From: an uncultured virus (IMG/VR IMGVR_UViG_3300038548_000322)
Taxonomy: Duplodnaviria > Heunggongvirae > Uroviricota > Caudoviricetes
Virus record (IMG/VR): IMGVR_UViG_3300038548_000322
Direction: 5' to 3' (one strand)
DNA length: 64,000 nt
The notes beneath the pieces are model-generated. The model was given only the letters and a program-made list of their open reading frames with translations, searched no databases and had not been told where the DNA came from. Positions 1-64,000 of this stretch are shown piece by piece. A program made the position numbers and the translations under genes. How positions within the stretch are numbered: position 1 is the stretch's first letter; every line of letters begins with the position of its first letter.

Positions 1-41
1 CCCTCGCGAGCGCGTCCCGTGTGTGTTGCACGTGCGTGAGG

Positions 42-263
42 CTAGATGCAGGTGGGCAGCTCCTCCTTGTCTGCCACTGCGCGACAACGCTTGCACTCAG
101 GTGCGTGACCGTACATCGTGTTGCAGTTCCACCGGGGCTCGTACCCGCACAGTGCCCGCTCGCCAGTGCCGCACACTCCGCGCACGTAGGCGTGACTCTT
201 GCCGGGTTTCACCCACGCGTCATCGAGCCAGTACGCTTGCCAACTGATTGCTTGAAGTCCCAT
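42..263 (-). CDS. small Cys/His-rich hypothetical protein
   Basis: Likely start at MGLQAISW just after the 265..585 stop; H...LCG...CKRC pattern. Confidence 0.5.
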   Translation of the reverse strand: MGLQAISWQAYWLDDAWVKPGKSHAYVRGVCGTGERALCGYEPRWNCNTMYGHAPECKRCRAVADKEELPTCI

Positions 264-264
264 C

Positions 265-585
265 TCAGTATCCCTCCTCAAGTGCCCACTCGTGAACCTC
301 ATCGAAGAGCGCGGTCGGTACCTTGATGACGTCACCGTCATCGTCACCCTCGACGTAACCGAATGCCTCGACCAGTGTGAGGCTGCTGCAGTAGACCTTG
401 TGTCCGACCGTCGTGCTCAGGTGACAGTAGCTGGTGCACTCGTCGCCGCTTTCCCACTCGACGTTAAGTTCTGCATCCCACTCCCTGCCGTTCGCATCGC
501 AGAAGTCTTGCGTGATGTTCTTCTCCTGAGATTGCAGGTGCTTGCGTTTCTTAATTTGCTTCGCAGTCTGTTCGATTAAGTTCAT
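265..585 (-). CDS. hypothetical protein
   Basis: 106-aa ORF, ATGA-coupled to the upstream gene. Confidence 0.6.
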   Translation of the reverse strand: MNLIEQTAKQIKKRKHLQSQEKNITQDFCDANGREWDAELNVEWESGDECTSYCHLSTTVGHKVYCSSLTLVEAFGYVEGDDDGDVIKVPTALFDEVHEWALEEGY

Positions 586-758
586 GACTGTTGCTCCCGT
601 TCGGCGACCAGCTGGTCAAGTAGCTTGCCCATCTCAAGGATGCCATCGCGCGCATCCTGCTTACCTTCATCGGTGCCGTGGTCGATGAGCATGATGTGCA
701 TGCGCGCGACCCCGGTCCAACTCGGTGCGAGGTTGATTGTCTTAGGTACATTACTCAT
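582..758 (-). CDS. hypothetical protein (58 aa, not in ORF track)
   Basis: Read by hand: MSNVPKTINLAPSW...EREQQS*; GGAG RBS upstream; stop overlaps next ATG. Confidence 0.6.
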   Translation of the reverse strand: MSNVPKTINLAPSWTGVARMHIMLIDHGTDEGKQDARDGILEMGKLLDQLVAEREQQS

Positions 759-789
759 TGCGTTTGCTCCGTTGCTTTCGCATTGATGC

Positions 790-2274
790 CTACACTCCCA
801 CTATTTCTAGCGGGAGGTAGACGAGGGTTTCAAGTGCGCGGGTGACTGCGACGTACTGCAGGTTGCGCTCTTGTTCTTGCTGCCATTCCTGTGTTGCCCA
901 TCGTGATGGCATCAGGTCCGGGTTCAAAATAAATACTCGCGGTGCCTCAAGGCCTTTCGCTTTGTGCACCGTTGCAAGCGTGGTGCCTTGCGCGCTGTCG
1001 CTGAAGATGTCTTCGATTGCCTTGACCAGTTCAGCGATGGTGTCGAGGCCTGCTGCCAGTACATTGATGCAGTCCACCTTGTCCTGTATCGCAGCGATCT
1101 TCGCTTCGTTTTTCTCGGCCTTCTTGACCATGCGCTGCTGCCATGTATCCAGCTTGGGTCGCAGCTCTTCGATTGTCTTCGCCCGTTTGCCAGCCGCCTT
1201 CTTGATGACGTTGACCAGACCCTTGCCGATCTCGCGACCCATCACGTGCACCTTGTGACCTTCGCTGATGCACTTGTATGCAAGCTCGATCAGGGGTGCA
1301 GTGTTGCGGCAGACCACGAGGTCCGTATCACTGAATGACTCGACGTCCCAGCTGGTAGGCTTGAGCACCTCGCCATCTTCAGCGCTGTCGCTTGCCTCGA
1401 TGTGCGGCACGAATCCCTGCGCTATCTCGACGACCTTGCGTGGGCACCGGTAGCTGATCGAGAGCGGTAGCGTCTCGGCCTTGAACACTCGACCGATGTT
1501 CTTGAGCGAGTCCGAGTCCGCGCCTCTGAATCCGTAGATCGCTTGGTGACTGTCGCCGACTGCGATCAGCCGTCCGTTACGTTTGAGGAATTTGCGCAGC
1601 AGCGTGCGTTGCACGTGCGACACATCCTGCGCCTCATCAATGATGACCCAGTCGTATCCCCATGCTGGCAAGTCAAGTGCGACCGGCATGTACAGCTGGT
1701 CATCGAAGTCGAAAACGTTTTGCTCTTCGAGCCCAGCCTTGAGCAGGATGTTAGCCCAGTTGATGAACGTCGCGGATCCGCAGCCGTTGGGGTCCACGTC
1801 GTACTTATCCATCAGCGTATCCCAGCGCTCGTCAGTTGCCTCGTACGTGCCGCTCGGTATGCGCATGCCCTTGGGCACCAGTCCGTGCGCCTTCGCCTTG
1901 CCGATGATGTTGAGCAGCTCGCTGCGTACCTCGCGCGACTCCTCTGGCAGTAGCTTGTCGATCAGGTCGAATGTCTTGTTGCGATCAACGGTGATGGTCT
2001 TGCCGAGACGGTAGCGGCAGACTGCCCAGCCCAGTGCGTTGAGTGTCTTGCTCTCGACGTGACCCGGAAGCTTGGTGCCCAGCTCGACTGCGATGGATTT
2101 GTTGAAGGCAAGGAAGACTGCCTTGTGCGCCTTCGGGATCAGCTGCGCAGCCTTCACGATGGTGAAGGTCTTGCCGCTGCCTGCGACCGCTTCAACGATC
2201 AGCGCGCCTGCGGTCTCAATGTGTGCGGTCACCCAGTCGATGACCGCTTGCTGATATTTGGAAAGTGTAATCAT
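790..2274 (-). CDS. UvrD/Rep-like superfamily 1 DNA helicase
   Basis: AVAGSGKT Walker A, IIDEAQD, VGDSHQAIYGFRGAD, SYRCP, TVHKAKGLE, YVAVTRA; start at MITLSKYQ with GGAG RBS. Confidence 0.93.
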   Translation of the reverse strand: MITLSKYQQAVIDWVTAHIETAGALIVEAVAGSGKTFTIVKAAQLIPKAHKAVFLAFNKSIAVELGTKLPGHVESKTLNALGWAVCRYRLGKTITVDRNKTFDLIDKLLPEESREVRSELLNIIGKAKAHGLVPKGMRIPSGTYEATDERWDTLMDKYDVDPNGCGSATFINWANILLKAGLEEQNVFDFDDQLYMPVALDLPAWGYDWVIIDEAQDVSHVQRTLLRKFLKRNGRLIAVGDSHQAIYGFRGADSDSLKNIGRVFKAETLPLSISYRCPRKVVEIAQGFVPHIEASDSAEDGEVLKPTSWDVESFSDTDLVVCRNTAPLIELAYKCISEGHKVHVMGREIGKGLVNVIKKAAGKRAKTIEELRPKLDTWQQRMVKKAEKNEAKIAAIQDKVDCINVLAAGLDTIAELVKAIEDIFSDSAQGTTLATVHKAKGLEAPRVFILNPDLMPSRWATQEWQQEQERNLQYVAVTRALETLVYLPLEIVGV

Positions 2275-2311
2275 GTTGTGCTCCGTGTAGATTTTTTGAC
2301 GTTGAGGGATC

Positions 2312-2361
2312 AGTATACCACAGGAGCGCTCCCATTGCAAATCAGGGGATTATGTTAAATA
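2312..2361 (-). promoter_or_regulatory. sigma70-like promoter P1
   Basis: TTGCAA-17 nt-TATACT with extended TG and upstream TATTTAACATAAT element; upstream of the helicase. Confidence 0.75.
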
Positions 2362-2374
2362 GACCCTCAGCCAC

Positions 2375-2409
2375 AAAAAAACCCCGGTCGCCATTACGCG
2401 TTACCGGGG
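2375..2409 (-). terminator. intrinsic terminator
   Basis: CCCCGGT...ACCGGGG stem followed by T7 on the minus strand. Confidence 0.8.
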
Positions 2410-2422
2410 CCGGAGCTTTCTG

Positions 2423-2683
2423 TTAGCTACAGTGGCGTGTCGGTGCTACGCAGACCGCAGTAACCTTCTCAGGTTTCGTAGGCTCTTTCTTTTCACAGAA
2501 GAAACCATCGAGCGTGCCTTCGATTTCCCAATAGTGCGTAGCTGGATTAAGGGTGTCTTTAACCATGTGGTTACCGACCGACAGGCATGCCATGCGTGAA
2601 TCATACTCCTCGCGCTCAACCATCTCACCGTTGATCACCAGTACCAGAAGCCACGATGTAAACCACCCAACAAATGGATCCAT
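2423..2683 (-). CDS. hypothetical protein with hydrophobic N-terminus
   Basis: 86-aa ORF with GAGGTG RBS. Confidence 0.6.
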   Translation of the reverse strand: MDPFVGWFTSWLLVLVINGEMVEREEYDSRMACLSVGNHMVKDTLNPATHYWEIEGTLDGFFCEKKEPTKPEKVTAVCVAPTRHCS

Positions 2684-2686
2684 GGG

Positions 2687-2848
2687 TCACCTCTTCTTCC
2701 TCTTCGGGACGTGCAGCTTCAGGTTGTCTGCGACGCAGCGTCGTAGCCTGCGCGAAGAGACGGTCATGTCTCTTCCAACCTCGGCCCAGCTGTCACCGCT
2801 AAGTACGCGAGTGACGACCAGAGCCACTTCAATATCAGTCAAGTACAT
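2687..2848 (-). CDS. small basic HTH-like protein
   Basis: MYLTDIEV...GDSWAEVGRDMTVSSRRLRR resembles a helix-turn-helix; TAATG coupling. Confidence 0.5.
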   Translation of the reverse strand: MYLTDIEVALVVTRVLSGDSWAEVGRDMTVSSRRLRRCVADNLKLHVPKRKKR

Positions 2849-3207
2849 TACTTCACCTCCAGTGCGGCACTCAGTAGAGTGCTCGCGATTAGGGCAAGAT
2901 CGTTCGGTGCCTGCCTGTCCTGACAATCGCCGATCACTTCGCCGATTGCCTTGACGTCGTCGCCCTTGGACAGGTCGTACTCTCTGCCGAGTATCCACAT
3001 CTTTCGTGGTTGCTTGTCCGCTTCGCGTGCCAGCTCCATGCCATCACGGCATCCGAGGTAGTACGCTTTGCGTGCAGTGTCTTTGACGGCGTTAGCGACA
3101 TTGGTCGAGCAAGGTGATCCTCTGCCATCAGTCATGCGCTGGATGGTATCGTCCACCATCTTGCGCAGGTCATCATGCTTGCGCCTGTTGTCGTCCATGA
3201 TGCTCAC
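2848..3207 (-). CDS. hypothetical protein
   Basis: 119-aa ORF, coupled to neighbours. Confidence 0.6.
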   Translation of the reverse strand: MSIMDDNRRKHDDLRKMVDDTIQRMTDGRGSPCSTNVANAVKDTARKAYYLGCRDGMELAREADKQPRKMWILGREYDLSKGDDVKAIGEVIGDCQDRQAPNDLALIASTLLSAALEVK

Positions 3208-3359
3208 CTCGGATACGTGTTGCGGATGCAGTTGAATCCAAAGTCCAGCTCACCTTCCTCTTCGGCTTCTTCAAGCACCTTGAGGATGCGGTCAGTCTGG
3301 TCTTCGGTCTCGGTACGAATTGTCAGTTCGTTGTTGTACTCTTTCTCTTTGGTACCCAT
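3204..3359 (-). CDS. hypothetical protein
   Basis: Start MGTKEKE, coupled to the upstream stop. Confidence 0.55.
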   Translation of the reverse strand: MGTKEKEYNNELTIRTETEDQTDRILKVLEEAEEEGELDFGFNCIRNTYPR

Positions 3360-3616
3360 TACTTTTGCTCCTTCAACTCGGGAACTTCGTCCCGGACTTT
3401 TGCCGTGTCGCGCATCGATGATTTGATCCACTCACGACCGTACTGGTGATGGAACTCCCGTCGGAATTTATCGACAGGTTCTCCGTATGCACCGAAGACG
3501 ACTATCTCGCCGACGTTCTCGGTCTCGCCATAGGTGATGACGATTCGCATCTGGTATTGGTAGCCAACGACGCGACCGTTCAGAAACATCTCAGTGTCGT
3601 GTTTAGAAAGTTTCAT
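3359..3616 (-). CDS. hypothetical protein
   Basis: Start MKLSKHD, TAATG coupling. Confidence 0.55.
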   Translation of the reverse strand: MKLSKHDTEMFLNGRVVGYQYQMRIVITYGETENVGEIVVFGAYGEPVDKFRREFHHQYGREWIKSSMRDTAKVRDEVPELKEQK

Positions 3617-3864
3617 TAGTAGATCACCGTGCCCAAGCCCATGGCATCCCATGTGAACTTGAGATCGTCAGGTTGGTACTCGTCATCACCGACACAGACC
3701 TGTGCCCATGCAACTGCGACAACGCACCAGCTGAAGTCGCCACTGATAGCCCACGTGTCTTTGCCGTACATGCCGCGACCAGAATAATTTTCGCGGAGGT
3801 TCAGGTCTTCGCAGCCTTCATCTTCCATCGCTGCGTGCAGTGCTTCTGCTTCTTTCCTATTCAT
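3616..3864 (-). CDS. small phage protein (YSGRGMYG motif)
   Basis: YSGRGMYG...DAMGLGTVIY pattern recalled from small phage proteins; AAAGGAG RBS. Confidence 0.65.
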   Translation of the reverse strand: MNRKEAEALHAAMEDEGCEDLNLRENYSGRGMYGKDTWAISGDFSWCVVAVAWAQVCVGDDEYQPDDLKFTWDAMGLGTVIY

Positions 3865-3884
3865 GTCATTTGCTCCTTTGCGTT

Positions 3885-4121
3885 TTAACATGCACCGCAA
3901 TTAACGCATCGCGGCCAATCGTCGAAGCCGAGTTGAGGATCAACTGCAGTCCTGTACTCCACTTCGCAAAATATGCAGATCGATTCGATCTTAGGTTCGC
4001 GGCTCGCGGCAACACCCTTGATGTAGTGTTCCGCCTCTTCGCGGGTGAAGGTCTTGCGCGTGACTCTCACGCGTTCCTGATCGGGACCTTCATCTGTCAA
4101 ACAAGTTACTGCGTAATTCAT
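3885..4121 (-). CDS. hypothetical protein with C-terminal zinc ribbon
   Basis: CIFC...CVNC; GGAG RBS. Confidence 0.6.
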   Translation of the reverse strand: MNYAVTCLTDEGPDQERVRVTRKTFTREEAEHYIKGVAASREPKIESICIFCEVEYRTAVDPQLGFDDWPRCVNCGAC

Positions 4122-4135
4122 TGTTCAGCTCCAGT

Positions 4136-4298
4136 AAAAAAGAGGGGTGGGATCAACGCTACCCAGATTCCTACCCCGGTCATCGATCAGCGGTGCCTCG
4201 CCTGTAAGGGTCATCAGCTCCGCGTCTCTCGCGGGATCAACGGTGGGGCTTTCTGTAATCGTCAAAAAACCAAAAGCGAAAGCTACTCCACCCCTCAG
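4136..4298 (-). ncRNA. candidate structured non-coding or leader RNA
   Basis: Lies between promoter P2 and a hairpin plus U-tract; several complementary segments; no convincing RBS-led ORF. Confidence 0.5.
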
Positions 4299-4304
4299 GT
4301 CTGC

Positions 4305-4333
4305 ATGGTTACACATCAGCGTACCCGTGTCAA
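4305..4333 (-). promoter_or_regulatory. sigma70-like promoter P2
   Basis: TTGACA-17 nt-AACCAT (weak -10); spacer CGGGTACGCTGATGTGT resembles the P1 and P3 spacers. Confidence 0.55.
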
Positions 4334-4492
4334 CCGCTTGCAACTGTGCCAGTCTTCGACGAATACCCTGTCATCGATCTGGATGTGCACGCGCGCCAGT
4401 ATCGTCTTGACCACTGTCCCGGTGAGCCAGCCCGCACCACGTTGGATGCGGACTGCGTCACCTCTCTTATACGGGTTGTCGCTAGTACCCAT
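4316..4492 (-). CDS. small KOW/SH3-like protein (58 aa, not in ORF track)
   Basis: MGTSDNPYKRGDAVRIQRGAGWLTGTVVKT...; TAATG coupling. Confidence 0.55.
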   Translation of the reverse strand: MGTSDNPYKRGDAVRIQRGAGWLTGTVVKTILARVHIQIDDRVFVEDWHSCKRLTRVR

Positions 4493-4788
4493 TACGCTAG
4501 CTCCTCCCCATCGACCGACGTCACGTTGTAGACGTTGTGCATCTGGTACTCGACCCGGTCACCGTGCGACATGCCTTCGAGGCCGAACGGATCATTGGCG
4601 AGTGATGCTCTGACCTTGTCACCGTCAACCTTGATGACCTTGGTCCAGATGCGTTCGCCTCCACCGTCGAGTATGCAGATCTTCGCGTACACTCCGGGCT
4701 TGACGACTTCGCGTAGGAGGTCGATGTCAGCGACCTCGAATGTATCCGGATGCTGTACTGCCATCCCTTGTGCGCTTTCTATTCTCAT
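4492..4788 (-). CDS. DUF2314/YegJ-like protein
   Basis: GERIWTKV...ASLANDP...GDRVEY pattern. Confidence 0.55.
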   Translation of the reverse strand: MRIESAQGMAVQHPDTFEVADIDLLREVVKPGVYAKICILDGGGERIWTKVIKVDGDKVRASLANDPFGLEGMSHGDRVEYQMHNVYNVTSVDGEELA

Positions 4789-5054
4789 GCTCCTAGCTCC
4801 TCTTTTGCTCTTTGAATGTAGGTGTAGTGATCGCTGCTACCGAAGCCCTCATCCTTAGGGAAGTCTTCGAGGTCGCAGCAGATCCAGTACAGGGTGTCGG
4901 CTATGTCGTTGCGATGGATGTCGAGTTCGAGCTTGCGCGCGACGTTCTCCATTACGTTGCGCACGAGCAGTGTGGTGTTCCACTTGTTGACGGTGAAGTG
5001 ACTCAGGTCCGCGTGGAAATCTGCAAGCGTGTTCGCTGCGGTCATGATGCTCAT
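4785..5054 (-). CDS. hypothetical protein
   Basis: 89-aa coupled ORF. Confidence 0.6.
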   Translation of the reverse strand: MSIMTAANTLADFHADLSHFTVNKWNTTLLVRNVMENVARKLELDIHRNDIADTLYWICCDLEDFPKDEGFGSSDHYTYIQRAKEELGA

Positions 5055-5314
5055 GAGAGTTGCTCCTCGTAACGTTTGAGATTCAGCTCCAGCTGCTTGA
5101 TGTTGAGACCGTTAATCTCGAACACCTCTTCGCAGTGAATCATGGCGGAGCCAAGTCGGGGAATCACGTACTGGTCGAGTGACCAGCCGTGGTCATCAAC
5201 ACCGACGATGATCGTGCCGGTGTTGTCAAGCGTGCGACCCAGTACCTTAAAGTTGTTCGGCAGGTACTGGGCAACACTCTTGGATTTGCCCGTGGCAGCG
5301 ATTGCGATTCTCAC
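5051..5314 (-). CDS. hypothetical protein
   Basis: 87-aa coupled ORF. Confidence 0.6.
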   Translation of the reverse strand: MRIAIAATGKSKSVAQYLPNNFKVLGRTLDNTGTIIVGVDDHGWSLDQYVIPRLGSAMIHCEEVFEINGLNIKQLELNLKRYEEQLS

Positions 5315-5613
5315 GCTGCTACTCCTCGGCGGGCGTTAACACGGATAGCGATGACTTCCTTCTCCGTGGTGTGCGACGTGACCAGCTGACGGCTGGGCTT
5401 CAGCTTCGCAGCTACTGCCTTCCAGTTGATGGTCGTGCGCAGGGACTCTACAACTACTGCGCGAAAGGTCTCACCTTCCATCGCAGTAATGCCAGCTTCG
5501 ATGAAGGTCTCGCGAATATCTGTCTCGCGATCTTTCAGGTCCGCTATCTGTGCGCGGAGGAAGCCAAGCTCATCGGCTAGTCCGGGCAGGTCTCTCTTTG
5601 CTACTTTACTCAT
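5311..5613 (-). CDS. hypothetical phage protein
   Basis: LADELGFLRAQIADLK coiled coil; AGGAG RBS; first gene after P3. Confidence 0.7.
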   Translation of the reverse strand: MSKVAKRDLPGLADELGFLRAQIADLKDRETDIRETFIEAGITAMEGETFRAVVVESLRTTINWKAVAAKLKPSRQLVTSHTTEKEVIAIRVNARRGVAA

Positions 5614-5653
5614 GGTCGTGCTCCTGTGGTATTTGTGAAACAGTACGAGACGT

Positions 5654-5703
5654 ACTATATCACAGGAGGGCTCCCGTGTAAAGTCCTTGAATTATGTTAA
5701 ATA
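5654..5703 (-). promoter_or_regulatory. sigma70-like promoter P3
   Basis: TTTACA-17 nt-TATAGT; spacer and upstream TATTTAACATAAT nearly identical to P1. Confidence 0.75.
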
Positions 5704-5715
5704 ACAGATACTTGG

Positions 5716-7827
5716 CTAGTCGAATGATTTTCTGAAGTAGCAGACGTTTCCGTGAGCTTCGGTGGTGCCGATGACTTCGGCTTCGAGAAGATCGTTGATG
5801 ATGTGTTCGCGATTGTTACGTTGAATGTCAGTTGTATTACGCGTGAGAGCTGCGGCGGGCATCATGCCATTCTTCATGCACAGCTTCTGCGCTGATGTAT
5901 TTGGTTTTTGTTCCATATATTTTTGCGGCTGACTGATGACGGCTTCAACTCGCCTTGCATTCTTCTCGACGTAACTGGTGCCGCTCGAAATGAATTGCAT
6001 TTTACTTGCCCAGCACTCGTTGCTCCACGATACTAATTTGATTGCCCACCGCGCGATGTCAGGTGTGATGACAGGACGATGTGCATCGACACCGACAGCT
6101 GCGACGCCTGCCATGATGAGTGCGTTTTGATTTGCTCTCGCCCACGTTTCATCTTTACGAGATCGACGCCGCGATGATTCTTCGTACTCATCGAAACGTG
6201 AAAACGTATCGGTGTCTTCGAACGCGATCTCAGTGTGGTCATCGTGCGGCTCGTGCGCAATAAGTTCGCGCGCATGTTTCTTGAGAGCTGACGGGAACAC
6301 TTTTGTGCGACGTGTGTTGCGCGGAGGGAAGTAGTCGCCAGTGTCCATTAAAACAAATCGATTGACGAAGCCAGTCTCGCGCGCAGTACCCGTGATGGCT
6401 TCCATGAGTGCTTCGGGTTGTGCGGTAGCGAGAAGAGTAAGGAACGGATGATCGAGAGCGGGGATTGATTGTCTGCGACCGGGAACGCCGGGAACAAATT
6501 GGTTCGCTGCACCATATAAAGAGATGACGTGCGTGAGGATTGCAAAGTCCTGTCCGCTGCTATTTTTTACGTTTGCCATGTAGCGCGCAGCTTCGTCCCA
6601 TAGCCAACATGCCATTCCTTCCTCACCTAAAATATCGAGCATCGCATAATAAGATTGGAAGCCTCGAAAGGCGACATCATCGAGCCCCACCCTATGCGTG
6701 AATTCTGTAACTGCAGAGAGTGCAGAATTCTTCCCGCCCCCTGTTCCTGCTGTCACCAAGAGGTAAGGCTGCAGTGGCGTGTCCCAGTGTTGCACGACGT
6801 AGTGATTGCAGCTCGCCAACGCGGTGCACATGATGCCAGAAGCGAGAGCGAAAATCGGCTGATCAAGATACTGTGCACTGCGTGCCCATTTTGCGCACTC
6901 ACCGACCAGTCCGGGCACTTCAAGCAACTGATCATCGAACGTGATCTTCTTGGGCGCACCTTTCGGTGCATCTATGACAGGACGCGTGACGATCTGTCCC
7001 TCGTGCATTCCGCTCTGCGTCCACCTGCGCAGTGCAGAGATGACTGGCATCGTCATCCAGTCTGTCAGTGTGGTGAATCCTTTTGTGCGATCACCAGCCT
7101 CGTGTTTTTCGATGGTGTTGACTACCGCATTCATGCGGTCATCGATCTCGTCTTCTTCGTCTTGGATGATGGTGAGTATCGCACCCATCACGCGCTTCAC
7201 TTTTTTAGCAGGCCACCGCTGGTGACACAGTGCACCTGTGCAGGCATGGACAAAGTCGTGTCGAGATCCAGCCTCAGGGTAGTAATGAAGGAAGACGGCA
7301 GCGACGGCAATTTCATCGCAGAGTCGTTCGAGGTCAAGCTTGGTCAGGGAGACAAACTCGGCATCTCCGTCACTGTTGGTGAAATACTTGCCACCTTCAG
7401 GATGACGCGACGGTGGGATGACTGATTGGGATCCTGTAGAACGAATTTCGACGATGGTGCCCAGTTCGGCCACCTGCCATTTTTTAGTCTTCGCACCCGC
7501 GACGCGATAAATATAGTGTGAATATTCTTTGTCGGTGCGACCGTAAATGTACGTCGCGGGAAGCAGTTGTTCAGCTACCCAAACAGCCTCGTCCATGTCC
7601 AGATCGACGTCGGTAACGTGCGCAGATGGCTCGCCCCAGAGTGCTCCGATGTTGTCACCGGGCTTAAATGCGCCGTTTTTTAAATCTTCTTCAACTAGCC
7701 TGAGATGCGGCCAGTTCTTGGCTTTAGGCCTTTTTGACCTCCTCTGCAGCGGAACTGTGTAGACATCCATAGCTAACCAGTACAACGCAGTTTGCGTCGC
7801 GTTCCATCCTGCTTTATCCTGTGCCAT
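5716..7827 (-). CDS. Prim-Pol primase fused to a DUF3987-like P-loop helicase domain
   Basis: N-terminal NIG...DVDLD...HYIY...EIRS...QSVIPPSRHPEG; C-terminal AGTGGGKN, WDEA, GFVNRF; start MAQDKAG. Confidence 0.82.
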   Translation of the reverse strand: MAQDKAGWNATQTALYWLAMDVYTVPLQRRSKRPKAKNWPHLRLVEEDLKNGAFKPGDNIGALWGEPSAHVTDVDLDMDEAVWVAEQLLPATYIYGRTDKEYSHYIYRVAGAKTKKWQVAELGTIVEIRSTGSQSVIPPSRHPEGGKYFTNSDGDAEFVSLTKLDLERLCDEIAVAAVFLHYYPEAGSRHDFVHACTGALCHQRWPAKKVKRVMGAILTIIQDEEDEIDDRMNAVVNTIEKHEAGDRTKGFTTLTDWMTMPVISALRRWTQSGMHEGQIVTRPVIDAPKGAPKKITFDDQLLEVPGLVGECAKWARSAQYLDQPIFALASGIMCTALASCNHYVVQHWDTPLQPYLLVTAGTGGGKNSALSAVTEFTHRVGLDDVAFRGFQSYYAMLDILGEEGMACWLWDEAARYMANVKNSSGQDFAILTHVISLYGAANQFVPGVPGRRQSIPALDHPFLTLLATAQPEALMEAITGTARETGFVNRFVLMDTGDYFPPRNTRRTKVFPSALKKHARELIAHEPHDDHTEIAFEDTDTFSRFDEYEESSRRRSRKDETWARANQNALIMAGVAAVGVDAHRPVITPDIARWAIKLVSWSNECWASKMQFISSGTSYVEKNARRVEAVISQPQKYMEQKPNTSAQKLCMKNGMMPAAALTRNTTDIQRNNREHIINDLLEAEVIGTTEAHGNVCYFRKSFD

Positions 7828-7858
7828 CTCGCCTCTTCTTGTTGTAGGTGTGAGAACC

Positions 7859-7896
7859 GGAGGGGGGATCGTCTCTGTTGGGAAGACCCCCCCTCC
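7859..7896. repeat. inverted repeat in the divergent primase/polymerase intergenic region
   Basis: GGAGGGGGG...CCCCCCCTCC next to an AT-rich tract. Confidence 0.6.
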
Positions 7897-7985
7897 AAAT
7901 TCAAATGAGTGTTTAAATTTTGTTAGGCCGACCAATCTAACAGAGATTACGGAGCACTGGAAATGGTCTTGAGCGCGCGGGCTCC

Positions 7986-10499
7986 ATGTCGAGCCTGAAC
8001 CCGAATTGTACCGACTGCAGCCTCCACGCCACCGCTGCGACCGTTTGTATGAGAGGCTCTGGCCCGCAACACTCTGACGACATTAAGGTTATGGTAGTCG
8101 GGGAATCACCCAACGCAATCGAAGACAAGCGAGGCGTGCCGTTCCTCGGAGACGGTGGCAAGATTCTGCGCAACGAGCTGCACAAAAATAATCTGCTCGA
8201 CAAAACTTACATCACCCAGCTCGTCAAATGCCGTCCGCCGAAAGATCGAAAACCGACCGCAGCTGAAGTCAAAGCATGCCGTCCCTACCTCGAACAAGAA
8301 ATCGCAGAATTAAAGCCGGGGTACGTCGTCACAACCGGAGTCCTCGCGACGAAGACGCTCTTCCGGGGAAAGGCGAAGATCACTCAGTATCATGGAGAGA
8401 TCATAGAGAATCCCAAAGTCGAGTTCATCGGGATGCCCCTCTTTGATCCGACGTACACACTTCGCGATCCGTCGAAGCTCCCTGCTTTTCAAGATGACAT
8501 CGCTCGGCTCGCTCGACTCATGAAGGGCGGCTTGCGCGATGATACAGTCAACTGGACGGTTGTCAGAAAAGGCAACTTGAGTACCTTTATACGAGAATTT
8601 GAGGAGGCATCCGAATTCGCATACGACTGCGAGACATCTGGCCTTTTCCCCTTCGATGAACCCCCATTCAATAAAGAGCGGCGCATCACGGCAATTGCAA
8701 TAGCCCTCGAACACAGGACTTGGGTCATCCCCGGATTTATGCATCCTGATTACCAGCGATTTTCGCACTCCCCGTTTGCACACGGTGATGCTCTTGGGAA
8801 ACTGATGCGGCTTTTGTTTTTTCTTGCTCATCGTGACAACAAAAAAGCTTACGCCCAGAATGGGAAGTTCGACAACAAGTGGATGCGTTGTATGTTCGGT
8901 GGTTCATTCCGCTTGACCTTCGACGTCATGCTCGCGCACCACGTACTGGATGAAAATCTCGCGCACGATCTGACCAGCCTGTGCCGCACTTATCTCGATG
9001 AGCCTGAGTATGACATCCCGCTCGCCGAGAAGCAGGGCAAGTCCGAGAAGCCCATGCGCAACTACAAATATTGTGGTCAGGATGCCCAGTACACCTTCCG
9101 CCTTGCGCACCTATTCATGAAAATGCTGCGTGCTGAGCCGGAGCTGCATCGCGTATTCTGGAAGATCACCATGCCCGGTGCACGCGCAATGGAAGACGCC
9201 GAAATGGAAGGCCTCGTGATCAATGCGGAAGGCCGCAAAGAAGTCGGGCTCGACCTACTGTCCAAAATGATCACGTCGCGCGAAGAGCTGAACGACATGG
9301 CAGGGCACGAAGTGAATTGGAACAGTCCAGCGCAGATCGGAAAACTCCTATACGAGGATCTGGGATATCAGTGCAAAATTTTTACGAAGAAAGGGGCAAA
9401 CTCCACATCTGAAGAAGCGCTGCTCAGCATCGCAACAAAACCCGTCGTTAAGAAGTTGCTCGCCTATCGTGGCGCAGCGAAAATGTTCAACACCTATATT
9501 AAAGGGTGGCAGAAATATCGTGTCGGTGACAAATATTATTTCGACTACAAATTGCACGGCACTGTCACCGGACGTTACAGCTCACCGCTGCACCCGATCC
9601 CGCGTGACGGGCAAATTCGCAACCTCATTACCGCTCCCAAGGGCTGGACATTCTGTGCATTGGATCTTGCAACGGCAGAGATGCGCATCGCAGCGCACCT
9701 GTCTAAAGACCCAGAGATGCGTCGGTGCTTCGTTGACGGCATAGACGTTCACTGGCGCACGATGATTGAAAACTTGGGCATCACCAGCGAAAGCGAATGG
9801 AGTGAGCGCGTGTTTGCGACTGCAGAGAAGCTGACCCACAGAGCGCACTCGTACAGTCGGTCCCTTGAGATCATGATGGAGGCAGGACCCAAGAAGTGCA
9901 TCGCAATCGATCCAAAATGGTACGAAGGTCGAACGCGTGCTAAGGCAATTAATTTCGGTTACATCTTTGGCATGTATGAGAAGAAGTTCATCCAACAGGC
10001 AACGCTCGACTACGGTTGGACACCAACCATGACTGAAGCGAAAAACTCGCGCAGGGCATATTTCCGTCTCTACTCTCGACTGGCAGGATGGCACACACGC
10101 ACAAAACGATTGGCAAAGACCGACGGTTTTATTCGCTGCCTGACGGGTCGTATGAGACGACTCCCCGGCATTCAAGCCAGAGACAAATACGTGAGCATGG
10201 AGAACGAGCGTCAGGCAGTGAATAGCCCCGTGCAGGGTCTGATCGGAGATTGGAAAGCCATGGTGCTCATCGAAATTCACGAGACGTTCAAGCGCAGTCA
10301 GGTGCGTCTGGTCGGTGAGCACCATGACGCTGTGTTAACTATTGTCCGCGACGAATGCATCGATGAATGTGTCCCTCAGATGTTGGAAATCGCTGCTTCA
10401 CCGAAGCTGCTTGAAACATTCAAAATTAATCTCAGCGTGCCGATGGAGGGCGAAGCTGAGTTAGGACCATGGGGTAAAGGAGAAAAATATGCGGCATGA
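7986..10499 (+). CDS. polA: family A DNA polymerase with N-terminal family-4 UDG-like domain and 3'-5' exonuclease
   Basis: CTDC/VKCRPP/ACRPYL Fe-S UDG pattern; Exo DCETSG, NGKFD, YCGQDA; motifs A DLATAEMR, B RTRAKAINFGYIFG, C HHDA. Confidence 0.93.
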   Translation: MSSLNPNCTDCSLHATAATVCMRGSGPQHSDDIKVMVVGESPNAIEDKRGVPFLGDGGKILRNELHKNNLLDKTYITQLVKCRPPKDRKPTAAEVKACRPYLEQEIAELKPGYVVTTGVLATKTLFRGKAKITQYHGEIIENPKVEFIGMPLFDPTYTLRDPSKLPAFQDDIARLARLMKGGLRDDTVNWTVVRKGNLSTFIREFEEASEFAYDCETSGLFPFDEPPFNKERRITAIAIALEHRTWVIPGFMHPDYQRFSHSPFAHGDALGKLMRLLFFLAHRDNKKAYAQNGKFDNKWMRCMFGGSFRLTFDVMLAHHVLDENLAHDLTSLCRTYLDEPEYDIPLAEKQGKSEKPMRNYKYCGQDAQYTFRLAHLFMKMLRAEPELHRVFWKITMPGARAMEDAEMEGLVINAEGRKEVGLDLLSKMITSREELNDMAGHEVNWNSPAQIGKLLYEDLGYQCKIFTKKGANSTSEEALLSIATKPVVKKLLAYRGAAKMFNTYIKGWQKYRVGDKYYFDYKLHGTVTGRYSSPLHPIPRDGQIRNLITAPKGWTFCALDLATAEMRIAAHLSKDPEMRRCFVDGIDVHWRTMIENLGITSESEWSERVFATAEKLTHRAHSYSRSLEIMMEAGPKKCIAIDPKWYEGRTRAKAINFGYIFGMYEKKFIQQATLDYGWTPTMTEAKNSRRAYFRLYSRLAGWHTRTKRLAKTDGFIRCLTGRMRRLPGIQARDKYVSMENERQAVNSPVQGLIGDWKAMVLIEIHETFKRSQVRLVGEHHDAVLTIVRDECIDECVPQMLEIAASPKLLETFKINLSVPMEGEAELGPWGKGEKYAA

Positions 10500-10653
10500 G
10501 AAACAGCTAACCAAAATCAAGCTATTGCAAAACAAAGGTCACTCCGTCGAAGAGATCCAGTGCGCAGCGATAATGCAGCTCGAAGATACGCTGAAAATCT
10601 TCACCGACACTATGATGGAAAAAATACGCGAGGATGACAATGGAGCAGATTAG
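10489..10653 (+). CDS. hypothetical protein (54 aa, not in ORF track)
   Basis: MRHEKQLTKIKLL...DNGAD*; AAAGGAG RBS; fills the gap after polA. Confidence 0.55.
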   Translation: MRHEKQLTKIKLLQNKGHSVEEIQCAAIMQLEDTLKIFTDTMMEKIREDDNGAD

Positions 10654-11647
10654 TTTCAGCGAGGTCAACTCCTATCGCCGCTGTCCGAAGGCGTGGAGCT
10701 ATCGCTATCTCGAACGTCTCAAGCGCAAATTTAAAGGCGTACGTTTACTGCGCGGCGAGATCCTGCACGAGATGCTCAACGCGTACATCAACACCAAGAT
10801 CCATGGACTGAAATACGAGGGCGAAGATCCGTGGGACGTGCTGGAAGTTTACGCCGACAAGTACGCTGCCTACTTCGAAGAAGAGCGTGATATGCACGGT
10901 GACATCATCGGCGACTGCGGCCAGATCTTCGAGGGTTACCTGCGCAAGTACCGTCGCGACCCGCTGAAATACGAACAGACTGAGCTGAAGATCGAAGTGG
11001 ACCTGAACAAGCTGGGTGGTGACAGTGCGATCAACGTCAAATTCATCGGCTTCATCGACAAGATTGCTGTGGACCCACAGAAGCGTCGGTGGGTGATGGA
11101 CCACAAATTTGTGAAGGGCATTCCAACGGCTGAGGATCGCTTCAGCGAGCTGCAGCTCCTACTCTACGTCTGGGCCTATGGCATGCAGAACCCGAAGGAG
11201 AAGATCGATGGCGTCTGCTGGGACTACGGTAAGGCCAAGGCACCCACCTCGCCCGAAGTGCTCAAGAACGGCTCCCTGAGCAAGCGTAAGAACCTTGACT
11301 GCGACCCCTACACCTATCGTCAGGCAATTCGCAAGAATGGGTTGGTTGAACAGGACTATGACGATATGCTGTCGCTCCTCAAAGGCAAGGAGGATTCGTT
11401 TTTCGAGCGTGTATTCCTGCCACTACCCAACACCGACATGATCGTCGCGGTGGTCAATGACTTCCTGCAAACGACAGCTGAGATTCAGGCCAAGCGTGAT
11501 GGCGGACGCTGTACTCGCAACATGTCACCTTTTAACTGCACGACGTGCGAATTCCGCACCCTGTGTGAAGCCGAAATACGCGGTCTCGATGCAGACTTCG
11601 TAAGGAAGGCTGACTACGTGGCGCGAGGAGAAAGACATGGCAGCTAG
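10634..11647 (+). CDS. PD-(D/E)XK (Cas4/RecB-like) exonuclease
   Basis: SFSEVNSYRRCP, RGEILH, GFIDKI...MDHK, QLLLY, C-terminal CTTCEFRTLC. Confidence 0.85.
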   Translation: MTMEQISFSEVNSYRRCPKAWSYRYLERLKRKFKGVRLLRGEILHEMLNAYINTKIHGLKYEGEDPWDVLEVYADKYAAYFEEERDMHGDIIGDCGQIFEGYLRKYRRDPLKYEQTELKIEVDLNKLGGDSAINVKFIGFIDKIAVDPQKRRWVMDHKFVKGIPTAEDRFSELQLLLYVWAYGMQNPKEKIDGVCWDYGKAKAPTSPEVLKNGSLSKRKNLDCDPYTYRQAIRKNGLVEQDYDDMLSLLKGKEDSFFERVFLPLPNTDMIVAVVNDFLQTTAEIQAKRDGGRCTRNMSPFNCTTCEFRTLCEAEIRGLDADFVRKADYVARGERHGS

Positions 11648-12527
11648 ACCCAAGAAGACGAAGCCGAGATTGAAGGTCACAAAGAAGAAAAAAGTTCTGG
11701 GACGCAAGGTAATAAAAAAAGCAGCTGCCCCCACGTCCTCGATCCTTGACAAAATCCAGCCAGTCACTGAACTGAAAACGAACACGGTGATGATGGTGTA
11801 CGGTCGCTCTGGCACCGGCAAGACGCACTTCGGTTCGACGTTCCCCAAGCCAATCCTGTTCATCGATACAAACGAGCGCGGCACCGAGACCATCGCTCTC
11901 GAAGAAGACATCGATGTCGTGCGTGTCACTGAGTGGCAGGAGATCGACGAGCTGTACTGGGCGTTGCTCAACCAAGAAACCGACGTCGCGTACAAATCCA
12001 TCGTCATTGATCAGGTGAGCAACCTGCAAGACATCGGCATGGCTGAGGTGCTACGCAAAGGCCGCAAGGGTCGAGACGAAACATTCACGCAACGCAACTG
12101 GGGACAGCTGTCCGGAATGCTGAAGCAATTCATCAGCGACTTCCGTGACCTGTCTGACCATTACAATTTGCTGCTGATTGCGCACGAACGTATCAACGAA
12201 GCAGGCGACGATGAAGAAGAGTCCATCGAGCCCAGCATCGGTGCACGCGTGATGCCGTCAGTGAGTTCCTTCCTCGACGGTGCTGTCGATGCCATCGGAT
12301 CAACGTTCATTAAAGAGCGTTGGGAAACGGAAGATAAAGAAGAAGTCAGGCACGTGGACTACTGTATGCGAATCGGTCCTCATGCGTACTACTCGACAAA
12401 GATTCGCAGACCAGTGTCCGCTGGACCGATCCCGGAGCTACTCGTCAACCCGACGTTCCAAAAAGTGAAGGATCTGACCACGGGTAAACAGAAACCAAAA
12501 CGTAAGAAAATCAGGAGAAGAAACTAA
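11637..12527 (+). CDS. Sak4-like (AAA_24) recombination ATPase
   Basis: YGRSGTGKT, IDTNERG, SIVIDQ, LIAHE; lies between exonuclease and SSB. Confidence 0.85.
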   Translation: MAARPKKTKPRLKVTKKKKVLGRKVIKKAAAPTSSILDKIQPVTELKTNTVMMVYGRSGTGKTHFGSTFPKPILFIDTNERGTETIALEEDIDVVRVTEWQEIDELYWALLNQETDVAYKSIVIDQVSNLQDIGMAEVLRKGRKGRDETFTQRNWGQLSGMLKQFISDFRDLSDHYNLLLIAHERINEAGDDEEESIEPSIGARVMPSVSSFLDGAVDAIGSTFIKERWETEDKEEVRHVDYCMRIGPHAYYSTKIRRPVSAGPIPELLVNPTFQKVKDLTTGKQKPKRKKIRRRN

Positions 12528-13306
12528 TGGCGACACGTAAAAAGCGGCCTGCTAAAAAGGCGAGCAAGAAAAAGACGTCACGCGGGCGTCGGGGCAAGAA
12601 CGTCGTATCAGTTGATTTTACAGATGTTGAGTCTGGGGGTGGCATGCCCACGCCGGATGGCTACTACGTCGCTGAAGTCACTAAGGCGGAACAGGAGGTC
12701 AGTCAGAACGGCAACGACATGATCGTAGTGCGTTGGAAGACCCACACCGGTTCCACCGTGTTCGACAGATTTGTTCTGGTGCCTCAGTCCCTCTGGGTGC
12801 TGCGTACGGCACTTGAGTGCATGGGGTATGACATTCCGGATGGTCCTTTCGACTTTGACCCGGATGATCTGGTCGGCTGTGCGTGCGGACTGGAAATTAC
12901 CAACGAAGAATACGAGGAGAAAGATCAGCCTCGGGTAACGGGTTACATGCCTCCTGAGGTAGCCGAAGCGGAGATTGAAAAAGCCGGTGGCTACGTTGAG
13001 CAGGAAGAAGAAGAGGCACCCGAAGAAGAAGAGGAGGAGCCGGAAGAAGAGGAAGAAGAGCCCGAAGAGGAAGAAGAAGAGGCACCTCCCGCTCGCAAGA
13101 AAGCGTCGAAGAAAAAGAAGGCTCCCGCTAAAAAGAAGAGGAGAGCCTCAGGTGCGTTACGACCGGGTGCGCGCGTCGTGTTTGAAGATGAAGACGGCGA
13201 AGAGTATCAGGGCGTGATCGAGGGCATCGAAGATGACATTGCAATTGTTGTTGACGATGAAGAAGGTGAATGGGAGATTCCGGTCGGTGAGCTGAAGAAG
13301 GCGTGA
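12527..13306 (+). CDS. DUF669-like ssDNA-binding protein with charged tails
   Basis: VDFTDVE...PDGYYVAEV...SQNGNDMI...LVG...NEEYE; directly follows Sak4. Confidence 0.7.
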   Translation: MATRKKRPAKKASKKKTSRGRRGKNVVSVDFTDVESGGGMPTPDGYYVAEVTKAEQEVSQNGNDMIVVRWKTHTGSTVFDRFVLVPQSLWVLRTALECMGYDIPDGPFDFDPDDLVGCACGLEITNEEYEEKDQPRVTGYMPPEVAEAEIEKAGGYVEQEEEEAPEEEEEEPEEEEEEPEEEEEEAPPARKKASKKKKAPAKKKRRASGALRPGARVVFEDEDGEEYQGVIEGIEDDIAIVVDDEEGEWEIPVGELKKA

Positions 13307-14730
13307 TCCGAACTGAACTCCGCACCTATCAGGAAGAGGCTGTCGCTGCGGCACGTCCGCACGACGGCTTCTGCCTGTTTCCAGAGCAACGCACAGGGAA
13401 GTGCCTTGTCTCGCTCGCGATTGTTGATGAGCGCAAGCCCGATGTACTGATCATCCTCTGTCCGAAGAAAGCGGTGCTCACGTGGAACACGGAGATAGAC
13501 AAGCACCTCGATAATGATTGGGATTGCGAGATTTACATCATCACGTATCAGGAGCCGGTTAAAAATCTCGACCTGCGCAAGGATTGGTATAAAGAGACGC
13601 TGAAGTGGAAAAAACAAGGCGTCAAGATGATGATCATCGGTGACGAGATCCAATACATCAAAAAGCCGGGGACTGCCCAAGGCAGATTCGCACGCACGTT
13701 AGCCAAGCGCTGCGTCTGGAAACTCGCTCTCAGTGGCACACCAATTGACACGGGGTTTGAACAGTACTGGGCAATTTTCGACTTCATCGATCACAGAGAA
13801 ATATTTGGCACCTACGATAGCTTCAAGGAGGAGTACGTTGTCTACGAAATTAAAGCACGCAAAGACGGACGACAATATCCCGTCCTCATCGGATATCGAA
13901 ACGAAGAGCAACTGCTCGAAGTCATCCACGAATACAGTTACCGAATTACGTTCAACGAGGCGCGAGTTGCCATGGGAAAGTCCCCCGTGCGCCTCCGCCG
14001 GAAGAAAGTGCGTTTCGACCTCAATCGTAAGGCGCGTACGATCTACAACGAATTAGAACAAGACATGGAAACCACCATAGGCGAGTTAACGGTGGGTGCT
14101 CCGCTACCGGTCACACTGCCGCAAAAGTTGCAGCAGGTTTGTGGTGGTTTCCTTTTGCATCAGGAGCGTGTTCCGGGGCAGCGAAAACGCATTAGGACGA
14201 TAATCCCGTGTGGCAGCGAAAAGCTCGAAAAACTCATGGGACTGCTTTCCGGCTTTGGGCAAGAAAAGGCAGTTATCTGTTGTCGCTTCACACACGAAAT
14301 TGACGCGATTGCGGCCAAATTCGACGAATTCGGTTGGACGTACAAAATCATCGATGGGCGCAATGAGTGGGATGACAAGTTCGACGTCGATTTCGTCATT
14401 TTGCAAGTTAGGAGCGGTTTGGGCTTCGATTTGTCAGAAGCGAACGCATACGTGTTTTACAGTTGGGACCATAGTTGGATTACGTTCGATCAGTCCCGTT
14501 TTCGCATCATGAACATGGAAACTACCAACTGGGTGTATTACTACTTTATGATGGCGAACGACACGATAGAGGATGAGTTTTATGAAGCGGTTGCGAAGAA
14601 GAAAGAATTCTCGACGCTTGTGCTCGACAGGTACCGCAGAGAGAAGGCACAAAAGCGTCGAAGATCAACTTGGCGAGGTGCGCGCAGAATTCGAAAAACC
14701 CATCTCCTCGCAGATGCCCCTTATAGGTGA
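13303..14730 (+). CDS. SNF2-like superfamily 2 helicase
   Basis: LRTYQ, EQRTGK, DEIQ, LSGTP, KLQQV, GLGFDL, QSRFRI. Confidence 0.85.
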   Translation: MIRTELRTYQEEAVAAARPHDGFCLFPEQRTGKCLVSLAIVDERKPDVLIILCPKKAVLTWNTEIDKHLDNDWDCEIYIITYQEPVKNLDLRKDWYKETLKWKKQGVKMMIIGDEIQYIKKPGTAQGRFARTLAKRCVWKLALSGTPIDTGFEQYWAIFDFIDHREIFGTYDSFKEEYVVYEIKARKDGRQYPVLIGYRNEEQLLEVIHEYSYRITFNEARVAMGKSPVRLRRKKVRFDLNRKARTIYNELEQDMETTIGELTVGAPLPVTLPQKLQQVCGGFLLHQERVPGQRKRIRTIIPCGSEKLEKLMGLLSGFGQEKAVICCRFTHEIDAIAAKFDEFGWTYKIIDGRNEWDDKFDVDFVILQVRSGLGFDLSEANAYVFYSWDHSWITFDQSRFRIMNMETTNWVYYYFMMANDTIEDEFYEAVAKKKEFSTLVLDRYRREKAQKRRRSTWRGARRIRKTHLLADAPYR

Positions 14731-14774
14731 ATCGGTGAAAAAGTAGTGCGATATTTTTGCGGAAATACGGTTTT

Positions 14775-15269
14775 ATGAACGAAGCGAGTTTATGGGAGTG
14801 GCTGCGAGACGTTTCGCTGCCTCTGGGGCATTACTCCAGAATCGAATCCCCAGAGACTTCGCCGGGATTTCCTGACGTATTCTTTTGCGTGGGCCAAGGT
14901 CCACGGAAGACAGCTAAACCACCCGTCCCCGGCAAGGCTGGGTGTGGCACCCTCGAACTCAAAGCAACTGACCGCAGCCTGCGAGTGCCCTTCCCTGATG
15001 AGGAGAAAGGACTGCACACATCACAGCTGCGATGGATCCGAGAGAACGTAGCTGCAGGTGGAGTCGTCTGGATCATTGCAGAAACTCCCGGCATCATTTA
15101 CATTATCCACGGCAAGGATGCCGCGAAGTTCAACGGGGCAACGCACGAGGACTTGCTTGAGATGTCATGGGAGACGATGAGCAGGAAAGATCCTAAACAA
15201 GCTGCGTCCTTACTGGATGGAGCACTTAGAGTGTCGGATAATTACCGGCTTCACGCAGAGTACTACTGA
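14775..15269 (+). CDS. VRR-NUC/Holliday-junction-resolvase-like nuclease
   Basis: MNEASLW...RIE...GFPDV...LELK...QLRW PD-(D/E)XK pattern. Confidence 0.7.
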   Translation: MNEASLWEWLRDVSLPLGHYSRIESPETSPGFPDVFFCVGQGPRKTAKPPVPGKAGCGTLELKATDRSLRVPFPDEEKGLHTSQLRWIRENVAAGGVVWIIAETPGIIYIIHGKDAAKFNGATHEDLLEMSWETMSRKDPKQAASLLDGALRVSDNYRLHAEYY

Positions 15270-15280
15270 GGAGAATAAAA

Positions 15281-15493
15281 ATGTTTGAGAATGAAGGTCA
15301 AGCAGTTGAGGCAACAGGTCGTGCACTCATGGACCACCGTCCGCCGACTGTCAGCGAGAAGCTGGAGCAGGAGAAGAAAGAACTGGAGCTGCGTCTCGAA
15401 GCAGTCACGTCACTGATCGCATCACTGGACGAGTCTCCGAATGTCAGAGCCATCATCGACAAGCTGTCGCAGCTCGGGCATCGAGTGTACTGA
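15281..15493 (+). CDS. hypothetical coiled-coil protein
   Basis: GAGGAG RBS; 70 aa. Confidence 0.65.
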   Translation: MFENEGQAVEATGRALMDHRPPTVSEKLEQEKKELELRLEAVTSLIASLDESPNVRAIIDKLSQLGHRVY

Positions 15494-15909
15494 TGCGCAG
15501 CTGCACCTACCTCAACAAACATCATGTCGAGTGCTGCACTGAGTGCGGCCTCGGCATTGATTTCTGTCAGTGCGTTGAGCCTGATCACATAGCGGATGAC
15601 CGACTGACGAGTGCCGATGGTCTGATGATCAAGATGATCCGTGACGAGCTGGCTGCAGCACGCGAAGCATTTCCGGGTAAGACACACATGCTCTGCGCAC
15701 TGGTCGAAGAGGTAGGTGAGCTAGCGCAAGCAATGATGCAACACGACCGTTCCGAGGGGACCAGCGTGCAGGAAGTACTGCGTGAAGCAGTGCAGGTAGC
15801 AGCGATGGCAGTACGCGTCGCAGTCGAAGGTGATGACAACTTCTTGTACGAATTCCCTGCGGTCGAAGATGAGTTACCACGCGGACCAGTTGGAGGGCAA
15901 TACCAATGA
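15493..15909 (+). CDS. MazG-like NTP pyrophosphohydrolase
   Basis: LVEEVGELAQA...REAVQVAAMA all-alpha NTP-PPase pattern. Confidence 0.7.
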   Translation: MRSCTYLNKHHVECCTECGLGIDFCQCVEPDHIADDRLTSADGLMIKMIRDELAAAREAFPGKTHMLCALVEEVGELAQAMMQHDRSEGTSVQEVLREAVQVAAMAVRVAVEGDDNFLYEFPAVEDELPRGPVGGQYQ

Positions 15910-16160
15910 GATACGACCGCGAACGTGTCAACACGATCCTCAACAAGATGCTCGATGACGCTCGACGCAAGGGGATCTATCAGATGGATGAATGCACCGA
16001 CGAGCTGGAGAAACTGGTCGGTGATGTTAGGGCGGAAGCAATCCAGTACACGTGGACCGAGGCCTGTTCACACTATGATCGCGGCATGGATCCACGCAAC
16101 TACACCATCCCATTGTTGGTGGAGAAAGCAGCTGCAGATCTCAACCCGAAGAGAGAGTGA
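15906..16160 (+). CDS. hypothetical protein
   Basis: ATGA coupling, RBS. Confidence 0.6.
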   Translation: MRYDRERVNTILNKMLDDARRKGIYQMDECTDELEKLVGDVRAEAIQYTWTEACSHYDRGMDPRNYTIPLLVEKAAADLNPKRE

Positions 16161-16405
16161 CCTACATGAGCAACGAAGAAGAGAATGGAAAGGACGAGGT
16201 CTCAGAGCCTACGGTGATCGGTAAGGACGAGAGTGAGGAAGAAGCTCCAGATCTGGGCATCTCTGTCGGTGTAGAGAACGGCAACGTAATTATTGTGTTC
16301 TCTCAACGACTTACGACAATTGGCATGCCTCCTAAAGCTGCTGAAGATATGGCGAATGCCCTGCTTAAACACGCTGCTGAGGCTCGTGCAATGCAGAGTG
16401 ACTAG
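16157..16405 (+). CDS. hypothetical protein
   Basis: 82-aa coupled ORF. Confidence 0.6.
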   Translation: MTYMSNEEENGKDEVSEPTVIGKDESEEEAPDLGISVGVENGNVIIVFSQRLTTIGMPPKAAEDMANALLKHAAEARAMQSD

Positions 16406-16409
16406 TTCC

Positions 16410-16437
16410 TGTACACGTAAGCGGAAGTGTGTATAAT
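16410..16437 (+). promoter_or_regulatory. extended -10 type sigma70-like promoter
   Basis: TGTGTATAAT with TGTACA upstream; GGAGG RBS downstream. Confidence 0.5.
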
Positions 16438-16467
16438 AAGGGTTAAATCTAACTGGAGGTAGTCCGC

Positions 16468-16647
16468 ATGGCAATGCAAGCCCATAGCGACAGCATCGGT
16501 GCACAGATGGCAATGATGCGCAAGCGAGGCTGGAAAAAGTGTGCGAACCCGGAATGCAAGAAGCGTTTCGAGGGTCTCACCATCACTACATACTGCTCGG
16601 ACGAGTGTCGTTTCCGGGCAGCTTATCTGCGACGCAAAGGAAAATAA
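16468..16647 (+). CDS. small zinc-finger protein (59 aa, not in ORF track)
   Basis: KCANPECKKRF...YCSDECR; GGAGG RBS. Confidence 0.7.
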   Translation: MAMQAHSDSIGAQMAMMRKRGWKKCANPECKKRFEGLTITTYCSDECRFRAAYLRRKGK

Positions 16648-16648
16648 C

Positions 16649-16885
16649 ATGGCGTTCTTAAAACAGCACCGCAAGGCAGAGCTGCAACTCGAAGGGCGAA
16701 AGCTCATCGGTAAGTTCAGCGTGAGCCTGACCAATCAGGGTGACCGCGAGGTGATCCTTGAGTTCATCAACGAGATGCGCAAGCAGCTCCGTGAATTTGA
16801 CCCGAACAAAGGGAAGAAGAAGACGGGTGCAAAGAGGCGCACCAAAAAGAAAGCCAAACGAAAGGTCATCAAGAGACGTAGGTGA
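16649..16885 (+). CDS. hypothetical protein with Lys/Arg-rich tail
   Basis: Start MAFLKQHRK directly after the previous stop. Confidence 0.6.
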   Translation: MAFLKQHRKAELQLEGRKLIGKFSVSLTNQGDREVILEFINEMRKQLREFDPNKGKKKTGAKRRTKKKAKRKVIKRRR

Positions 16886-17343
16886 TCATGGTCGATCTGG
16901 AGGGGACGTTAAGCGATCACAGCGCTCGCTTAGCAACCCTTCTGGAGAACGAAGAGAAGTACAGGAAGCGTGACCGCACTGCGTGGAAGACCTACTACGC
17001 AGGACTCATTGACGATCCACCGCGCACACACATCATGGAACTGGTGCGCGAGTACATCGAAGAAGACATTCGTCCTCTCATCTACAGCACCCGATTCATT
17101 AATAAATACAAGCACGAAGAGGGATGGCTGAAGCTGCACGGGCTGTGGGATCAAGTCGATCTCTTGCAACGTGAGCCTCACATGACCAAGATCAAGGGAC
17201 CTGATCTCGTTGCGCAATGGGTGCGTGAGTACACCCCGCTGCTCATCGTCGATGATCGAGAAGAAGTACGCGAGTTGGTGCGTGCAATGCAGACAGAATG
17301 TGTTGCTTACGCACCCGAAGCGTTCATCAACTTGGAGGGATAA
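16882..17343 (+). CDS. HAD-superfamily phosphatase (PNKP phosphatase-like)
   Basis: VDLEGTL (DxDGT variant) and IVDDR. Confidence 0.7.
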   Translation: MIMVDLEGTLSDHSARLATLLENEEKYRKRDRTAWKTYYAGLIDDPPRTHIMELVREYIEEDIRPLIYSTRFINKYKHEEGWLKLHGLWDQVDLLQREPHMTKIKGPDLVAQWVREYTPLLIVDDREEVRELVRAMQTECVAYAPEAFINLEG

Positions 17344-17606
17344 TGAAAATTCATTGTGCAGACGGTTGGCTCTTCCACGAATGGAAGAACAACAAGTGCG
17401 ACCGGTGTGGTGTTACCTACCGGGGAACCCTGACCGACGTGACATGGGGGGACGACCCGTCCCTCTTTGGAGTGCCCGTGCAAGACCACCTTGCTGATCC
17501 GACTGACCGACGCGGTTCGGCTGTCCCCCTGCTCCGGCTGGTCCGGGTACACCGCGACGAGGACGATTCATCATCGCACGCGTCTGCATCTGACCTCGTA
17601 AGCTAG
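17343..17606 (+). CDS. possible small Cys/His protein overlapping the convergent gene
   Basis: GGAGG RBS, TAATG coupling, C...HEW...CDRCG. Confidence 0.4.
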   Translation: MKIHCADGWLFHEWKNNKCDRCGVTYRGTLTDVTWGDDPSLFGVPVQDHLADPTDRRGSAVPLLRLVRVHRDEDDSSSHASASDLVS

Positions 17607-18996
17607 ACGGAATCCGAGGTCCACCTATCGGTCCACCTCCACCACCGGGAGTTACACCGGGTCCACCTCTAGGATCTACGCCCGGAGGTGGTCTCATTGG
17701 CGGACGACGCGCTCCGCCTTGTTGCTGCTGCATCCGCTGCATCATTTCACGGATACCACCTCTACCTCCACCGGGTGGCATTGAACGTGGATCTCCACGC
17801 TGACCTTGTATCTGATTCATCATCCCACGGATTCCGCCTCCACCACGTCCACCGGGGAACTTACCCGGCGGAGGTGTCATCGGTCCACGACCAGTCATCC
17901 ACGGAGGCATCGGCTTACCACCACCCGGCATCGCTCTGGCAGGAGGTGCACCTCGCCATGGTGTGCGACCACCACCACCGGGGAAGCCACCTCTAAAGTT
18001 TGATGCCGCAGCCAGTCCACCGTGCTGATAGCCATCGACGTAACCACCATATGCTTGTTCCATTTCTTCTAGCTCCCGTTCGGTACGTGATTGACGATCT
18101 TCCTCAACACCGAGGCCTAACAACTTGCTGAACCAACCCTCTTCTTCCTCTGGCTCGGGTGGAGGTGGAGGGGGAGGTGGCTCTGCATGATACAGACGCT
18201 CCCAGTAATTGTACTGAGCACCATCTTTCGGGTGCGGGTTCGGTCCTCTATCTAAGGTGTCTTCGTGATGTCCAGCACGCACTCCACCACCTTCCGCGTA
18301 GCCACCCGGTGGCACCGCTAATGATGCTGCGATACGCAACTTGTGCGCACGTATGGCGTCCGAGTACTCGGTGTCTCTCCCTTCCCTCGGATCAGGTGGC
18401 GTGAAATCCACGGGAGGCACGGCTGGCGGAATGATTCTGGGTGGAGTCTGACCTCCACCACCTCCGCCTCCGCCTCCTCCACCACCACCACCGCGACCAC
18501 CTCCGCCACGTCGGCCACCTCCACCGCGACGTCCACCACCTCGGGGACCTCGGTTAGGACCTGCGCTAAAAGTAGGTTCTGAGTCTTGTGGTTGCAGTAT
18601 CGTTGGCTGCGGTGGGTACCACTTCTTCTCTTCTTCATTGAAGAACCAGTTGCTGTGTATCAAGGCGTCGTAAGCACCTACGGAAGAGTAGATTCCTCCC
18701 TCCGGAAATAATCTCCCAGCCTGCCTCAAAGTAAGAGGTTCGTCACCTGCCCAGCTCATGTCAGGATCAACGGTAGTCCCACCACCATGGGCAAAGTTCA
18801 ATTGCAAACCCGGCGCATCCATTCGCTGACGCAGGTCATTCATCGGTGCGAGCCCACCTTCGTACATGCCTGCAGCTTGGTCAGCTGCAACGAACTCCTG
18901 TGCCACTGCAACGGGAGGAGCCTCCGTACGTGTGGGTTGCCAGCCGTGCGCAACAGCATTCATAAATCTAGCTTGCTTCTGTGACGTGCTCGGCAT
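17413..18996 (-). CDS. Gly/Pro/Arg-rich low-complexity putative internal virion protein
   Basis: Start MPSTSQKQARFM; RGG, poly-G and poly-P tracts; last gene of the virion block. Confidence 0.7.
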   Translation of the reverse strand: MPSTSQKQARFMNAVAHGWQPTRTEAPPVAVAQEFVAADQAAGMYEGGLAPMNDLRQRMDAPGLQLNFAHGGGTTVDPDMSWAGDEPLTLRQAGRLFPEGGIYSSVGAYDALIHSNWFFNEEEKKWYPPQPTILQPQDSEPTFSAGPNRGPRGGGRRGGGGRRGGGGRGGGGGGGGGGGGGGQTPPRIIPPAVPPVDFTPPDPREGRDTEYSDAIRAHKLRIAASLAVPPGGYAEGGGVRAGHHEDTLDRGPNPHPKDGAQYNYWERLYHAEPPPPPPPPEPEEEEGWFSKLLGLGVEEDRQSRTERELEEMEQAYGGYVDGYQHGGLAAASNFRGGFPGGGGRTPWRGAPPARAMPGGGKPMPPWMTGRGPMTPPPGKFPGGRGGGGIRGMMNQIQGQRGDPRSMPPGGGRGGIREMMQRMQQQQGGARRPPMRPPPGVDPRGGPGVTPGGGGGPIGGPRIPSSLRGQMQTRAMMNRPRRGVPGPAGAGGQPNRVGQSDQQGGLARALQRGTGRPPMSRRSGFPGR

Positions 18997-18998
18997 GG

Positions 18999-19730
18999 TT
19001 ACTCCCATCCTTTCACAATTTCGTTGTACTTCTCAATGCTCCAACTTTTGGAGCGACGTTCCATCTGTTCTTCCTGATCTTTGTGCAGGCTTTCAGTGGT
19101 AAAAAAACCTTCACGTTTTATCGGTACATCACCTTCTGCTTCTCGTGCGTCCACTTCAGTTTGGAGAAGTGAGTTGCGGTTACTTGCAATCGTTTCTTTA
19201 AGGTGTCGCTCGACGTCCGCGTAAGTATTAATCGAGTCGTCGTTCTTCCACCTTCTCTTGTTCAATGCGTACCATCGATTAACTGCAGCTGCCCACTCGA
19301 ACGGTGTGTCCGACCGGAAGGCATCGTGTATTAATCGACGTCTCTCTCTACCACCACCACCTTGTTGCTGATCAAGCCGGTGACCAAATTCGTGTGCCCA
19401 GATCTGCGGGTTAGCATTCGATGCACCAACTGCTGCAACTGTATCCGGACCCGGTGCTTCAATTCCTTTTTCCCTCAGCTTGTCAGCGATGGGTCCGTAC
19501 CTACCAATCTCCATGATTGATTCAGAATCTGGACCTCGATACATCCCCTGCAAATTATAGTTACCAACAGGTAACAGTCGTGCTCTTTCCGCCTCCACTA
19601 CTCCTTGAAGTTGCGGGCCACCTTGACTGACCACCTCGCCTTCGAACTCCATGTCCCAGAGCTGCGCTTGTAAAGCATACGCCGCATCCTCTTCCGGAGT
19701 AGAGTCAGGCCAAGGTGCTTTCTCTGGCAC
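18999..19730 (-). CDS. HExxH-motif protein (putative metallopeptidase)
   Basis: IWAHEFGH; GTG start at 19730 behind GAGGAGG. Confidence 0.55.
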   Translation of the reverse strand: MPEKAPWPDSTPEEDAAYALQAQLWDMEFEGEVVSQGGPQLQGVVEAERARLLPVGNYNLQGMYRGPDSESIMEIGRYGPIADKLREKGIEAPGPDTVAAVGASNANPQIWAHEFGHRLDQQQGGGGRERRRLIHDAFRSDTPFEWAAAVNRWYALNKRRWKNDDSINTYADVERHLKETIASNRNSLLQTEVDAREAEGDVPIKREGFFTTESLHKDQEEQMERRSKSWSIEKYNEIVKGWE

Positions 19731-20470
19731 TAATGATACCTCCTCACTCGACGTGGTTGCGCAGCACGCATGAGACCACCGTGTGCAAAGCCACCCCACG
19801 TAGGTACGTTACCTACTCTGAGCGAACCGAGGGCTCCCATCGGTACCTGCTCTGCTATCTCAAGTGGAAATTCTTCGTCCATTGATGCCGCTCCCGCAGC
19901 CACTGCTGCCGTAGCTGCTGCACCAGTTCCCGACAAGCCAGCCATGAATGTAGATGATGCTGGTATCGCAGCCGTGAGTCCGCCCACGGTACTTCCTGCA
20001 GCGGTACCTGCTCCTGCACCAGCCGCAGCACCTGCACCGGGAGCGAGTGCACCGAGTGCTCCGCCTGCGTAGATCGATGCAACTGTCGCAGCTATCTGAT
20101 GGTTTCGAGCAGCCTTCTCCGCGATCTTCGGATCACCACCTTGCTCGACGTAGTCCACAAACCTCTGACTGGTTGCGCCACCCAACTGGTTGATGATGGG
20201 GTCGTAATCTGTACCGAGAGCTTCGTTCCACAGCTTCGTGCTGAACGGATCGAAGGACCCGTAAAGAATGCGCCCCGGATTACGCATGAGATCGTCCCAG
20301 ATCTGTTTGAAGTGGAACTTCTCGAAGTCAAGGCCAAGCTCTTCCCCGACTCCCTTCTCCAGCTTCTTTATGTGACCGAAGGGATCTCCCGGATCTTGCT
20401 TGATCCCGAGTGCCTTTCGCGTCTTCTTATGGAGGCCGAGAGGATCGGTGAGTGTACTGAAGAGACCCAT
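19730..20470 (-). CDS. putative ejection/pilot protein
   Basis: MGLFS N-terminus and Ala/Gly hydrophobic stretch. Confidence 0.55.
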   Translation of the reverse strand: MGLFSTLTDPLGLHKKTRKALGIKQDPGDPFGHIKKLEKGVGEELGLDFEKFHFKQIWDDLMRNPGRILYGSFDPFSTKLWNEALGTDYDPIINQLGGATSQRFVDYVEQGGDPKIAEKAARNHQIAATVASIYAGGALGALAPGAGAAAGAGAGTAAGSTVGGLTAAIPASSTFMAGLSGTGAAATAAVAAGAASMDEEFPLEIAEQVPMGALGSLRVGNVPTWGGFAHGGLMRAAQPRRVRRYH

Positions 20471-21033
20471 TACTTTTCGACCTCCCCGGTGCGTCCGTCG
20501 ATCAGTGCGTTGTCGGACTTCGGTTTAATCAGTGACAGGATGCTGGACATGACTTCCATCCTCGTCTCGTCACGAATACCAATGGGTGCTCCTTCCGTGC
20601 CGCTGTGCTCAGTGTGTTTACGATCAGCCCAGTTCTTCCGCTGGCGATTGGTCAGCCACAACTTGATCGCTTGCACGTCAGGTTTGTAATGCTTGATGGT
20701 GTCGGCACGGATGACCTCACCGTCCCACATCATTATCTTTTCTTCGTCGTGCGTGTAGCCGGTCGCTGTCTGGAACAGTGCGTTCAGCACTGCAGCATCC
20801 GCATCGGTGTAACCATCTTCGACAGCTCTTTTGAACGTAGGGTACTGTGCCTTCCAGATGCCCAGCTGCCTGCGACTGATGTCAAACACCTCAGAGATGT
20901 CGTCTTCGTCGAAGCCGTTCATCATGATCGCGCGGATCTGATCTGGGTAGTCAGGCAGGAATACACGGGAGCCAGCGGACAGTATCTGACCGTGTCGGTT
21001 CCTCGCCTTGCGATTGATACGTTTCGCTGGCAC
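20470..21033 (-). CDS. terminase small subunit-like HTH protein
   Basis: HTH (DDISEVFDISRRQLGIWK...F), ALFQTATGY, PDVQAIKLWLTNR...W. Confidence 0.65.
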   Translation of the reverse strand: MPAKRINRKARNRHGQILSAGSRVFLPDYPDQIRAIMMNGFDEDDISEVFDISRRQLGIWKAQYPTFKRAVEDGYTDADAAVLNALFQTATGYTHDEEKIMMWDGEVIRADTIKHYKPDVQAIKLWLTNRQRKNWADRKHTEHSGTEGAPIGIRDETRMEVMSSILSLIKPKSDNALIDGRTGEVEK

Positions 21034-23354
21034 TACTGGTCCTCACCTGATAAGAAGTCCAGTACGTTCTTAGGGAGCTGCCCAATCTCACCAAAGGCTG
21101 CTTGAGTTTGCTCGACCGCGTAGTCAACGACGTCTTTACCTGCCTCCTTGAGAGAGTCACGTGAGATGTTCACCTCTGGGAAGTGGTAGTTGTTTCCCTT
21201 CCACTGTTTCTCGGCAGCAAGCATGTACGGGCGTAACGAATCCATGAGGAAAGCAGTTAATTTCTCATCACCTCTCGTGTGCGCCAATTGCAGCAAACGA
21301 TTACGAACGAAGTTGCTCTGGTAAGCGTGACCTGCGCCAGCTGTAAAAGCACCCACTCCAACGAACGCTTCCAACATGCCAGCTATCCATGCACCACCAC
21401 CACCGACAGCAGCAACCATACCTGCACCTGCTGCAGTCTTCTCCGCAGATGCAGACAGACGTAAGTACTCACGCATGCCCGTGAGCATCTGCTGCTCTTC
21501 AGGACTAAACCATGCTGCGATGACCTTCCTGTTTGTAGGTGCGTTAAGCCACGTCATGAACTTCTGCGCATTTGCATTGCCCGGTGCATCCGCGTGCCAC
21601 GTCGCGTCCTCCAAACCATTCATAAGCCAGCGGTTCTTAAGAGCTGTTTTACCTTCAGGTGTCAGTCGTTCAAACAAATCAGTCATTATCGCTGACTTAT
21701 TAGATGTCATCACTCCATCGATAACAGCATCATCGATGTTGTTATTCAAGATTGCTTTCCTCAGGACACCCTCCGTGACTTCCTCCGCCTCTTTCGCCCA
21801 CGCACGTTCTATCATCTCTTGCGCACGTCTTGGACCAGTCTGCGAGCCTTTGCCATAGTACGGAACGTTCTCTAGCATCTCCTGTTGCTTACCCCAGAAG
21901 CGTTGGTTCGTCATGCGTTCAACAAACGACTCCATTACACGGGTGCCATAGTTCGACTCAACATCGATGCCATATTTTTTAGCCAGCTCTGTCAATGAGT
22001 CGATGCGTTCCTGCACCATGCGTTTACGCGCACGACCAGTACCGACGATAGGAATACGTTCAACAATTTTGGCGAAGATAGCCATCGGTGGCGTGATGCG
22101 TTCCTGCAATACATCTTGCGTCATCAGTCTGCGACCAGTCGTATCCGCGAACTCCATGGCAGCAGTTTTACCCGCGAGTTCTGCTACATCACCCTCGGGG
22201 ATGGCACCTCTCAGATAGCTGGGAATTTTTGTTGCCACCCTGATAAGAGGATCGAAGACGTAGTCAGGCACCACACCTAGTAAAGTTGACAGAGCGACCT
22301 CAGCTTTGTTGAACTCGCCTCCGACCTGCGCATGTCCAGCTTGTATAGCTGTCTCAGTAAGCGCAGAGCCAGCCATCATAGCTTTAGCGCTTGCTGCACG
22401 AGCCTGACGTACTGCCAATCGACGTGCCGTCTCACTCGCAGCTTTTACAGCTGCTTGACGCGCACCCGCTGACGCAACAGTAGCCCAACGACCGGTAGGC
22501 GTGTACATGCTACCAATGCCGATGATCTGCAGTGCATCCATCATGCTGAAGCCCGGACGATTGACCAGTGCCATCAGCGGCTGTCCATTAGCGTCCCTCC
22601 GGTGGTTGTTGACCAAGATAAGTGCACCATCAGGCGCAACCATATGACTAACACCGGGGAACATCGCAACGCTTTCCATCTCCCCTGTCGTGGGGTTCTC
22701 GAACTCAACCCGCTGCGTCATGGTGTCCACAATCTCTTGCGGATCCGTCATCGTCAGCGTTGCCATGCTCATGCCGAAGTTCTCAGCGAGCTGTCCAAGA
22801 CCATCGATTCTGATCGGAGGCATAAACGGCGTACCCGTCATCGCGGAAGCAGCTGCCGCCTGTTCCCAGCCACCCATCCGGTCGAGTGCTTCTTCATCAA
22901 TGCTCATTCTTACATCTGTCTCGGGCAAGAACATTGACAAACCTGCTTCCATGCTCGCCATCTCAGGGAGTTGAATCGATGCACGTGATGTACCACGCTC
23001 CTCAGGGAAGGGAGACAACTCTGGCATCCCCTTTGGAGTTACGATGTCGGCGGGCTGGGCAGATCCAAAATCCATCTCCCCAAACGGATCGTTAGCAGGA
23101 TCTCCCCAGAAATCAGCGAACGGATCATCGTACGCCTGACCAAACTGACCTTCAGGCGGCATTATCTCGGGTGTACCCAGCTCCTGAGCCATCAGTGCGA
23201 TGTTCTCTTCCTCGGCAGACTTCCCTGAGATTGCAAGGTCCGAACGCATGTTGAGGATCTCCTCCTCGGTGGGCTCTTCCTCACGCCCTTCCATCTCACC
23301 CATCATTTGCTGCAAGCGGATGTCGGCCTGCACTTCTTCTTCAGGTCTGGACAT
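21033..23354 (-). CDS. putative DNA ejection/transfer protein
   Basis: 773 aa, helical; VNRPGFS..D resembles P22 gp20-type proteins; synteny. Confidence 0.55.
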   Translation of the reverse strand: MSRPEEEVQADIRLQQMMGEMEGREEEPTEEEILNMRSDLAISGKSAEEENIALMAQELGTPEIMPPEGQFGQAYDDPFADFWGDPANDPFGEMDFGSAQPADIVTPKGMPELSPFPEERGTSRASIQLPEMASMEAGLSMFLPETDVRMSIDEEALDRMGGWEQAAAASAMTGTPFMPPIRIDGLGQLAENFGMSMATLTMTDPQEIVDTMTQRVEFENPTTGEMESVAMFPGVSHMVAPDGALILVNNHRRDANGQPLMALVNRPGFSMMDALQIIGIGSMYTPTGRWATVASAGARQAAVKAASETARRLAVRQARAASAKAMMAGSALTETAIQAGHAQVGGEFNKAEVALSTLLGVVPDYVFDPLIRVATKIPSYLRGAIPEGDVAELAGKTAAMEFADTTGRRLMTQDVLQERITPPMAIFAKIVERIPIVGTGRARKRMVQERIDSLTELAKKYGIDVESNYGTRVMESFVERMTNQRFWGKQQEMLENVPYYGKGSQTGPRRAQEMIERAWAKEAEEVTEGVLRKAILNNNIDDAVIDGVMTSNKSAIMTDLFERLTPEGKTALKNRWLMNGLEDATWHADAPGNANAQKFMTWLNAPTNRKVIAAWFSPEEQQMLTGMREYLRLSASAEKTAAGAGMVAAVGGGGAWIAGMLEAFVGVGAFTAGAGHAYQSNFVRNRLLQLAHTRGDEKLTAFLMDSLRPYMLAAEKQWKGNNYHFPEVNISRDSLKEAGKDVVDYAVEQTQAAFGEIGQLPKNVLDFLSGEDQ

Positions 23355-24769
23355 TAGAGTGGTGCTCCTAATTGACGGAGAGGTACGATCATATCCTCTG
23401 GAATCTTAGCTCTCTGTCGGAACGATTCGATGATTCTTCGCTGCTCCTCAGGGTTACCTTGATTCGCCTCAATAAGCTGCATCAACTTATCGCGCGTTGC
23501 CTGAGGTATGGGAGGAGGACCTGTCTCCCGCTCTTTGACCTGCAACATCTCTGCACTCTCTTTCTGGAATCGTAGGTACTGATTCTTCCACAGCTGAGCT
23601 TCTTGGTTACCCGGTGATTCTGCCAACATCTGCGCAGCGAACTCCCCACGCTCGATGATCTCGCCCATCTTGATCATACCCAAACCGATGATCGCGACGT
23701 TTTCTGAGACGCCTTTGCCCAGTCCTGCGTTCAGTTCTGCCATCTTCTTGTATTCGAAGTCGGTCTTGCTACCTGTCAACGTCAACAGATCAGCAAGTAC
23801 CTGATCACCGAACAGTCGATGCAGTTTAGCGAGTGTCGTGTTGTCCGTGATGGCTGCATCACTGATGCCAGCCCACATTGCAACCTGACGTATGGCTTCG
23901 TTAAGACCACTCGTGTTCTCATCCAAGGTCATCAACAGATTGTGCGCCTTCCTCAACCGCAGGATGGCAGGCATCATTTTGATACCGTCATTGGCTTGTT
24001 TGTTAGCTGTCTGAACCGCTAAGGTTGCAGTGTTCGTTGCTACTGCCTGTGCAGCTGCTTGCGACGGATCCTTCCTCGGATCTACCATGATCCATGGATC
24101 TCCCGGTGTGCCATCAGGATTTATCTGACGCTCAATGCGCGAGACGGTAGTACCGTCAGGCTGCATAATAATGCTGACGATGTTGCGCTCGGCTTGCGCC
24201 TCCGTGATTTCATTATTTGCGATGCGTATTTTATCAGCCGGAGAGATGACATCTCGCAGACCTACGACACGTGCACGGCTGTTGCCTTTGAAGCCTTCCA
24301 AGTTAGCGAGCGAGTCGAAGTAGTCACCTGCGATCTCGTACTCACGATGAAGCATGCGCTCTTCTTCCTCTGCTATCGCTTGTTCTTGCTCGAACGATTG
24401 CGCATTCACGTCACGCAGTGCGCCCGCAGCGTAGCCAACGTTCTCACCGAACGCACCGGTCTTCGTTGGCGACAGCATTGCCTGTGCAAGTGCGAGCCAC
24501 CTGTCCTGTTCGGCACCCTTCTGCTGCCTCGTCCGACGTTCTGCTAAGGTGTTACGTGACTCACGCAGACGAGCCATGGCATCGTCCTTGGTCATCGTCG
24601 CCATCTTGCGCAGCTCGACTAACGGATCGACCTCTGCAAGGATCTCTTCGGTACCGGTCGCTGCTGACACATCAAAGGACGTATCTTCTTCTTCCTCCTC
24701 GAACTCGGGGGAAAGTGTCAACGCTGCCAGTCCACCTGCTTGAAAGTTTCTCATCAGTCCTGTTTCCAT
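23354..24769 (-). CDS. putative internal virion/ejection protein
   Basis: WLALAQAMLSPTKTGAFGE motif, coiled coils; synteny. Confidence 0.55.
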   Translation of the reverse strand: METGLMRNFQAGGLAALTLSPEFEEEEEDTSFDVSAATGTEEILAEVDPLVELRKMATMTKDDAMARLRESRNTLAERRTRQQKGAEQDRWLALAQAMLSPTKTGAFGENVGYAAGALRDVNAQSFEQEQAIAEEEERMLHREYEIAGDYFDSLANLEGFKGNSRARVVGLRDVISPADKIRIANNEITEAQAERNIVSIIMQPDGTTVSRIERQINPDGTPGDPWIMVDPRKDPSQAAAQAVATNTATLAVQTANKQANDGIKMMPAILRLRKAHNLLMTLDENTSGLNEAIRQVAMWAGISDAAITDNTTLAKLHRLFGDQVLADLLTLTGSKTDFEYKKMAELNAGLGKGVSENVAIIGLGMIKMGEIIERGEFAAQMLAESPGNQEAQLWKNQYLRFQKESAEMLQVKERETGPPPIPQATRDKLMQLIEANQGNPEEQRRIIESFRQRAKIPEDMIVPLRQLGAPL

Positions 24770-26076
24770 TTCAGTTCGATGTTCTTTTTGGATGCATTCT
24801 CATTAGCCAATGTGTGACCACCCAAGACACCAATACTATCGGTAGGGTCAGGGCGAAGGTTTTGTGCCCATGCGCTCAACCCACCCCACGCAGTTTTACC
24901 AAGCCCGTACATCTTCTTCCACGCTGCCGTGGCGAGTCCCCCGATGCTGTACTCCTCGGGAATGTATCCGCCTTCAGCCATTACTTTTGGGTACGCATAC
25001 CCACCCTCCGCGTAGTCGCTCACGTCTTCGTACTCACCTTCAATGTAACCACCTTCCGCTTCGCCGCTCGGATTCATTCCGCGATACACACCGTACGCGC
25101 CAACAATTTGTGACAACGGTGACGGCTGGTAAATCGAAGCCGGTCCAAAGTCGGTGCGAGTTTGCGTCCTGTCCATCGGCAAGCCACGAATAGCTTGGTT
25201 CATGAATGCAACACGGTCGAACGGCAAGTTGCGCTGTTCGAGGAAGTCGGCGTAAGCCATGTCGAGGCTCGCCTGATTGAGACCTTGTTGCTGAGCACCG
25301 ATGCCCTCCATTGCTGCTGCATCTGTAAGACCCATGCGTTGAGCTTCTGAACCCAGCATGCCAAGACCTTCGGCACCTCGGTACATGCTCGTCGCACCCG
25401 CTTCTTCGAGTGCACCGACGATGCGTGCCATCTCTGCGGAACGCGACTGGTCACCAGCAAAGATGTCTGCGCCTTGACCGTACGCTCCGTGAAGTGCTTC
25501 GAGCCGCTGGGCTTCGAGACCTTCCTGAATGTCACGTCCACCTCGCATGGCAATGTCTTCCATCGAGCCGGTGCCACCACGGGATCCATACTGACCTGCG
25601 CCTCCGAACATGCCGGAGAGGCGAGGCATAAATTCTTCTTCCAGTGTTCGCGTGGCGAGCGCCTCCTGTCGGTCGAGCACGTTCCCGATGTACGGGCTCA
25701 TGTAAGACTCGGCGACACCTTCGTCAGTCCACGCTTGCGATCCTCTTTCGACGAAGGGAGATGCCGCACGTCCAATGTTCGCAGCGCGACTGAGACCACC
25801 ACCGTAACCAGCTGCTGCGCCTTCGAGGTAAGGCTGGTACGCACCTGTTTGCGCTTCTACCATGCCGAACGCAGCTTGTTGCTCGGGCGTGAAGCCTGCG
25901 ATCCTCGGACCACCGTACGGGATGTACGGCTCAGCAGCGGCTGCGTTCGCTCGTGCGATCAACCCCTGCGTGTAATCCGACATCCATTTTGGGATGCCCT
26001 CGACGGTCTGCCCTTCAGTTGTAACCGATTGTGGAGGCTTTCCCTCAAACAGAAAGTCAATATTGCTATCTGGCAT
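24754..26076 (-). CDS. putative internal virion/ejection protein
   Basis: YGGPRIAGFTPEQ, YMSPY, GAGQYG, Q/A/G-rich. Confidence 0.6.
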   Translation of the reverse strand: MPDSNIDFLFEGKPPQSVTTEGQTVEGIPKWMSDYTQGLIARANAAAAEPYIPYGGPRIAGFTPEQQAAFGMVEAQTGAYQPYLEGAAAGYGGGLSRAANIGRAASPFVERGSQAWTDEGVAESYMSPYIGNVLDRQEALATRTLEEEFMPRLSGMFGGAGQYGSRGGTGSMEDIAMRGGRDIQEGLEAQRLEALHGAYGQGADIFAGDQSRSAEMARIVGALEEAGATSMYRGAEGLGMLGSEAQRMGLTDAAAMEGIGAQQQGLNQASLDMAYADFLEQRNLPFDRVAFMNQAIRGLPMDRTQTRTDFGPASIYQPSPLSQIVGAYGVYRGMNPSGEAEGGYIEGEYEDVSDYAEGGYAYPKVMAEGGYIPEEYSIGGLATAAWKKMYGLGKTAWGGLSAWAQNLRPDPTDSIGVLGGHTLANENASKKNIELKWKQD

Positions 26077-28001
26077 TACGATCTCCCCGCTGCGGCTCGA
26101 AGCCGTCCCATGTAAGCCTCAGGCGACTTGGCCTTATGGCTGAAGCCACCCTTCATCAGGTTCTTCGCTTTGTGCTTACGCATGTTCGAGCGCATCTCAT
26201 CCAACCGACTTGCGCCTGCCTTACCGGATCCGTCACCCAAGAGTGCCACCGTTTCTGCGTCTATGACGTACTCACCGTCGCTCAGTCGCGCCGGAATGTC
26301 GTCGGACCTACCAGTGCCCGGTCCCTGCGTGTAGCCACCACCAGCGCTCACAGCGGGTGCAGCGCGTGGTACGTCGGCGTTCTGAGCCCAGTAATCGAAG
26401 TGACCTCCACGTTGGAAGCCCGTGCCCTGACCCAGCTGTTGTGGAGGCATCCATGTCTGCGTGTTGGGATCCAACGTGTAGCCAGCTGCTTGAATCTGCT
26501 GACCACCATCTCCGACCATGGCTTGTGGAATAGGCTGACCTGCCGCGATCATCTGAGCGATGCCTCCCACCCCGCCCAGTCCACCAGCGGGACCGGGATG
26601 TGTCGGCGTGCCGGTCTCACCAGAGAAAGGATCAGGCGTGATGAACAAGCTCTCGCCTGTGATAGGCGCACCGGGCTGTCCGTATGTGTAGTAAGCATTC
26701 GGATCGGTCGGGCCGATGAACTGACGATTGCTGTCGTAAAGAGGCAGCGGCTTGTTGAAACCCTCAGGTTGGGTGAAATCAGGTGCGCCCTCTTCTTCGC
26801 CACCACTCAGTGCGCCCATCGCTGCCATGATTGGCAGTCCGTACTTCATCAGGTTACCGGTATCACCACCAGCTGCAGGAGTTGTCGTGCCTCCGGCGGG
26901 AGTCACCACAGGTGCCGGAGGACCGGAAGGACCACCGGGCTCACCGTAACCGGGAATCGGTTCTGGCGGACCCATCTCGCCCGGTGCAAGGCCACCGGAT
27001 GGATCAAGTGACCGCGCTTGTGCGAGTGCACCTTCTGTTCCCGCTCTCGCGGCTTCACGTGCCATCGCAGTTTCTGGCGACTCAGCTCTCGCAAGGATGC
27101 CGCCTTCAGCGGGACCTTCGAGCCCCAGCATCTCCTGACCTCTGCCTGCGATGTTCTCTATCGTCGGCTGCATCATCTGGGTCAGTGCACCGGACATGGC
27201 ACCTTCCATGAAGTCGCCACCGGTTAATGAAGAACCTGCGCCACTCGCCAGACTGGATCCGACGATGGCTGCAGTGCTGTCGGACAGTCCGGGTGCAACA
27301 GTTTTTATCATGTCGCCCGTCACCGCACCGAGACCTCCAGCGATAGCACCTGTCATTGCACCCGTTGCGAAGTCACCACCACCGGCAGCGGACATGCCAC
27401 CGCGCAGCAGTGCGTTGCCGACAATAGAAGCCCCGGCTCCTGACACGCCCGGTATCAGACCACCGATCCACGTGCCGAGTCCGGGAGCGAACATGCTCAG
27501 TGCGATTGGAGCAACGATCTGGAAGATCTTGGAACTGAAGACTTTTTTCACTGCCTTCTTCACGCTCTTCCAAATCTTGGAGAAGAATCCGTACTCAGGC
27601 ATGCCGGTGTTCGGGTTGATGTCAGCCTTACCCCACATGCCTTCAAGGACGCCTAACTCTTCAGGCGTCATGTGCACCATCATCGAGTCACCGTTGCGTC
27701 CACCTCGACGTGTCGTCTCAGCAGCTTTCGCCAGACCACCTTCGGCCTTCTCGACGTAGCCACCGATCTCGTACAGCTTCACCTTTTTGGTTTCCGATGA
27801 CTTGACACCTGCCTTCTTCAGCAACTCGGTTGCAGCAAATGAGTAAAGCAGCTCAGGACCACCCGGTATGGATTCGATCAGCTCCGCAGCATCAACGACC
27901 TCTTGGTCGCCGCCCTGCTCCACCAGCATGGAAGCCAGACCTCGTCTTGCACGGATGCCTTCAGCAGCTGCCGGTACTCTGGAAGTATTTTGTGTAGCCA
28001 T
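26076..28001 (-). CDS. putative internal virion protein
   Basis: GRNGDSMMVH...INPNTGMPEYGFFSKIWK, glycine-rich hydrophobic region, GPGTGRSDDIPARLSDGEYV. Confidence 0.65.
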   Translation of the reverse strand: MATQNTSRVPAAAEGIRARRGLASMLVEQGGDQEVVDAAELIESIPGGPELLYSFAATELLKKAGVKSSETKKVKLYEIGGYVEKAEGGLAKAAETTRRGGRNGDSMMVHMTPEELGVLEGMWGKADINPNTGMPEYGFFSKIWKSVKKAVKKVFSSKIFQIVAPIALSMFAPGLGTWIGGLIPGVSGAGASIVGNALLRGGMSAAGGGDFATGAMTGAIAGGLGAVTGDMIKTVAPGLSDSTAAIVGSSLASGAGSSLTGGDFMEGAMSGALTQMMQPTIENIAGRGQEMLGLEGPAEGGILARAESPETAMAREAARAGTEGALAQARSLDPSGGLAPGEMGPPEPIPGYGEPGGPSGPPAPVVTPAGGTTTPAAGGDTGNLMKYGLPIMAAMGALSGGEEEGAPDFTQPEGFNKPLPLYDSNRQFIGPTDPNAYYTYGQPGAPITGESLFITPDPFSGETGTPTHPGPAGGLGGVGGIAQMIAAGQPIPQAMVGDGGQQIQAAGYTLDPNTQTWMPPQQLGQGTGFQRGGHFDYWAQNADVPRAAPAVSAGGGYTQGPGTGRSDDIPARLSDGEYVIDAETVALLGDGSGKAGASRLDEMRSNMRKHKAKNLMKGGFSHKAKSPEAYMGRLRAAAGRS

Positions 28002-28005
28002 CGCT

Positions 28006-28275
28006 CTATCCCATAAAATTTGTAGTTGAAAACAATCTCATTGCCCAGTCTTTCCAGTCGTCGTAATCGTAAGGGTCAGGCACATCTTGCCCCAACGCAT
28101 CGACCCCACCATACACACCGACTGCCCACGCTTGCCACTCCGCAGCATCATCCAAGCGTGGGTAATTAGGATCCGATCCGCTCAGCTCGTCAGAGAAAAA
28201 ACCCAGCTCACCAGTCATCCGGTCAGCCCACTGAATCACCTCAGTGTCAGCGAAGCCTCGGGGATCGATGATCAT
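28006..28275 (-). CDS. Trp-rich hypothetical virion-block protein
   Basis: WQAWA...PDPYDYDDWKDWA; coupled. Confidence 0.65.
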   Translation of the reverse strand: MIIDPRGFADTEVIQWADRMTGELGFFSDELSGSDPNYPRLDDAAEWQAWAVGVYGGVDALGQDVPDPYDYDDWKDWAMRLFSTTNFMG

Positions 28276-29816
28276 GTCTCGACCCTTCCGTCAGCAGGCC
28301 CGATGTGGGCGTACGTCTTGCCCAGCTCGTAGTTGCCGCCTGCTACGTTCGATTCAAACTTGAAACTCATCAGCCGCTTGATCTCTTTAAACTTAACAGT
28401 CTCCTCGTCGGAGGAGGAGGGTGTAGCAAAAATTGTCTCAGTCGCTCCGTCCACCACATCAGCTTTCGCGTTGGCACGTCCACGTACCTGCAGGGTCATG
28501 TCACCCGACTGCACCAAGTCAGGCTCGACGCGTGCAACGTGCAAGGATTTGTCCGCTATGTTCTGGTCGAGCAGTGCAAACTCATGCGTCTCGAACGACG
28601 AGCGCACCGCACTGATGCTGCTCAGGCGAATCTTGTCGAACGCAGTCTCGTGCTGCCACAACGTACGACCGTTTGCCGTGACTTCGTTGTCCACCATGAA
28701 GGGACGTTGATACACGTCAGCGTAGATGCCTGCGCATCGTCCTTGGTTGAGGTCGTCGCTGTCAGGTAACGGTGTGTCGAACCAGTAACCTTCACGCACG
28801 TTGAAGACCACAGCGTGCGTGCACTCGGTCGCACTGCCTCTTGGGTAGCACCACCACAGCTCACCGTAGCGTGGGATCTTCATGCCGAAACATTTCTGCC
28901 GCTCGCGGAAGTTGATGTTGTCGAAAAAGAAATTCTGATTCATGTTGTTTGGAATCTCTCGCACGACACCGTTGAACATGTACCACCGATCCACACCGGG
29001 CCAGTAGTAAATGCCGTCCATCTCGACGACACCCTGCGAACTCATGATGGTTGTGCCACGAGCAATGACGTCGTACGCGAAGTCGGGGGGACCACTTGGA
29101 ATGAAGGTGGCCCGAATGACAATATCGAGACCCCAGAACAGTGCAGCAGGACCTTGCCCAGCTCCACGCAGCGGCATGCCCTTCACGATCTTCTGGGAAC
29201 CGATGTTGACAGCAACTGGTTGCAGGGTGAGGTTGTTGGCTACCGACTGCACGATGAGTCCGTCACTACCGTAAGTCCACGTGTACACACCGCTGGTCAG
29301 GACACCACCACTGGTTGCTTCCGCACCGTTCCAGTCGGCGTGTAAGCCAACCGTGTCGAGTACGGTCGTCGCAACGAGGGTGTCGATGTACAGCGTACCG
29401 TTGACAGAGTTGTCGATGTTCTGGGCGTTCTCTGCAGCGTGCGCCATCAGTACATGATTAGGAGTGCCACTGGTGTCAGCGAAGATGTCGAACTGCCACA
29501 GGTTGTTGAGATCTGCATTGAATCCTACGGGCGTGCGATCACTGAACAAGTTGAGCGAACCGTTCGACACTTGGTACTGACCGATGGTGTTTGGGTGACC
29601 GAGGTGTAAGAACTGAATGTTATCCTGTGAAAATGAAGCCATGCCGCGAGTAATCTCGGGCACCGTGTCGGTGACCTGCTGATAGCCGCCAATCTTTTTC
29701 GGTTTGCCACGCTGGAACCTGCACCACTCGCCATCGACGTAGTGTTCGCTATCGAAACGCGTGCCGTCCCGTTTGATACCGGGAGCAGACGCTAGCATTG
29801 CAGGTTGTTCAGCCAT
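28272..29816 (-). CDS. tail nozzle/stabilisation protein (P22 gp10-like)
   Basis: PGIKRDGT...RFQRGKPKKIGG, beta-rich, ELWWCYP; position before ejection genes. Confidence 0.65.
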   Translation of the reverse strand: MAEQPAMLASAPGIKRDGTRFDSEHYVDGEWCRFQRGKPKKIGGYQQVTDTVPEITRGMASFSQDNIQFLHLGHPNTIGQYQVSNGSLNLFSDRTPVGFNADLNNLWQFDIFADTSGTPNHVLMAHAAENAQNIDNSVNGTLYIDTLVATTVLDTVGLHADWNGAEATSGGVLTSGVYTWTYGSDGLIVQSVANNLTLQPVAVNIGSQKIVKGMPLRGAGQGPAALFWGLDIVIRATFIPSGPPDFAYDVIARGTTIMSSQGVVEMDGIYYWPGVDRWYMFNGVVREIPNNMNQNFFFDNINFRERQKCFGMKIPRYGELWWCYPRGSATECTHAVVFNVREGYWFDTPLPDSDDLNQGRCAGIYADVYQRPFMVDNEVTANGRTLWQHETAFDKIRLSSISAVRSSFETHEFALLDQNIADKSLHVARVEPDLVQSGDMTLQVRGRANAKADVVDGATETIFATPSSSDEETVKFKEIKRLMSFKFESNVAGGNYELGKTYAHIGPADGRVET

Positions 29817-29820
29817 TCAA

Positions 29821-32115
29821 TTACTCAATAAGTACGGGGCAAATTGTCATCCAGCCACCGCTGTTGCGAGAAACCGTGTCGATCTGGTTAACCGTTGGCC
29901 TCCAGCGGAAGTCGAACGTCGAAGAAAAGTTATCGAATCTGGCGTATCCGGTGATGCGCAAGTAGGTGCGCTCTCCAGCTGACCCCAAGGTGAGTGACTG
30001 GTTGGTTGCTGCGTCGTCGCTTGCACCTGCACCGCTAGGTGTACCGTCGGCAGTGCGGAAGTCATAGATGTAGCTGCACTCAATAATGTTGGTGCCGTCG
30101 AAGTCAAACTCGATCTGAGCCGTGCCGCCCACTTTAGAGAACGAGGCGTAGACCTCGAACTTGACATAGCCTTGGCGTCTGACAAAGCCTGCGACCAGAC
30201 GGTTGTCCGCTGCCATCGTGGTGGTCAGGCTGCGGTCGTCCGCGATGCCACCTGTCATGGCGTGATCGATGTAAGTCAGCACGCGTTCGTTGGAACCTGT
30301 ACCCGTCGTGTTGTTGTTAACGAGGAAGCCACCGCTAGTGCCGAAGTACGGATAGGCTGCACCACTGACTGCTGCGGAGCGGGCAACAGGTACGTTGCCG
30401 AAGTTCAGCTGTACGCTACCATCGGATGTGATCAGGTCGATATAAGTTTTGACGAATCCACCAGTGTTAAAGGTGTCATTGATTCTCCCGTCACCAGAAG
30501 CGTCTAGAATCTCAAGTTCGATACCTCCTCGGAAGTTCAACACTTTCAGCTGGATGGCAATGTCAGAATTCTCACCGTAGTGGAATGGACCTGCACCCAA
30601 GAATTCCATCTGGGTGCCATCCCATTGGAACTGGATGTCATTACCGGTGCCGAATCGAATCTGTTCATTGTCCAGCAGGATCAGCGGTGCGCCGATGGTG
30701 ATCGTCTTATCGGTACCTCCTCCTGACGCTGTGACAAATCCACCAACGAAGTCGAGAACCTGTGCTTGTGTCGCCAGAGGTACCCCTTCATCTTCGATAG
30801 TGACTCCGCCCAGTGCGAGGATGTCAGTGAGCGTCGCTTTGATATTGATGTCAGCACCATCGACATCTTGTAAGACCATGAAGTCGCCGAGTGCCGGAGC
30901 AACTGCACCGATGCTTGCAAGATTGAAATCGAACGTGCGTGGAGTGGATGATAGATCTCCACCTCCAACCATGCCGTCGCCCGCTATCAGGTCGAACGTC
31001 TCAGCGACAGCCCCCAAGTTTACAAGCGCTGTTGGTGCATCGGTTGCACTCGTGCCCCCCTGACCAATGGTGATCGGGAACGCCACACTGGTGGATGACG
31101 TCGCGTTGATCACGTCGGTAGCATCGCAGTAAACGATTACGCTCTGCCCTTGCGGGATGGTTATCCCTGCACCAGCAGCTGTGGAAACCTCCAGCGAGAA
31201 GGCACCACTCGTCTGGTTATCTGCCCAGTACTGCTGCGTCGTATTCGGTACGACGATGCGTCGGTTACCCGTCAGTGCGCCCGTAAATCTATACGAGATC
31301 CTGTCGAGGTTTGCACCGGAGAGTACGAAGTCACCAGAGCCCGGTACCGCAAGCGACACGAAGTCGAACGCAATGGTCGAGGCAACAGTGAGTCCGATGG
31401 TGAAAAAGTCAGTGCCGTCTGTGAAGATAAACGTACTACCATTCGGATCGAGGTTGAGACTCGACGCTCCATCGATGTCGCCAGACGGGGGCACGATGTT
31501 AAGCGTACCGCTGCCTGCGTTGCGCAGCATGAAGAACCAGTTGTTGAAAACCACTCCCGGTGATGGCAAGTTACATGTGCCTGCACCTGCCGTGTAAATC
31601 AGGCACTTCGCTCGATCACCATTGACCACAGTGAAAGGTGTTCCAGCCTCGACATCCGAATCAATGATCTGGTCCAGCTGAATACCAAAAGGTCTGAGAC
31701 CATCACCTGCTAACGCAGAGGCAGACGCTTGGGTAGCTGCATTGCCACCCAGTTGGAAAGTTGTCCACACACCCATATCGGTCGAGTTGTCCGTGAGCAC
31801 GATGACCCACTGCTCACCGGGCTGCACGGATTGAATCGTGCCGCCTGTGTTGTCGCGCACGGTGAAGACGTTGACGCCTCCCACGTTGTTGAACGTCGCT
31901 TTGTTACCCAGCGAGGTGTTCCTCGCGTCAGGCATGTCGATGTTGAGTCCACCAGCTGTGGTATTGACATCGATGATGTCTGCAACGACGTCTCCGCCTG
32001 TGATCTGTTGCTCAGTCGGCCATTGCAAGACAACATCGATGGCTGTGGTGAGTGCGAGATAAGTGACCCTCGATGGGAAGATCAAATTGCCGCCAAATAC
32101 GTCGGAGTAACCCAT
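29821..32115 (-). CDS. tail fibre-like protein
   Basis: G/T/S-rich; ITIGQGGTSAT; modules shared with the other fibres. Confidence 0.7.
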   Translation of the reverse strand: MGYSDVFGGNLIFPSRVTYLALTTAIDVVLQWPTEQQITGGDVVADIIDVNTTAGGLNIDMPDARNTSLGNKATFNNVGGVNVFTVRDNTGGTIQSVQPGEQWVIVLTDNSTDMGVWTTFQLGGNAATQASASALAGDGLRPFGIQLDQIIDSDVEAGTPFTVVNGDRAKCLIYTAGAGTCNLPSPGVVFNNWFFMLRNAGSGTLNIVPPSGDIDGASSLNLDPNGSTFIFTDGTDFFTIGLTVASTIAFDFVSLAVPGSGDFVLSGANLDRISYRFTGALTGNRRIVVPNTTQQYWADNQTSGAFSLEVSTAAGAGITIPQGQSVIVYCDATDVINATSSTSVAFPITIGQGGTSATDAPTALVNLGAVAETFDLIAGDGMVGGGDLSSTPRTFDFNLASIGAVAPALGDFMVLQDVDGADINIKATLTDILALGGVTIEDEGVPLATQAQVLDFVGGFVTASGGGTDKTITIGAPLILLDNEQIRFGTGNDIQFQWDGTQMEFLGAGPFHYGENSDIAIQLKVLNFRGGIELEILDASGDGRINDTFNTGGFVKTYIDLITSDGSVQLNFGNVPVARSAAVSGAAYPYFGTSGGFLVNNNTTGTGSNERVLTYIDHAMTGGIADDRSLTTTMAADNRLVAGFVRRQGYVKFEVYASFSKVGGTAQIEFDFDGTNIIECSYIYDFRTADGTPSGAGASDDAATNQSLTLGSAGERTYLRITGYARFDNFSSTFDFRWRPTVNQIDTVSRNSGGWMTICPVLIE

Positions 32116-32759
32116 TAGACTGTGTCCCTAGTAACGTTTCTATCGACGATGCGTTTGATGTCCTGCCCTTCAAGAATTGCAACGTCTTTCTCGTAAATCG
32201 CTTCCCACGTGGGAATGCGTTCGTCGTTCTTTAAAAACGGAGTTGCCTGCAGGAGCGCGCCATGAAGTAGGGCGTTCGGGGCAAAGTCCGACGACCAATT
32301 CGTTTGATTGGTGGCATCCAGAAGTGCAGGCAACTCCCAATAATTGACCTCGAATGGATATGCGAAGTCAGCTGACGGAGCTATCAACCAGTTGAAGTAA
32401 TCGTAGTCAGCATAGAACTTTGGCTGAGCAGTCAAATCTTCATCCGGCCAATAGCGCCGACAGTACTCGTAGCTGCGAGCGAACAGAGGGGTGCGTACCT
32501 GTGTAGTGCCCACACCGAAGTTGATCGAGATGGTATCTCTCCACCTGTCGGGCTTCGGAATTACTGACTGTCCAACACCCAGCGTATCCGTGACCACAGT
32601 CACGAATCCGAGGATCTTTAACCGGTTTGCCAGCTCACGCTCAGCCAGATTGATCAGGCTGGGCAGCTGTTCAAACACAGTAGGATCGACAGCCGTGCCT
32701 CGCTCCAAATATGCACGGAGATCAGCAAGAAGCGAGTCGAATGTCATTGAGACAGCCAT
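32115..32759 (-). CDS. head-tail adaptor / tail tubular protein A-like
   Basis: LINLAERE, PKFYADY, IAPSAD..Y, NW...APNALLHGAL, PFLKNDERI. Confidence 0.7.
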   Translation of the reverse strand: MAVSMTFDSLLADLRAYLERGTAVDPTVFEQLPSLINLAERELANRLKILGFVTVVTDTLGVGQSVIPKPDRWRDTISINFGVGTTQVRTPLFARSYEYCRRYWPDEDLTAQPKFYADYDYFNWLIAPSADFAYPFEVNYWELPALLDATNQTNWSSDFAPNALLHGALLQATPFLKNDERIPTWEAIYEKDVAILEGQDIKRIVDRNVTRDTV

Positions 32760-32769
32760 TAGCTACTCC

Positions 32770-33210
32770 TCACCCTGTTACGGGTGGATCTTCTTCTTCA
32801 GGTGGATCGACCGGCTCTTCAGTCGGTGTTTCCACTGCGGGTGAAGCTGGTTCAGAGTCAACGGGGTCGGTTGGTACTTCGTCGTCCACAGTTTCTTCTG
32901 GCTCTTCTTCTTCAAGAAGCTCCTCCTTCGCTGCCTGCAAACGTGCGTGCGCGTCGTCAGACCTTGCGCGCATGACATCCCATTCACCGGGGGAGGGTTC
33001 TCTGCCTTTTGCAGCCATCTCTTCGATGAGTGAAGTGAACTCCTTGAGATCGTCGAGCGCATCGTCACCCTGTGAAATTAGAGCGCCGAGTATGCCGAGT
33101 AGCTCGGAGGCTTGGCCCAGTTTTAGGCTGCTGCCACCACCCAATGCAGGGTTGGACAACACCGTACTCAGACCGTTGATTGCGAGTATTGCTAGTGAAA
33201 TTGGATCCAT
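32770..33210 (-). CDS. hypothetical protein in the lysis cassette (hydrophobic N-terminus, acidic tail)
   Basis: 146 aa; follows the lipoprotein gene. Confidence 0.6.
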   Translation of the reverse strand: MDPISLAILAINGLSTVLSNPALGGGSSLKLGQASELLGILGALISQGDDALDDLKEFTSLIEEMAAKGREPSPGEWDVMRARSDDAHARLQAAKEELLEEEEPEETVDDEVPTDPVDSEPASPAVETPTEEPVDPPEEEDPPVTG

Positions 33211-33212
33211 TG

Positions 33213-33623
33213 TTATTGTGCTCCTTTGATGTTTCGAATTAATTCATTCATCAGGGGAGCCAACTCTGAGATCCAACTGTTAAGTTCCCTCGACGCAATA
33301 GCAAACTGTTGTTCGCTTGTTTCTCCTGCGTCGAATTCAGCTTTCACAATTAAAAACGCGGTGTAGGCAACTAATAAACTGTCGGCCACCGGCTTCGCTC
33401 GTTCCTCTGCCTGAATGATGCGTAATTTGACACCGCGAGGGATGGCAGGATCTTCAACAAGATCAGCAGCCGTCTCCTGTAAAATGACAAACGTGCCGTA
33501 AGCAGCAAACGCTCGCTGCTCTGGCGTTTCCGCTGCCGCAATAGGATTAGCGGACTGACACCCTGCAAGAGCAAAGAGCCAGAGCATCAACCATGCGTAG
33601 CGGTAGTCGAGTTTCCTCACCAT
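33213..33623 (-). CDS. lipoprotein, possibly a spanin
   Basis: Signal peptide with lipobox LAGC; follows holin and endolysin. Confidence 0.6.
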   Translation of the reverse strand: MVRKLDYRYAWLMLWLFALAGCQSANPIAAAETPEQRAFAAYGTFVILQETAADLVEDPAIPRGVKLRIIQAEERAKPVADSLLVAYTAFLIVKAEFDAGETSEQQFAIASRELNSWISELAPLMNELIRNIKGAQ

Positions 33624-33624
33624 A

Positions 33625-33855
33625 CTAAATACCTCCATCTCCAGTGCCTGAGATTTTATTCACCGTACGCCGCACCGTGAGCGCTTGGTAATCTTTGAAA
33701 AATGCTACTGCTGCACCACCGACAAGAGAGACCCACGTTGCCGTTGTTAGATCGGCAAACGTCAGATCTGGATTGCTAGTGAACAGCGTTACGACGCTTG
33801 ATCCAAACAGAATCAGCGCTGCAATGAGTGCCCCTGTGAGAGTGTTAATGTTCAT
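33625..33855 (-). CDS. holin
   Basis: Two hydrophobic helices, basic C-terminus, next to the endolysin. Confidence 0.65.
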   Translation of the reverse strand: MNINTLTGALIAALILFGSSVVTLFTSNPDLTFADLTTATWVSLVGGAAVAFFKDYQALTVRRTVNKISGTGDGGI

Positions 33856-34303
33856 GACCTTTCCTCCAGCTATTGATGTACTCGTCCGTCGTGCCACGTC
33901 CGAGATCTGTGTTGTAGTGCTCCTTCCAGTAAGTAGCCTGATGTTTCAGGTCACCTGCTTGCGGAAGCGGAGCGCGCACACGCCTGTAATGCACACGACA
34001 CATCGCAACTGCGTACTTCAAATTCCAGATCAACTCTCGCGAATCCGGACCTCCGATTTCAGACACAGCTGCTGCTAGCCTGTCACGGTACTGTAGGTAG
34101 TTATTCCAGATGTCATCATGCGTTGCGGGTTCCATCTGGCACACGCCCAACGCTGGACCGCTGCCCAGCTGCTTGATGTAAATAAGTCTCGACTCTTGAA
34201 GACATGTGCCCAGCACCAGCTCGGAAGCTGCTGTCGAGTACAGGCCCAAATCTTCGAGAGTCGGCTCGATGATCAGGTCAATAAATTGTTCGCGATCAAT
34301 CAC
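33845..34303 (-). CDS. endolysin (lysozyme-like/transglycosylase fold)
   Basis: LGTCLQES...GPALGVCQMEPAT...YWKEHYNT. Confidence 0.75.
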   Translation of the reverse strand: MIDREQFIDLIIEPTLEDLGLYSTAASELVLGTCLQESRLIYIKQLGSGPALGVCQMEPATHDDIWNNYLQYRDRLAAAVSEIGGPDSRELIWNLKYAVAMCRVHYRRVRAPLPQAGDLKHQATYWKEHYNTDLGRGTTDEYINSWRKGHEH

Positions 34304-34647
34304 GAAGTGTTATCCGTTTTCAATTCTGCTCTCGCTTCTTGCAACGCTTCCAGCTCGATCTCCAGATCAGCCAGATACTCTGCGTCGTCTTGTTCCCAGT
34401 CCGTGTCCTGACGCTGCCGGAACTTCAGCGCTGCGATCTCTTTACGCAACGAATTGATGTCACGTGTCAGCAGCACCGAGAATGCAGACTTAATTGGTTG
34501 CGCTTGGTCTTGTGCAATCTGCTTAAAGTCTTCAGCCAACGATGCAGAGATGAGTGGCTTGCCGACGTACCACAGAACAGGGATCACGACCGCGAGAGAC
34601 GCAACGGTGCTAAAAATTGTGCTTATTGAAACTTCTCTCGCAGCCAT
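34300..34647 (-). CDS. membrane-anchored coiled-coil protein
   Basis: N-terminal TM segment then coiled coil; lysis cassette. Confidence 0.6.
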   Translation of the reverse strand: MAAREVSISTIFSTVASLAVVIPVLWYVGKPLISASLAEDFKQIAQDQAQPIKSAFSVLLTRDINSLRKEIAALKFRQRQDTDWEQDDAEYLADLEIELEALQEARAELKTDNTS

Positions 34648-34658
34648 AATCCTATCCC

Positions 34659-34976
34659 TTATGCCTCAGGCTTCGGGTCTTCACCGCTTTCGTTTGCGGC
34701 GCTTGCCTCCGCCCCGCTTTGGTCTTGGTCCCCTTGGGGTGGGGTTTCCACGGGAGCCATGGCGGGCTTTGGGCCACCCCCTCCAATATTTTCCTGCGGA
34801 GGAGGTCCAAGCACCACTTCACCATTCGCTATCGCTTGCAACATCCCTTCGAGAACACCCAGTGCTCCAGACTTCGCTACCTTCAGCGGCACCGGGAGAT
34901 CATCCACTTGCAACAGCGTCACACCTGCTGCTGCAGCCATTTGAACCTGAACTGCTGTTACTTCTTGCTTTGCCAT
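34659..34976 (-). CDS. hypothetical protein
   Basis: AGGAG RBS; 105 aa. Confidence 0.6.
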   Translation of the reverse strand: MAKQEVTAVQVQMAAAAGVTLLQVDDLPVPLKVAKSGALGVLEGMLQAIANGEVVLGPPPQENIGGGGPKPAMAPVETPPQGDQDQSGAEASAANESGEDPKPEA

Positions 34977-35013
34977 TTTTCCTTCTCCTAATTATCCACT
35001 TTCGTGGTTTGTG

Positions 35014-37170
35014 TTATTCCCTGATCAACTGCGCGGTCAGACTCGACGTGTTGTTGATTGAAAGATCGTTTGCATTGCTGCTTTGCTGCGCCCACTGGAA
35101 GGACAAGACGCCAGCAACTGTGACCACTGCGACACCCTCGATGTCGAGGTAGTCCGAAGCTCCTACCGTCGTGATGGTTGCGTAGTTCGACGTTGAATTG
35201 AAAAACGTTGGATTACGTTGAGCGTCCGCACCGTTGATCCTGTTCTGCTGTATGAAGCGCGTTCGAGCAATGCTGCCTGTGAAGTTCAGCCGGTACTGTA
35301 TGCCCATGCCGCCAGCCGTGTTAGCCGAGAGAATGGCTATGAGGTGGATCCTGTACGTGCCGACAGGCAACGTCATCGTAAGTTCGGCGTCATCGGATAA
35401 GACAATGTCGGTGTTCGTACTCTCAGTAGTCGCCTTCTCCCTCGCAACGCTGAACCCACTTACTACAAAATCATTGCCGGTGTCATCGGTGAACATGAGC
35501 GTGTTGGGATTGTCGTTGCGCACCCAGACCTGACCATCACCCAGTACGTCTGCCTCAGCCGCTGCCTGTTCTCCAATGAAAATGGGAGGGCAAACGAGTT
35601 TCGCGAAGCTGCTCTGTGCGATTTCGAAGATACCCGAACCGAAGTCTGCACCTGCAATACCCCATTGAAGTGTTGGTCCGAGATTCTGTACAAACGTTGC
35701 TGAGTTGTCGGAAGGATTGCGGAAGTGTATAGCTGTGCTGACACCAAGCTTCAGATCAAATACCGCATTGTCAAACGTCCAGTCGCCTGTGATCGTCTGG
35801 TTAGCCGCAGGATCGAAGCTGGTACTAAGATCAGCTGTGGTCAGTACGCGTTCAAGGCCTGCACCAGTATTTAAGTTGTTAGCGAGGAAGCCACCGTCTG
35901 CTGCGGCAGCAGTCTCAGCTACGGTCGTACCTACCTGAGCGTGTTGGAATCTGACTGCAACGCCGAAATCTACTTCGACCTGCGCACCGTTCAGGCCACC
36001 GATAATTACATTGCTACCTGCGGTACCGGCACCATTGATGTTGATAAATAATGTAGCGTTGAAGCCGCCCGAACTTTGTCGAGTCTGAATATTCTGACGG
36101 TTGATCTGCATCATGCCCATCGTGCCAGTCAGGTTAGGACCGATATTCAAAGCAACGTTGGCGTACGGAGAAATCGTTTGACTGACTGACTCTGAACTCG
36201 TGGCGTTAATCGAAGCAATGATCAGTGGGTCTGGGATTGCTCCTCCTGCAGCGACATAATTTCCCTCTTCGTTGAGGAAGTCAGTCGCAACGCCAGCATT
36301 TGATAACGAGACTCCGTTGACCGACACGCCCGTGATCGCAGCATCAAGGTTAACGATAGGATTGACCGGGTCGGCGACATTGACACTGATGTTCGTGCCA
36401 CCAACAACCGAATCCACCTGACCACCCGGCACTACGAGGTCACCTATGGTCAGAACACGTTCCAGACCAGCACCGGTCAATGTGTTGTTGACTGACAAGC
36501 CACCAGCTGCAGGAGCGAGCGACAATGCAATGGTATCCAAGCCACCTCTGAGAAGACTGACCTCTGCGCCTGAGCGAAGTTGTGAATCTGCTCCACCCGT
36601 TCCACCAAAGAATGCTGTGCCGTCATCCTGAATGCGGATCAAGTCGTTGCCGCCAACTTGCACGACGTACTGATACGCACCACCACCGAGATTGCTCGAC
36701 TCCAAGCTCACGTCACCGTTCAGGGCTCGCAACAGCAAGCCAGCACTTGCAACGATTTGGTAATTACTCTGAAGCTGATTCAATCCAATGTTAATTAGGA
36801 GATCACCACCAGTGTCTTCCCAGTTCACACCGTCAACATTGAACAGCAAGTCGCCGGTTGCTTGCCCAGTGAGATCAACGTCGCTTAATGCAGCGAGTGT
36901 AGTAACACCTCCGGGGATCGTGATTGTCTTGGTACTTCCTACACCGCTCGCTGCTACACCAGCACCGACAAAGTCCAACGTGGTGGCTCCACCCGCAAGC
37001 GGTACGCCTTCGTCCTCAACGATGATCGATGCAAGTAGTGCCAAATCGTCAGACGCAACTTTACGGCTGACTGTCTCGCCACCTTCAATGGTCTGCACCT
37101 CGAAGAAACTGTTCGGTCCATCCAACGGCAACGTCGCAAGGGGCAGACTTGAAATTGCTATGTTAGGCAT
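35014..37170 (-). CDS. tail fibre-like protein
   Basis: MPNIAISSLP start, LAALSDVDL repeat, shared modules. Confidence 0.7.
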   Translation of the reverse strand: MPNIAISSLPLATLPLDGPNSFFEVQTIEGGETVSRKVASDDLALLASIIVEDEGVPLAGGATTLDFVGAGVAASGVGSTKTITIPGGVTTLAALSDVDLTGQATGDLLFNVDGVNWEDTGGDLLINIGLNQLQSNYQIVASAGLLLRALNGDVSLESSNLGGGAYQYVVQVGGNDLIRIQDDGTAFFGGTGGADSQLRSGAEVSLLRGGLDTIALSLAPAAGGLSVNNTLTGAGLERVLTIGDLVVPGGQVDSVVGGTNISVNVADPVNPIVNLDAAITGVSVNGVSLSNAGVATDFLNEEGNYVAAGGAIPDPLIIASINATSSESVSQTISPYANVALNIGPNLTGTMGMMQINRQNIQTRQSSGGFNATLFININGAGTAGSNVIIGGLNGAQVEVDFGVAVRFQHAQVGTTVAETAAAADGGFLANNLNTGAGLERVLTTADLSTSFDPAANQTITGDWTFDNAVFDLKLGVSTAIHFRNPSDNSATFVQNLGPTLQWGIAGADFGSGIFEIAQSSFAKLVCPPIFIGEQAAAEADVLGDGQVWVRNDNPNTLMFTDDTGNDFVVSGFSVAREKATTESTNTDIVLSDDAELTMTLPVGTYRIHLIAILSANTAGGMGIQYRLNFTGSIARTRFIQQNRINGADAQRNPTFFNSTSNYATITTVGASDYLDIEGVAVVTVAGVLSFQWAQQSSNANDLSINNTSSLTAQLIRE

Positions 37171-37528
37171 TATTGGCTTCCTCGTTTCCGGCAATTTCCG
37201 ATGGTTCAAGCACACGTAGCCTGCCGTCTTCCGTCACACGTGGACTTGTACCGGGAGCGTCACGCACACCACCGATGAAGTTCACATTCGGGTCCGGACC
37301 TCCTGTCGTCAGGTCTTGGTCGGGTCGATAGAACGGCAGCGTGATGCGATCTGCCTGACGTGGAGCCAGACGATACGGATCGTAATCATCGAGGTCATCG
37401 ATGCAGACCTTAATCCCCGGACTGTTCGGGTCCGAGTGCAGGTCTTCCAGAAAAAACTTGCAACTACATCGGGCACAGATCCCGATGCCGAACGTTGTTT
37501 TCCCAGTTGGATCTAAAAAAATTGGCAT
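37163..37528 (-). CDS. Cys-motif virion-block protein
   Basis: GICARC...VC...D. Confidence 0.65.
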   Translation of the reverse strand: MPIFLDPTGKTTFGIGICARCSCKFFLEDLHSDPNSPGIKVCIDDLDDYDPYRLAPRQADRITLPFYRPDQDLTTGGPDPNVNFIGGVRDAPGTSPRVTEDGRLRVLEPSEIAGNEEANNA

Positions 37529-37530
37529 GC

Positions 37531-38598
37531 TTACCTCGTGTACGGTGCAATGTTAGGACGCAAGTAGGCTTCCGACTCGTCGGTCTCACCTGTCCATGCG
37601 TCTTTCAAATATTTTTCTGCGTCGGTGTCGATGAACGGCAACTGTGAGACGTCCACCTCTTTAATCTCGCGACTCAGCTGTCGAGCAAGTTCACAAATAA
37701 TTGCAAGGTACCAACGATCAGGCACCTCCAGTTCGTCTGTCAGTGCACCGACGTCCTGCAACTGTCGCTGCACGAAACCTGTGATCTGATCGAATGTAAA
37801 TTCTGCACCGGGGCTCGGCCACAACTCGATCTCCGGTCGTATGCGTCGCTTGTCGTACCAGAACTGTGTCGGTCGGCCAGTGCTTGCCTTGTCAGGCAGG
37901 TTGGCGTAGTCATTCCGATTGAGTTTGTACATCGGAATTTCGTTGGGCTTGTTCTGGTAGACCAACTCAATCACATCGAGCACCGTAGTACCGGTCGCAC
38001 GCAGTCGCCATGAATCGAATTCCACGACGCGAGTAGGTGCCTGCACATCTTCCCAGATCCACTCATTAGCAACGACTTCCTGTTCGGTACGCGTGATGTA
38101 AGGAGTTGCCGTCACGAAGTTATCGTTCGACGCTTCGATCACATAGTCCCACGTCCCAGAGACGTTGGGCATGATGCCAAAGGTACTGATTGCCATCGCA
38201 CTGTCGAGCAACATGGTGATCGTGCCCAGTGCTGCCAGCTGTGTGCACGCTGTGGTCAGGTCTCCATCGAACGCATTACCAGCTACACCTTCCGATGCAG
38301 TTGCGTCGCCAGTGAGTCGGTTCTGATTCCGCAGGTTGATCGTGTACGTGTCCACGGTACCGAGAGGACACGGCACCGTCTGGTTGCGTTCGTAGATCGG
38401 CAGGATGATCGGATCCACATTCCACAGCTTGATGCCCTTGTTGCTGAGCGTCATGGTAAACAACCACAGCAGGTCGAGAGCAATCGTCAGATGCTCACCT
38501 GTGATCTGTTGCTCAACCATCTTGCAACGCCGGAAGGCGTGGTCGATGATTTGCTGGTTCAAGAAAACTGTTGAACCGACTGTTCCTGTTGTTGGCAT
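37531..38598 (-). CDS. structural protein (adaptor/neck-like)
   Basis: MPTTGT...AFRRC...NKGIKLW...YANLPDK...GRPTQFW...WPSP. Confidence 0.65.
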   Translation of the reverse strand: MPTTGTVGSTVFLNQQIIDHAFRRCKMVEQQITGEHLTIALDLLWLFTMTLSNKGIKLWNVDPIILPIYERNQTVPCPLGTVDTYTINLRNQNRLTGDATASEGVAGNAFDGDLTTACTQLAALGTITMLLDSAMAISTFGIMPNVSGTWDYVIEASNDNFVTATPYITRTEQEVVANEWIWEDVQAPTRVVEFDSWRLRATGTTVLDVIELVYQNKPNEIPMYKLNRNDYANLPDKASTGRPTQFWYDKRRIRPEIELWPSPGAEFTFDQITGFVQRQLQDVGALTDELEVPDRWYLAIICELARQLSREIKEVDVSQLPFIDTDAEKYLKDAWTGETDESEAYLRPNIAPYTR

Positions 38599-38711
38599 CT
38601 ATCTCGCTCCGCGTGTACGCATTCCTCGTCCACCGCTTGGACGTTGCTGATGTCCGCGAGGGCGAGGAGCCTTGATGTGCTTATCCATTACATCCTCAGC
38701 TTCCCGCCTCG

Positions 38712-39335
38712 CTATTTTTTTATGCTGCCACCTCTCGCATAACCAACGCTGCCACCTTTGCACTTGACGTTCTTCGGCATGCCTGCCGCTGAAGCTTTCA
38801 AGGGTGCTTTCATCGGGCCTTTCTTCGGATGCAGGACTTTTTTGGCATGCTTAATAGCAGCATCAGCCAGTGCACCTCCACCGCTATCGACCCTGCCACC
38901 CTTATGCAATCCGGGCTTCAGTCGCCCAGTGCCACCGGCTTCTCGCTCGGCCTGATTGCGGGCATTCTTTCCGCGACGCGCAGGCTGAACACCATGGTCC
39001 ATGGTCTTCTGCTTGCCCTTCTTCATCTTGAACTCATCGGAGGTGTCGCCGCTCGCACCGTATTTCTTGACCGCACCACCGTACATGTAGCCCATCTTCG
39101 CGCCAGCCTTTTTCAGCTTGCCATGCATGCCACCTTTCATGTAGCCGCCCTTGGCACGAGGTGTCGTGATCGTCACGTCATCGACTTGGATCTCACGCTC
39201 CGGTCCCATGAAGCCGCCCGCCATTTTCTTCACTGCTCCGCCACGCTTGTAGCCTTTCACGCTACGGGAACCAGTGAAGCCCTGTTCCGCAGGAAATTCA
39301 AATTCCCCGTATGTTAATCCAACGTTCTTTTTCAT
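38712..39335 (-). CDS. Lys/Gly-rich basic protein with repeated xxGG motifs (possible -1 frameshift extension to 38599)
   Basis: YKRGG, YMKGG, YMYGG, YARGG; ends in A AAA AAA TAG. Confidence 0.7.
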   Translation of the reverse strand: MKKNVGLTYGEFEFPAEQGFTGSRSVKGYKRGGAVKKMAGGFMGPEREIQVDDVTITTPRAKGGYMKGGMHGKLKKAGAKMGYMYGGAVKKYGASGDTSDEFKMKKGKQKTMDHGVQPARRGKNARNQAEREAGGTGRLKPGLHKGGRVDSGGGALADAAIKHAKKVLHPKKGPMKAPLKASAAGMPKNVKCKGGSVGYARGGSIKK

Positions 39336-39339
39336 TTCA

Positions 39340-39618
39340 CTACTCCACTATGTCTGGATCTGCAGGCGGACGAGTGTCGTCAAACTCCTGCCCCTGTCCT
39401 ACGTTAATGATGTCGTTGAGCCACTGTCGCGTGCGTTCTTCCACCCAGTCCTCATCATCCAAACCGGCATCAGGTCGGGAAGGTGGGTTCGGGGGAACAA
39501 AGTCTGGACTGGTCGGGTCCGCTGTATGGTTCGGGTAAATGCGCAAGAAACCGTTCAACGCTTCGTCGTTGATATTCTTGTTCGCTTGAATAGTTAAGTT
39601 GATCGGTATCGCTGCCAT
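39340..39618 (-). CDS. hypothetical protein
   Basis: 92-aa ORF in the operon. Confidence 0.6.
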   Translation of the reverse strand: MAAIPINLTIQANKNINDEALNGFLRIYPNHTADPTSPDFVPPNPPSRPDAGLDDEDWVEERTRQWLNDIINVGQGQEFDDTRPPADPDIVE

Positions 39619-39627
39619 CTCAATTTC

Positions 39628-40383
39628 CTATGGTTCGTTATCCGCGTTGCCTTCCCAGATACCCGTAACTATGTTAGCTGGGATTGCAATCTCTCGAATC
39701 TCAACCTGCACAATGCCGCCATGTGTGGAGGTTGCCGGGTCAAGATTAGCATCCACCAGTTCCAGATTCTGGGTAACAGGGAGCCACTCGTTGAATCCGG
39801 ACCACCCAGTAAATACGGGAGAGAGGTTACCAACGTTTAGTGGTACGAGTTGCGCCTCAAAGAACGCTGCACTTGCACCACCATCGTCGATCCACTGTGT
39901 GCCAAATTGCACATCCTGCCAAAGCGGAGTCCCTGTATTTGCCTCAGCACTGAATTGGTATATGCCTCCGGGAGTAAGCCGCACACCTACATTAGATGCA
40001 TCCGTACCGAAAGACTGTACGTTCTCAAAGACGTTCGCCTGTAACGTCACGTTGCCCAGAGCTACAATTGGTGTTGCCAAGTCAGTATTGATTTCCCCGG
40101 TCCAGATTGCGAAGTCCACCGAAGCCGGGTTGATTGCTCCCGCAGACGGGTTGATCATCACAAACCGAATCGAGTCTGCGACGACCACGTTCGCTTGCAA
40201 TACCATGTCATCAAAAGAACTCGCATCACTCAGCGGAATCAATCGCACGGTTGTACCAAGCGGAGCTGCTCCTGCGGCTACCGCTACATCAATGGTCTGA
40301 GAGCTATTCGATAGGACAAGGGGAAAGTCCAGCGTCGTCGTATAGACCTGAATGTTCCTGAAGACTGTGTCGAATCTACGCAC
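39628..40383 (-). CDS. beta-rich structural protein
   Basis: Likely GTG start at 40383 behind GGAGG, overlapping the upstream gene end. Confidence 0.6.
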   Translation of the reverse strand: MRRFDTVFRNIQVYTTTLDFPLVLSNSSQTIDVAVAAGAAPLGTTVRLIPLSDASSFDDMVLQANVVVADSIRFVMINPSAGAINPASVDFAIWTGEINTDLATPIVALGNVTLQANVFENVQSFGTDASNVGVRLTPGGIYQFSAEANTGTPLWQDVQFGTQWIDDGGASAAFFEAQLVPLNVGNLSPVFTGWSGFNEWLPVTQNLELVDANLDPATSTHGGIVQVEIREIAIPANIVTGIWEGNADNEP

Positions 40384-42364
40384 CGGTACCCTCCAGCATT
40401 CTCCAGCGTGCCGTGCCGGTGTCGTCATACCAGAGCCAGACGCACTCGTCAGGTCCGATGATGTACGTCACACCGGTCGAAGTAATGAACCGGTTCGCTG
40501 CGAGACTAAGGACGTCTTGGTGGGTCAGTGAGATATTGAACGCGCCAGTGTTGTAAAGGCAGATCCTATCTCCGTCCTGAGCGAACCCAAAGGAAGAATC
40601 AATCCCGGTGATATTACGAGCAGCGTCGCTGTTGATCAAGTTCATCGTTCGCTGGTTGTTGTTCTGGCCCAGCTGGTAGTCGTTCTGATTCGCTACGATC
40701 TGCGCAGCAACGAGACTGCCATTGTTCATCACTCCGTCTATTCGAGCGCGTCCTGTGACCCGCAGCGCTTGAACACGAGTGGCATTCGCGCTCTGCATCG
40801 CGCTGACAAACAGCGTAGACGAATCGGCAACGGACCCACCGTTCAGGATAGTCGAGATGGAATTGATCTTGAATGCTTGGACGTCGCTCATGGCGAGTCC
40901 GTTGATGTCTATCGTGCCGCCCGCAGTCCAAAGGATGTCACTGTACTCACCCCCCACTGATGGTGATCGTAAGTTTGGCCCAGAGAAAATCGTAAACCAG
41001 TTAGCTGCGGGTAGCGTTGCGGTGTCACCGATACTGAGATGCGCAAAGTCCAGCTGTAAACCGTCAACAGCCGTGGGAGTGCGCAGAATAATTTCGCCTG
41101 CTGATGGACCTGTAAATTCGAGGTCTCCACCCGTAGCGAATTCGAAATTGAATGTTGCTCCGTCCCACCTGACCAAGACGTCGTTGCCGGTGCCAAACTC
41201 GATGCCAGCGTTGTCATCAAAGCGCATGCGGAAGGCAGAGTTAGTGAAATCTATCGGAGCTACGCCACTGTGGAATATAAAGTTGCCGGTGTTCATTGCG
41301 GAGTTGATGCCGCGCAGTGTCGTGATACCGGTGCCGGGGATGTTCGGGAAGTCGATCAGATTGAGCGTGCCTATCGTTGCACCACCACCCATGCCTCCCG
41401 GCGCTTTCGGTGCAAAGTAGTTGACCGTCGTAATTGAAACTGCACCACCGCTGTCATCGAAGATACACGTTGCGAAGTACGACTCGTGCGATGTCAGCAC
41501 GAACGTACCGGCAACGTTCGGACCCATGCGAATTTGCGAACGAACAGCGTTCTGCTGTGATCCCGTTCGTGCGCCACCTGCCGCGCTGACACGGAACTGC
41601 GGCTGGTTGATCATCGTGTAGATGGGACCAGTGTTGGCCCCATCACATGTGATCAATGTCGATTGAGCGAACAGCGACTGCGAGTTGAACAGGTTGCCCT
41701 GCTCAGTCATTATGACCTCGCCGTTCCAAGCAACAAAGTTCGGAGCACCATCATTGCCGATTGGTCCACCACCCGGTACGGCTGATGTTATGGAACTGCT
41801 CCAAGAGAAGAAGGCTAGAAGGCTTGGATCTGTGCGCGTAAAATCATCCGGATAGGCTTCAGTGGTGCCAAAGCCATCGACAACGCGCTGGGAGGAAAAG
41901 AGCCGTTGTGTAGCAATGCCGAAGTCCAGCTTGAGTGGGGCGACGTTGAAGAAATCGACTCCGGCATTGTCTTCGAGAATGAAAACGTCACCGATGGAGA
42001 TAGCAGCGTCACGGAACGTGATCGCTCCGTTCGCTGCAGTGACTTCGATCTTGGGTTGCGTGACACCCGTTGCATCGTAGGTGTCTTGCATGGTGCTCGA
42101 ACCACCGGGAATGGTGATCGTCTTGGTCGTGCCTGCGCCGGAAGCGGTAACGCCCGCACCGACGAAGTCAAGGGTGTCGGCTGGAACACCAACCGGCACA
42201 CCCTCGTCTTCAACGACGATGGTGCTCGCACCACCTCCGCCTGCTAACCAGTCATAGTCGTAGTTATCTGCGGTGAGCTTGGTAAGGACGAAACCGGGCG
42301 CACCGTCATCCGGAATCTGTATTGCTACGATCCCAGAGAAACCCAGACCTGACTGTGCGGGCAT
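40376..42364 (-). CDS. tail or head fibre-like protein
   Basis: GFVLTKLTADNYDYDW, EDEGVP module, C-terminal RNITGI...WRM domain. Confidence 0.7.
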   Translation of the reverse strand: MPAQSGLGFSGIVAIQIPDDGAPGFVLTKLTADNYDYDWLAGGGGASTIVVEDEGVPVGVPADTLDFVGAGVTASGAGTTKTITIPGGSSTMQDTYDATGVTQPKIEVTAANGAITFRDAAISIGDVFILEDNAGVDFFNVAPLKLDFGIATQRLFSSQRVVDGFGTTEAYPDDFTRTDPSLLAFFSWSSSITSAVPGGGPIGNDGAPNFVAWNGEVIMTEQGNLFNSQSLFAQSTLITCDGANTGPIYTMINQPQFRVSAAGGARTGSQQNAVRSQIRMGPNVAGTFVLTSHESYFATCIFDDSGGAVSITTVNYFAPKAPGGMGGGATIGTLNLIDFPNIPGTGITTLRGINSAMNTGNFIFHSGVAPIDFTNSAFRMRFDDNAGIEFGTGNDVLVRWDGATFNFEFATGGDLEFTGPSAGEIILRTPTAVDGLQLDFAHLSIGDTATLPAANWFTIFSGPNLRSPSVGGEYSDILWTAGGTIDINGLAMSDVQAFKINSISTILNGGSVADSSTLFVSAMQSANATRVQALRVTGRARIDGVMNNGSLVAAQIVANQNDYQLGQNNNQRTMNLINSDAARNITGIDSSFGFAQDGDRICLYNTGAFNISLTHQDVLSLAANRFITSTGVTYIIGPDECVWLWYDDTGTARWRMLEGTGA

Positions 42365-42372
42365 GGGTTACC

Positions 42373-42918
42373 TCAGAGAGCTGCGTTAATCGCGTCTCGC
42401 GCTGTAGCGAGTCTCGATCTATCTCCTGCAAGCTCTTGTTCTCGACTGGCGAGTTCATCAGCTCTCTGGTGGAGTGAGGTTTCGACATCACCCAACTCAT
42501 CCTCACGGATTTGAAGGGCTCTCTTTTCTGATTCCACGGCAGCCATGGCGTTCTCGGCACGGTTGAGCGCTAATTTTGCGCCCTCGTTCCGACTCGCTGC
42601 CTCGTCGGTCAGTCGGTTTGCTTCTTGTGTTGCTTTTTCTACGATCAATTCCGCTTGATTCTTGGCTTCGGACGCAATGTTCTCAGCCTGATCAAGTGCG
42701 GCATCGACTGCTCCCTGCGCAGCTGCTTGCTCACTTTCGATGGAAGCACGTATTTTAAGGATCTCACTGGCTGGACCAGCGAGGGCAATTTGCTCGCGTG
42801 CAGATTCCTCAGCGGCTTTGAGCTGGTCTATCTTGCTCTTCAGTCGCTGAGGATCAGCGAGCAGTTCCAGAGCATCAAAGGACTGCCCTGAGCTTGCGGC
42901 AATACCTGCTCCACTCAT
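42373..42918 (-). CDS. coiled-coil protein
   Basis: Ala/Glu-rich heptads. Confidence 0.65.
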   Translation of the reverse strand: MSGAGIAASSGQSFDALELLADPQRLKSKIDQLKAAEESAREQIALAGPASEILKIRASIESEQAAAQGAVDAALDQAENIASEAKNQAELIVEKATQEANRLTDEAASRNEGAKLALNRAENAMAAVESEKRALQIREDELGDVETSLHQRADELASREQELAGDRSRLATARDAINAAL

Positions 42919-43244
42919 GATACTGCTCCCGCTTGGATGACGTTAAAGTTAACCACGCCCGTGTTGGCAGCAATGTTGAGCCGACATGCCGTAGGCGGGA
43001 AGGCATAGTTGCCATCCGCGTTCGCAGTCTGCCCGACAAGCGTTGGATGTGGGAACCACACTGCTGTTGCTGGGTTGAAGGCTTCATCGAACACGTCATC
43101 AAACGTGTGCTCGACGGTGTACGTTGCCGTGGCACTGAGATCAACACTCAACCCGATGTTAGTCGGGTTGAGGTATTGGTCAATCGGTACAGGATCACCG
43201 ATCTCAGCACCACCAGCACTGAAGCTTTGTCGTACTGGTCTCAT
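42915..43244 (-). CDS. small structural protein
   Basis: YTVEHTFDD...WFPH...YAFPPTACRL...IQAG. Confidence 0.65.
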   Translation of the reverse strand: MRPVRQSFSAGGAEIGDPVPIDQYLNPTNIGLSVDLSATATYTVEHTFDDVFDEAFNPATAVWFPHPTLVGQTANADGNYAFPPTACRLNIAANTGVVNFNVIQAGAVS

Positions 43245-43255
43245 GTCAGCTCTCC

Positions 43256-43942
43256 TTAGCTACGCTCGGTCGCTGCGAAGAGGTAATCGAGATCCAGAGT
43301 TACGGCACCCGAAGCACCAGCGAAGACGCTGATCGTCGGAGCCAAAGGTCCAACCGGCAACGTTGATGCGTCGAGGAAGCCCAGAGGCGTACCGTTGGCA
43401 CCGTAGTAAATCCGATCTTGTCCATCCCAGTAGAACTCGACAGTGAACGACGTGGCAGCAGCAATCGTTGCGACGGCAAGCGCTACATCGATGTCTGCGC
43501 TACCAGATCGAAGCAAGACATCCAGATCGAAATCAGCTGTGTCCTTACGGAACTGGATACAGTTGTTGGGGACCAGAGCAGCACTATCGGCCAGACCGAC
43601 GTTGATGTTGACCTCGTCGGCAATGTCCACTTCAATCTTCGCGCGGAAGTAGGTCGGCCTCGGTTGGGTGATGTCGAAGTTATCCGGGAGTTTGATGAGC
43701 GACTCTTCGTTGGTCGCCACCGCTCCAGTTATAAGCCGCAGTACACCACCGTCAGCAGCTACCTGTGCAGTCGAACCGGTGCTAACGGCTGTCCACTGCG
43801 CAGCAATAAATTCATCGAAATCTTCCATGAAATTATGGAAGCGTGTGGGATCGAGTTGCGCCATCGAACCGAACAAAGCGGCGGCATTACGGTTGTTGAG
43901 ACCGTTCTCGAAATTGGTCATTTGAATATTAACTAAACCCAT
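43256..43942 (-). CDS. beta-sandwich structural protein
   Basis: FMEDFD...LDLDYLFAATER; directly after MCP. Confidence 0.65.
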   Translation of the reverse strand: MGLVNIQMTNFENGLNNRNAAALFGSMAQLDPTRFHNFMEDFDEFIAAQWTAVSTGSTAQVAADGGVLRLITGAVATNEESLIKLPDNFDITQPRPTYFRAKIEVDIADEVNINVGLADSAALVPNNCIQFRKDTADFDLDVLLRSGSADIDVALAVATIAAATSFTVEFYWDGQDRIYYGANGTPLGFLDASTLPVGPLAPTISVFAGASGAVTLDLDYLFAATERS

Positions 43943-43967
43943 CTTGGTTTCTCCAATTCACGTATGG

Positions 43968-44007
43968 AGAAGTTAGGGGGGACATTCGATAGCCCCCCCA
44001 CCCTTCT
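43968..44007 (-). terminator. hairpin after MCP (terminator or stability element)
   Basis: AGAAG..GGGGGG...CCCCCC..CTTCT stem; weak U-tract. Confidence 0.45.
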
Positions 44008-44024
44008 GCGTTGTTGGGACTTAC

Positions 44025-44954
44025 TTACAGTCCCGGTGTGCCGTAAACCGCACGCGGGTCCGTCCAGTCCGGAATGTAACGTTCCGTGGACTTGTACCGC
44101 ATGGAATCGGTCTCGAAATCACCTTCCATCGACTTCTCCAGCCCGCGACGTTTCATCAGCTGCAAGCCGCGAGGTGCATCCGTCTGGACCCACCATGCAG
44201 TTGTGCTCGTGATACGCGACAGATTGGCCTGACCTTGAGACAGGAGTCCCATCGACAAGATCGGGTTGATGTCGTTGTTAGCTGTGCCAGCTCGCAAGAC
44301 GCTCTTCAGCAGAACTTCTGCTTGGAACACCTGACTCGGACCAGTGACAATCTTGAGAGGCTGCAAACGAATCCGCTTGCCGTTATTGTCCACGGCATTA
44401 CGGATCTGAATGAGCATCTGCTCAAGCGACGTCTGCGATAAAGCTGCAGCTGTCGTCAACAGGTTCGAGAACACGCCACCAGCAGATCCACCCGGTGCTA
44501 TTGGGTGATTGGTAACGTTCAGCGCTACACCGTCACCACCCACGAACGCACCGTTGAAGGCACGATTGAGGATGTTGGCGCAAAGCGTCTCTTTCGTTTC
44601 GATCATAGACTGGGCGAGATGCTCAGAATAGATCCGACCGATACGAATGTGGTCGCCGTCTTCGACCAAGACTTTGGTAAGCGCGAACGCCAGACCGAAG
44701 ACCTTGTAGACGTAACGCTGAATGAACAGCACTCCGCCTGCGTCGAATGTCACCGGGGTGCCGTCAGGCATCTCCGGCGCAGCATTGAATCCGAAGAGGA
44801 CTGGCTCTTCATGGTACGAACGGGGGGTACCCTTTCGATCCGTGAAAACACCTTTCCATTCATCGGCGCGTTGGTTGTAAATTCCGTCAAATGTCTCGTT
44901 AAGGATCGGCTCAACAATTGATCGGAAGTCGGTACTTCTCATTGGGACTGCCAT
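44025..44954 (-). CDS. major capsid protein (Mu gpT-like, HK97 fold)
   Basis: EEPVLFGF, LAQSMIETKE...ANILNRAF, GGDGV...HP, SLEQMLI, DFETDSMRYK...DPRAVYG. Confidence 0.88.
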   Translation of the reverse strand: MAVPMRSTDFRSIVEPILNETFDGIYNQRADEWKGVFTDRKGTPRSYHEEPVLFGFNAAPEMPDGTPVTFDAGGVLFIQRYVYKVFGLAFALTKVLVEDGDHIRIGRIYSEHLAQSMIETKETLCANILNRAFNGAFVGGDGVALNVTNHPIAPGGSAGGVFSNLLTTAAALSQTSLEQMLIQIRNAVDNNGKRIRLQPLKIVTGPSQVFQAEVLLKSVLRAGTANNDINPILSMGLLSQGQANLSRITSTTAWWVQTDAPRGLQLMKRRGLEKSMEGDFETDSMRYKSTERYIPDWTDPRAVYGTPGL

Positions 44955-45001
44955 GAGTTATGACTCCAAAGTGATGACTACGTGCTCATCACTAATCAGG
45001 A

Positions 45002-45550
45002 TCAGATAGCCGCGCGAACTGCGACGTACTGATGATCAGAGAGCTGGACCTGAACGACGGTGAACAAGTCACCGATGATATTATCAGGGGCGGGGTTTAC
45101 ACCGATGACTCTGCAATCCGTACCTGCACCACCTGCGTGATCGAGCGCAACGTTTGACAGACCAGTCACGGTGTTACCACCAAGAGCAGTGAAGTCAAAC
45201 TGTGCGCCGATATCGATAAGCGGGAACGAGTCATTGGATTGTATCTCGTAAATGAGATACGGGTCTTCGGTGTAGTAGGCGACAATATCCGTGCCCACTT
45301 CATTCGCAATCCACCGATTGCCTACGCGACGACGACCGTCGGTACCAGTCCACTCAACTCCCATGAAGGAGCCGATGACCGGGTTACCGGGGGCAACGAG
45401 CCCCAAGGTGCCGTTAGCTAATTGCGCTACCGGTGAAAATTGAAAGATGTCCGTAGCGAAGCCCGACGCAATCGTTGTCTGCAGCTGGCGGATAATGCCA
45501 GATGGATGGAACGCCGGTTTCAACCCGAACGGAGATGCTACTGAACTCAT
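45002..45550 (-). CDS. capsid decoration/cement-like protein
   Basis: PFGLKP...GSFMGVEW...DP..IYEIQ; upstream of MCP. Confidence 0.65.
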   Translation of the reverse strand: MSSVASPFGLKPAFHPSGIIRQLQTTIASGFATDIFQFSPVAQLANGTLGLVAPGNPVIGSFMGVEWTGTDGRRRVGNRWIANEVGTDIVAYYTEDPYLIYEIQSNDSFPLIDIGAQFDFTALGGNTVTGLSNVALDHAGGAGTDCRVIGVNPAPDNIIGDLFTVVQVQLSDHQYVAVRAAI

Positions 45551-45570
45551 TAGAGAGCCCTCCGGTTAAG

Positions 45571-46155
45571 TTAATACTCATCCGGAACTTCCCCCGTCGC
45601 AAGTGCGAACGCAGGAGGTTCTGGAGCCACTCCCAACGCTGCTGTGCCATCTTCAAGTTCAAGGCTTACCACACCGCGTTTTGCTGCGGCGTTCATCTCT
45701 TGTTCCATCGCACGGATTTGGCTGCTCAACTTCTCTTCTTCGCTGAGAGGTTGCTCGTGATGATTGATGTACATGTACGATTCGTACAATTCGAGAGGAA
45801 GCTTGAAAGCAATCATCTCGTTGACACCAATACAGCCTTCCCACTCACCGGTCTTGAGGGACGCATGGTCCCAACCGGCTATGTCCGCAGCTCTAATCGG
45901 CTCGTAGCCCAGCCGAATGCGCGCATGAATCGGGTCGCGTGGATTTTCCGTGGTCAGCCAACAAACGTGGTAACCATTAATCTTCGGAATATCTGGCAAT
46001 GCAGATTGGAAATACTGCTGGCGAAACTCTTCCACCCGTTCATCGTCTGATAGCGTGCGGTCTTGCGTCACATTACGATCTTGCATGTGACGATCTGCGC
46101 GTACTCCCGATTGATCGGAATTCAGTCTCGTGTCACTTCTTCTTTTCGCTGCCAT
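45571..46155 (-). CDS. head-module hypothetical protein
   Basis: LPDIPKINGYHVCW...RLGYEP...IGVNEMIAFKLP. Confidence 0.65.
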   Translation of the reverse strand: MAAKRRSDTRLNSDQSGVRADRHMQDRNVTQDRTLSDDERVEEFRQQYFQSALPDIPKINGYHVCWLTTENPRDPIHARIRLGYEPIRAADIAGWDHASLKTGEWEGCIGVNEMIAFKLPLELYESYMYINHHEQPLSEEEKLSSQIRAMEQEMNAAAKRGVVSLELEDGTAALGVAPEPPAFALATGEVPDEY

Positions 46156-46157
46156 GA

Positions 46158-47162
46158 TTATGCTCCCTCCGCCGCAGCCTGTTTATCGTAATCGGAATAC
46201 GACTTCAGGTACTTGTTGCGGAGCACTGGATCGTCCCACACACCAGCCTCTTCCATCGCAGCACGACGGTCAGGACTGATATAAACCTCGTTCTTCCTCA
46301 ATGGACGTTCCCGTCCACCAGTTCGGAACTGCGGCCCGCGATTGCGAGGTTTCCCTTGTCCATTGGACTGGTCACCTGCGCCTTCGTCACCTTGGTCACC
46401 GGTTCGCGAATCGTACCGGTTGGGTAATGCTTCTGCGGAACGAGAACGTAGCTCGTCCCAATATTGTTTGGTCGTGGGATCGAATCCCTCTTGAACCAGT
46501 GATCGGTCAATCTGCAACACTTTCGCAGAGTCCTGATCACGTCCAGCTGGATCCCACCAGTCGTTATCGACCATAAACTGCTGTGCGTGCGCGACATGAC
46601 GCGGATCCAAATCTCTTGGCTCGACCTGTGGACGTCGCTGCGGCTGTGACAGGTAATTTTTCGCCTGTTCGAGGTCACGCATGTTGTCGCGAATAGTGTC
46701 GCGGTGGTCAAGTGCCTCAGCGAGGTTCTTACCGTCGTTTGCAGCAACTGCTTGTTCAATGACTTGATTGGCAAGAGCTAAGTCGCCTCTCGCCTTGGTG
46801 ATACCCTGATCGATGCTGTGAATTTCACTGCCAGCGATGCGGGCGTCAGTTTCCTGCTCAAACTTACTGAAGCGTTGCTCCAGATCTGCGTTTCGAGTGC
46901 GAAGGAAGTTGAGTTCGCGATCACTGCGGTCGCGTGCTTCCTTCTGACGTTGACGACGCGTTTTGTTTTCAGAGCGACGTCGAGTCGCCTTGTCTTCGGG
47001 GTCCTCTTGGTCGCCAGCTAGACGTTCGTCTTGCGGTTCACCACCGTCGTCATCATCCTCATGCTCGCCGTCATCGACTTGACCTTCCGGTATTTCGACG
47101 GCAACAAATTCTTCTTCGTGCTCATCGTCTTCGATTTCGACTTTTTCGTTTTCAGGGGACAT
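46158..47162 (-). CDS. scaffolding protein
   Basis: Acidic N-terminus, coiled coil, GFDPTTKQYWDEL; position before MCP. Confidence 0.65.
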   Translation of the reverse strand: MSPENEKVEIEDDEHEEEFVAVEIPEGQVDDGEHEDDDDGGEPQDERLAGDQEDPEDKATRRRSENKTRRQRQKEARDRSDRELNFLRTRNADLEQRFSKFEQETDARIAGSEIHSIDQGITKARGDLALANQVIEQAVAANDGKNLAEALDHRDTIRDNMRDLEQAKNYLSQPQRRPQVEPRDLDPRHVAHAQQFMVDNDWWDPAGRDQDSAKVLQIDRSLVQEGFDPTTKQYWDELRSRSAEALPNRYDSRTGDQGDEGAGDQSNGQGKPRNRGPQFRTGGRERPLRKNEVYISPDRRAAMEEAGVWDDPVLRNKYLKSYSDYDKQAAAEGA

Positions 47163-47172
47163 GCTTTACCTC

Positions 47173-47622
47173 CTACAGATAAGCGATGACGTCCATGGGA
47201 TTACAGGTGATCTGACCAATGAGATCGAGATCGTTGTACAAAACAAAACAGGCCTGCTCGGCACCCGTGCGTTGACGCACTTCGTTGGAGAGATCAACCA
47301 CCCATTTGTCGCCGCCATACTTCGGCACGCGTACAAATGCACCAACCTCACACCACTCGCCTTCCGGCCAAACTTCCAGAGAGTCGCGATTCTTAAAAGC
47401 GCCGGGTCCAAGCGCGATGACTTTAGCCACTTGAGTGTTCCAGAACTCAGTGTCTTGGGTTTCATCTAGAACAATGATCCCACCTTTCGTGACCTTGCGC
47501 GGTGAACGTTTCTGAATCAAAACTCTTGAGCCAAACGGTACCAGACCGGGATCGGCCTCCGGAAATGCTTGGTCGATTGAATCGTAATCCAAAGTTATTC
47601 GTGCGCTTGCTAACATTGTCAC
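47173..47622 (-). CDS. groES: GroES-like co-chaperonin
   Basis: PFGSRVLI...TKGGII...VIALGP...KYGG...NDLDLIG. Confidence 0.85.
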   Translation of the reverse strand: MTMLASARITLDYDSIDQAFPEADPGLVPFGSRVLIQKRSPRKVTKGGIIVLDETQDTEFWNTQVAKVIALGPGAFKNRDSLEVWPEGEWCEVGAFVRVPKYGGDKWVVDLSNEVRQRTGAEQACFVLYNDLDLIGQITCNPMDVIAYL

Positions 47623-47820
47623 TCAGTTCCTGTCTTCGTCTTCCCCAACAACTTCCTCGAACAGCTGCTCGGCGCGACACAGGCCTTGGTAAATGCCACT
47701 TGCTTCACCGTATCCGAAGGCTGATTTATCCTTCGGTGTCGCGAGCAATGCGATGCATCCGGCCTGATCCTCTTTCAGCCTCTGCAGAAACTTCTGCAGA
47801 ATTACGTTCTCGGCGGACAT
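47623..47820 (-). CDS. hypothetical protein
   Basis: YGEASGIYQGL; between portal and GroES. Confidence 0.65.
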   Translation of the reverse strand: MSAENVILQKFLQRLKEDQAGCIALLATPKDKSAFGYGEASGIYQGLCRAEQLFEEVVGEDEDRN

Positions 47821-47844
47821 AGTAGCTCTAACCTTATGTAAAGT

Positions 47845-48051
47845 CTAAGCTGGCGTCATGCGGGATGCCGGAACTTTGCCCCCTCGGGGACCTCCAGTGT
47901 CACCACTAGACGAGATTGTCCCGCCTTTACCCATGCCGCCTTTCAGGTTCACGTCGCCACCTTTGTTAGCCGTATTGGCTTTGCGCAAGGGTTTCCCAGT
48001 AGCCAGCAACTTGTGCTGGTTCATTGGTCCTGCTGGATATTTGTTTTTCAT
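47845..48051 (-). CDS. small basic Gly/Lys-rich protein
   Basis: AGGAGAGGAG RBS; KGG repeats. Confidence 0.6.
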   Translation of the reverse strand: MKNKYPAGPMNQHKLLATGKPLRKANTANKGGDVNLKGGMGKGGTISSSGDTGGPRGGKVPASRMTPA

Positions 48052-48129
48052 CGTCTCCTCTCCTGTTGAATTATGGAGTCCTTACGGAACAGTTCTGCCG
48101 GTCAAACATCTGCTTCTCGGATCAACTCG

Positions 48130-50763
48130 TCAAGTATCCGTGCGTGGTCGAGGGTTCGTAGAACCTCTTCCCGACGTGATCTTCGACCGATCAGTTACTG
48201 CCTTGACGCCTGCGATTTTAAGTGCCGTGGCATTATCCTCGGCATTGATAACCTCGCTGGAAGTGATTTTCATTTCCGTCCGCTCGTCTTCTGCACGCTC
48301 GCGCTCCACAAGCTCCTCAAGTCGAGCAGCGTACTCTTGAGCTTTCTGGGCATCGTCTTGTGCAGCTTCTAGAGCCTTCGTTCGCTCCTCGGCATCAAGC
48401 TCCATAAACGTCTTCTGCTTGTCGTGTTCACGCTGTTCGCGCTTGTCCACGAGAGTCAGTTGCGTGCGTTCGGTCTCTCTTTCGTGTCGTGCCTGATCGG
48501 CTTCGCGTTCTTGCTCGATAGCAGCCATTGCGTTCGGATCGACCGGCGGCTGTGGCTCTTCCGGCTGGAGTTCCTGCATGGTTTGCTGCAGTTGCTCAAT
48601 GACAGGTTGGATTCCAGCCAAAACTTGGTCTATCGCAGGAACCACGTCTGCAGATTGGAACGCAAGAGTTTTATCCATCTCTTTGCGCACGTCTGGATCG
48701 CGGAGTTTCATCATCTGCGAGAACTCATCATCGTTCATTCCGCTAGCTGCTTTCAGCAGGTCAACATTGTAAGAGACGTAATAAAGCGCCACGTGTTCAA
48801 TGATGTGCCCCATGAGCATGGGAATAAACCGAGGCGCAATTAACGGGTTCATTCCGAGTGCTGGTGACATCGAGTAATCGAGATGCACCTGCAAGTGGGC
48901 TAAGTGATCTTGTGATGGGAACGCAGCCACAGGTCTACCCATGGTCATCGCTGCGTTTTCGTTGACTGCGTTCTGTTCCTCAGGCGTGTCATCCGGTAAG
49001 AGCAGCTCATCAGGGTTTGGTATCTTGGTTCGTTCGAGAATGCGTTTCTCGACCGCTTTTACATTGTAAATCTCTGGCATCTGCGCAGCGCGGTCGGCAA
49101 CGATCTGTAGCTGAGCCATGCGTTGAACATCGGAGAAGATCTCCGGATCTGCGACCGGCAGGACGTCATAAGGTGGATCGAAATCTTTTCGGTATGCGAG
49201 TAGCTCTCCGTACTCGTCTTTCAGCTCTTCCTCGTCGAGGTACATCCGGTTGATGCGGCATAAAATTTCGAGAACCTTGTCCATCGCTTGGAACATGCGC
49301 AGATGAATTGCGCTGAAGACAGTCATGCCCTCTTCGATCAGTGCGAGTGTCGTACCAACAGGCATGTTCGTATTTTGCTCGCCCAGCTTTTCAAAGGATG
49401 TTTGAACAACCCCACGTCCGAGACCATCACAAATACCCAGTAGCTCAACGAGTACGTTCGACGGTGGGTTGAACGGCACCGGCATGATCAGTTTGCGGAT
49501 GTCGTCGCCTGCTACACCACCTTCGATCTCGGTGATGGCGGCAACACGCAGCTCCTTGCTCTGTCCACTGAAATTAGCCCCTTTTAGTCGAATGAGTGTG
49601 GGCAGGTTATTCATATGAGCAGAGTCAAGGAGAGCGCGAAGTGCGCCAGTGGCTGCTCCAGACAGGGAACCGATCATCTGGCCGAGGCCAACTGATCCGG
49701 CACCACGCCACGGAATGAACGGGAACTCTACAGCCCAGTCCAGTTTCAGCTTGTGCTTGTTGTCCTCTTCCCAGTTGCGGTTGATTGCGCAGATCTTTTG
49801 GGAGGGACCATGAATAGTAATGCGATAAGGCGCGTAACCGAATTCGTCTTTCTTGCCTTCTGCGTTTTCAAACTCGTCGCAGTAGCAGAGGATTTCGAAG
49901 ACGTTGTGCAATCCGTCCTCGTTGTACGCTTGCAGGTTTTCTTTACCCTCTACAGCGTCGGTAGCTTTTTGCGGACGGGATTCTTCTTCTACAATCCCGG
50001 CTTTGATCATTTCGGGGCCGAGGTCGGAGTACATGCCTCCTGCCACACGCTGTTTGTATTCAAACTCGGTGATGTGTTCGACGAAAGTGACGCGGTCTGA
50101 TGTGTAAAAGTTCGAGGCCGCGTAGGGGATGTAAACGTCGTCAGAAGGCCAGAATTGTGGCACCGGACGTTTCTTTTGGTCATCCCAGACGAGTCGCATA
50201 TATTGCGAGCCACCCAGCGGCGTTTGTGACAAGAGCTGTTCCAGCTCCGTTCTGAAATCTGGCATCTGCTTCAAGAACTGCCAGTTCATGTAATTCTTGA
50301 CGCGCTCAGCTTTCCTAAATCGATCTACCTCGGGATTGTCACCGGGGACGTACATTTTCACGGGACCGTTAGGTGGCATCAGCTCCTTGATCGCGCGTGA
50401 TTGGAAATCCACCACCGCTTCAGTAAGCATGGGATGTACTGCTTTGGATGCACCTTCGAAATCGGCTCCACCGGGCGTCTCTTTGCCCAGCCCTGTACGC
50501 TTGATCGCTTCTTCGTAATCCTTCTCCCGTTTCTCACGCGCTTTTTTATCGCGCTCGATGTCTTCCATCAGTCGGGTTGCGATTTTAGTTTTTACGCCTT
50601 CTTCGAAGTCATCCGCGATGTTGTCGAACCACTCACGGTTGGGACCTTTACCGTCGTCCTCTCCAACTGTGACGATGGCTCCTCCGTCATCGGTATCGAC
50701 TACTGTGTCAGGAACCTCTGTGAATTCTTGTACGGAACCAACTTGGTCTTCGCGTGTTGCCAT
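48130..50763 (-). CDS. portal protein
   Basis: FEGAS..VHPML.EA..FQ, LRALLDSAH..NLP, PVGTTLALIE, DVLPVADP; downstream of TerL. Confidence 0.88.
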   Translation of the reverse strand: MATREDQVGSVQEFTEVPDTVVDTDDGGAIVTVGEDDGKGPNREWFDNIADDFEEGVKTKIATRLMEDIERDKKAREKREKDYEEAIKRTGLGKETPGGADFEGASKAVHPMLTEAVVDFQSRAIKELMPPNGPVKMYVPGDNPEVDRFRKAERVKNYMNWQFLKQMPDFRTELEQLLSQTPLGGSQYMRLVWDDQKKRPVPQFWPSDDVYIPYAASNFYTSDRVTFVEHITEFEYKQRVAGGMYSDLGPEMIKAGIVEEESRPQKATDAVEGKENLQAYNEDGLHNVFEILCYCDEFENAEGKKDEFGYAPYRITIHGPSQKICAINRNWEEDNKHKLKLDWAVEFPFIPWRGAGSVGLGQMIGSLSGAATGALRALLDSAHMNNLPTLIRLKGANFSGQSKELRVAAITEIEGGVAGDDIRKLIMPVPFNPPSNVLVELLGICDGLGRGVVQTSFEKLGEQNTNMPVGTTLALIEEGMTVFSAIHLRMFQAMDKVLEILCRINRMYLDEEELKDEYGELLAYRKDFDPPYDVLPVADPEIFSDVQRMAQLQIVADRAAQMPEIYNVKAVEKRILERTKIPNPDELLLPDDTPEEQNAVNENAAMTMGRPVAAFPSQDHLAHLQVHLDYSMSPALGMNPLIAPRFIPMLMGHIIEHVALYYVSYNVDLLKAASGMNDDEFSQMMKLRDPDVRKEMDKTLAFQSADVVPAIDQVLAGIQPVIEQLQQTMQELQPEEPQPPVDPNAMAAIEQEREADQARHERETERTQLTLVDKREQREHDKQKTFMELDAEERTKALEAAQDDAQKAQEYAARLEELVERERAEDERTEMKITSSEVINAEDNATALKIAGVKAVTDRSKITSGRGSTNPRPRTDT

Positions 50764-51119
50764 CAGTTGACGCTCCCGTATTTCCCATGCATGAGATCAG
50801 CAGCGTGCTGAACAATGTTGGCGAACGCACATACGGGGCACCCGGCGTTCTCTTCTACTACTCGGTCAGGACCGAAGATCTCCAGCGCACCCATGTTGAG
50901 CATGTTGCACGCCTCCCAGCAGGGATCTAGCTCCCCAGAGGCAAACTTGGCGTTGAGTTCATCGGATGTTGCGGCAATTTGGTCGTCGAGGCCGCGATCT
51001 TTCAGGGCGAACATCAGCTCTGCCCAATGTCCCTCGCACCATTTGATCTGCTTCAGATCACTCGCCTCAGGGAGGGTCATGGTGGGAACGTCGAGCAAAA
51101 GAGTTTGCTTGCTACCCAT
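50763..51119 (-). CDS. Cys-containing hypothetical protein between TerL and portal
   Basis: WCEGHW...RGL...DP...GCPVC; coupled on both sides. Confidence 0.6.
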   Translation of the reverse strand: MGSKQTLLLDVPTMTLPEASDLKQIKWCEGHWAELMFALKDRGLDDQIAATSDELNAKFASGELDPCWEACNMLNMGALEIFGPDRVVEENAGCPVCAFANIVQHAADLMHGKYGSVN

Positions 51120-52707
51120 AGGGATTCTCTTTCTTCTTCAACCGTCGCTCCGCAATCTCTTTCGCACGTGCACGCTCCTTGGATTCGACGGAGTCTACCA
51201 CGGTAAACGGACCAAAGAATTTATCCATGAGCAAGCGTAGACCTTGAGTAGCTGTGTCAAGCAGGTCGTCGCGCTCCGTGGAACCGGGACCGACATACGA
51301 ACAGACCTGAGAGATCAGTGGATCCGCCCAAGTCTTAAACTGTCCCGGATTTATTTCTGACTCAACTGCCCATACCCTGCCTGCCGCGAACATTGGTGAA
51401 ACGTAATGAAGCCTCGTTAGTTTGTCTTCATTACCCGGATTGTAGCCGTGAGTCAAGATGTTCTCTTCCGCGAGCTGCTGACGGATGGAGATTCCGGACG
51501 CTTTCTCTTCGATCAGAATGATGTCGGCCAGACGTCCCTGATGCTTTGCGCGCATTGCTTTCGACTTGATCAGCGGCTTAATCAGTGGCTCATCCATGTC
51601 ACCATAGGTGTACGACATCTCTTTCTTGATGCGACGCACGAGATTCGGGAAGCCCAACCAGTCCTCCCATGCGTCGAGCAGGATCACCTGCGGCAACGGT
51701 GGCTTACCCTGTCGCGGCTGCTGGAATATTCCCCAGACACTGCACGCTGTCGGGTCACTCTCCATTTTCTTCTTGTCGTAATTGCGTTCCTTGAATGCCG
51801 GATCAATGGACATGACGATGAAGCTGAACTTCGGCAGAGGCTTGTCCTTCGGCCAAACGCGCCACTGGCTGCGCTTAACGAATCCTTCCTCTTCCGGATC
51901 CAACACCTCACCGTGAATTTCTTGGCGACCGACACGCGTACCTTCGTATTTAGAGATGGACTCGAAGAAGTACGATGTCAGGTTGTCGCGGTTCTCGTAC
52001 GTCGAACCCACCACGTCCACGGTGCGCTTATCCTTCTGCAGTCTGCGCACGAACGGTGTCGGCTTCGGCGTACCCGTTACGCACATGCGTGGGTTGTCAC
52101 CAAGACGCAGCCCGAACATCATGTTGTCCCACGCTTCCTGTGGGTACTTCCACGACGCTATCTCGTCCGACCAGATAGCTGCATGCTGTGGTCCACGCAA
52201 TCGCTCAGGGGTATCCCCCGCAAACCCACGAATGATCGACCCGTTCTTCAGGGTGATAGAAGGCAGGGCTTGGTTACGATCATGAATGAGCTGCGGGGGA
52301 ATGACTGACATGAGCCCGGTCGGACCTTCGAAGCAGGTGTAGCGAACGTCGTCGTGCGTCGGTGAGACCACTGCGTAGAAGCTGGGGAACATCCACGCCT
52401 GTTCACCGATCCAGTTCGCACCGGTAAGCGTCTTACCAAAACCACGTCCAGATCTGATCAGCCAGATCGGCTTCTGCATGCTGAGGAATTCTTCGGGCGG
52501 GAGCTGCTTGGCTCGTGCCATCGCTTGCCAGCAGATGCGCCAGCGCAGGTAATGCAGGTCCTCCTCGGAGAACATCTGCAGGATCTCTGCAGTGTTCTCG
52601 GGGAGTTGTTCCTTTACGTCGTCGGGGAGATCATCGAAGTCGAAGTCGTAATCGAATTCGGGGGGCTGATGGACGAGCCCAAAATTTAATGCGATAACCT
52701 GACCCAA
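51112..52707 (-). CDS. terL: terminase large subunit
   Basis: GRGFGKT, LRGPQ, WSDE, TGTPKP, STYEN; nuclease SIDPA, IEEKASG, DDLLD. Confidence 0.93.
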   Translation of the reverse strand: MGQVIALNFGLVHQPPEFDYDFDFDDLPDDVKEQLPENTAEILQMFSEEDLHYLRWRICWQAMARAKQLPPEEFLSMQKPIWLIRSGRGFGKTLTGANWIGEQAWMFPSFYAVVSPTHDDVRYTCFEGPTGLMSVIPPQLIHDRNQALPSITLKNGSIIRGFAGDTPERLRGPQHAAIWSDEIASWKYPQEAWDNMMFGLRLGDNPRMCVTGTPKPTPFVRRLQKDKRTVDVVGSTYENRDNLTSYFFESISKYEGTRVGRQEIHGEVLDPEEEGFVKRSQWRVWPKDKPLPKFSFIVMSIDPAFKERNYDKKKMESDPTACSVWGIFQQPRQGKPPLPQVILLDAWEDWLGFPNLVRRIKKEMSYTYGDMDEPLIKPLIKSKAMRAKHQGRLADIILIEEKASGISIRQQLAEENILTHGYNPGNEDKLTRLHYVSPMFAAGRVWAVESEINPGQFKTWADPLISQVCSYVGPGSTERDDLLDTATQGLRLLMDKFFGPFTVVDSVESKERARAKEIAERRLKKKENPYG

Positions 52708-52759
52708 GGGAGGTGCTTCCTATACGGTTGACCAAAGCTGACCTCACCGAGGGTATCGG

Positions 52760-52785
52760 AAAAAGAAAGGGGTCGCTAGGACCCC
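52760..52785 (-). terminator. intrinsic terminator
   Basis: GGGGTC-ctagc-GACCCC followed by TTTCTTTTT. Confidence 0.75.
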
Positions 52786-53288
52786 AGTGTCTTTTGGTAG
52801 TAGCGCTGCTGCTTCCTGAGTTTCTTCAGCGCGGTAGCCGCCCGTCTCAACTTCGCCTCCCATCGTTTGATACCCGCATCAACTCTGGATGCACGCACCT
52901 CGATCATGTTGGACTTCTCTTTCTTCGGAGGAGGCTCCGTCTCTAGGAACCGACGCACGATGAGGTTAGCTCCGTTGCGTTCCATCCGCAGTTGCTTGTC
53001 CGTGTGCGCGCCACCTGAAGTGCGGCGTTCAATGAAGTGCCCCATGTCGTGGTTGATGTCGTGCCAGCCCTGTTCCGGGTTGACGGTGAACACACCACTG
53101 GCGAGCCACGTGCGTCGGTTGCCGGTACCGATGCGAATCTTCCAAGGGAACTTGGTTCCCATCTCGGCTTTCCACATCGCGCGTATAAAACTGATCGCGT
53201 GAGTCGGCCAGACGTTTTGCATCTGCTCGAAGGGTACCGGTTTCCAAATCGCTTCAACGACCCGGTTGTAGTCTCTAGCTGTGGGCAT
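52776..53288 (-). CDS. moron-like hypothetical protein (HDMGH motif, basic C-terminal coil)
   Basis: AAAGGAG RBS; own promoter and terminator. Confidence 0.7.
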   Translation of the reverse strand: MPTARDYNRVVEAIWKPVPFEQMQNVWPTHAISFIRAMWKAEMGTKFPWKIRIGTGNRRTWLASGVFTVNPEQGWHDINHDMGHFIERRTSGGAHTDKQLRMERNGANLIVRRFLETEPPPKKEKSNMIEVRASRVDAGIKRWEAKLRRAATALKKLRKQQRYYQKTLGS

Positions 53289-53330
53289 AACGTTAACTCC
53301 TTTGCCTGCCGTGGAATCCACGGTAACGCT

Positions 53331-53360
53331 ATTATAGCACATCTAGAAAATTTTTGTTTA
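53331..53360 (-). promoter_or_regulatory. extended -10 promoter
   Basis: TGCTATAAT with AT-rich upstream sequence. Confidence 0.6.
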
Positions 53361-53401
53361 TCGGAAAATCGCGCACCCTCCCCTTTTACGCGGTGGAGGC
53401 C

Positions 53402-53779
53402 TTACTGGAGCACAAAAACGGGCGGCTTGGGGTTGGCGAGCGTCACAGTAAAAGGGACGGTGTTACTAGGATCCGATTCCCGACCTCCCGTGTCTACGGT
53501 CGTCGCATGACAACTGTGCGAACCGAAAGCGAATGATCCCGCTGGTGCTTCCCATCGCTCATCAACGTTAGGCGCATTGGTATGCTGCCAAATCGGTGTG
53601 GAATTACCGTCGCAATAAATGTTGTAGCTTGCGATCTCATCGTTAGGTAGTGGCGCAGAGAAACCATTTTCATCGGGCTCTCTTTCCGTTGGTGCAACCC
53701 AAGTAAAAGTTTTTTGCACAGAACCTTGTGCGAATACCAACGAAGAGAGAAGCAACAATGCGAGGATGCGAATAGTCAT
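53402..53779 (-). CDS. secreted fibronectin type III-like protein
   Basis: Sec signal (VFA|Q), FTWVAP, YNIY, TTVDTGGRESDPSN. Confidence 0.65.
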   Translation of the reverse strand: MTIRILALLLLSSLVFAQGSVQKTFTWVAPTEREPDENGFSAPLPNDEIASYNIYCDGNSTPIWQHTNAPNVDERWEAPAGSFAFGSHSCHATTVDTGGRESDPSNTVPFTVTLANPKPPVFVLQ

Positions 53780-54006
53780 CAGCAATAAGACTCGTCACCC
53801 TCCGGAACTGAGCCCGAACTGATGTGTTTCGCAGGTGGGTCGGTCAGAGTCCCGGACGCGCAATAAATGTAACTGCCGTCCTCCATCTTGTAGATCTCGA
53901 CGTCAACCATCGCTACCGGAGCGAGGAACACTCCGAACATTATCACCACCACGAGCGCTAATAATAAGAGCTTGCTTTGCAGGAACGCTATCAATTTATC
54001 GATCAT
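53779..54006 (-). CDS. membrane protein
   Basis: N-terminal TM helix; coupled. Confidence 0.55.
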   Translation of the reverse strand: MIDKLIAFLQSKLLLLALVVVIMFGVFLAPVAMVDVEIYKMEDGSYIYCASGTLTDPPAKHISSGSVPEGDESYC

Positions 54007-54179
54007 AACTTTCTCCAGTCTGGTTTCTTGAAGTGGTCGAACTCGATGCCGACAGTGATCATGGTCAGCGCGAAGCAAGTCCACGGTCCTGTCTCGTTAA
54101 ACACGAACAACCAGATGACGACCAGTTCGAGGAACCAGCGAATGATGTGGCCTGCCATTTTGTAAATGTCGTCGTTCAT
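54003..54179 (-). CDS. small membrane protein (58 aa, not in ORF track)
   Basis: MNDDIYKMAGHIIRWFLELVVIWLFVF...; ATGA coupling. Confidence 0.55.
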   Translation of the reverse strand: MNDDIYKMAGHIIRWFLELVVIWLFVFNETGPWTCFALTMITVGIEFDHFKKPDWRKL

Positions 54180-54183
54180 AAAA

Positions 54184-56928
54184 TTAGAATGATTGGATCG
54201 CTCTCCACGAATGCCCAGCTGCTAAGTAAACGATGGCATTAGCTCCTACGTCTGCTTGCTTCGCTACACGAAGGGACATAGTGGTAGTCGCTTGGTTGCC
54301 GTTGATCAATACACCAATGATAGTAACGTAAACTCCATCGGGGGAGACCGAACCATCGGTGTCAATATCAACGATGTTAGTGATCACTTCACCTATAGCC
54401 GAGTGCAGCCCCGCTGATCCGGGAGTTGACCCACCACCTACCCAAGATATTGTGCCACTGAAAGTAGCGAGGGTATCAATGACTAATTCTACCCGGAGAT
54501 CATCTGTTGCCGGTGCAGAATATTGGAAAGAACACTGATACACATACCTCTGATTTTCCTTGGGCTGGGAGACTAAGACTTCTGTAAAGCCGGTACCGGG
54601 GACAGAAATATTGCTGGTATTTATATCTGACTCGTTGATAGCAGCAAGAGGAATTACGATGCCGCTCCCAGTGACAACCCGAAGGCTTTGGTCAAAAGCA
54701 TCATCTCTTACCCAGAATTGCATTTGACCTGACACGTCAGCTTCTTGCGCCGCTTGCTCGCGTATGAAGAGAACGCCCATGTCGTTGAGGTCGAAGCCGT
54801 CGCCATCGATAGGCGCAGTCAACGTAATCGGTTGCGTCAGACCTGCTGTCAAATCAAAGACGACTCCCGCTTCGGTGACGTAATTCAAACTGTCGTCAGC
54901 AGAATTGACCCAGAGCTGACCTTGACTTGCAATGTCCGCTTCCTGAGCGGCTTGCTCTACTAAGAACAGTGTTCCGTTGCCGACCTCGACACCGTGATTA
55001 AGAGTCTGGAGACGAGGGACTGCGCTTGTGCCAGCATAGGCGGAGAAACCACCAGCTGCAGCATCACCACTGAAGTGACCACGAATACGACTGCCTCCGC
55101 CTGTCCCAACGCGCATGATGAGGCTTCCACCGACGATGTGATTGCGCATAATGAAGTCGGTGAAGAACTCCGTACCAAGACTGGCTCGGGTTGTTCCGTT
55201 TTGATTCTGCCATTCGACCTCGCGACCTTCACCATCGATGTTGCCGACGCTACGAATAGCCGTGATGCCGAGACCTTCTGCAACAGTCGCAGGGTTACCT
55301 GAACCGTCTTCGAGTTGTGTCACTGCGGGTGCTGCATTCAGTACGAAGTCAACTCCGGCCTCGGTGATGTAGTGGAGCGTGTCGTCGCTAGCCTCGACGC
55401 GCAACTGACCGTGACCGGTGATGTTTGCATTGGCTGCTGTCTGTTCCAAGTAGAGCGTGGCGTCATTGCGAATGGACACCCCATCAGCAGCGGCATCGAG
55501 GAACATCATCTCAGTGGATTCAGTACCCATGAGCCGCAGTTCACCGGAGTTGTCCATCTCGATGAATTTGAAACCAGCCTGATTCTCAAAAAACAAACGA
55601 TGGTTAGCAGTAGATAGACTGTGGCTGTCAGTAAGAGCCCAGAAAGTGGTTCCACTGTTGTCGGTAGATCGGAAAATTTCCCACTCTATTGTCGATGAAC
55701 CCACACCACCCATCGCAATGAGAGTTTGAGACGTTCTAACATTAGGGAAGTTGATTGCTGCCAATGTGCCGCCAGCTGGGTCTATCACTAATTGCTTGGT
55801 CGTGTCGTCCCAAGTGAAGCTAGCGCTGCCTCCGAACGCACCAGAGTTGTTAAACTGGATGTTGGTATCCGCTCCACCGGGAGAACCAGCTGCATTCAAT
55901 ACGGTATCGACTCCCTGATCATCAGTGAACATCGGTTCACCATCGAGAGTGTCGCGCACCCAGAATTGACCAAAGGTTAGGACACTGGCATGAGCCGCTG
56001 CCTTCTCTTCGATCTTGATTCCGGTATCGAATCGGAAGCGGACATCCTCGGCTCCGTTGGCTGCAAACATCTCAATCTCACCCGCACCGATGCCAGTGAA
56101 AATCTGTGCACGGAGTGCGTTGTGAACCAGAACCAAAGAGGGGGCAGTGATAAGCGGACCACTAACAATTCGCACCGTGTTGCCAGCGGCTGCGTGAATA
56201 TTTAGTTGTCCGGGGGTAACAATCTCTGCGGCCCCACCACTTTTAGCGAAGGTGAGGCGAGGATTGAACTCTGTGCGCCAATCAAGCTCAATGCTGCCCG
56301 TGAGAGCAGGACTTAATACTGACATCACTGTTCCGGTCCAAAGGAACCGGTCATCACCACCGAACGCGCCAGCATCATTAAACTGAACGTTGGTATCCAC
56401 GCCACCCGGAACTGCGCCACCACCGAGATCGGCAGTCGTGAGCACGCGTTCAAATCCTGCGCCGGTCGAAAGGTTGTTGATCTCGATGCCACCAGATGCA
56501 GGCGGCACTGTGCGGAATACAGTCGTGCCAACTTCATCCATCTGGACGGAGTTCGGCCCAACCGGATCGATAGTGATTTGATCTACTGCCACGTACGTGT
56601 TCGGCGCAGTTTCGAGGTACATGATGTCCCCGACATTCCCGACCGGGAATTGGGCACCAATTGGGAGTGCCTGCAGGACCGCTACGTCAAAGCCGGAATT
56701 GGGGCTTCCCTGTCGTTGCTGGTAGGGCTGGACGTCGTCCTGACATTGCTTGATGTCAGCAACAGCCGCGTCGAACGCAGCTTGTCCTGCTCCAGTGACA
56801 GGACCCAGACCCGCTTTTTGAATGCGAATTGATGCATTCCAAAGCGCGTCGGAGTTATGCGGAAATTCCTCGCCGAGGTCGAGGACAATGGTTTGCAGCT
56901 CTTGTAGCTGGGTCGGGGTAAGCGACAT
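54184..56928 (-). CDS. tail fibre-like protein outside the virion operon
   Basis: GGxDTNxQFN..GAFGG twice, four EQAA-type modules, ERVLTTADL. Confidence 0.7.
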   Translation of the reverse strand: MSLTPTQLQELQTIVLDLGEEFPHNSDALWNASIRIQKAGLGPVTGAGQAAFDAAVADIKQCQDDVQPYQQRQGSPNSGFDVAVLQALPIGAQFPVGNVGDIMYLETAPNTYVAVDQITIDPVGPNSVQMDEVGTTVFRTVPPASGGIEINNLSTGAGFERVLTTADLGGGAVPGGVDTNVQFNDAGAFGGDDRFLWTGTVMSVLSPALTGSIELDWRTEFNPRLTFAKSGGAAEIVTPGQLNIHAAAGNTVRIVSGPLITAPSLVLVHNALRAQIFTGIGAGEIEMFAANGAEDVRFRFDTGIKIEEKAAAHASVLTFGQFWVRDTLDGEPMFTDDQGVDTVLNAAGSPGGADTNIQFNNSGAFGGSASFTWDDTTKQLVIDPAGGTLAAINFPNVRTSQTLIAMGGVGSSTIEWEIFRSTDNSGTTFWALTDSHSLSTANHRLFFENQAGFKFIEMDNSGELRLMGTESTEMMFLDAAADGVSIRNDATLYLEQTAANANITGHGQLRVEASDDTLHYITEAGVDFVLNAAPAVTQLEDGSGNPATVAEGLGITAIRSVGNIDGEGREVEWQNQNGTTRASLGTEFFTDFIMRNHIVGGSLIMRVGTGGGSRIRGHFSGDAAAGGFSAYAGTSAVPRLQTLNHGVEVGNGTLFLVEQAAQEADIASQGQLWVNSADDSLNYVTEAGVVFDLTAGLTQPITLTAPIDGDGFDLNDMGVLFIREQAAQEADVSGQMQFWVRDDAFDQSLRVVTGSGIVIPLAAINESDINTSNISVPGTGFTEVLVSQPKENQRYVYQCSFQYSAPATDDLRVELVIDTLATFSGTISWVGGGSTPGSAGLHSAIGEVITNIVDIDTDGSVSPDGVYVTIIGVLINGNQATTTMSLRVAKQADVGANAIVYLAAGHSWRAIQSF

Positions 56929-56988
56929 CGCGTGCTCCTGAACAGGTCAACAAGGCACCCACGACGAAGGAGCTTACCCCATTACTCT

Positions 56989-57249
56989 CTAATCAGCGAA
57001 CTGTCTGCTCCATTTACCGTTGCGCAGCACGTGAGGTCGGTAATGTCCATCGACCATGATCGTAGCCAGATCTCCGTCTTGCGTACCGTCGCCTCTCGTC
57101 AGGAAGTGCTCCACCTTGATGATTTCGTGTTCGTACCGCTTAACCTTGATCACTTCTTCCTCGACCCGTGGAGCTGCTGCCACACTTGCAGCGGCAGCTC
57201 CTGCGGTCATGCCGAGGCTCTTCAAAAACCCTCTGCGTGTTTTATTCAT
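56989..57249 (-). CDS. twin-arginine signal protein
   Basis: TRRGFLK, Ala-rich h-region, AAA site. Confidence 0.65.
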   Translation of the reverse strand: MNKTRRGFLKSLGMTAGAAAASVAAAPRVEEEVIKVKRYEHEIIKVEHFLTRGDGTQDGDLATIMVDGHYRPHVLRNGKWSRQFAD

Positions 57250-57252
57250 GAC

Positions 57253-57486
57253 TTACTGAGCAATTTGCCAGTCAGTTGCCAGCAGATCCGTTTGTGACGT
57301 TAGCCACGGTACGAGATCTCCCTGCACCGTGCGTATGTAAACGTACGGCAGTGTCATCTTGGAATGCTCATCAGGAGTCTGCAGCTCCAAATATTGATCG
57401 GGACCATTCCACCCTTTGCGCGTGACGCGCAGACCGTTCTCCATTTGCTTAACTGCCCAGCCTATACCGTGTGCTTCGTCGTTCAC
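57253..57486 (-). CDS. tad2: DUF2829 / Tad2 family anti-Thoeris protein
   Basis: GWAV..M..G.RVTRKGWNG...PY.Y......VPW..SQTDLLA.DW signature. Confidence 0.8.
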   Translation of the reverse strand: MNDEAHGIGWAVKQMENGLRVTRKGWNGPDQYLELQTPDEHSKMTLPYVYIRTVQGDLVPWLTSQTDLLATDWQIAQ

Positions 57487-57501
57487 TTTGCTTCTCCTTT
57501 T

Positions 57502-57708
57502 TTAACCAACAACCATTTCTGGCTCGTGTTCACCGTGACATTTCAATTTCGGGTCCGTGGGATCGTGACGCATGTAAATGCCGTCCTGATTTACCTGACC
57601 GCAAAAACAACAGGTCTCGACCGATGCATCTATCATCGCAGTAGGCGTCCGATGTGGACACCGACCTTGCCAGCACTTGGAACAAATATTATGCGACCAG
57701 CTGCTCAT
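57502..57708 (-). CDS. small zinc-binding protein
   Basis: CSKCW...CCFCG. Confidence 0.55.
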   Translation of the reverse strand: MSSWSHNICSKCWQGRCPHRTPTAMIDASVETCCFCGQVNQDGIYMRHDPTDPKLKCHGEHEPEMVVG

Positions 57709-57926
57709 AGCGGACTTGGTGCCTGATTTCTTTTTTCGATCAGTACAAGTTGCGACGGAGGGATCCAATACTGCCCCTGATTCTCCCGGCACAAGACATG
57801 TTCATTGGTGACCCAGAAACCATCTTTCAAGTCGTCGATGGACCAATGTTCGTGATCGGGCGTCGGTTGCTTGCGCGGTGCGCCTGCGACCATGAACGTG
57901 ACAAAAAAGGGACCTTCAATTGACAT
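57705..57926 (-). CDS. hypothetical protein
   Basis: Start MSIEGPF; GGAGG RBS. Confidence 0.55.
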   Translation of the reverse strand: MSIEGPFFVTFMVAGAPRKQPTPDHEHWSIDDLKDGFWVTNEHVLCRENQGQYWIPPSQLVLIEKRNQAPSPL

Positions 57927-58311
57927 ACATTTCCTCCCGTGAAATTCCTTCGACGTGCAGGAATTCGGTCGTAGGATCCCACCACGTTTTGTATGCAACC
58001 GGATGCGCTTCCGATCTGAGCGAGATACCTTTTTCGAACGCGCGATTCAAAACATTCGCGGTTACCTGCTCTCTCGTTTGCATCATACTGCGCGCCAGTG
58101 CACGTGAACGACTCTCAGCGATCTCGATGCACATTTGTTCGAGGCTTTGCTCGCTCAGATCGGCAGGGCAGAGCGCAGCGTTTTCTAACGCTTCTCTCGG
58201 GATCACGTAGTGCGCAGTGCCGTACGTCTTGTGAGTGTACTTTTCCGTCCCCGGCAGAGTAGCCGCAATGACAGCCGCGACCGTGCCCTTCAAAAATTTA
58301 CGTCTGTCCAT
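57916..58311 (-). CDS. Tat-signal protein made of rearranged major-capsid-protein-like segments
   Basis: DRRKFLK signal; LARSMMQTREQVTANVLNRAF and LSEQSLEQMCIEI match MCP segments. Confidence 0.75.
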   Translation of the reverse strand: MDRRKFLKGTVAAVIAATLPGTEKYTHKTYGTAHYVIPREALENAALCPADLSEQSLEQMCIEIAESRSRALARSMMQTREQVTANVLNRAFEKGISLRSEAHPVAYKTWWDPTTEFLHVEGISREEMYVN

Positions 58312-58597
58312 TGAACATCTCGTCCGGGAAACGACCCCGATTACCTTTCTTCTTTTTTGCCTTCGGCATCGCGCTGGTATTGCAGCGTACGTGGATCATG
58401 TTGAGGATCCACGCACGCCAGTCGTGACTATCACCTTGCCCCGGAAATTTGGGTCTACCGAGATCAGGCGAGTGTCCATAGCGAGTGCCGACGTCCTGTA
58501 GCTCCTCACGCATGAATTTCGCGATCATTTGCCGGTTCACACCTTCCCCGTTCGCCCACTGGATGATGTCGTCTGGAATTTCCACGGTAAACTTCAT
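58298..58597 (-). CDS. hypothetical protein
   Basis: 99-aa ORF. Confidence 0.55.
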   Translation of the reverse strand: MKFTVEIPDDIIQWANGEGVNRQMIAKFMREELQDVGTRYGHSPDLGRPKFPGQGDSHDWRAWILNMIHVRCNTSAMPKAKKKKGNRGRFPDEMFNGQT

Positions 58598-58610
58598 GTG
58601 GAGAAGCTTA

Positions 58611-58970
58611 CTACAGATAGGCCAGTACTTTCTCCGTAACGCACCTCTGAGAGAGCGTTTTCGGCTCTTTTTTCGCGATTAGCTCTTTGCGGAAGTCAGC
58701 AACATTGACGGTGCCAATACCTTTGCGTTTTTCGAGTTTTTCGAAGATTTCCAGAGCCTTCGCAAGCTTCGAATTTTTATTCGGCGTTTTACCGGTCATC
58801 GTGAGCATCGAATTCGCGCGAGAGTGCATTTTGCCATTTGACTTCTTCGGGTCATCCCAACCGGGCACATATTTCTCCGTACTCTCGACCATCACTTTGT
58901 GACCATGCAAAAGTCGCATCGTTGCCGCCAGCTTCGTGTCGGGCACTTCGATTGTCAGTTTGAAACTCAT
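58611..58970 (-). CDS. basic hypothetical protein
   Basis: 119 aa, Lys-rich. Confidence 0.6.
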   Translation of the reverse strand: MSFKLTIEVPDTKLAATMRLLHGHKVMVESTEKYVPGWDDPKKSNGKMHSRANSMLTMTGKTPNKNSKLAKALEIFEKLEKRKGIGTVNVADFRKELIAKKEPKTLSQRCVTEKVLAYL

Positions 58971-58971
58971 G

Positions 58972-59196
58972 TCATTCTTCCTCAGTGAAATATTCGTCGT
59001 ACAAGTTGTCGAACCCTTCGATCACTCGTCGAATCGTGCCCTGAGGAACTTTTGTGTAGTGGCTCAGAAGCACGACCAGAGTTTTCTCTGGGATGCCTGC
59101 TTTCCTCCAGCCCGCAAGTGTCTTGTTCAACACCGCTATCTGGGTTTCGAGTTTTTTAATGCGTTTTTCGGTCAGTGGATCAATCTTGCTGCTCAC
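58972..59196 (-). CDS. hypothetical protein
   Basis: 74 aa; GGAGG RBS. Confidence 0.6.
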   Translation of the reverse strand: MSSKIDPLTEKRIKKLETQIAVLNKTLAGWRKAGIPEKTLVVLLSHYTKVPQGTIRRVIEGFDNLYDEYFTEEE

Positions 59197-59590
59197 AAGT
59201 CGCCTCCAAAGTCATATTTGCCGACCATTCGAGAAAATCGCCGAATTCCATCTTGAAAAAACCGTGCTGATCCGGATGTTCGGTGATGTAGCACGCAAAC
59301 AGCTCATCGAGCGCCTGATGCAGCACTTTGTGCCGGAATGTTGTCGATGCGTGTTCGAGATCGATCTCACCGGACAGGTATGCCGCCTTTCCTTTGCAAT
59401 TTCGGTCGAAAAACCGCTTCAACTTCACCGAGTGATGCTCAATGTCTTTCAGGTAGGTCTTCGCCTCGGTCGATTTCATCAACTCCGCGATTTCCGGCGA
59501 GATGTTGATCATCAACGGGTAAAATTTGTACGTGTTCGGCAGCTTGCCCGACTTCTCTTCTGGCTCGTCGCAATCTCCGTAACTAATCAC
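59180..59590 (-). CDS. hypothetical protein
   Basis: Probable GTG start; coupled. Confidence 0.5.
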   Translation of the reverse strand: MISYGDCDEPEEKSGKLPNTYKFYPLMINISPEIAELMKSTEAKTYLKDIEHHSVKLKRFFDRNCKGKAAYLSGEIDLEHASTTFRHKVLHQALDELFACYITEHPDQHGFFKMEFGDFLEWSANMTLEATCEQQD

Positions 59591-59735
59591 CAAATTTCTC
59601 CGTCGCTGCAATCATAAATTCGTTGAGCCGACCGTAATCTTGCAACGCGCAGACTCCGATGTTCGGCATGAAGTCTTTGACCACTTCGTAGCCCTGTTTT
59701 GCCAGCTCGCGCATCTCTTCGAGTTCTTCATCCAT
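59583..59735 (-). CDS. hypothetical protein
   Basis: MDEELEE...DFMPNIGVCALQDYGRLNE. Confidence 0.55.
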   Translation of the reverse strand: MDEELEEMRELAKQGYEVVKDFMPNIGVCALQDYGRLNEFMIAATEKFGD

Positions 59736-59982
59736 GTTTGTCCACCCAGTGTTGTGCGGCAGCTTGCCGATTTCGGAATTTTCGCTCGCAAAGAGGCTCA
59801 GGGCACTCAATCGTTTTCGGATCCTTCGGTTTGTTGACGAGCGAAATATCGTTCGGGTCGTCACCACGTGATTTGCAACCGTCACAGGTGATTGGGTAGC
59901 CCGCAGGAGGATCAGTGAAAAGGTACTCACCACACACTTGGCACATCGTGCCGTCGAGCATCATGTCAGCAATTTCACCCAT
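59728..59982 (-). CDS. zinc-finger protein
   Basis: MGEIADMMLDG.MCQVCG...CDGC plus C2H2-like CPEPLC...HWVDKH. Confidence 0.65.
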   Translation of the reverse strand: MGEIADMMLDGTMCQVCGEYLFTDPPAGYPITCDGCKSRGDDPNDISLVNKPKDPKTIECPEPLCERKFRNRQAAAQHWVDKHG

Positions 59983-60362
59983 CAGAGCACCACGTCATTT
60001 TCGCGAAGCGGTTGCGTCCACTTCCAGCCCTCTTGGGTAGTCACGACGCGATCCCATTTATTGCAACGCATGTTCTGGGCAAGGATCTTTGTCTCGGGAC
60101 CTTGCGCCTCGACCTCTTCGAGCGTTTGCACTCGGCAATTGACGTAGTACATCGGCGAGGTGTCGATCACGTGCGGTTCCATATCGCGAAGGCCGCGCTT
60201 CTTGGTCGTAAACTGAAATCCGTACGGCTTGGCACCGTAGCGTTCCTCAATTTCGGGCAACAATTTGAGCGCTTTCTTGACGTCCCAGCTCGGGATGCAC
60301 TTGATGGTTGTTTCGGCAACGAAAGTGCCCGGTGAGAAGAAAGTGACGTAGCGCTTTTTCAT
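59982..60362 (-). CDS. hypothetical phage protein
   Basis: VTFFSPGTFVAE...ERYGAKPYGFQF. Confidence 0.65.
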   Translation of the reverse strand: MKKRYVTFFSPGTFVAETTIKCIPSWDVKKALKLLPEIEERYGAKPYGFQFTTKKRGLRDMEPHVIDTSPMYYVNCRVQTLEEVEAQGPETKILAQNMRCNKWDRVVTTQEGWKWTQPLRENDVVL

Positions 60363-60510
60363 CCCTCCACCCCATCTATCTCAGCACGCCACGTTGACGA
60401 ATTGAGATCGAGGAATGCAGTGCGCGAATCGTAGTTACCGATCAGCTTGTGACGGCACTCGCGGTGCGGGCAGTAAGCGGAGTTGCGATCAAAGTCGCAG
60501 GGATGACCTT

Positions 60511-61050
60511 TTACACACCAATCAGGGGCTTTGCTCTTTCCCATGCTTCGATATCCTTTGCGTAGAAGTCGAACAGCTCCGGGTAGCGCGGCAGATCTGA
60601 AATCACCGGCTTCGGAAACGTGGTCTTGTTGAGGTGAGGCAACTTCACATCTGCGAGATGCGTAGTGCCTTCGAGACGGAACAGCTGCAGGTGCTTCACA
60701 GCTTTGTGCTGGTCAATTTGCCGCCACGTGTGCGGAGAGCGCACGCCTTCGACATCATCGAGTGTGCCGTCGAGATATTCAGAGATCGGCGGCTGCACAA
60801 TTTCGTACAGCCCAGTCGTGTTATTCATCCGTTTTTCCTGTGCCAAGATCATGTGACTGGAGCGAAAACGCTCAATCGGATTTTTCAGCAACAACATGCA
60901 AATCTCTGGTGCCTCGGGTAACTCTTTGGCGTCGTTATCTTTCGCCAGTTGCGCAATCGAGGTACAACCCGCGCGCCAACAGTAGGTGAAATTAATCCCG
61001 TTCAACCGGAAGTACTTGACGACCGGCATGTTCGGAGGATGGAAGTGCAT
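60511..61050 (-). CDS. sulfotransferase family 2-like protein
   Basis: RAGCTS (5'-PSB-like), KNPIERFRS (3'-PB-like), H...Q, FRLE, LPHLN, FYAKD. Confidence 0.65.
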   Translation of the reverse strand: MHFHPPNMPVVKYFRLNGINFTYCWRAGCTSIAQLAKDNDAKELPEAPEICMLLLKNPIERFRSSHMILAQEKRMNNTTGLYEIVQPPISEYLDGTLDDVEGVRSPHTWRQIDQHKAVKHLQLFRLEGTTHLADVKLPHLNKTTFPKPVISDLPRYPELFDFYAKDIEAWERAKPLIGV

Positions 61051-61508
61051 TAGGTCTCTTCTTCTTCGACGTCATCTTTCTGCGCGTAAGGGGCGTGCGA
61101 GGTGCCGTACTGGTCAGCTTTCATGCCGGGGAGCGGTGTCATGACGCCCTTCTTCATCACAGCGTTGCGGAAGATCAAACCTACCATACTCTTGTGATCT
61201 TCGACGCGGGTCTCGGCGCACTCTTTCCGGATCTCTAACTCAGTGCATTTACCCTCCCGGTCCATTAGATCCTGTTCACGCCCAGCCCATTCCTCGGCAC
61301 ATTTGTTGGCTTCGCACAATTGCGTGTGCAGCCTATCGCGATCAGTGGAAAGATTTTCATGCGTCACTTTGAGGGTTTTCAGCTCTTCGTGAATTGCATT
61401 GCGTTCGGTAACGAGCGCATGAAATTGGTCAACCGCACCTTCGGTGAGTGCACCGTCAAGCGCTGCTTTCTGAATTAATTTTTCTAGGTTCTCGGTCAGG
61501 TCAGACAT
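61050..61508 (-). CDS. coiled-coil hypothetical protein
   Basis: 152 aa; coupled. Confidence 0.6.
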   Translation of the reverse strand: MSDLTENLEKLIQKAALDGALTEGAVDQFHALVTERNAIHEELKTLKVTHENLSTDRDRLHTQLCEANKCAEEWAGREQDLMDREGKCTELEIRKECAETRVEDHKSMVGLIFRNAVMKKGVMTPLPGMKADQYGTSHAPYAQKDDVEEEET

Positions 61509-61788
61509 TTATTTTCTCCGGGTAAGGGATTGGATGTTGTCCGTACGGGTAATCCGCGAGAGCATTCTGATCAGCGCAGCCTCCCCAGTGAAAGTTGAAG
61601 CGCTTGCACGTGCCGCAATACGCCTCGCTGTCATGCGAATGTTTCGCCACGTATTTTGCGAACGCGCCTTTGAGATCCCACAACGAATTGCAGGGCACGC
61701 ATATCCAGCCGTGCATGGTGACGCCACGCCAGAAGTAACAGGCGTCCCTGCGTACCAGTTTGGTATTGCACTTCGGGCAGTCACTCAT
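61501..61788 (-). CDS. Cys-rich hypothetical protein
   Basis: CPKC...CVPC...CGTC. Confidence 0.5.
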   Translation of the reverse strand: MSDCPKCNTKLVRRDACYFWRGVTMHGWICVPCNSLWDLKGAFAKYVAKHSHDSEAYCGTCKRFNFHWGGCADQNALADYPYGQHPIPYPEKINV

Positions 61789-62244
61789 CTTCTTCCGGGG
61801 GCAGCAGTCCACGATCAACCATCTGCTTTTCGAAATCCTTAATCCCACGCCAGCGACCGAGAAGGAAGCAGCCGAGACCGATGGCAAATAGCAGTACGGT
61901 GTACCAGTCAGACATAGCGAATTTTCTCCACCATAAACTTGCGCCGACACATCGGACAGCATTTAGGTGTGTGTTCTCTGGGCACGATGATGAGCAGCGT
62001 TGCTCTGCATTTGTCGCACCAAGCTGTGAGGTGTTTCATGGGGTGAGCCTTTGAGTCGGGCATCATCCTAACTCTTTTTGCCGGAGTGCTGCGTATTCCA
62101 GCAGCGCGCGTAGTTCGAGCCAGACACCTCCGTTAACGCGAATGCCGAGTTGTGGTTTCGCAAACTTGCGCCCTTGCCAGTCAGTGTCGTAGTAATCGAC
62201 TTCCCACGCATCGATCTCGGTCTTGGATGTGAAATTATTCAGCG

Positions 62245-62430
62245 TCATGTGCACTTCCGATAGACGACTTTGCCACATGTTTCGCACATGCGTCGTTGCG
62301 TCATGTAACCGTTGACAATTTCGTTAGTGACGTCGCCATCGAGCACTTCGCGGTGCGTCCACGTGCCAGTAAAAGGATCGGACCACTTCTGCCACTTGTG
62401 CCAGCAGAAAGTTCGGATGAATACGCTCAT
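62245..62430 (-). CDS. small Cys/His protein
   Basis: FCWHKW.KW...CETCG. Confidence 0.55.
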   Translation of the reverse strand: MSVFIRTFCWHKWQKWSDPFTGTWTHREVLDGDVTNEIVNGYMTQRRMCETCGKVVYRKCT

Positions 62431-62759
62431 TTTGTTAGCTCCAGTTTTGGCGTGCCTCTGCGGAAGAAGTGAAATGCCTGCTTCATGGTCATGATCGTCA
62501 GGACGTAATCCCAGCCTGCAGGGATGTCCTGCTGAGATCCAACCAGCAGAAATTGCGCCTCTTCATGATTGACGACCGTTCCTTCGGGGTGTGACCAGCA
62601 TTCAGCGAACAGAATGAAGTTGCCGTTTCCATCTACACAGATGTCGCGTACCGTCGCACCCGTTGGCAAGCTGACGGTAAGTTTGGTCGGCTCGCCGGGT
62701 GCTGCAATTCCATCAGGCTGCTCAAAGTTGAAGCCGAATACTCTACGTGTCTTTGCCAT
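62427..62759 (-). CDS. hypothetical protein
   Basis: 110 aa; coupled. Confidence 0.6.
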   Translation of the reverse strand: MAKTRRVFGFNFEQPDGIAAPGEPTKLTVSLPTGATVRDICVDGNGNFILFAECWSHPEGTVVNHEEAQFLLVGSQQDIPAGWDYVLTIMTMKQAFHFFRRGTPKLELTK

Positions 62760-62980
62760 CAGCGACGTCTCTTAAGGGGCGTTTTCTTGGCGTGATGTTT
62801 GGGGTTGTCGAGAATGAAATCCATCCGGGACGCCAGACGTTTGCATCGGCCCAGCCTGAACTCTTTATCGTGCCGATTCCTGCCGCGCCACGTGGTCAGG
62901 CCGGAATAGCAAGCCTTGCACACTTGCAAATGATGGTAGTGGACTGCCTCTTCACAGTCCGGAATTATGCAGTTACTCAT
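62759..62980 (-). CDS. small Cys-rich protein
   Basis: CIIPDC...CKACY. Confidence 0.55.
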   Translation of the reverse strand: MSNCIIPDCEEAVHYHHLQVCKACYSGLTTWRGRNRHDKEFRLGRCKRLASRMDFILDNPKHHAKKTPLKRRR

Positions 62981-63353
62981 TGGCTTTTAAAAACTCCTCT
63001 TCGTCTGCGAAACAGGATGCGATGGCAGCGGAATCTGCACGCGACCACCAACGACTTTCAAGTTCAGGATCCTCTTCAATCGCTCGTTCCCATGGGACGT
63101 TCGCGCCACCGTCTTTAAGGTATATGGCGAGAGCGCCAAAACAGTGCTGAGACGATCCGTCATCCTTGAAATGGTAGCCGTCCGATTCGCCATCCGGGCC
63201 TTCTCGGTGTTCGGAGTGCAGATGGCAAACAAAACCTTCACGGTACGCAATCTCTTCAATTTCTTCAGCACGCTCGCGACACTGGAACGTAATGCGTGTT
63301 GGGGTGTTGGCGAACGGGCAGTGTTCGCAGGGTCGTTTGAGATCGAAGCGCAC
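62973..63353 (-). CDS. Cys/His metal-binding phage protein
   Basis: PCEHCPF...FVCH...QHCFGA. Confidence 0.6.
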   Translation of the reverse strand: MRFDLKRPCEHCPFANTPTRITFQCRERAEEIEEIAYREGFVCHLHSEHREGPDGESDGYHFKDDGSSQHCFGALAIYLKDGGANVPWERAIEEDPELESRWWSRADSAAIASCFADEEEFLKANE

Positions 63354-63355
63354 AC

Positions 63356-63976
63356 TTACGTTTCCTTGGGTTGATTGCCAAGTTGGCGTATTGCCGTTTC
63401 CAGATTGCGCAGTCGATCAGGGATGGAAAGCAGCGCGTTCGCATCGGAGTCGGCAGTCGCACCGAGTGCTGCTTCTATTTTACGGATCCTGTCACCGTGA
63501 TGCTGAATCAAATTGTCTTCGATGACCGGCGTGAGGAATTTATCCAGCCTATCGATGCGCGTTTCCGAGTTCCTGACGTCTTGGGCAAAACCCTCGACCG
63601 CTTTTACCAGCGCACTCAGACGACCACTTAATTGCTTGAGTTCGCCCGTGATCAACTCTTTCATGAAGTCTTCGGGCGTGTTGCGCGGATCGGGGAACCC
63701 ACCAGTTGCAATCGATTCGGCGAGCTTTTTGCCTTTTTCGATCAGGCCGCGTGCTTCTCCCTCGGGAAGGGAGTCCATCAGCTCATTGTGCGGGTTCATG
63801 CCGGGATCACCGACCGCACCGTTGTTTTTGATGTCGGCGTAGGACCACGATTCGGCCCCACGGACATGTAAGTCGAATGAGATCTCCCCAGAGACGGGCA
63901 GTTCGGGATGCATGGTGGCGCGGAGGACTTTTTGGACAGCGTCGGATATGTCGCGTTTTTGTTGAATGGAAAACAT
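63356..63976 (-). CDS. hypothetical protein with C-terminal coiled coil
   Basis: MFSIQQKR...HPELP...ESWSYADI; AAGGA RBS. Confidence 0.65.
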   Translation of the reverse strand: MFSIQQKRDISDAVQKVLRATMHPELPVSGEISFDLHVRGAESWSYADIKNNGAVGDPGMNPHNELMDSLPEGEARGLIEKGKKLAESIATGGFPDPRNTPEDFMKELITGELKQLSGRLSALVKAVEGFAQDVRNSETRIDRLDKFLTPVIEDNLIQHHGDRIRKIEAALGATADSDANALLSIPDRLRNLETAIRQLGNQPKET

Positions 63977-64000
63977 TTCAGGGTTCCTTTATTACTTGGT

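Follow-up and report, generated by a model that had tools for sequence, protein, structure and literature searches.

In an uncultured tailed phage, the gene at positions 57916..58311 (minus strand) is genuine and under selection; it is an accessory gene whose product belongs to a large protein family. The encoded 131-residue mini-protein combines a Tat-type leader with short segments (tiles) that, on profile comparison, derive from the most conserved motifs in the N-terminal half of gpT-like HK97-type major capsid proteins (MCPs). The family appears to be undescribed: a full-text literature search, with subscription journals outside its scope, returned no published description of it. We tentatively postulate that the mini-protein acts as a leader-tagged mimic of conserved MCP motifs, competing for a factor that recognises MCP. 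Its chief rival is a role in the envelope or periplasm, with merely historical capsid ancestry.

The window, that is, the whole stretch of 64,000 nucleotides analysed, is a phage genome and encodes replication proteins, a terminase, a portal and an MCP of its own. The relevant features are as follows.

57916..58311, minus strand: whole ORF of the Tat-leader capsid-tile mini-protein, 131 aa plus stop, ATG start
58249..58311, minus strand: residues 1-21, Tat-type leader with RRKFLK, h-region and invariant P20 (profiles, alignment, AF2 helix)
58183..58248, minus strand: residues 22-43, tile A, homologous to MCP 78-98 (E 1.5e-4; tile HMM iE 0.087, weak)
58114..58182, minus strand: residues 44-66, transposed tile a5, homologous to MCP 164-186 (probability 96.8%, E 2.4e-10; iE 1.5e-7)
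58036..58113, minus strand: residues 67-92, tile H, the family core, homologous to MCP 108-133 (E 6.4e-19; iE 1.1e-15)
57994..58035, minus strand: residues 93-106, tile B, weak likeness to MCP 141-153 (below the tile-HMM threshold here)
57916..57993, minus strand: residues 107-131 plus stop, C-terminal beta-hairpin module, WWD...FLHVEGISREEMY, not MCP-like
44025..44954, minus strand: resident MCP, 309 aa, the tile reference
58298..58597, minus strand: upstream ORF (o99), 99 aa, whose stop overlaps the mini-protein start
57253..57486, minus strand: Tad2-family gene, two genes downstream (PF11195 E 9.5e-23)
56989..57249, minus strand: second Tat-leader small protein (tat86), 86 aa, without an MCP tile (TIGR01409 20.1 > 16.7)

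The leader and the capsid-derived tiles

The mini-protein opens with MDRRKFLK followed by GTVAAVIAATLPG; the Tat motif consensus is S/T-R-R-x-F-L-K. Residues 9-19 (GTVAAVIAATL) are uncharged and hydrophobic, P20 then ends this stretch, and residues 3-18 are helical in both AF2 models. With Tat signal peptides (TIGR01409, PF10518) the protein thus shares RR-x-F-L-K, a short uncharged hydrophobic stretch and a subsequent proline. The window's copy scores just under the curated cut-offs (TAT_signal Pfam 20.3 versus 22.7; TIGR01409 15.7 versus 16.7). TIGR01409 recognises 33 of the 39 aligned family members at E<=0.05 (the best at E 3.2e-4), and R3, R4, F6 and P20 are invariant across all 39. The twin-arginine leader proposed in the sequence-only reading is borne out as a Tat-type leader conserved in the family. 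A clear A-x-A cleavage site is absent from the leader, with weaker candidates, by eye, around AAT/LPG. Bacterial Tat substrates carry cofactor enzymes as cargo, whereas the cargo predicted to be exported here is a phage capsid-derived mosaic.

A leader-only DNA pattern, run over viral contigs, found 11 loci, comprising nine H-tile mini-proteins, one long FAD-enzyme-like Tat substrate and one noise match; since this leader variant travels with H-tile cargo, the search is no test of other cargo. Among cultured phages, tblastn with the 24-aa leader gave no match. An origin of the leader in the MCP E-loop region was considered and rejected, as it hung on a single BLAST alignment (to L007) and profile support for residues 1-22 was absent. 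Elsewhere in the same phage, the small ORF 53402..53785 bears, by eye, a Sec-type leader, so Tat is not simply the phage's default route.

Behind the leader, residues 22-106 are homologous at the profile level to residues 78-186 of gpT-like HK97-fold MCPs (PF10124). The match of the mini-protein family to MCPs is significant, with a probability of 99.6% and an E of 9.6e-25 in hhalign against an alignment of 32 MCPs; BLASTP against the window's own MCP aligns residues 9-106 to MCP 65-153 (E 9e-10), and tblastn finds MCP genes in eight phage records (best E 2e-6). The four blocks that had been matched to the MCP by eye are correct as counted, with identities of 13/21, 9/13, 5/12 and 3/8. Aligned separately, residues 22-43 match MCP 78-98 (E 1.5e-4), residues 67-92 match MCP 108-133 (E 6.4e-19) and residues 94-130 match MCP 141-182 (E 3.8e-4), while residues 44-66 alone match MCP 164-186 (probability 96.8%, E 2.4e-10). 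One block is therefore transposed, MCP 164-186 standing before MCP 108-133, and the other three are colinear. On these alignments the rearrangement is real, in agreement with the earlier suggestion that the gene is not a simple truncation. Simple truncation and recent copying of the resident MCP are both excluded by the transposed tile, by the BLASTP ranking and by phages with identical MCPs, described below.

Tile H matches what is, in the MCP alignment, the most conserved helix of the MCP family, and the mini-protein retains family-invariant residues of this helix. Names such as 'spine helix' for MCP 108-133 and 'E-loop' are presumptive, being assigned by us from general HK97 topology with no solved relative; a PDB profile search with the MCP alignment gave 0 matches. 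Compared with MCPs of about 300 aa, the mini-protein lacks the N-arm, the E-loop and the entire C-terminal half, and, unlike them, it has one tile out of order, begins with an export-type leader and ends in a hairpin that is not MCP-like. Consistent with this, tile HMMs detected no N-terminal, E-loop or C-terminal MCP tile in the window's copy, and a Pfam search found no PF10124 match. Judged on these missing parts, the mini-protein cannot serve as a subunit of the shell. The nearby ORF 58611..58970 was rejected as a carrier of a C-terminal MCP tile (tblastn E 0.003; tile HMM iE 0.38).

The sequence-only reading had taken the protein for a mimic of the phage's own MCP, and this did not hold. 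Among the 55 MCPs compared by BLASTP, the resident one matches least well, at 38.9 bits versus 42.7-53.5, and three phages with 100% identical MCPs (the window, G002 and G003) carry mini-proteins that are 100%, 79% and 48% identical, those of G002 and G003 being a long form and a short form, respectively. Tile by tile, foreign MCPs are nearer than the resident one in 24-30/30 for A and in 26-30/30 for H, the latter figure being biased because an H-tile pattern had been used to collect the foreign MCPs; for tiles B and a5, the resident and foreign MCPs lie at about the same distance. The resident MCP itself deviates from the family consensus at the near-invariant helix positions A112, R118 and Q119. 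By these comparisons, copying from the resident MCP does not account for the tiles.

Family mosaicism, selection and neighbourhood

A search for homologues with the same combination of Tat leader and MCP fragments uncovered a large family, with 76 clusters at 90% identity (E<=0.01) and 313 representatives at 50% identity (E<=1e-3). Among the best 150 of these 313 representatives, 119 are <=170 aa long, and 98 of the 119 have RRx[FLIVM] in the first 45 residues; leader-bearing representatives at 50% identity thus number at least 98. Tile HMMs made from the MCP alignment were run on 171 leader-bearing members and hit H in 170, a5 in 51, B in 43, A in 35, the E-loop in eight and C-terminal tiles in eight, with the H count partly a matter of construction, since members had been retrieved with an H-containing profile. 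The same HMMs gave 0 hits on 171 shuffled control sequences. The shared helix-tile motif is ALARSMMQT.E...AN.LNRAF, around which members vary through gain, loss and reordering of N-arm, E-loop, A, B and a5 tiles and of alternative C-terminal modules. Tile orders foreign to MCPs are common, as a5 precedes H in 49 and B precedes H in 29 of the 171 members. Two contigs encode two paralogues with complementary tiles, A-H plus B-Eloop-a5-Nterm in one (L033) and A-H plus Eloop-B-Nterm in the other (L078).

Family members come from marine, sediment and freshwater-type metagenomes. The 11 loci found in bacterial genomes are all full-length or truncated MCPs, with 0 leader-bearing mini-proteins, and the gene is missing from the closest cultured relatives, the Caulobacter phages RW, GB2A, RLK and KcrB (MCP 77% identical). 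The automatic source names 'CcmL/EutN' and 'RdgC' attached to the family were discarded, having no support in profile searches.

The start codon of the mini-protein lies inside the final codons of the upstream 99-aa ORF (overlap of 14 nt), which adjoins the gene at most long-form loci. A promoter and terminator scan was uninformative, with fewer sites than in shuffled sequence. The gene sits within a variable accessory block, often with Tad2, upstream of tail-fibre or terminase genes. The Tad2-family gene had been placed three genes off and is in fact two genes away, with one ORF between. It lies just downstream in nine of the 13 long-form loci with at least 1 kb of downstream sequence and is absent in four; among short-form loci it is present downstream in one of six and absent in five. 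The tat86 protein forms a separate conserved family, unrelated to the mini-protein, and its TIGR01409 score passes the cut-off. PADLOC gave no match for the mini-protein or for five of its neighbours, while tat86 drew only a weak bGSDM match (E 0.052), and tblastn with tat86 and o99 found no match in cultured phages.

All 12 long-form homologous genes are intact, and their NG86 dN/dS has a median of 0.24 (range 0.13-0.42, 64 informative pairs); the dN/dS check suggested with the sequence-only reading therefore points to purifying selection and not to neutral decay. By part, tile A is the most constrained (0.035), followed by the C-terminal hairpin (0.14) and the H tile (0.31). That recombination left behind a non-functional piece of a capsid gene whose N-terminus is Tat-like by chance, as the short, partly rearranged product with no Pfam domain besides the leader might suggest, is contradicted by this intactness and constraint, by hundreds of diverged relatives in which RR..F never varies and by the start translationally coupled to the upstream ORF; we give it next to no credence.

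Two AF2 models of the mini-protein reached a mean pLDDT of 59.7 and 60.0 and a pTM of 0.29 and 0.25, thus predicting no confident autonomous fold. A complex prediction of the mature protein (22-131) with the resident MCP scored 0.00, which is evidence for neither side, and an ESM Atlas search with the mini-protein returned no usable match.

Possible functions of the mosaic

Of the earlier interpretation, an intact, MCP-homologous protein with a Tat-type leader stands, its gene lying in a variable block often with Tad2, and mimicry of the phage's own MCP falls away. We hypothesize, as the leading though tentative reading, that the mini-protein would be a competitive ligand for a factor that normally recognises unassembled MCP. 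Candidates for this factor are host defence proteins that sense capsids and partners in capsid assembly, and the Tat leader would direct the mimic, perhaps with a cytoplasm-bound partner, to the Tat translocon, the inner membrane or the periplasm. In MCPs, these motifs owe their conservation to capsid assembly; because they are kept near the MCP consensus, irrespective of order, in a small protein that can form no capsid, selection for resemblance appears favoured over retention of a fold. The MCP homology, purifying selection, family size, leader conservation and tile mosaicism all argue for such mimicry, as do the lack of a confident autonomous fold, the accessory-locus behaviour (divergent mini-proteins beside identical MCPs), the frequent presence of Tad2 downstream and the literature precedents for MCP sensing, motif sensing and structural-protein mimicry.

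Several observations speak against it. To our knowledge, the capsid sensors so far known are cytoplasmic, whereas a working Tat leader would export the mature part; a decoy confined to the cytoplasm is hard to square with such a leader. A decoy that hides the phage's own capsid might be expected to copy the resident MCP, yet this is not the MCP nearest to the tiles. The sub-threshold Tat scores, the lack of a clear A-x-A site and the non-universal Tad2 adjacency weigh on the same side, and ancestral intramolecular packing between tiles could likewise conserve them. One form of the mimicry that accommodates the leader is a Tat 'hitch-hiker' expulsion, in which the mosaic would bind an MCP sensor or a competitor's MCP and the leader would drag the target out or trap it at the membrane. 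The Tat pathway carries folded proteins and complexes, and expulsion of this kind, improbable as we judge it, would explain the choice of Tat over Sec leaders, the order-free virion motifs, the complementary paralogues and the travel with Tad2.

Alternatively, an old MCP fragment may have been exapted into a small protein, exported by Tat, with a task in the periplasm or inner membrane such as superinfection exclusion, receptor masking or envelope remodelling; the capsid likeness would then be a matter of history, kept only by packing within the molecule. This is somewhat unlikely in our view, yet a serious contender. The conserved Tat-type leader and the position of the gene in a variable block upstream of tail-fibre or terminase genes favour it, and so does the distribution of constraint, strongest on tile A and the non-MCP hairpin and not on H. 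The phage also appears to invest in exported proteins, given the unrelated tat86 nearby and the Sec-like leader of 53402..53785. Such an effector accounts poorly for MCP-consensus residues that are kept though tile order and number vary, for complementary MCP tiles in paralogues of the same phage and for the lack of a confident AF2 fold; a single conserved fold would be intolerant of non-circular reorderings such as B-H-A and A-a5-H-B.

A weapon against competing phages is less probable. Here, capsomer-interface tiles would cap or mis-pair the MCP of co-infecting relatives in a dominant-negative manner, the resident being spared by its diverged helix. Tiles H and A are indeed nearer to foreign-clade MCPs (for H with the retrieval bias given above), the resident MCP is off consensus at the three helix positions, the four Caulobacter phages have no such gene, and assembly interference by mimicry has a precedent in CpmB and Rcm (PMC12409344). 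The Tat leader, however, would take the protein out of the compartment in which capsids assemble, and tiles B and a5 are equally close to resident and foreign MCPs. We consider it very doubtful that the protein is a blocker of the Tat pathway, whose strong leader and poorly folding passenger would occupy the TatBC receptor and lower host Tat export to the benefit of the phage. The strong conservation of the leader and the low-confidence fold of the passenger would fit, but a passenger that always consists of MCP tiles would be left unexplained, and the neighbouring Tat-leader protein suggests that the route is used rather than blocked.

If the resemblance underlying the proposed mimicry is the function, phages would deploy export-tagged mosaics of their most conserved virion motifs, which would be a new class of conflict protein. 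This would bear on bacterial capsid sensing and the phage answers to it, and infection would be a new setting for the Tat pathway. Should the ancestry be merely historical, the family still documents how repeated shuffling of short tiles can turn a structural gene into a new exported protein. The family is large and directly testable in laboratory hosts.

Comparison with known systems

Exported or membrane superinfection-exclusion proteins are known from phages, among them T4 Imm and Sp and the lipoprotein Ltp of TP-J34. Like them, the mini-protein is small, accessory and equipped with an export signal, and it varies between close relatives; they use Sec or lipoprotein signals and, unlike it, are not known to be made of virion-protein motifs.

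Host recognition of phage structural proteins offers a second comparison. Thoeris ThsB1/B2 complexes with MCP represent host sensing of MCPs (PMC12578639), and TAC chaperones recognise short linear motifs in unfolded phage structural proteins (bioRxiv 10.1101/2024.02.24.581848). A mosaic of motifs could compete for recognition of this kind, and a gene of the anti-Thoeris Tad2 family lies two genes away. A decoy could trigger a sensor as easily as block one, and our literature search found no decoy of a capsid-sensing defence of this kind.

CpmB and Rcm, the capsid redirectors of SaPI satellites, act as mimics of the helper phage's scaffold protein (PMC12409344). Like the mini-protein, they are small proteins of a mobile element that resemble a head-assembly protein, and their resemblance is thought there to be mechanistic, through competition for a binding site (PMC12409344). 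They are cytoplasmic, satellite-encoded scaffold mimics with demonstrated MCP binding (PMC12409344), whereas the mini-protein is encoded in a complete phage, carries motifs of the MCP itself and bears an export leader.

Genomic setting and distribution of the family

In essence, the window is the complete genome of a tailed phage that has not been cultured, and it encodes DNA polymerase, primase, helicases, terminase, portal and a 309-aa major capsid protein (MCP). Its nearest cultured relatives are the Caulobacter phages RW, GB2A, RLK and KcrB, whose MCPs are 77% identical. The mini-protein gene belongs to a cluster of small genes on the minus strand that precedes a 914-aa ORF; this ORF has no family match and is taken as a putative tail fibre gene.

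Features of the window
58611..58970, minus: ORF of the accessory block
58298..58597, minus: 99-aa ORF
57916..58311, minus: mini-protein, 131 aa
57502..57792, minus: 96-aa Cys-rich ORF with several C..C pairs, without a family match
57253..57486, minus: Tad2-family gene (PF11195, E 9.5e-23)
56989..57249, minus: 86-aa ORF
47173..47622, minus: GroES-like co-chaperonin in the head-gene block (phrog_3188, E 1.5e-8)
44025..44954, minus: resident MCP

The ATG of the mini-protein lies within the last codons of the 99-aa ORF, and this 14-nt start/stop overlap suggests coupled translation. Downstream follow, in order, the Cys-rich ORF, which is kept in most long-form loci, the Tad2-family gene, the 86-aa ORF and the putative fibre gene. 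Of the 13 long-form loci with 1 kb or more of sequence downstream, 9 have Tad2 on the 3' side of the mini-protein, as does 1 of the 6 short-form loci. Residues 29-46 of ORF 58611..58970 resemble the MCP C-terminus (9/18 identical; tblastn within the window, E 0.003), a candidate tile left unconfirmed by the tile HMM (iE 0.38). The GroES-like product resembles phage-encoded co-chaperonins required for the folding of capsid protein.

A word-indexed search with the mini-protein recovers 76 clusters at E<=0.01: 51 are long forms of 113-142 aa (58-100% identical), the other 25 short forms of 73-112 aa (35-48% identical). Exhaustive HMMER searching of 1.84 billion representatives yields 313 matches at E<=1e-3; among the best 150, 119 are at most 170 aa long, and 98 of these carry RRx[FLIVM] in the first 45 residues. 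All listed matches longer than 200 aa are leaderless MCPs or MCP fragments, since their alignments begin at profile position 21 or later (table inspected by eye). No leader-bearing mini-protein was found in bacterial genomes, searched at one genome per species (11 loci, all MCPs), or by tblastn in 50,697 phage records of cultured phages.

Capsid homology and mosaic architecture

The likeness of the mini-protein to MCPs is far beyond chance. BLASTP against the resident MCP gives E 9e-10, and the tblastn search of the 50,697 phage records matches solely MCP genes (8 records, best E 2e-6). The family profile, built from 39 members, aligns with a profile of 32 MCPs over mini-protein 22-129 and MCP 78-181 (probability 99.6%, E 9.6e-25), supplying the profile match to MCP families on which the sequence-only reading had made its case depend; its identity counts for four by-eye matches are also correct. 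Segment-wise profile alignment resolves four blocks and finds no MCP counterpart for the leader.

Segment-wise alignment of the mini-protein to the MCP
22-43: MCP 78-98, E 1.5e-4
44-66: MCP 164-186, E 2.4e-10
67-92: MCP 108-133, E 6.4e-19
94-130: MCP 141-182, E 3.8e-4

The rearranged order proposed earlier is upheld: block 44-66 precedes block 67-92, and the remaining three blocks are colinear with the MCP. The transposed block is identical to a foreign MCP (viral contig L004) at 13 of 21 positions.

For the family as a whole, the MCP alignment was split into eight tiles with one HMM each (N-terminus, E-loop, A, H, B, a5 and two C-terminal), their structural names being presumed from HK97 topology; sequence searching turned up no MCP-family relative of solved structure. 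Among 171 leader-bearing members, H is matched in 170, a presence partly by construction, as members were retrieved with an H-containing profile; this does not apply to the other tiles, whose occurrence and position vary: a5 (51), B (43), A (35), E-loop (8) and C-terminal (8). The 171 shuffled controls give no tile match.

Tile architectures among the 171 members
H alone: 61
a5-H: 23
B-H: 23
A-H: 17
A-a5-H: 12
a5-H-B: 10
Eloop-H: 6
Cterm2-H: 5
Rarer orders: 14

Because the MCP order is Nterm-Eloop-A-H-B-a5-Cterm, the placement of a5 before H (49 members) and of B before H (29) represents rearrangement. By eye, at least four kinds of ending follow the helix: an immediate stop, the WD..FLHVEGISREEMY hairpin of the window's mini-protein, a ...GEGARRSVGVEGSPDRI tag and a ...LEEIEVDI... 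tail. The ...GEGARRSVGVEGSPDRI tag is common to several mini-proteins (e.g. contig L033, 7787-8116) and occurs in an otherwise unrelated 98-aa ORF adjoining the mini-protein of contig L018 (1557-1853), and may represent a C-terminal module able to move between proteins. Two contigs each carry two leader-bearing paralogues with complementary tiles, which jointly span most conserved motifs of the MCP N-terminal half.

Paralogue pairs (tile iE in brackets)
L033 (3483-3848 and 7787-8116): A-H, plus B (0.019) - Eloop (3.5e-8) - a5 (6.5e-10) - Nterm (3.5e-4)
L078 (880-1131 and 1124-1486): A-H, plus Eloop (7.5e-9) - B (0.022) - Nterm (5.8e-6)

Members P0204 and P0173 (by eye also P0156, P0159 and P0207) have a ...D.DTG[IM][FY]... 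segment N-terminal to the helix tile. Two of the five such members scanned (ten family members in all) weakly match tail, tail-fibre and virion structural PHROG families (E 2.2e-4 and 9e-3), and the cargo may thus extend beyond capsid-derived segments. Long-form variants in L093 (4001-4402) and L094 (1718-2113) have an inserted or altered stretch between helix and tile B (…PQRDLNCGLW… / …LNCGLWKENG…), which points to local remodelling in otherwise conserved genes.

Leader, selection and predicted structure

The first residues, MDRRKFLK, lead into an uncharged hydrophobic stretch of 11 residues and then Pro-Gly. By these features the N-terminus is a candidate Tat signal, save for a clear cleavage site and for scores just below the curated cut-offs of Pfam TAT_signal (20.3 against 22.7) and TIGR01409 (15.7 against 16.7). 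In the alignment of 39 members, 33 match TIGR01409 (E<=0.05), and R3, R4, F6, P20, L72 and S75 are invariant. The 86-aa protein (56989..57249) has a canonical leader, MNKTRRGFLK (TIGR01409 20.1, above the cut-off of 16.7), and a passenger of ~60 aa without an MCP tile; its conserved family (44 clusters; T4, R5, R6, F8 and L9 invariant) is found only in some relatives. Small ORFs with, by eye, a Sec-type-looking leader and then a 'TW.APT' motif (window 53402-53785, minus; L033 5809-6423; L076 3138-3689) suggest that this phage group exports proteins by both Tat and Sec routes.

All 12 long-form coding sequences (the window and 11 loci, 10 distinct) are intact. Median pairwise dN/dS is 0.24 (range 0.13-0.42; 64 of 66 pairs informative), the pairs being non-independent and the Nei-Gojobori method approximate.

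dN/dS by region
Residues 22-44: 0.035
C-terminal hairpin: 0.14
Leader: 0.22
Helix: 0.31
Residues 94-110: 0.35
Residues 45-65: 0.44

Neutral decay, for which frameshifts or a dN/dS near 1 had been named as signs, is excluded. Given the intact coding sequences, low dN/dS and conserved family, the mini-protein is a gene rather than debris, and a remnant is scarcely credible.

Nor is it a recent copy of the resident MCP, which scores lowest of 55 MCPs (BLASTP 38.9 bits against 42.7-53.5). The A tile is nearer to 24-30 of 30 foreign MCPs than to the resident one, as is the H tile (26-30 of 30, a comparison biased by retrieval of the foreign set with an H-tile pattern); for B and a5 the resident MCP is about as near. 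Phage records G002 and G003 have MCPs 100% identical to the window's and mini-proteins 79% (long form) and 48% identical (88-aa short form), and G004 combines an 84% identical MCP with a 104-aa short form. The whole accessory block varies, not the mini-protein alone (99-aa ORF 88-89%, Tad2 69-76%, ORF 58611..58970 58-78% identical).

Two AlphaFold2 models from family alignments give no confident tertiary fold (mean pLDDT 59.7 and 60.0; pTM 0.29 and 0.25). Along the chain, the models place a leader helix at residues 3-18, a small hairpin at 23-36, a long helix at 54-91/93 and, as their best-scoring part, a C-terminal hairpin at 106-123.

Possible functions

What the analysis shows is the leader, the homology to MCPs, the selection, the mosaicism and the behaviour of an accessory locus; the function is inferred. 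MCP motifs conserved for capsid assembly remain close to the MCP consensus in the mini-protein whatever their order, in a protein unable to serve as a shell subunit; we read this pattern as selection for resemblance. As the likeliest reading, though a tentative one, we postulate an MCP mimic, a competitive ligand for a putative partner recognising unassembled MCP, which the leader would direct to the translocon, membrane or periplasm. However, the capsid sensors known so far work in the cytoplasm, and the resident MCP is not the one that the tiles resemble most. The main rival, an exported envelope effector whose capsid ancestry is purely historical, is somewhat less likely; it draws on the adjoining second Tat-leader family and on the strongest constraint lying outside the H tile. 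Action as an assembly poison against competitor phages seems improbable, and as a Tat blocker very improbable.

Among published systems, MCPs are ligands of Thoeris cyclases (PMC12578639), a chaperone with a role in defence recognises a short stretch of a structural protein in its unfolded state (bioRxiv 10.1101/2024.02.24.581848) and satellites use scaffold mimics (PMC12409344). This literature supports the premise of a mimic, not the mimic itself, and our full-text literature search found no account of a protein joining a Tat leader to parts of a capsid protein. Compared with HK97-type MCPs, the mini-protein falls outside the group in size, domain complement and colinearity.
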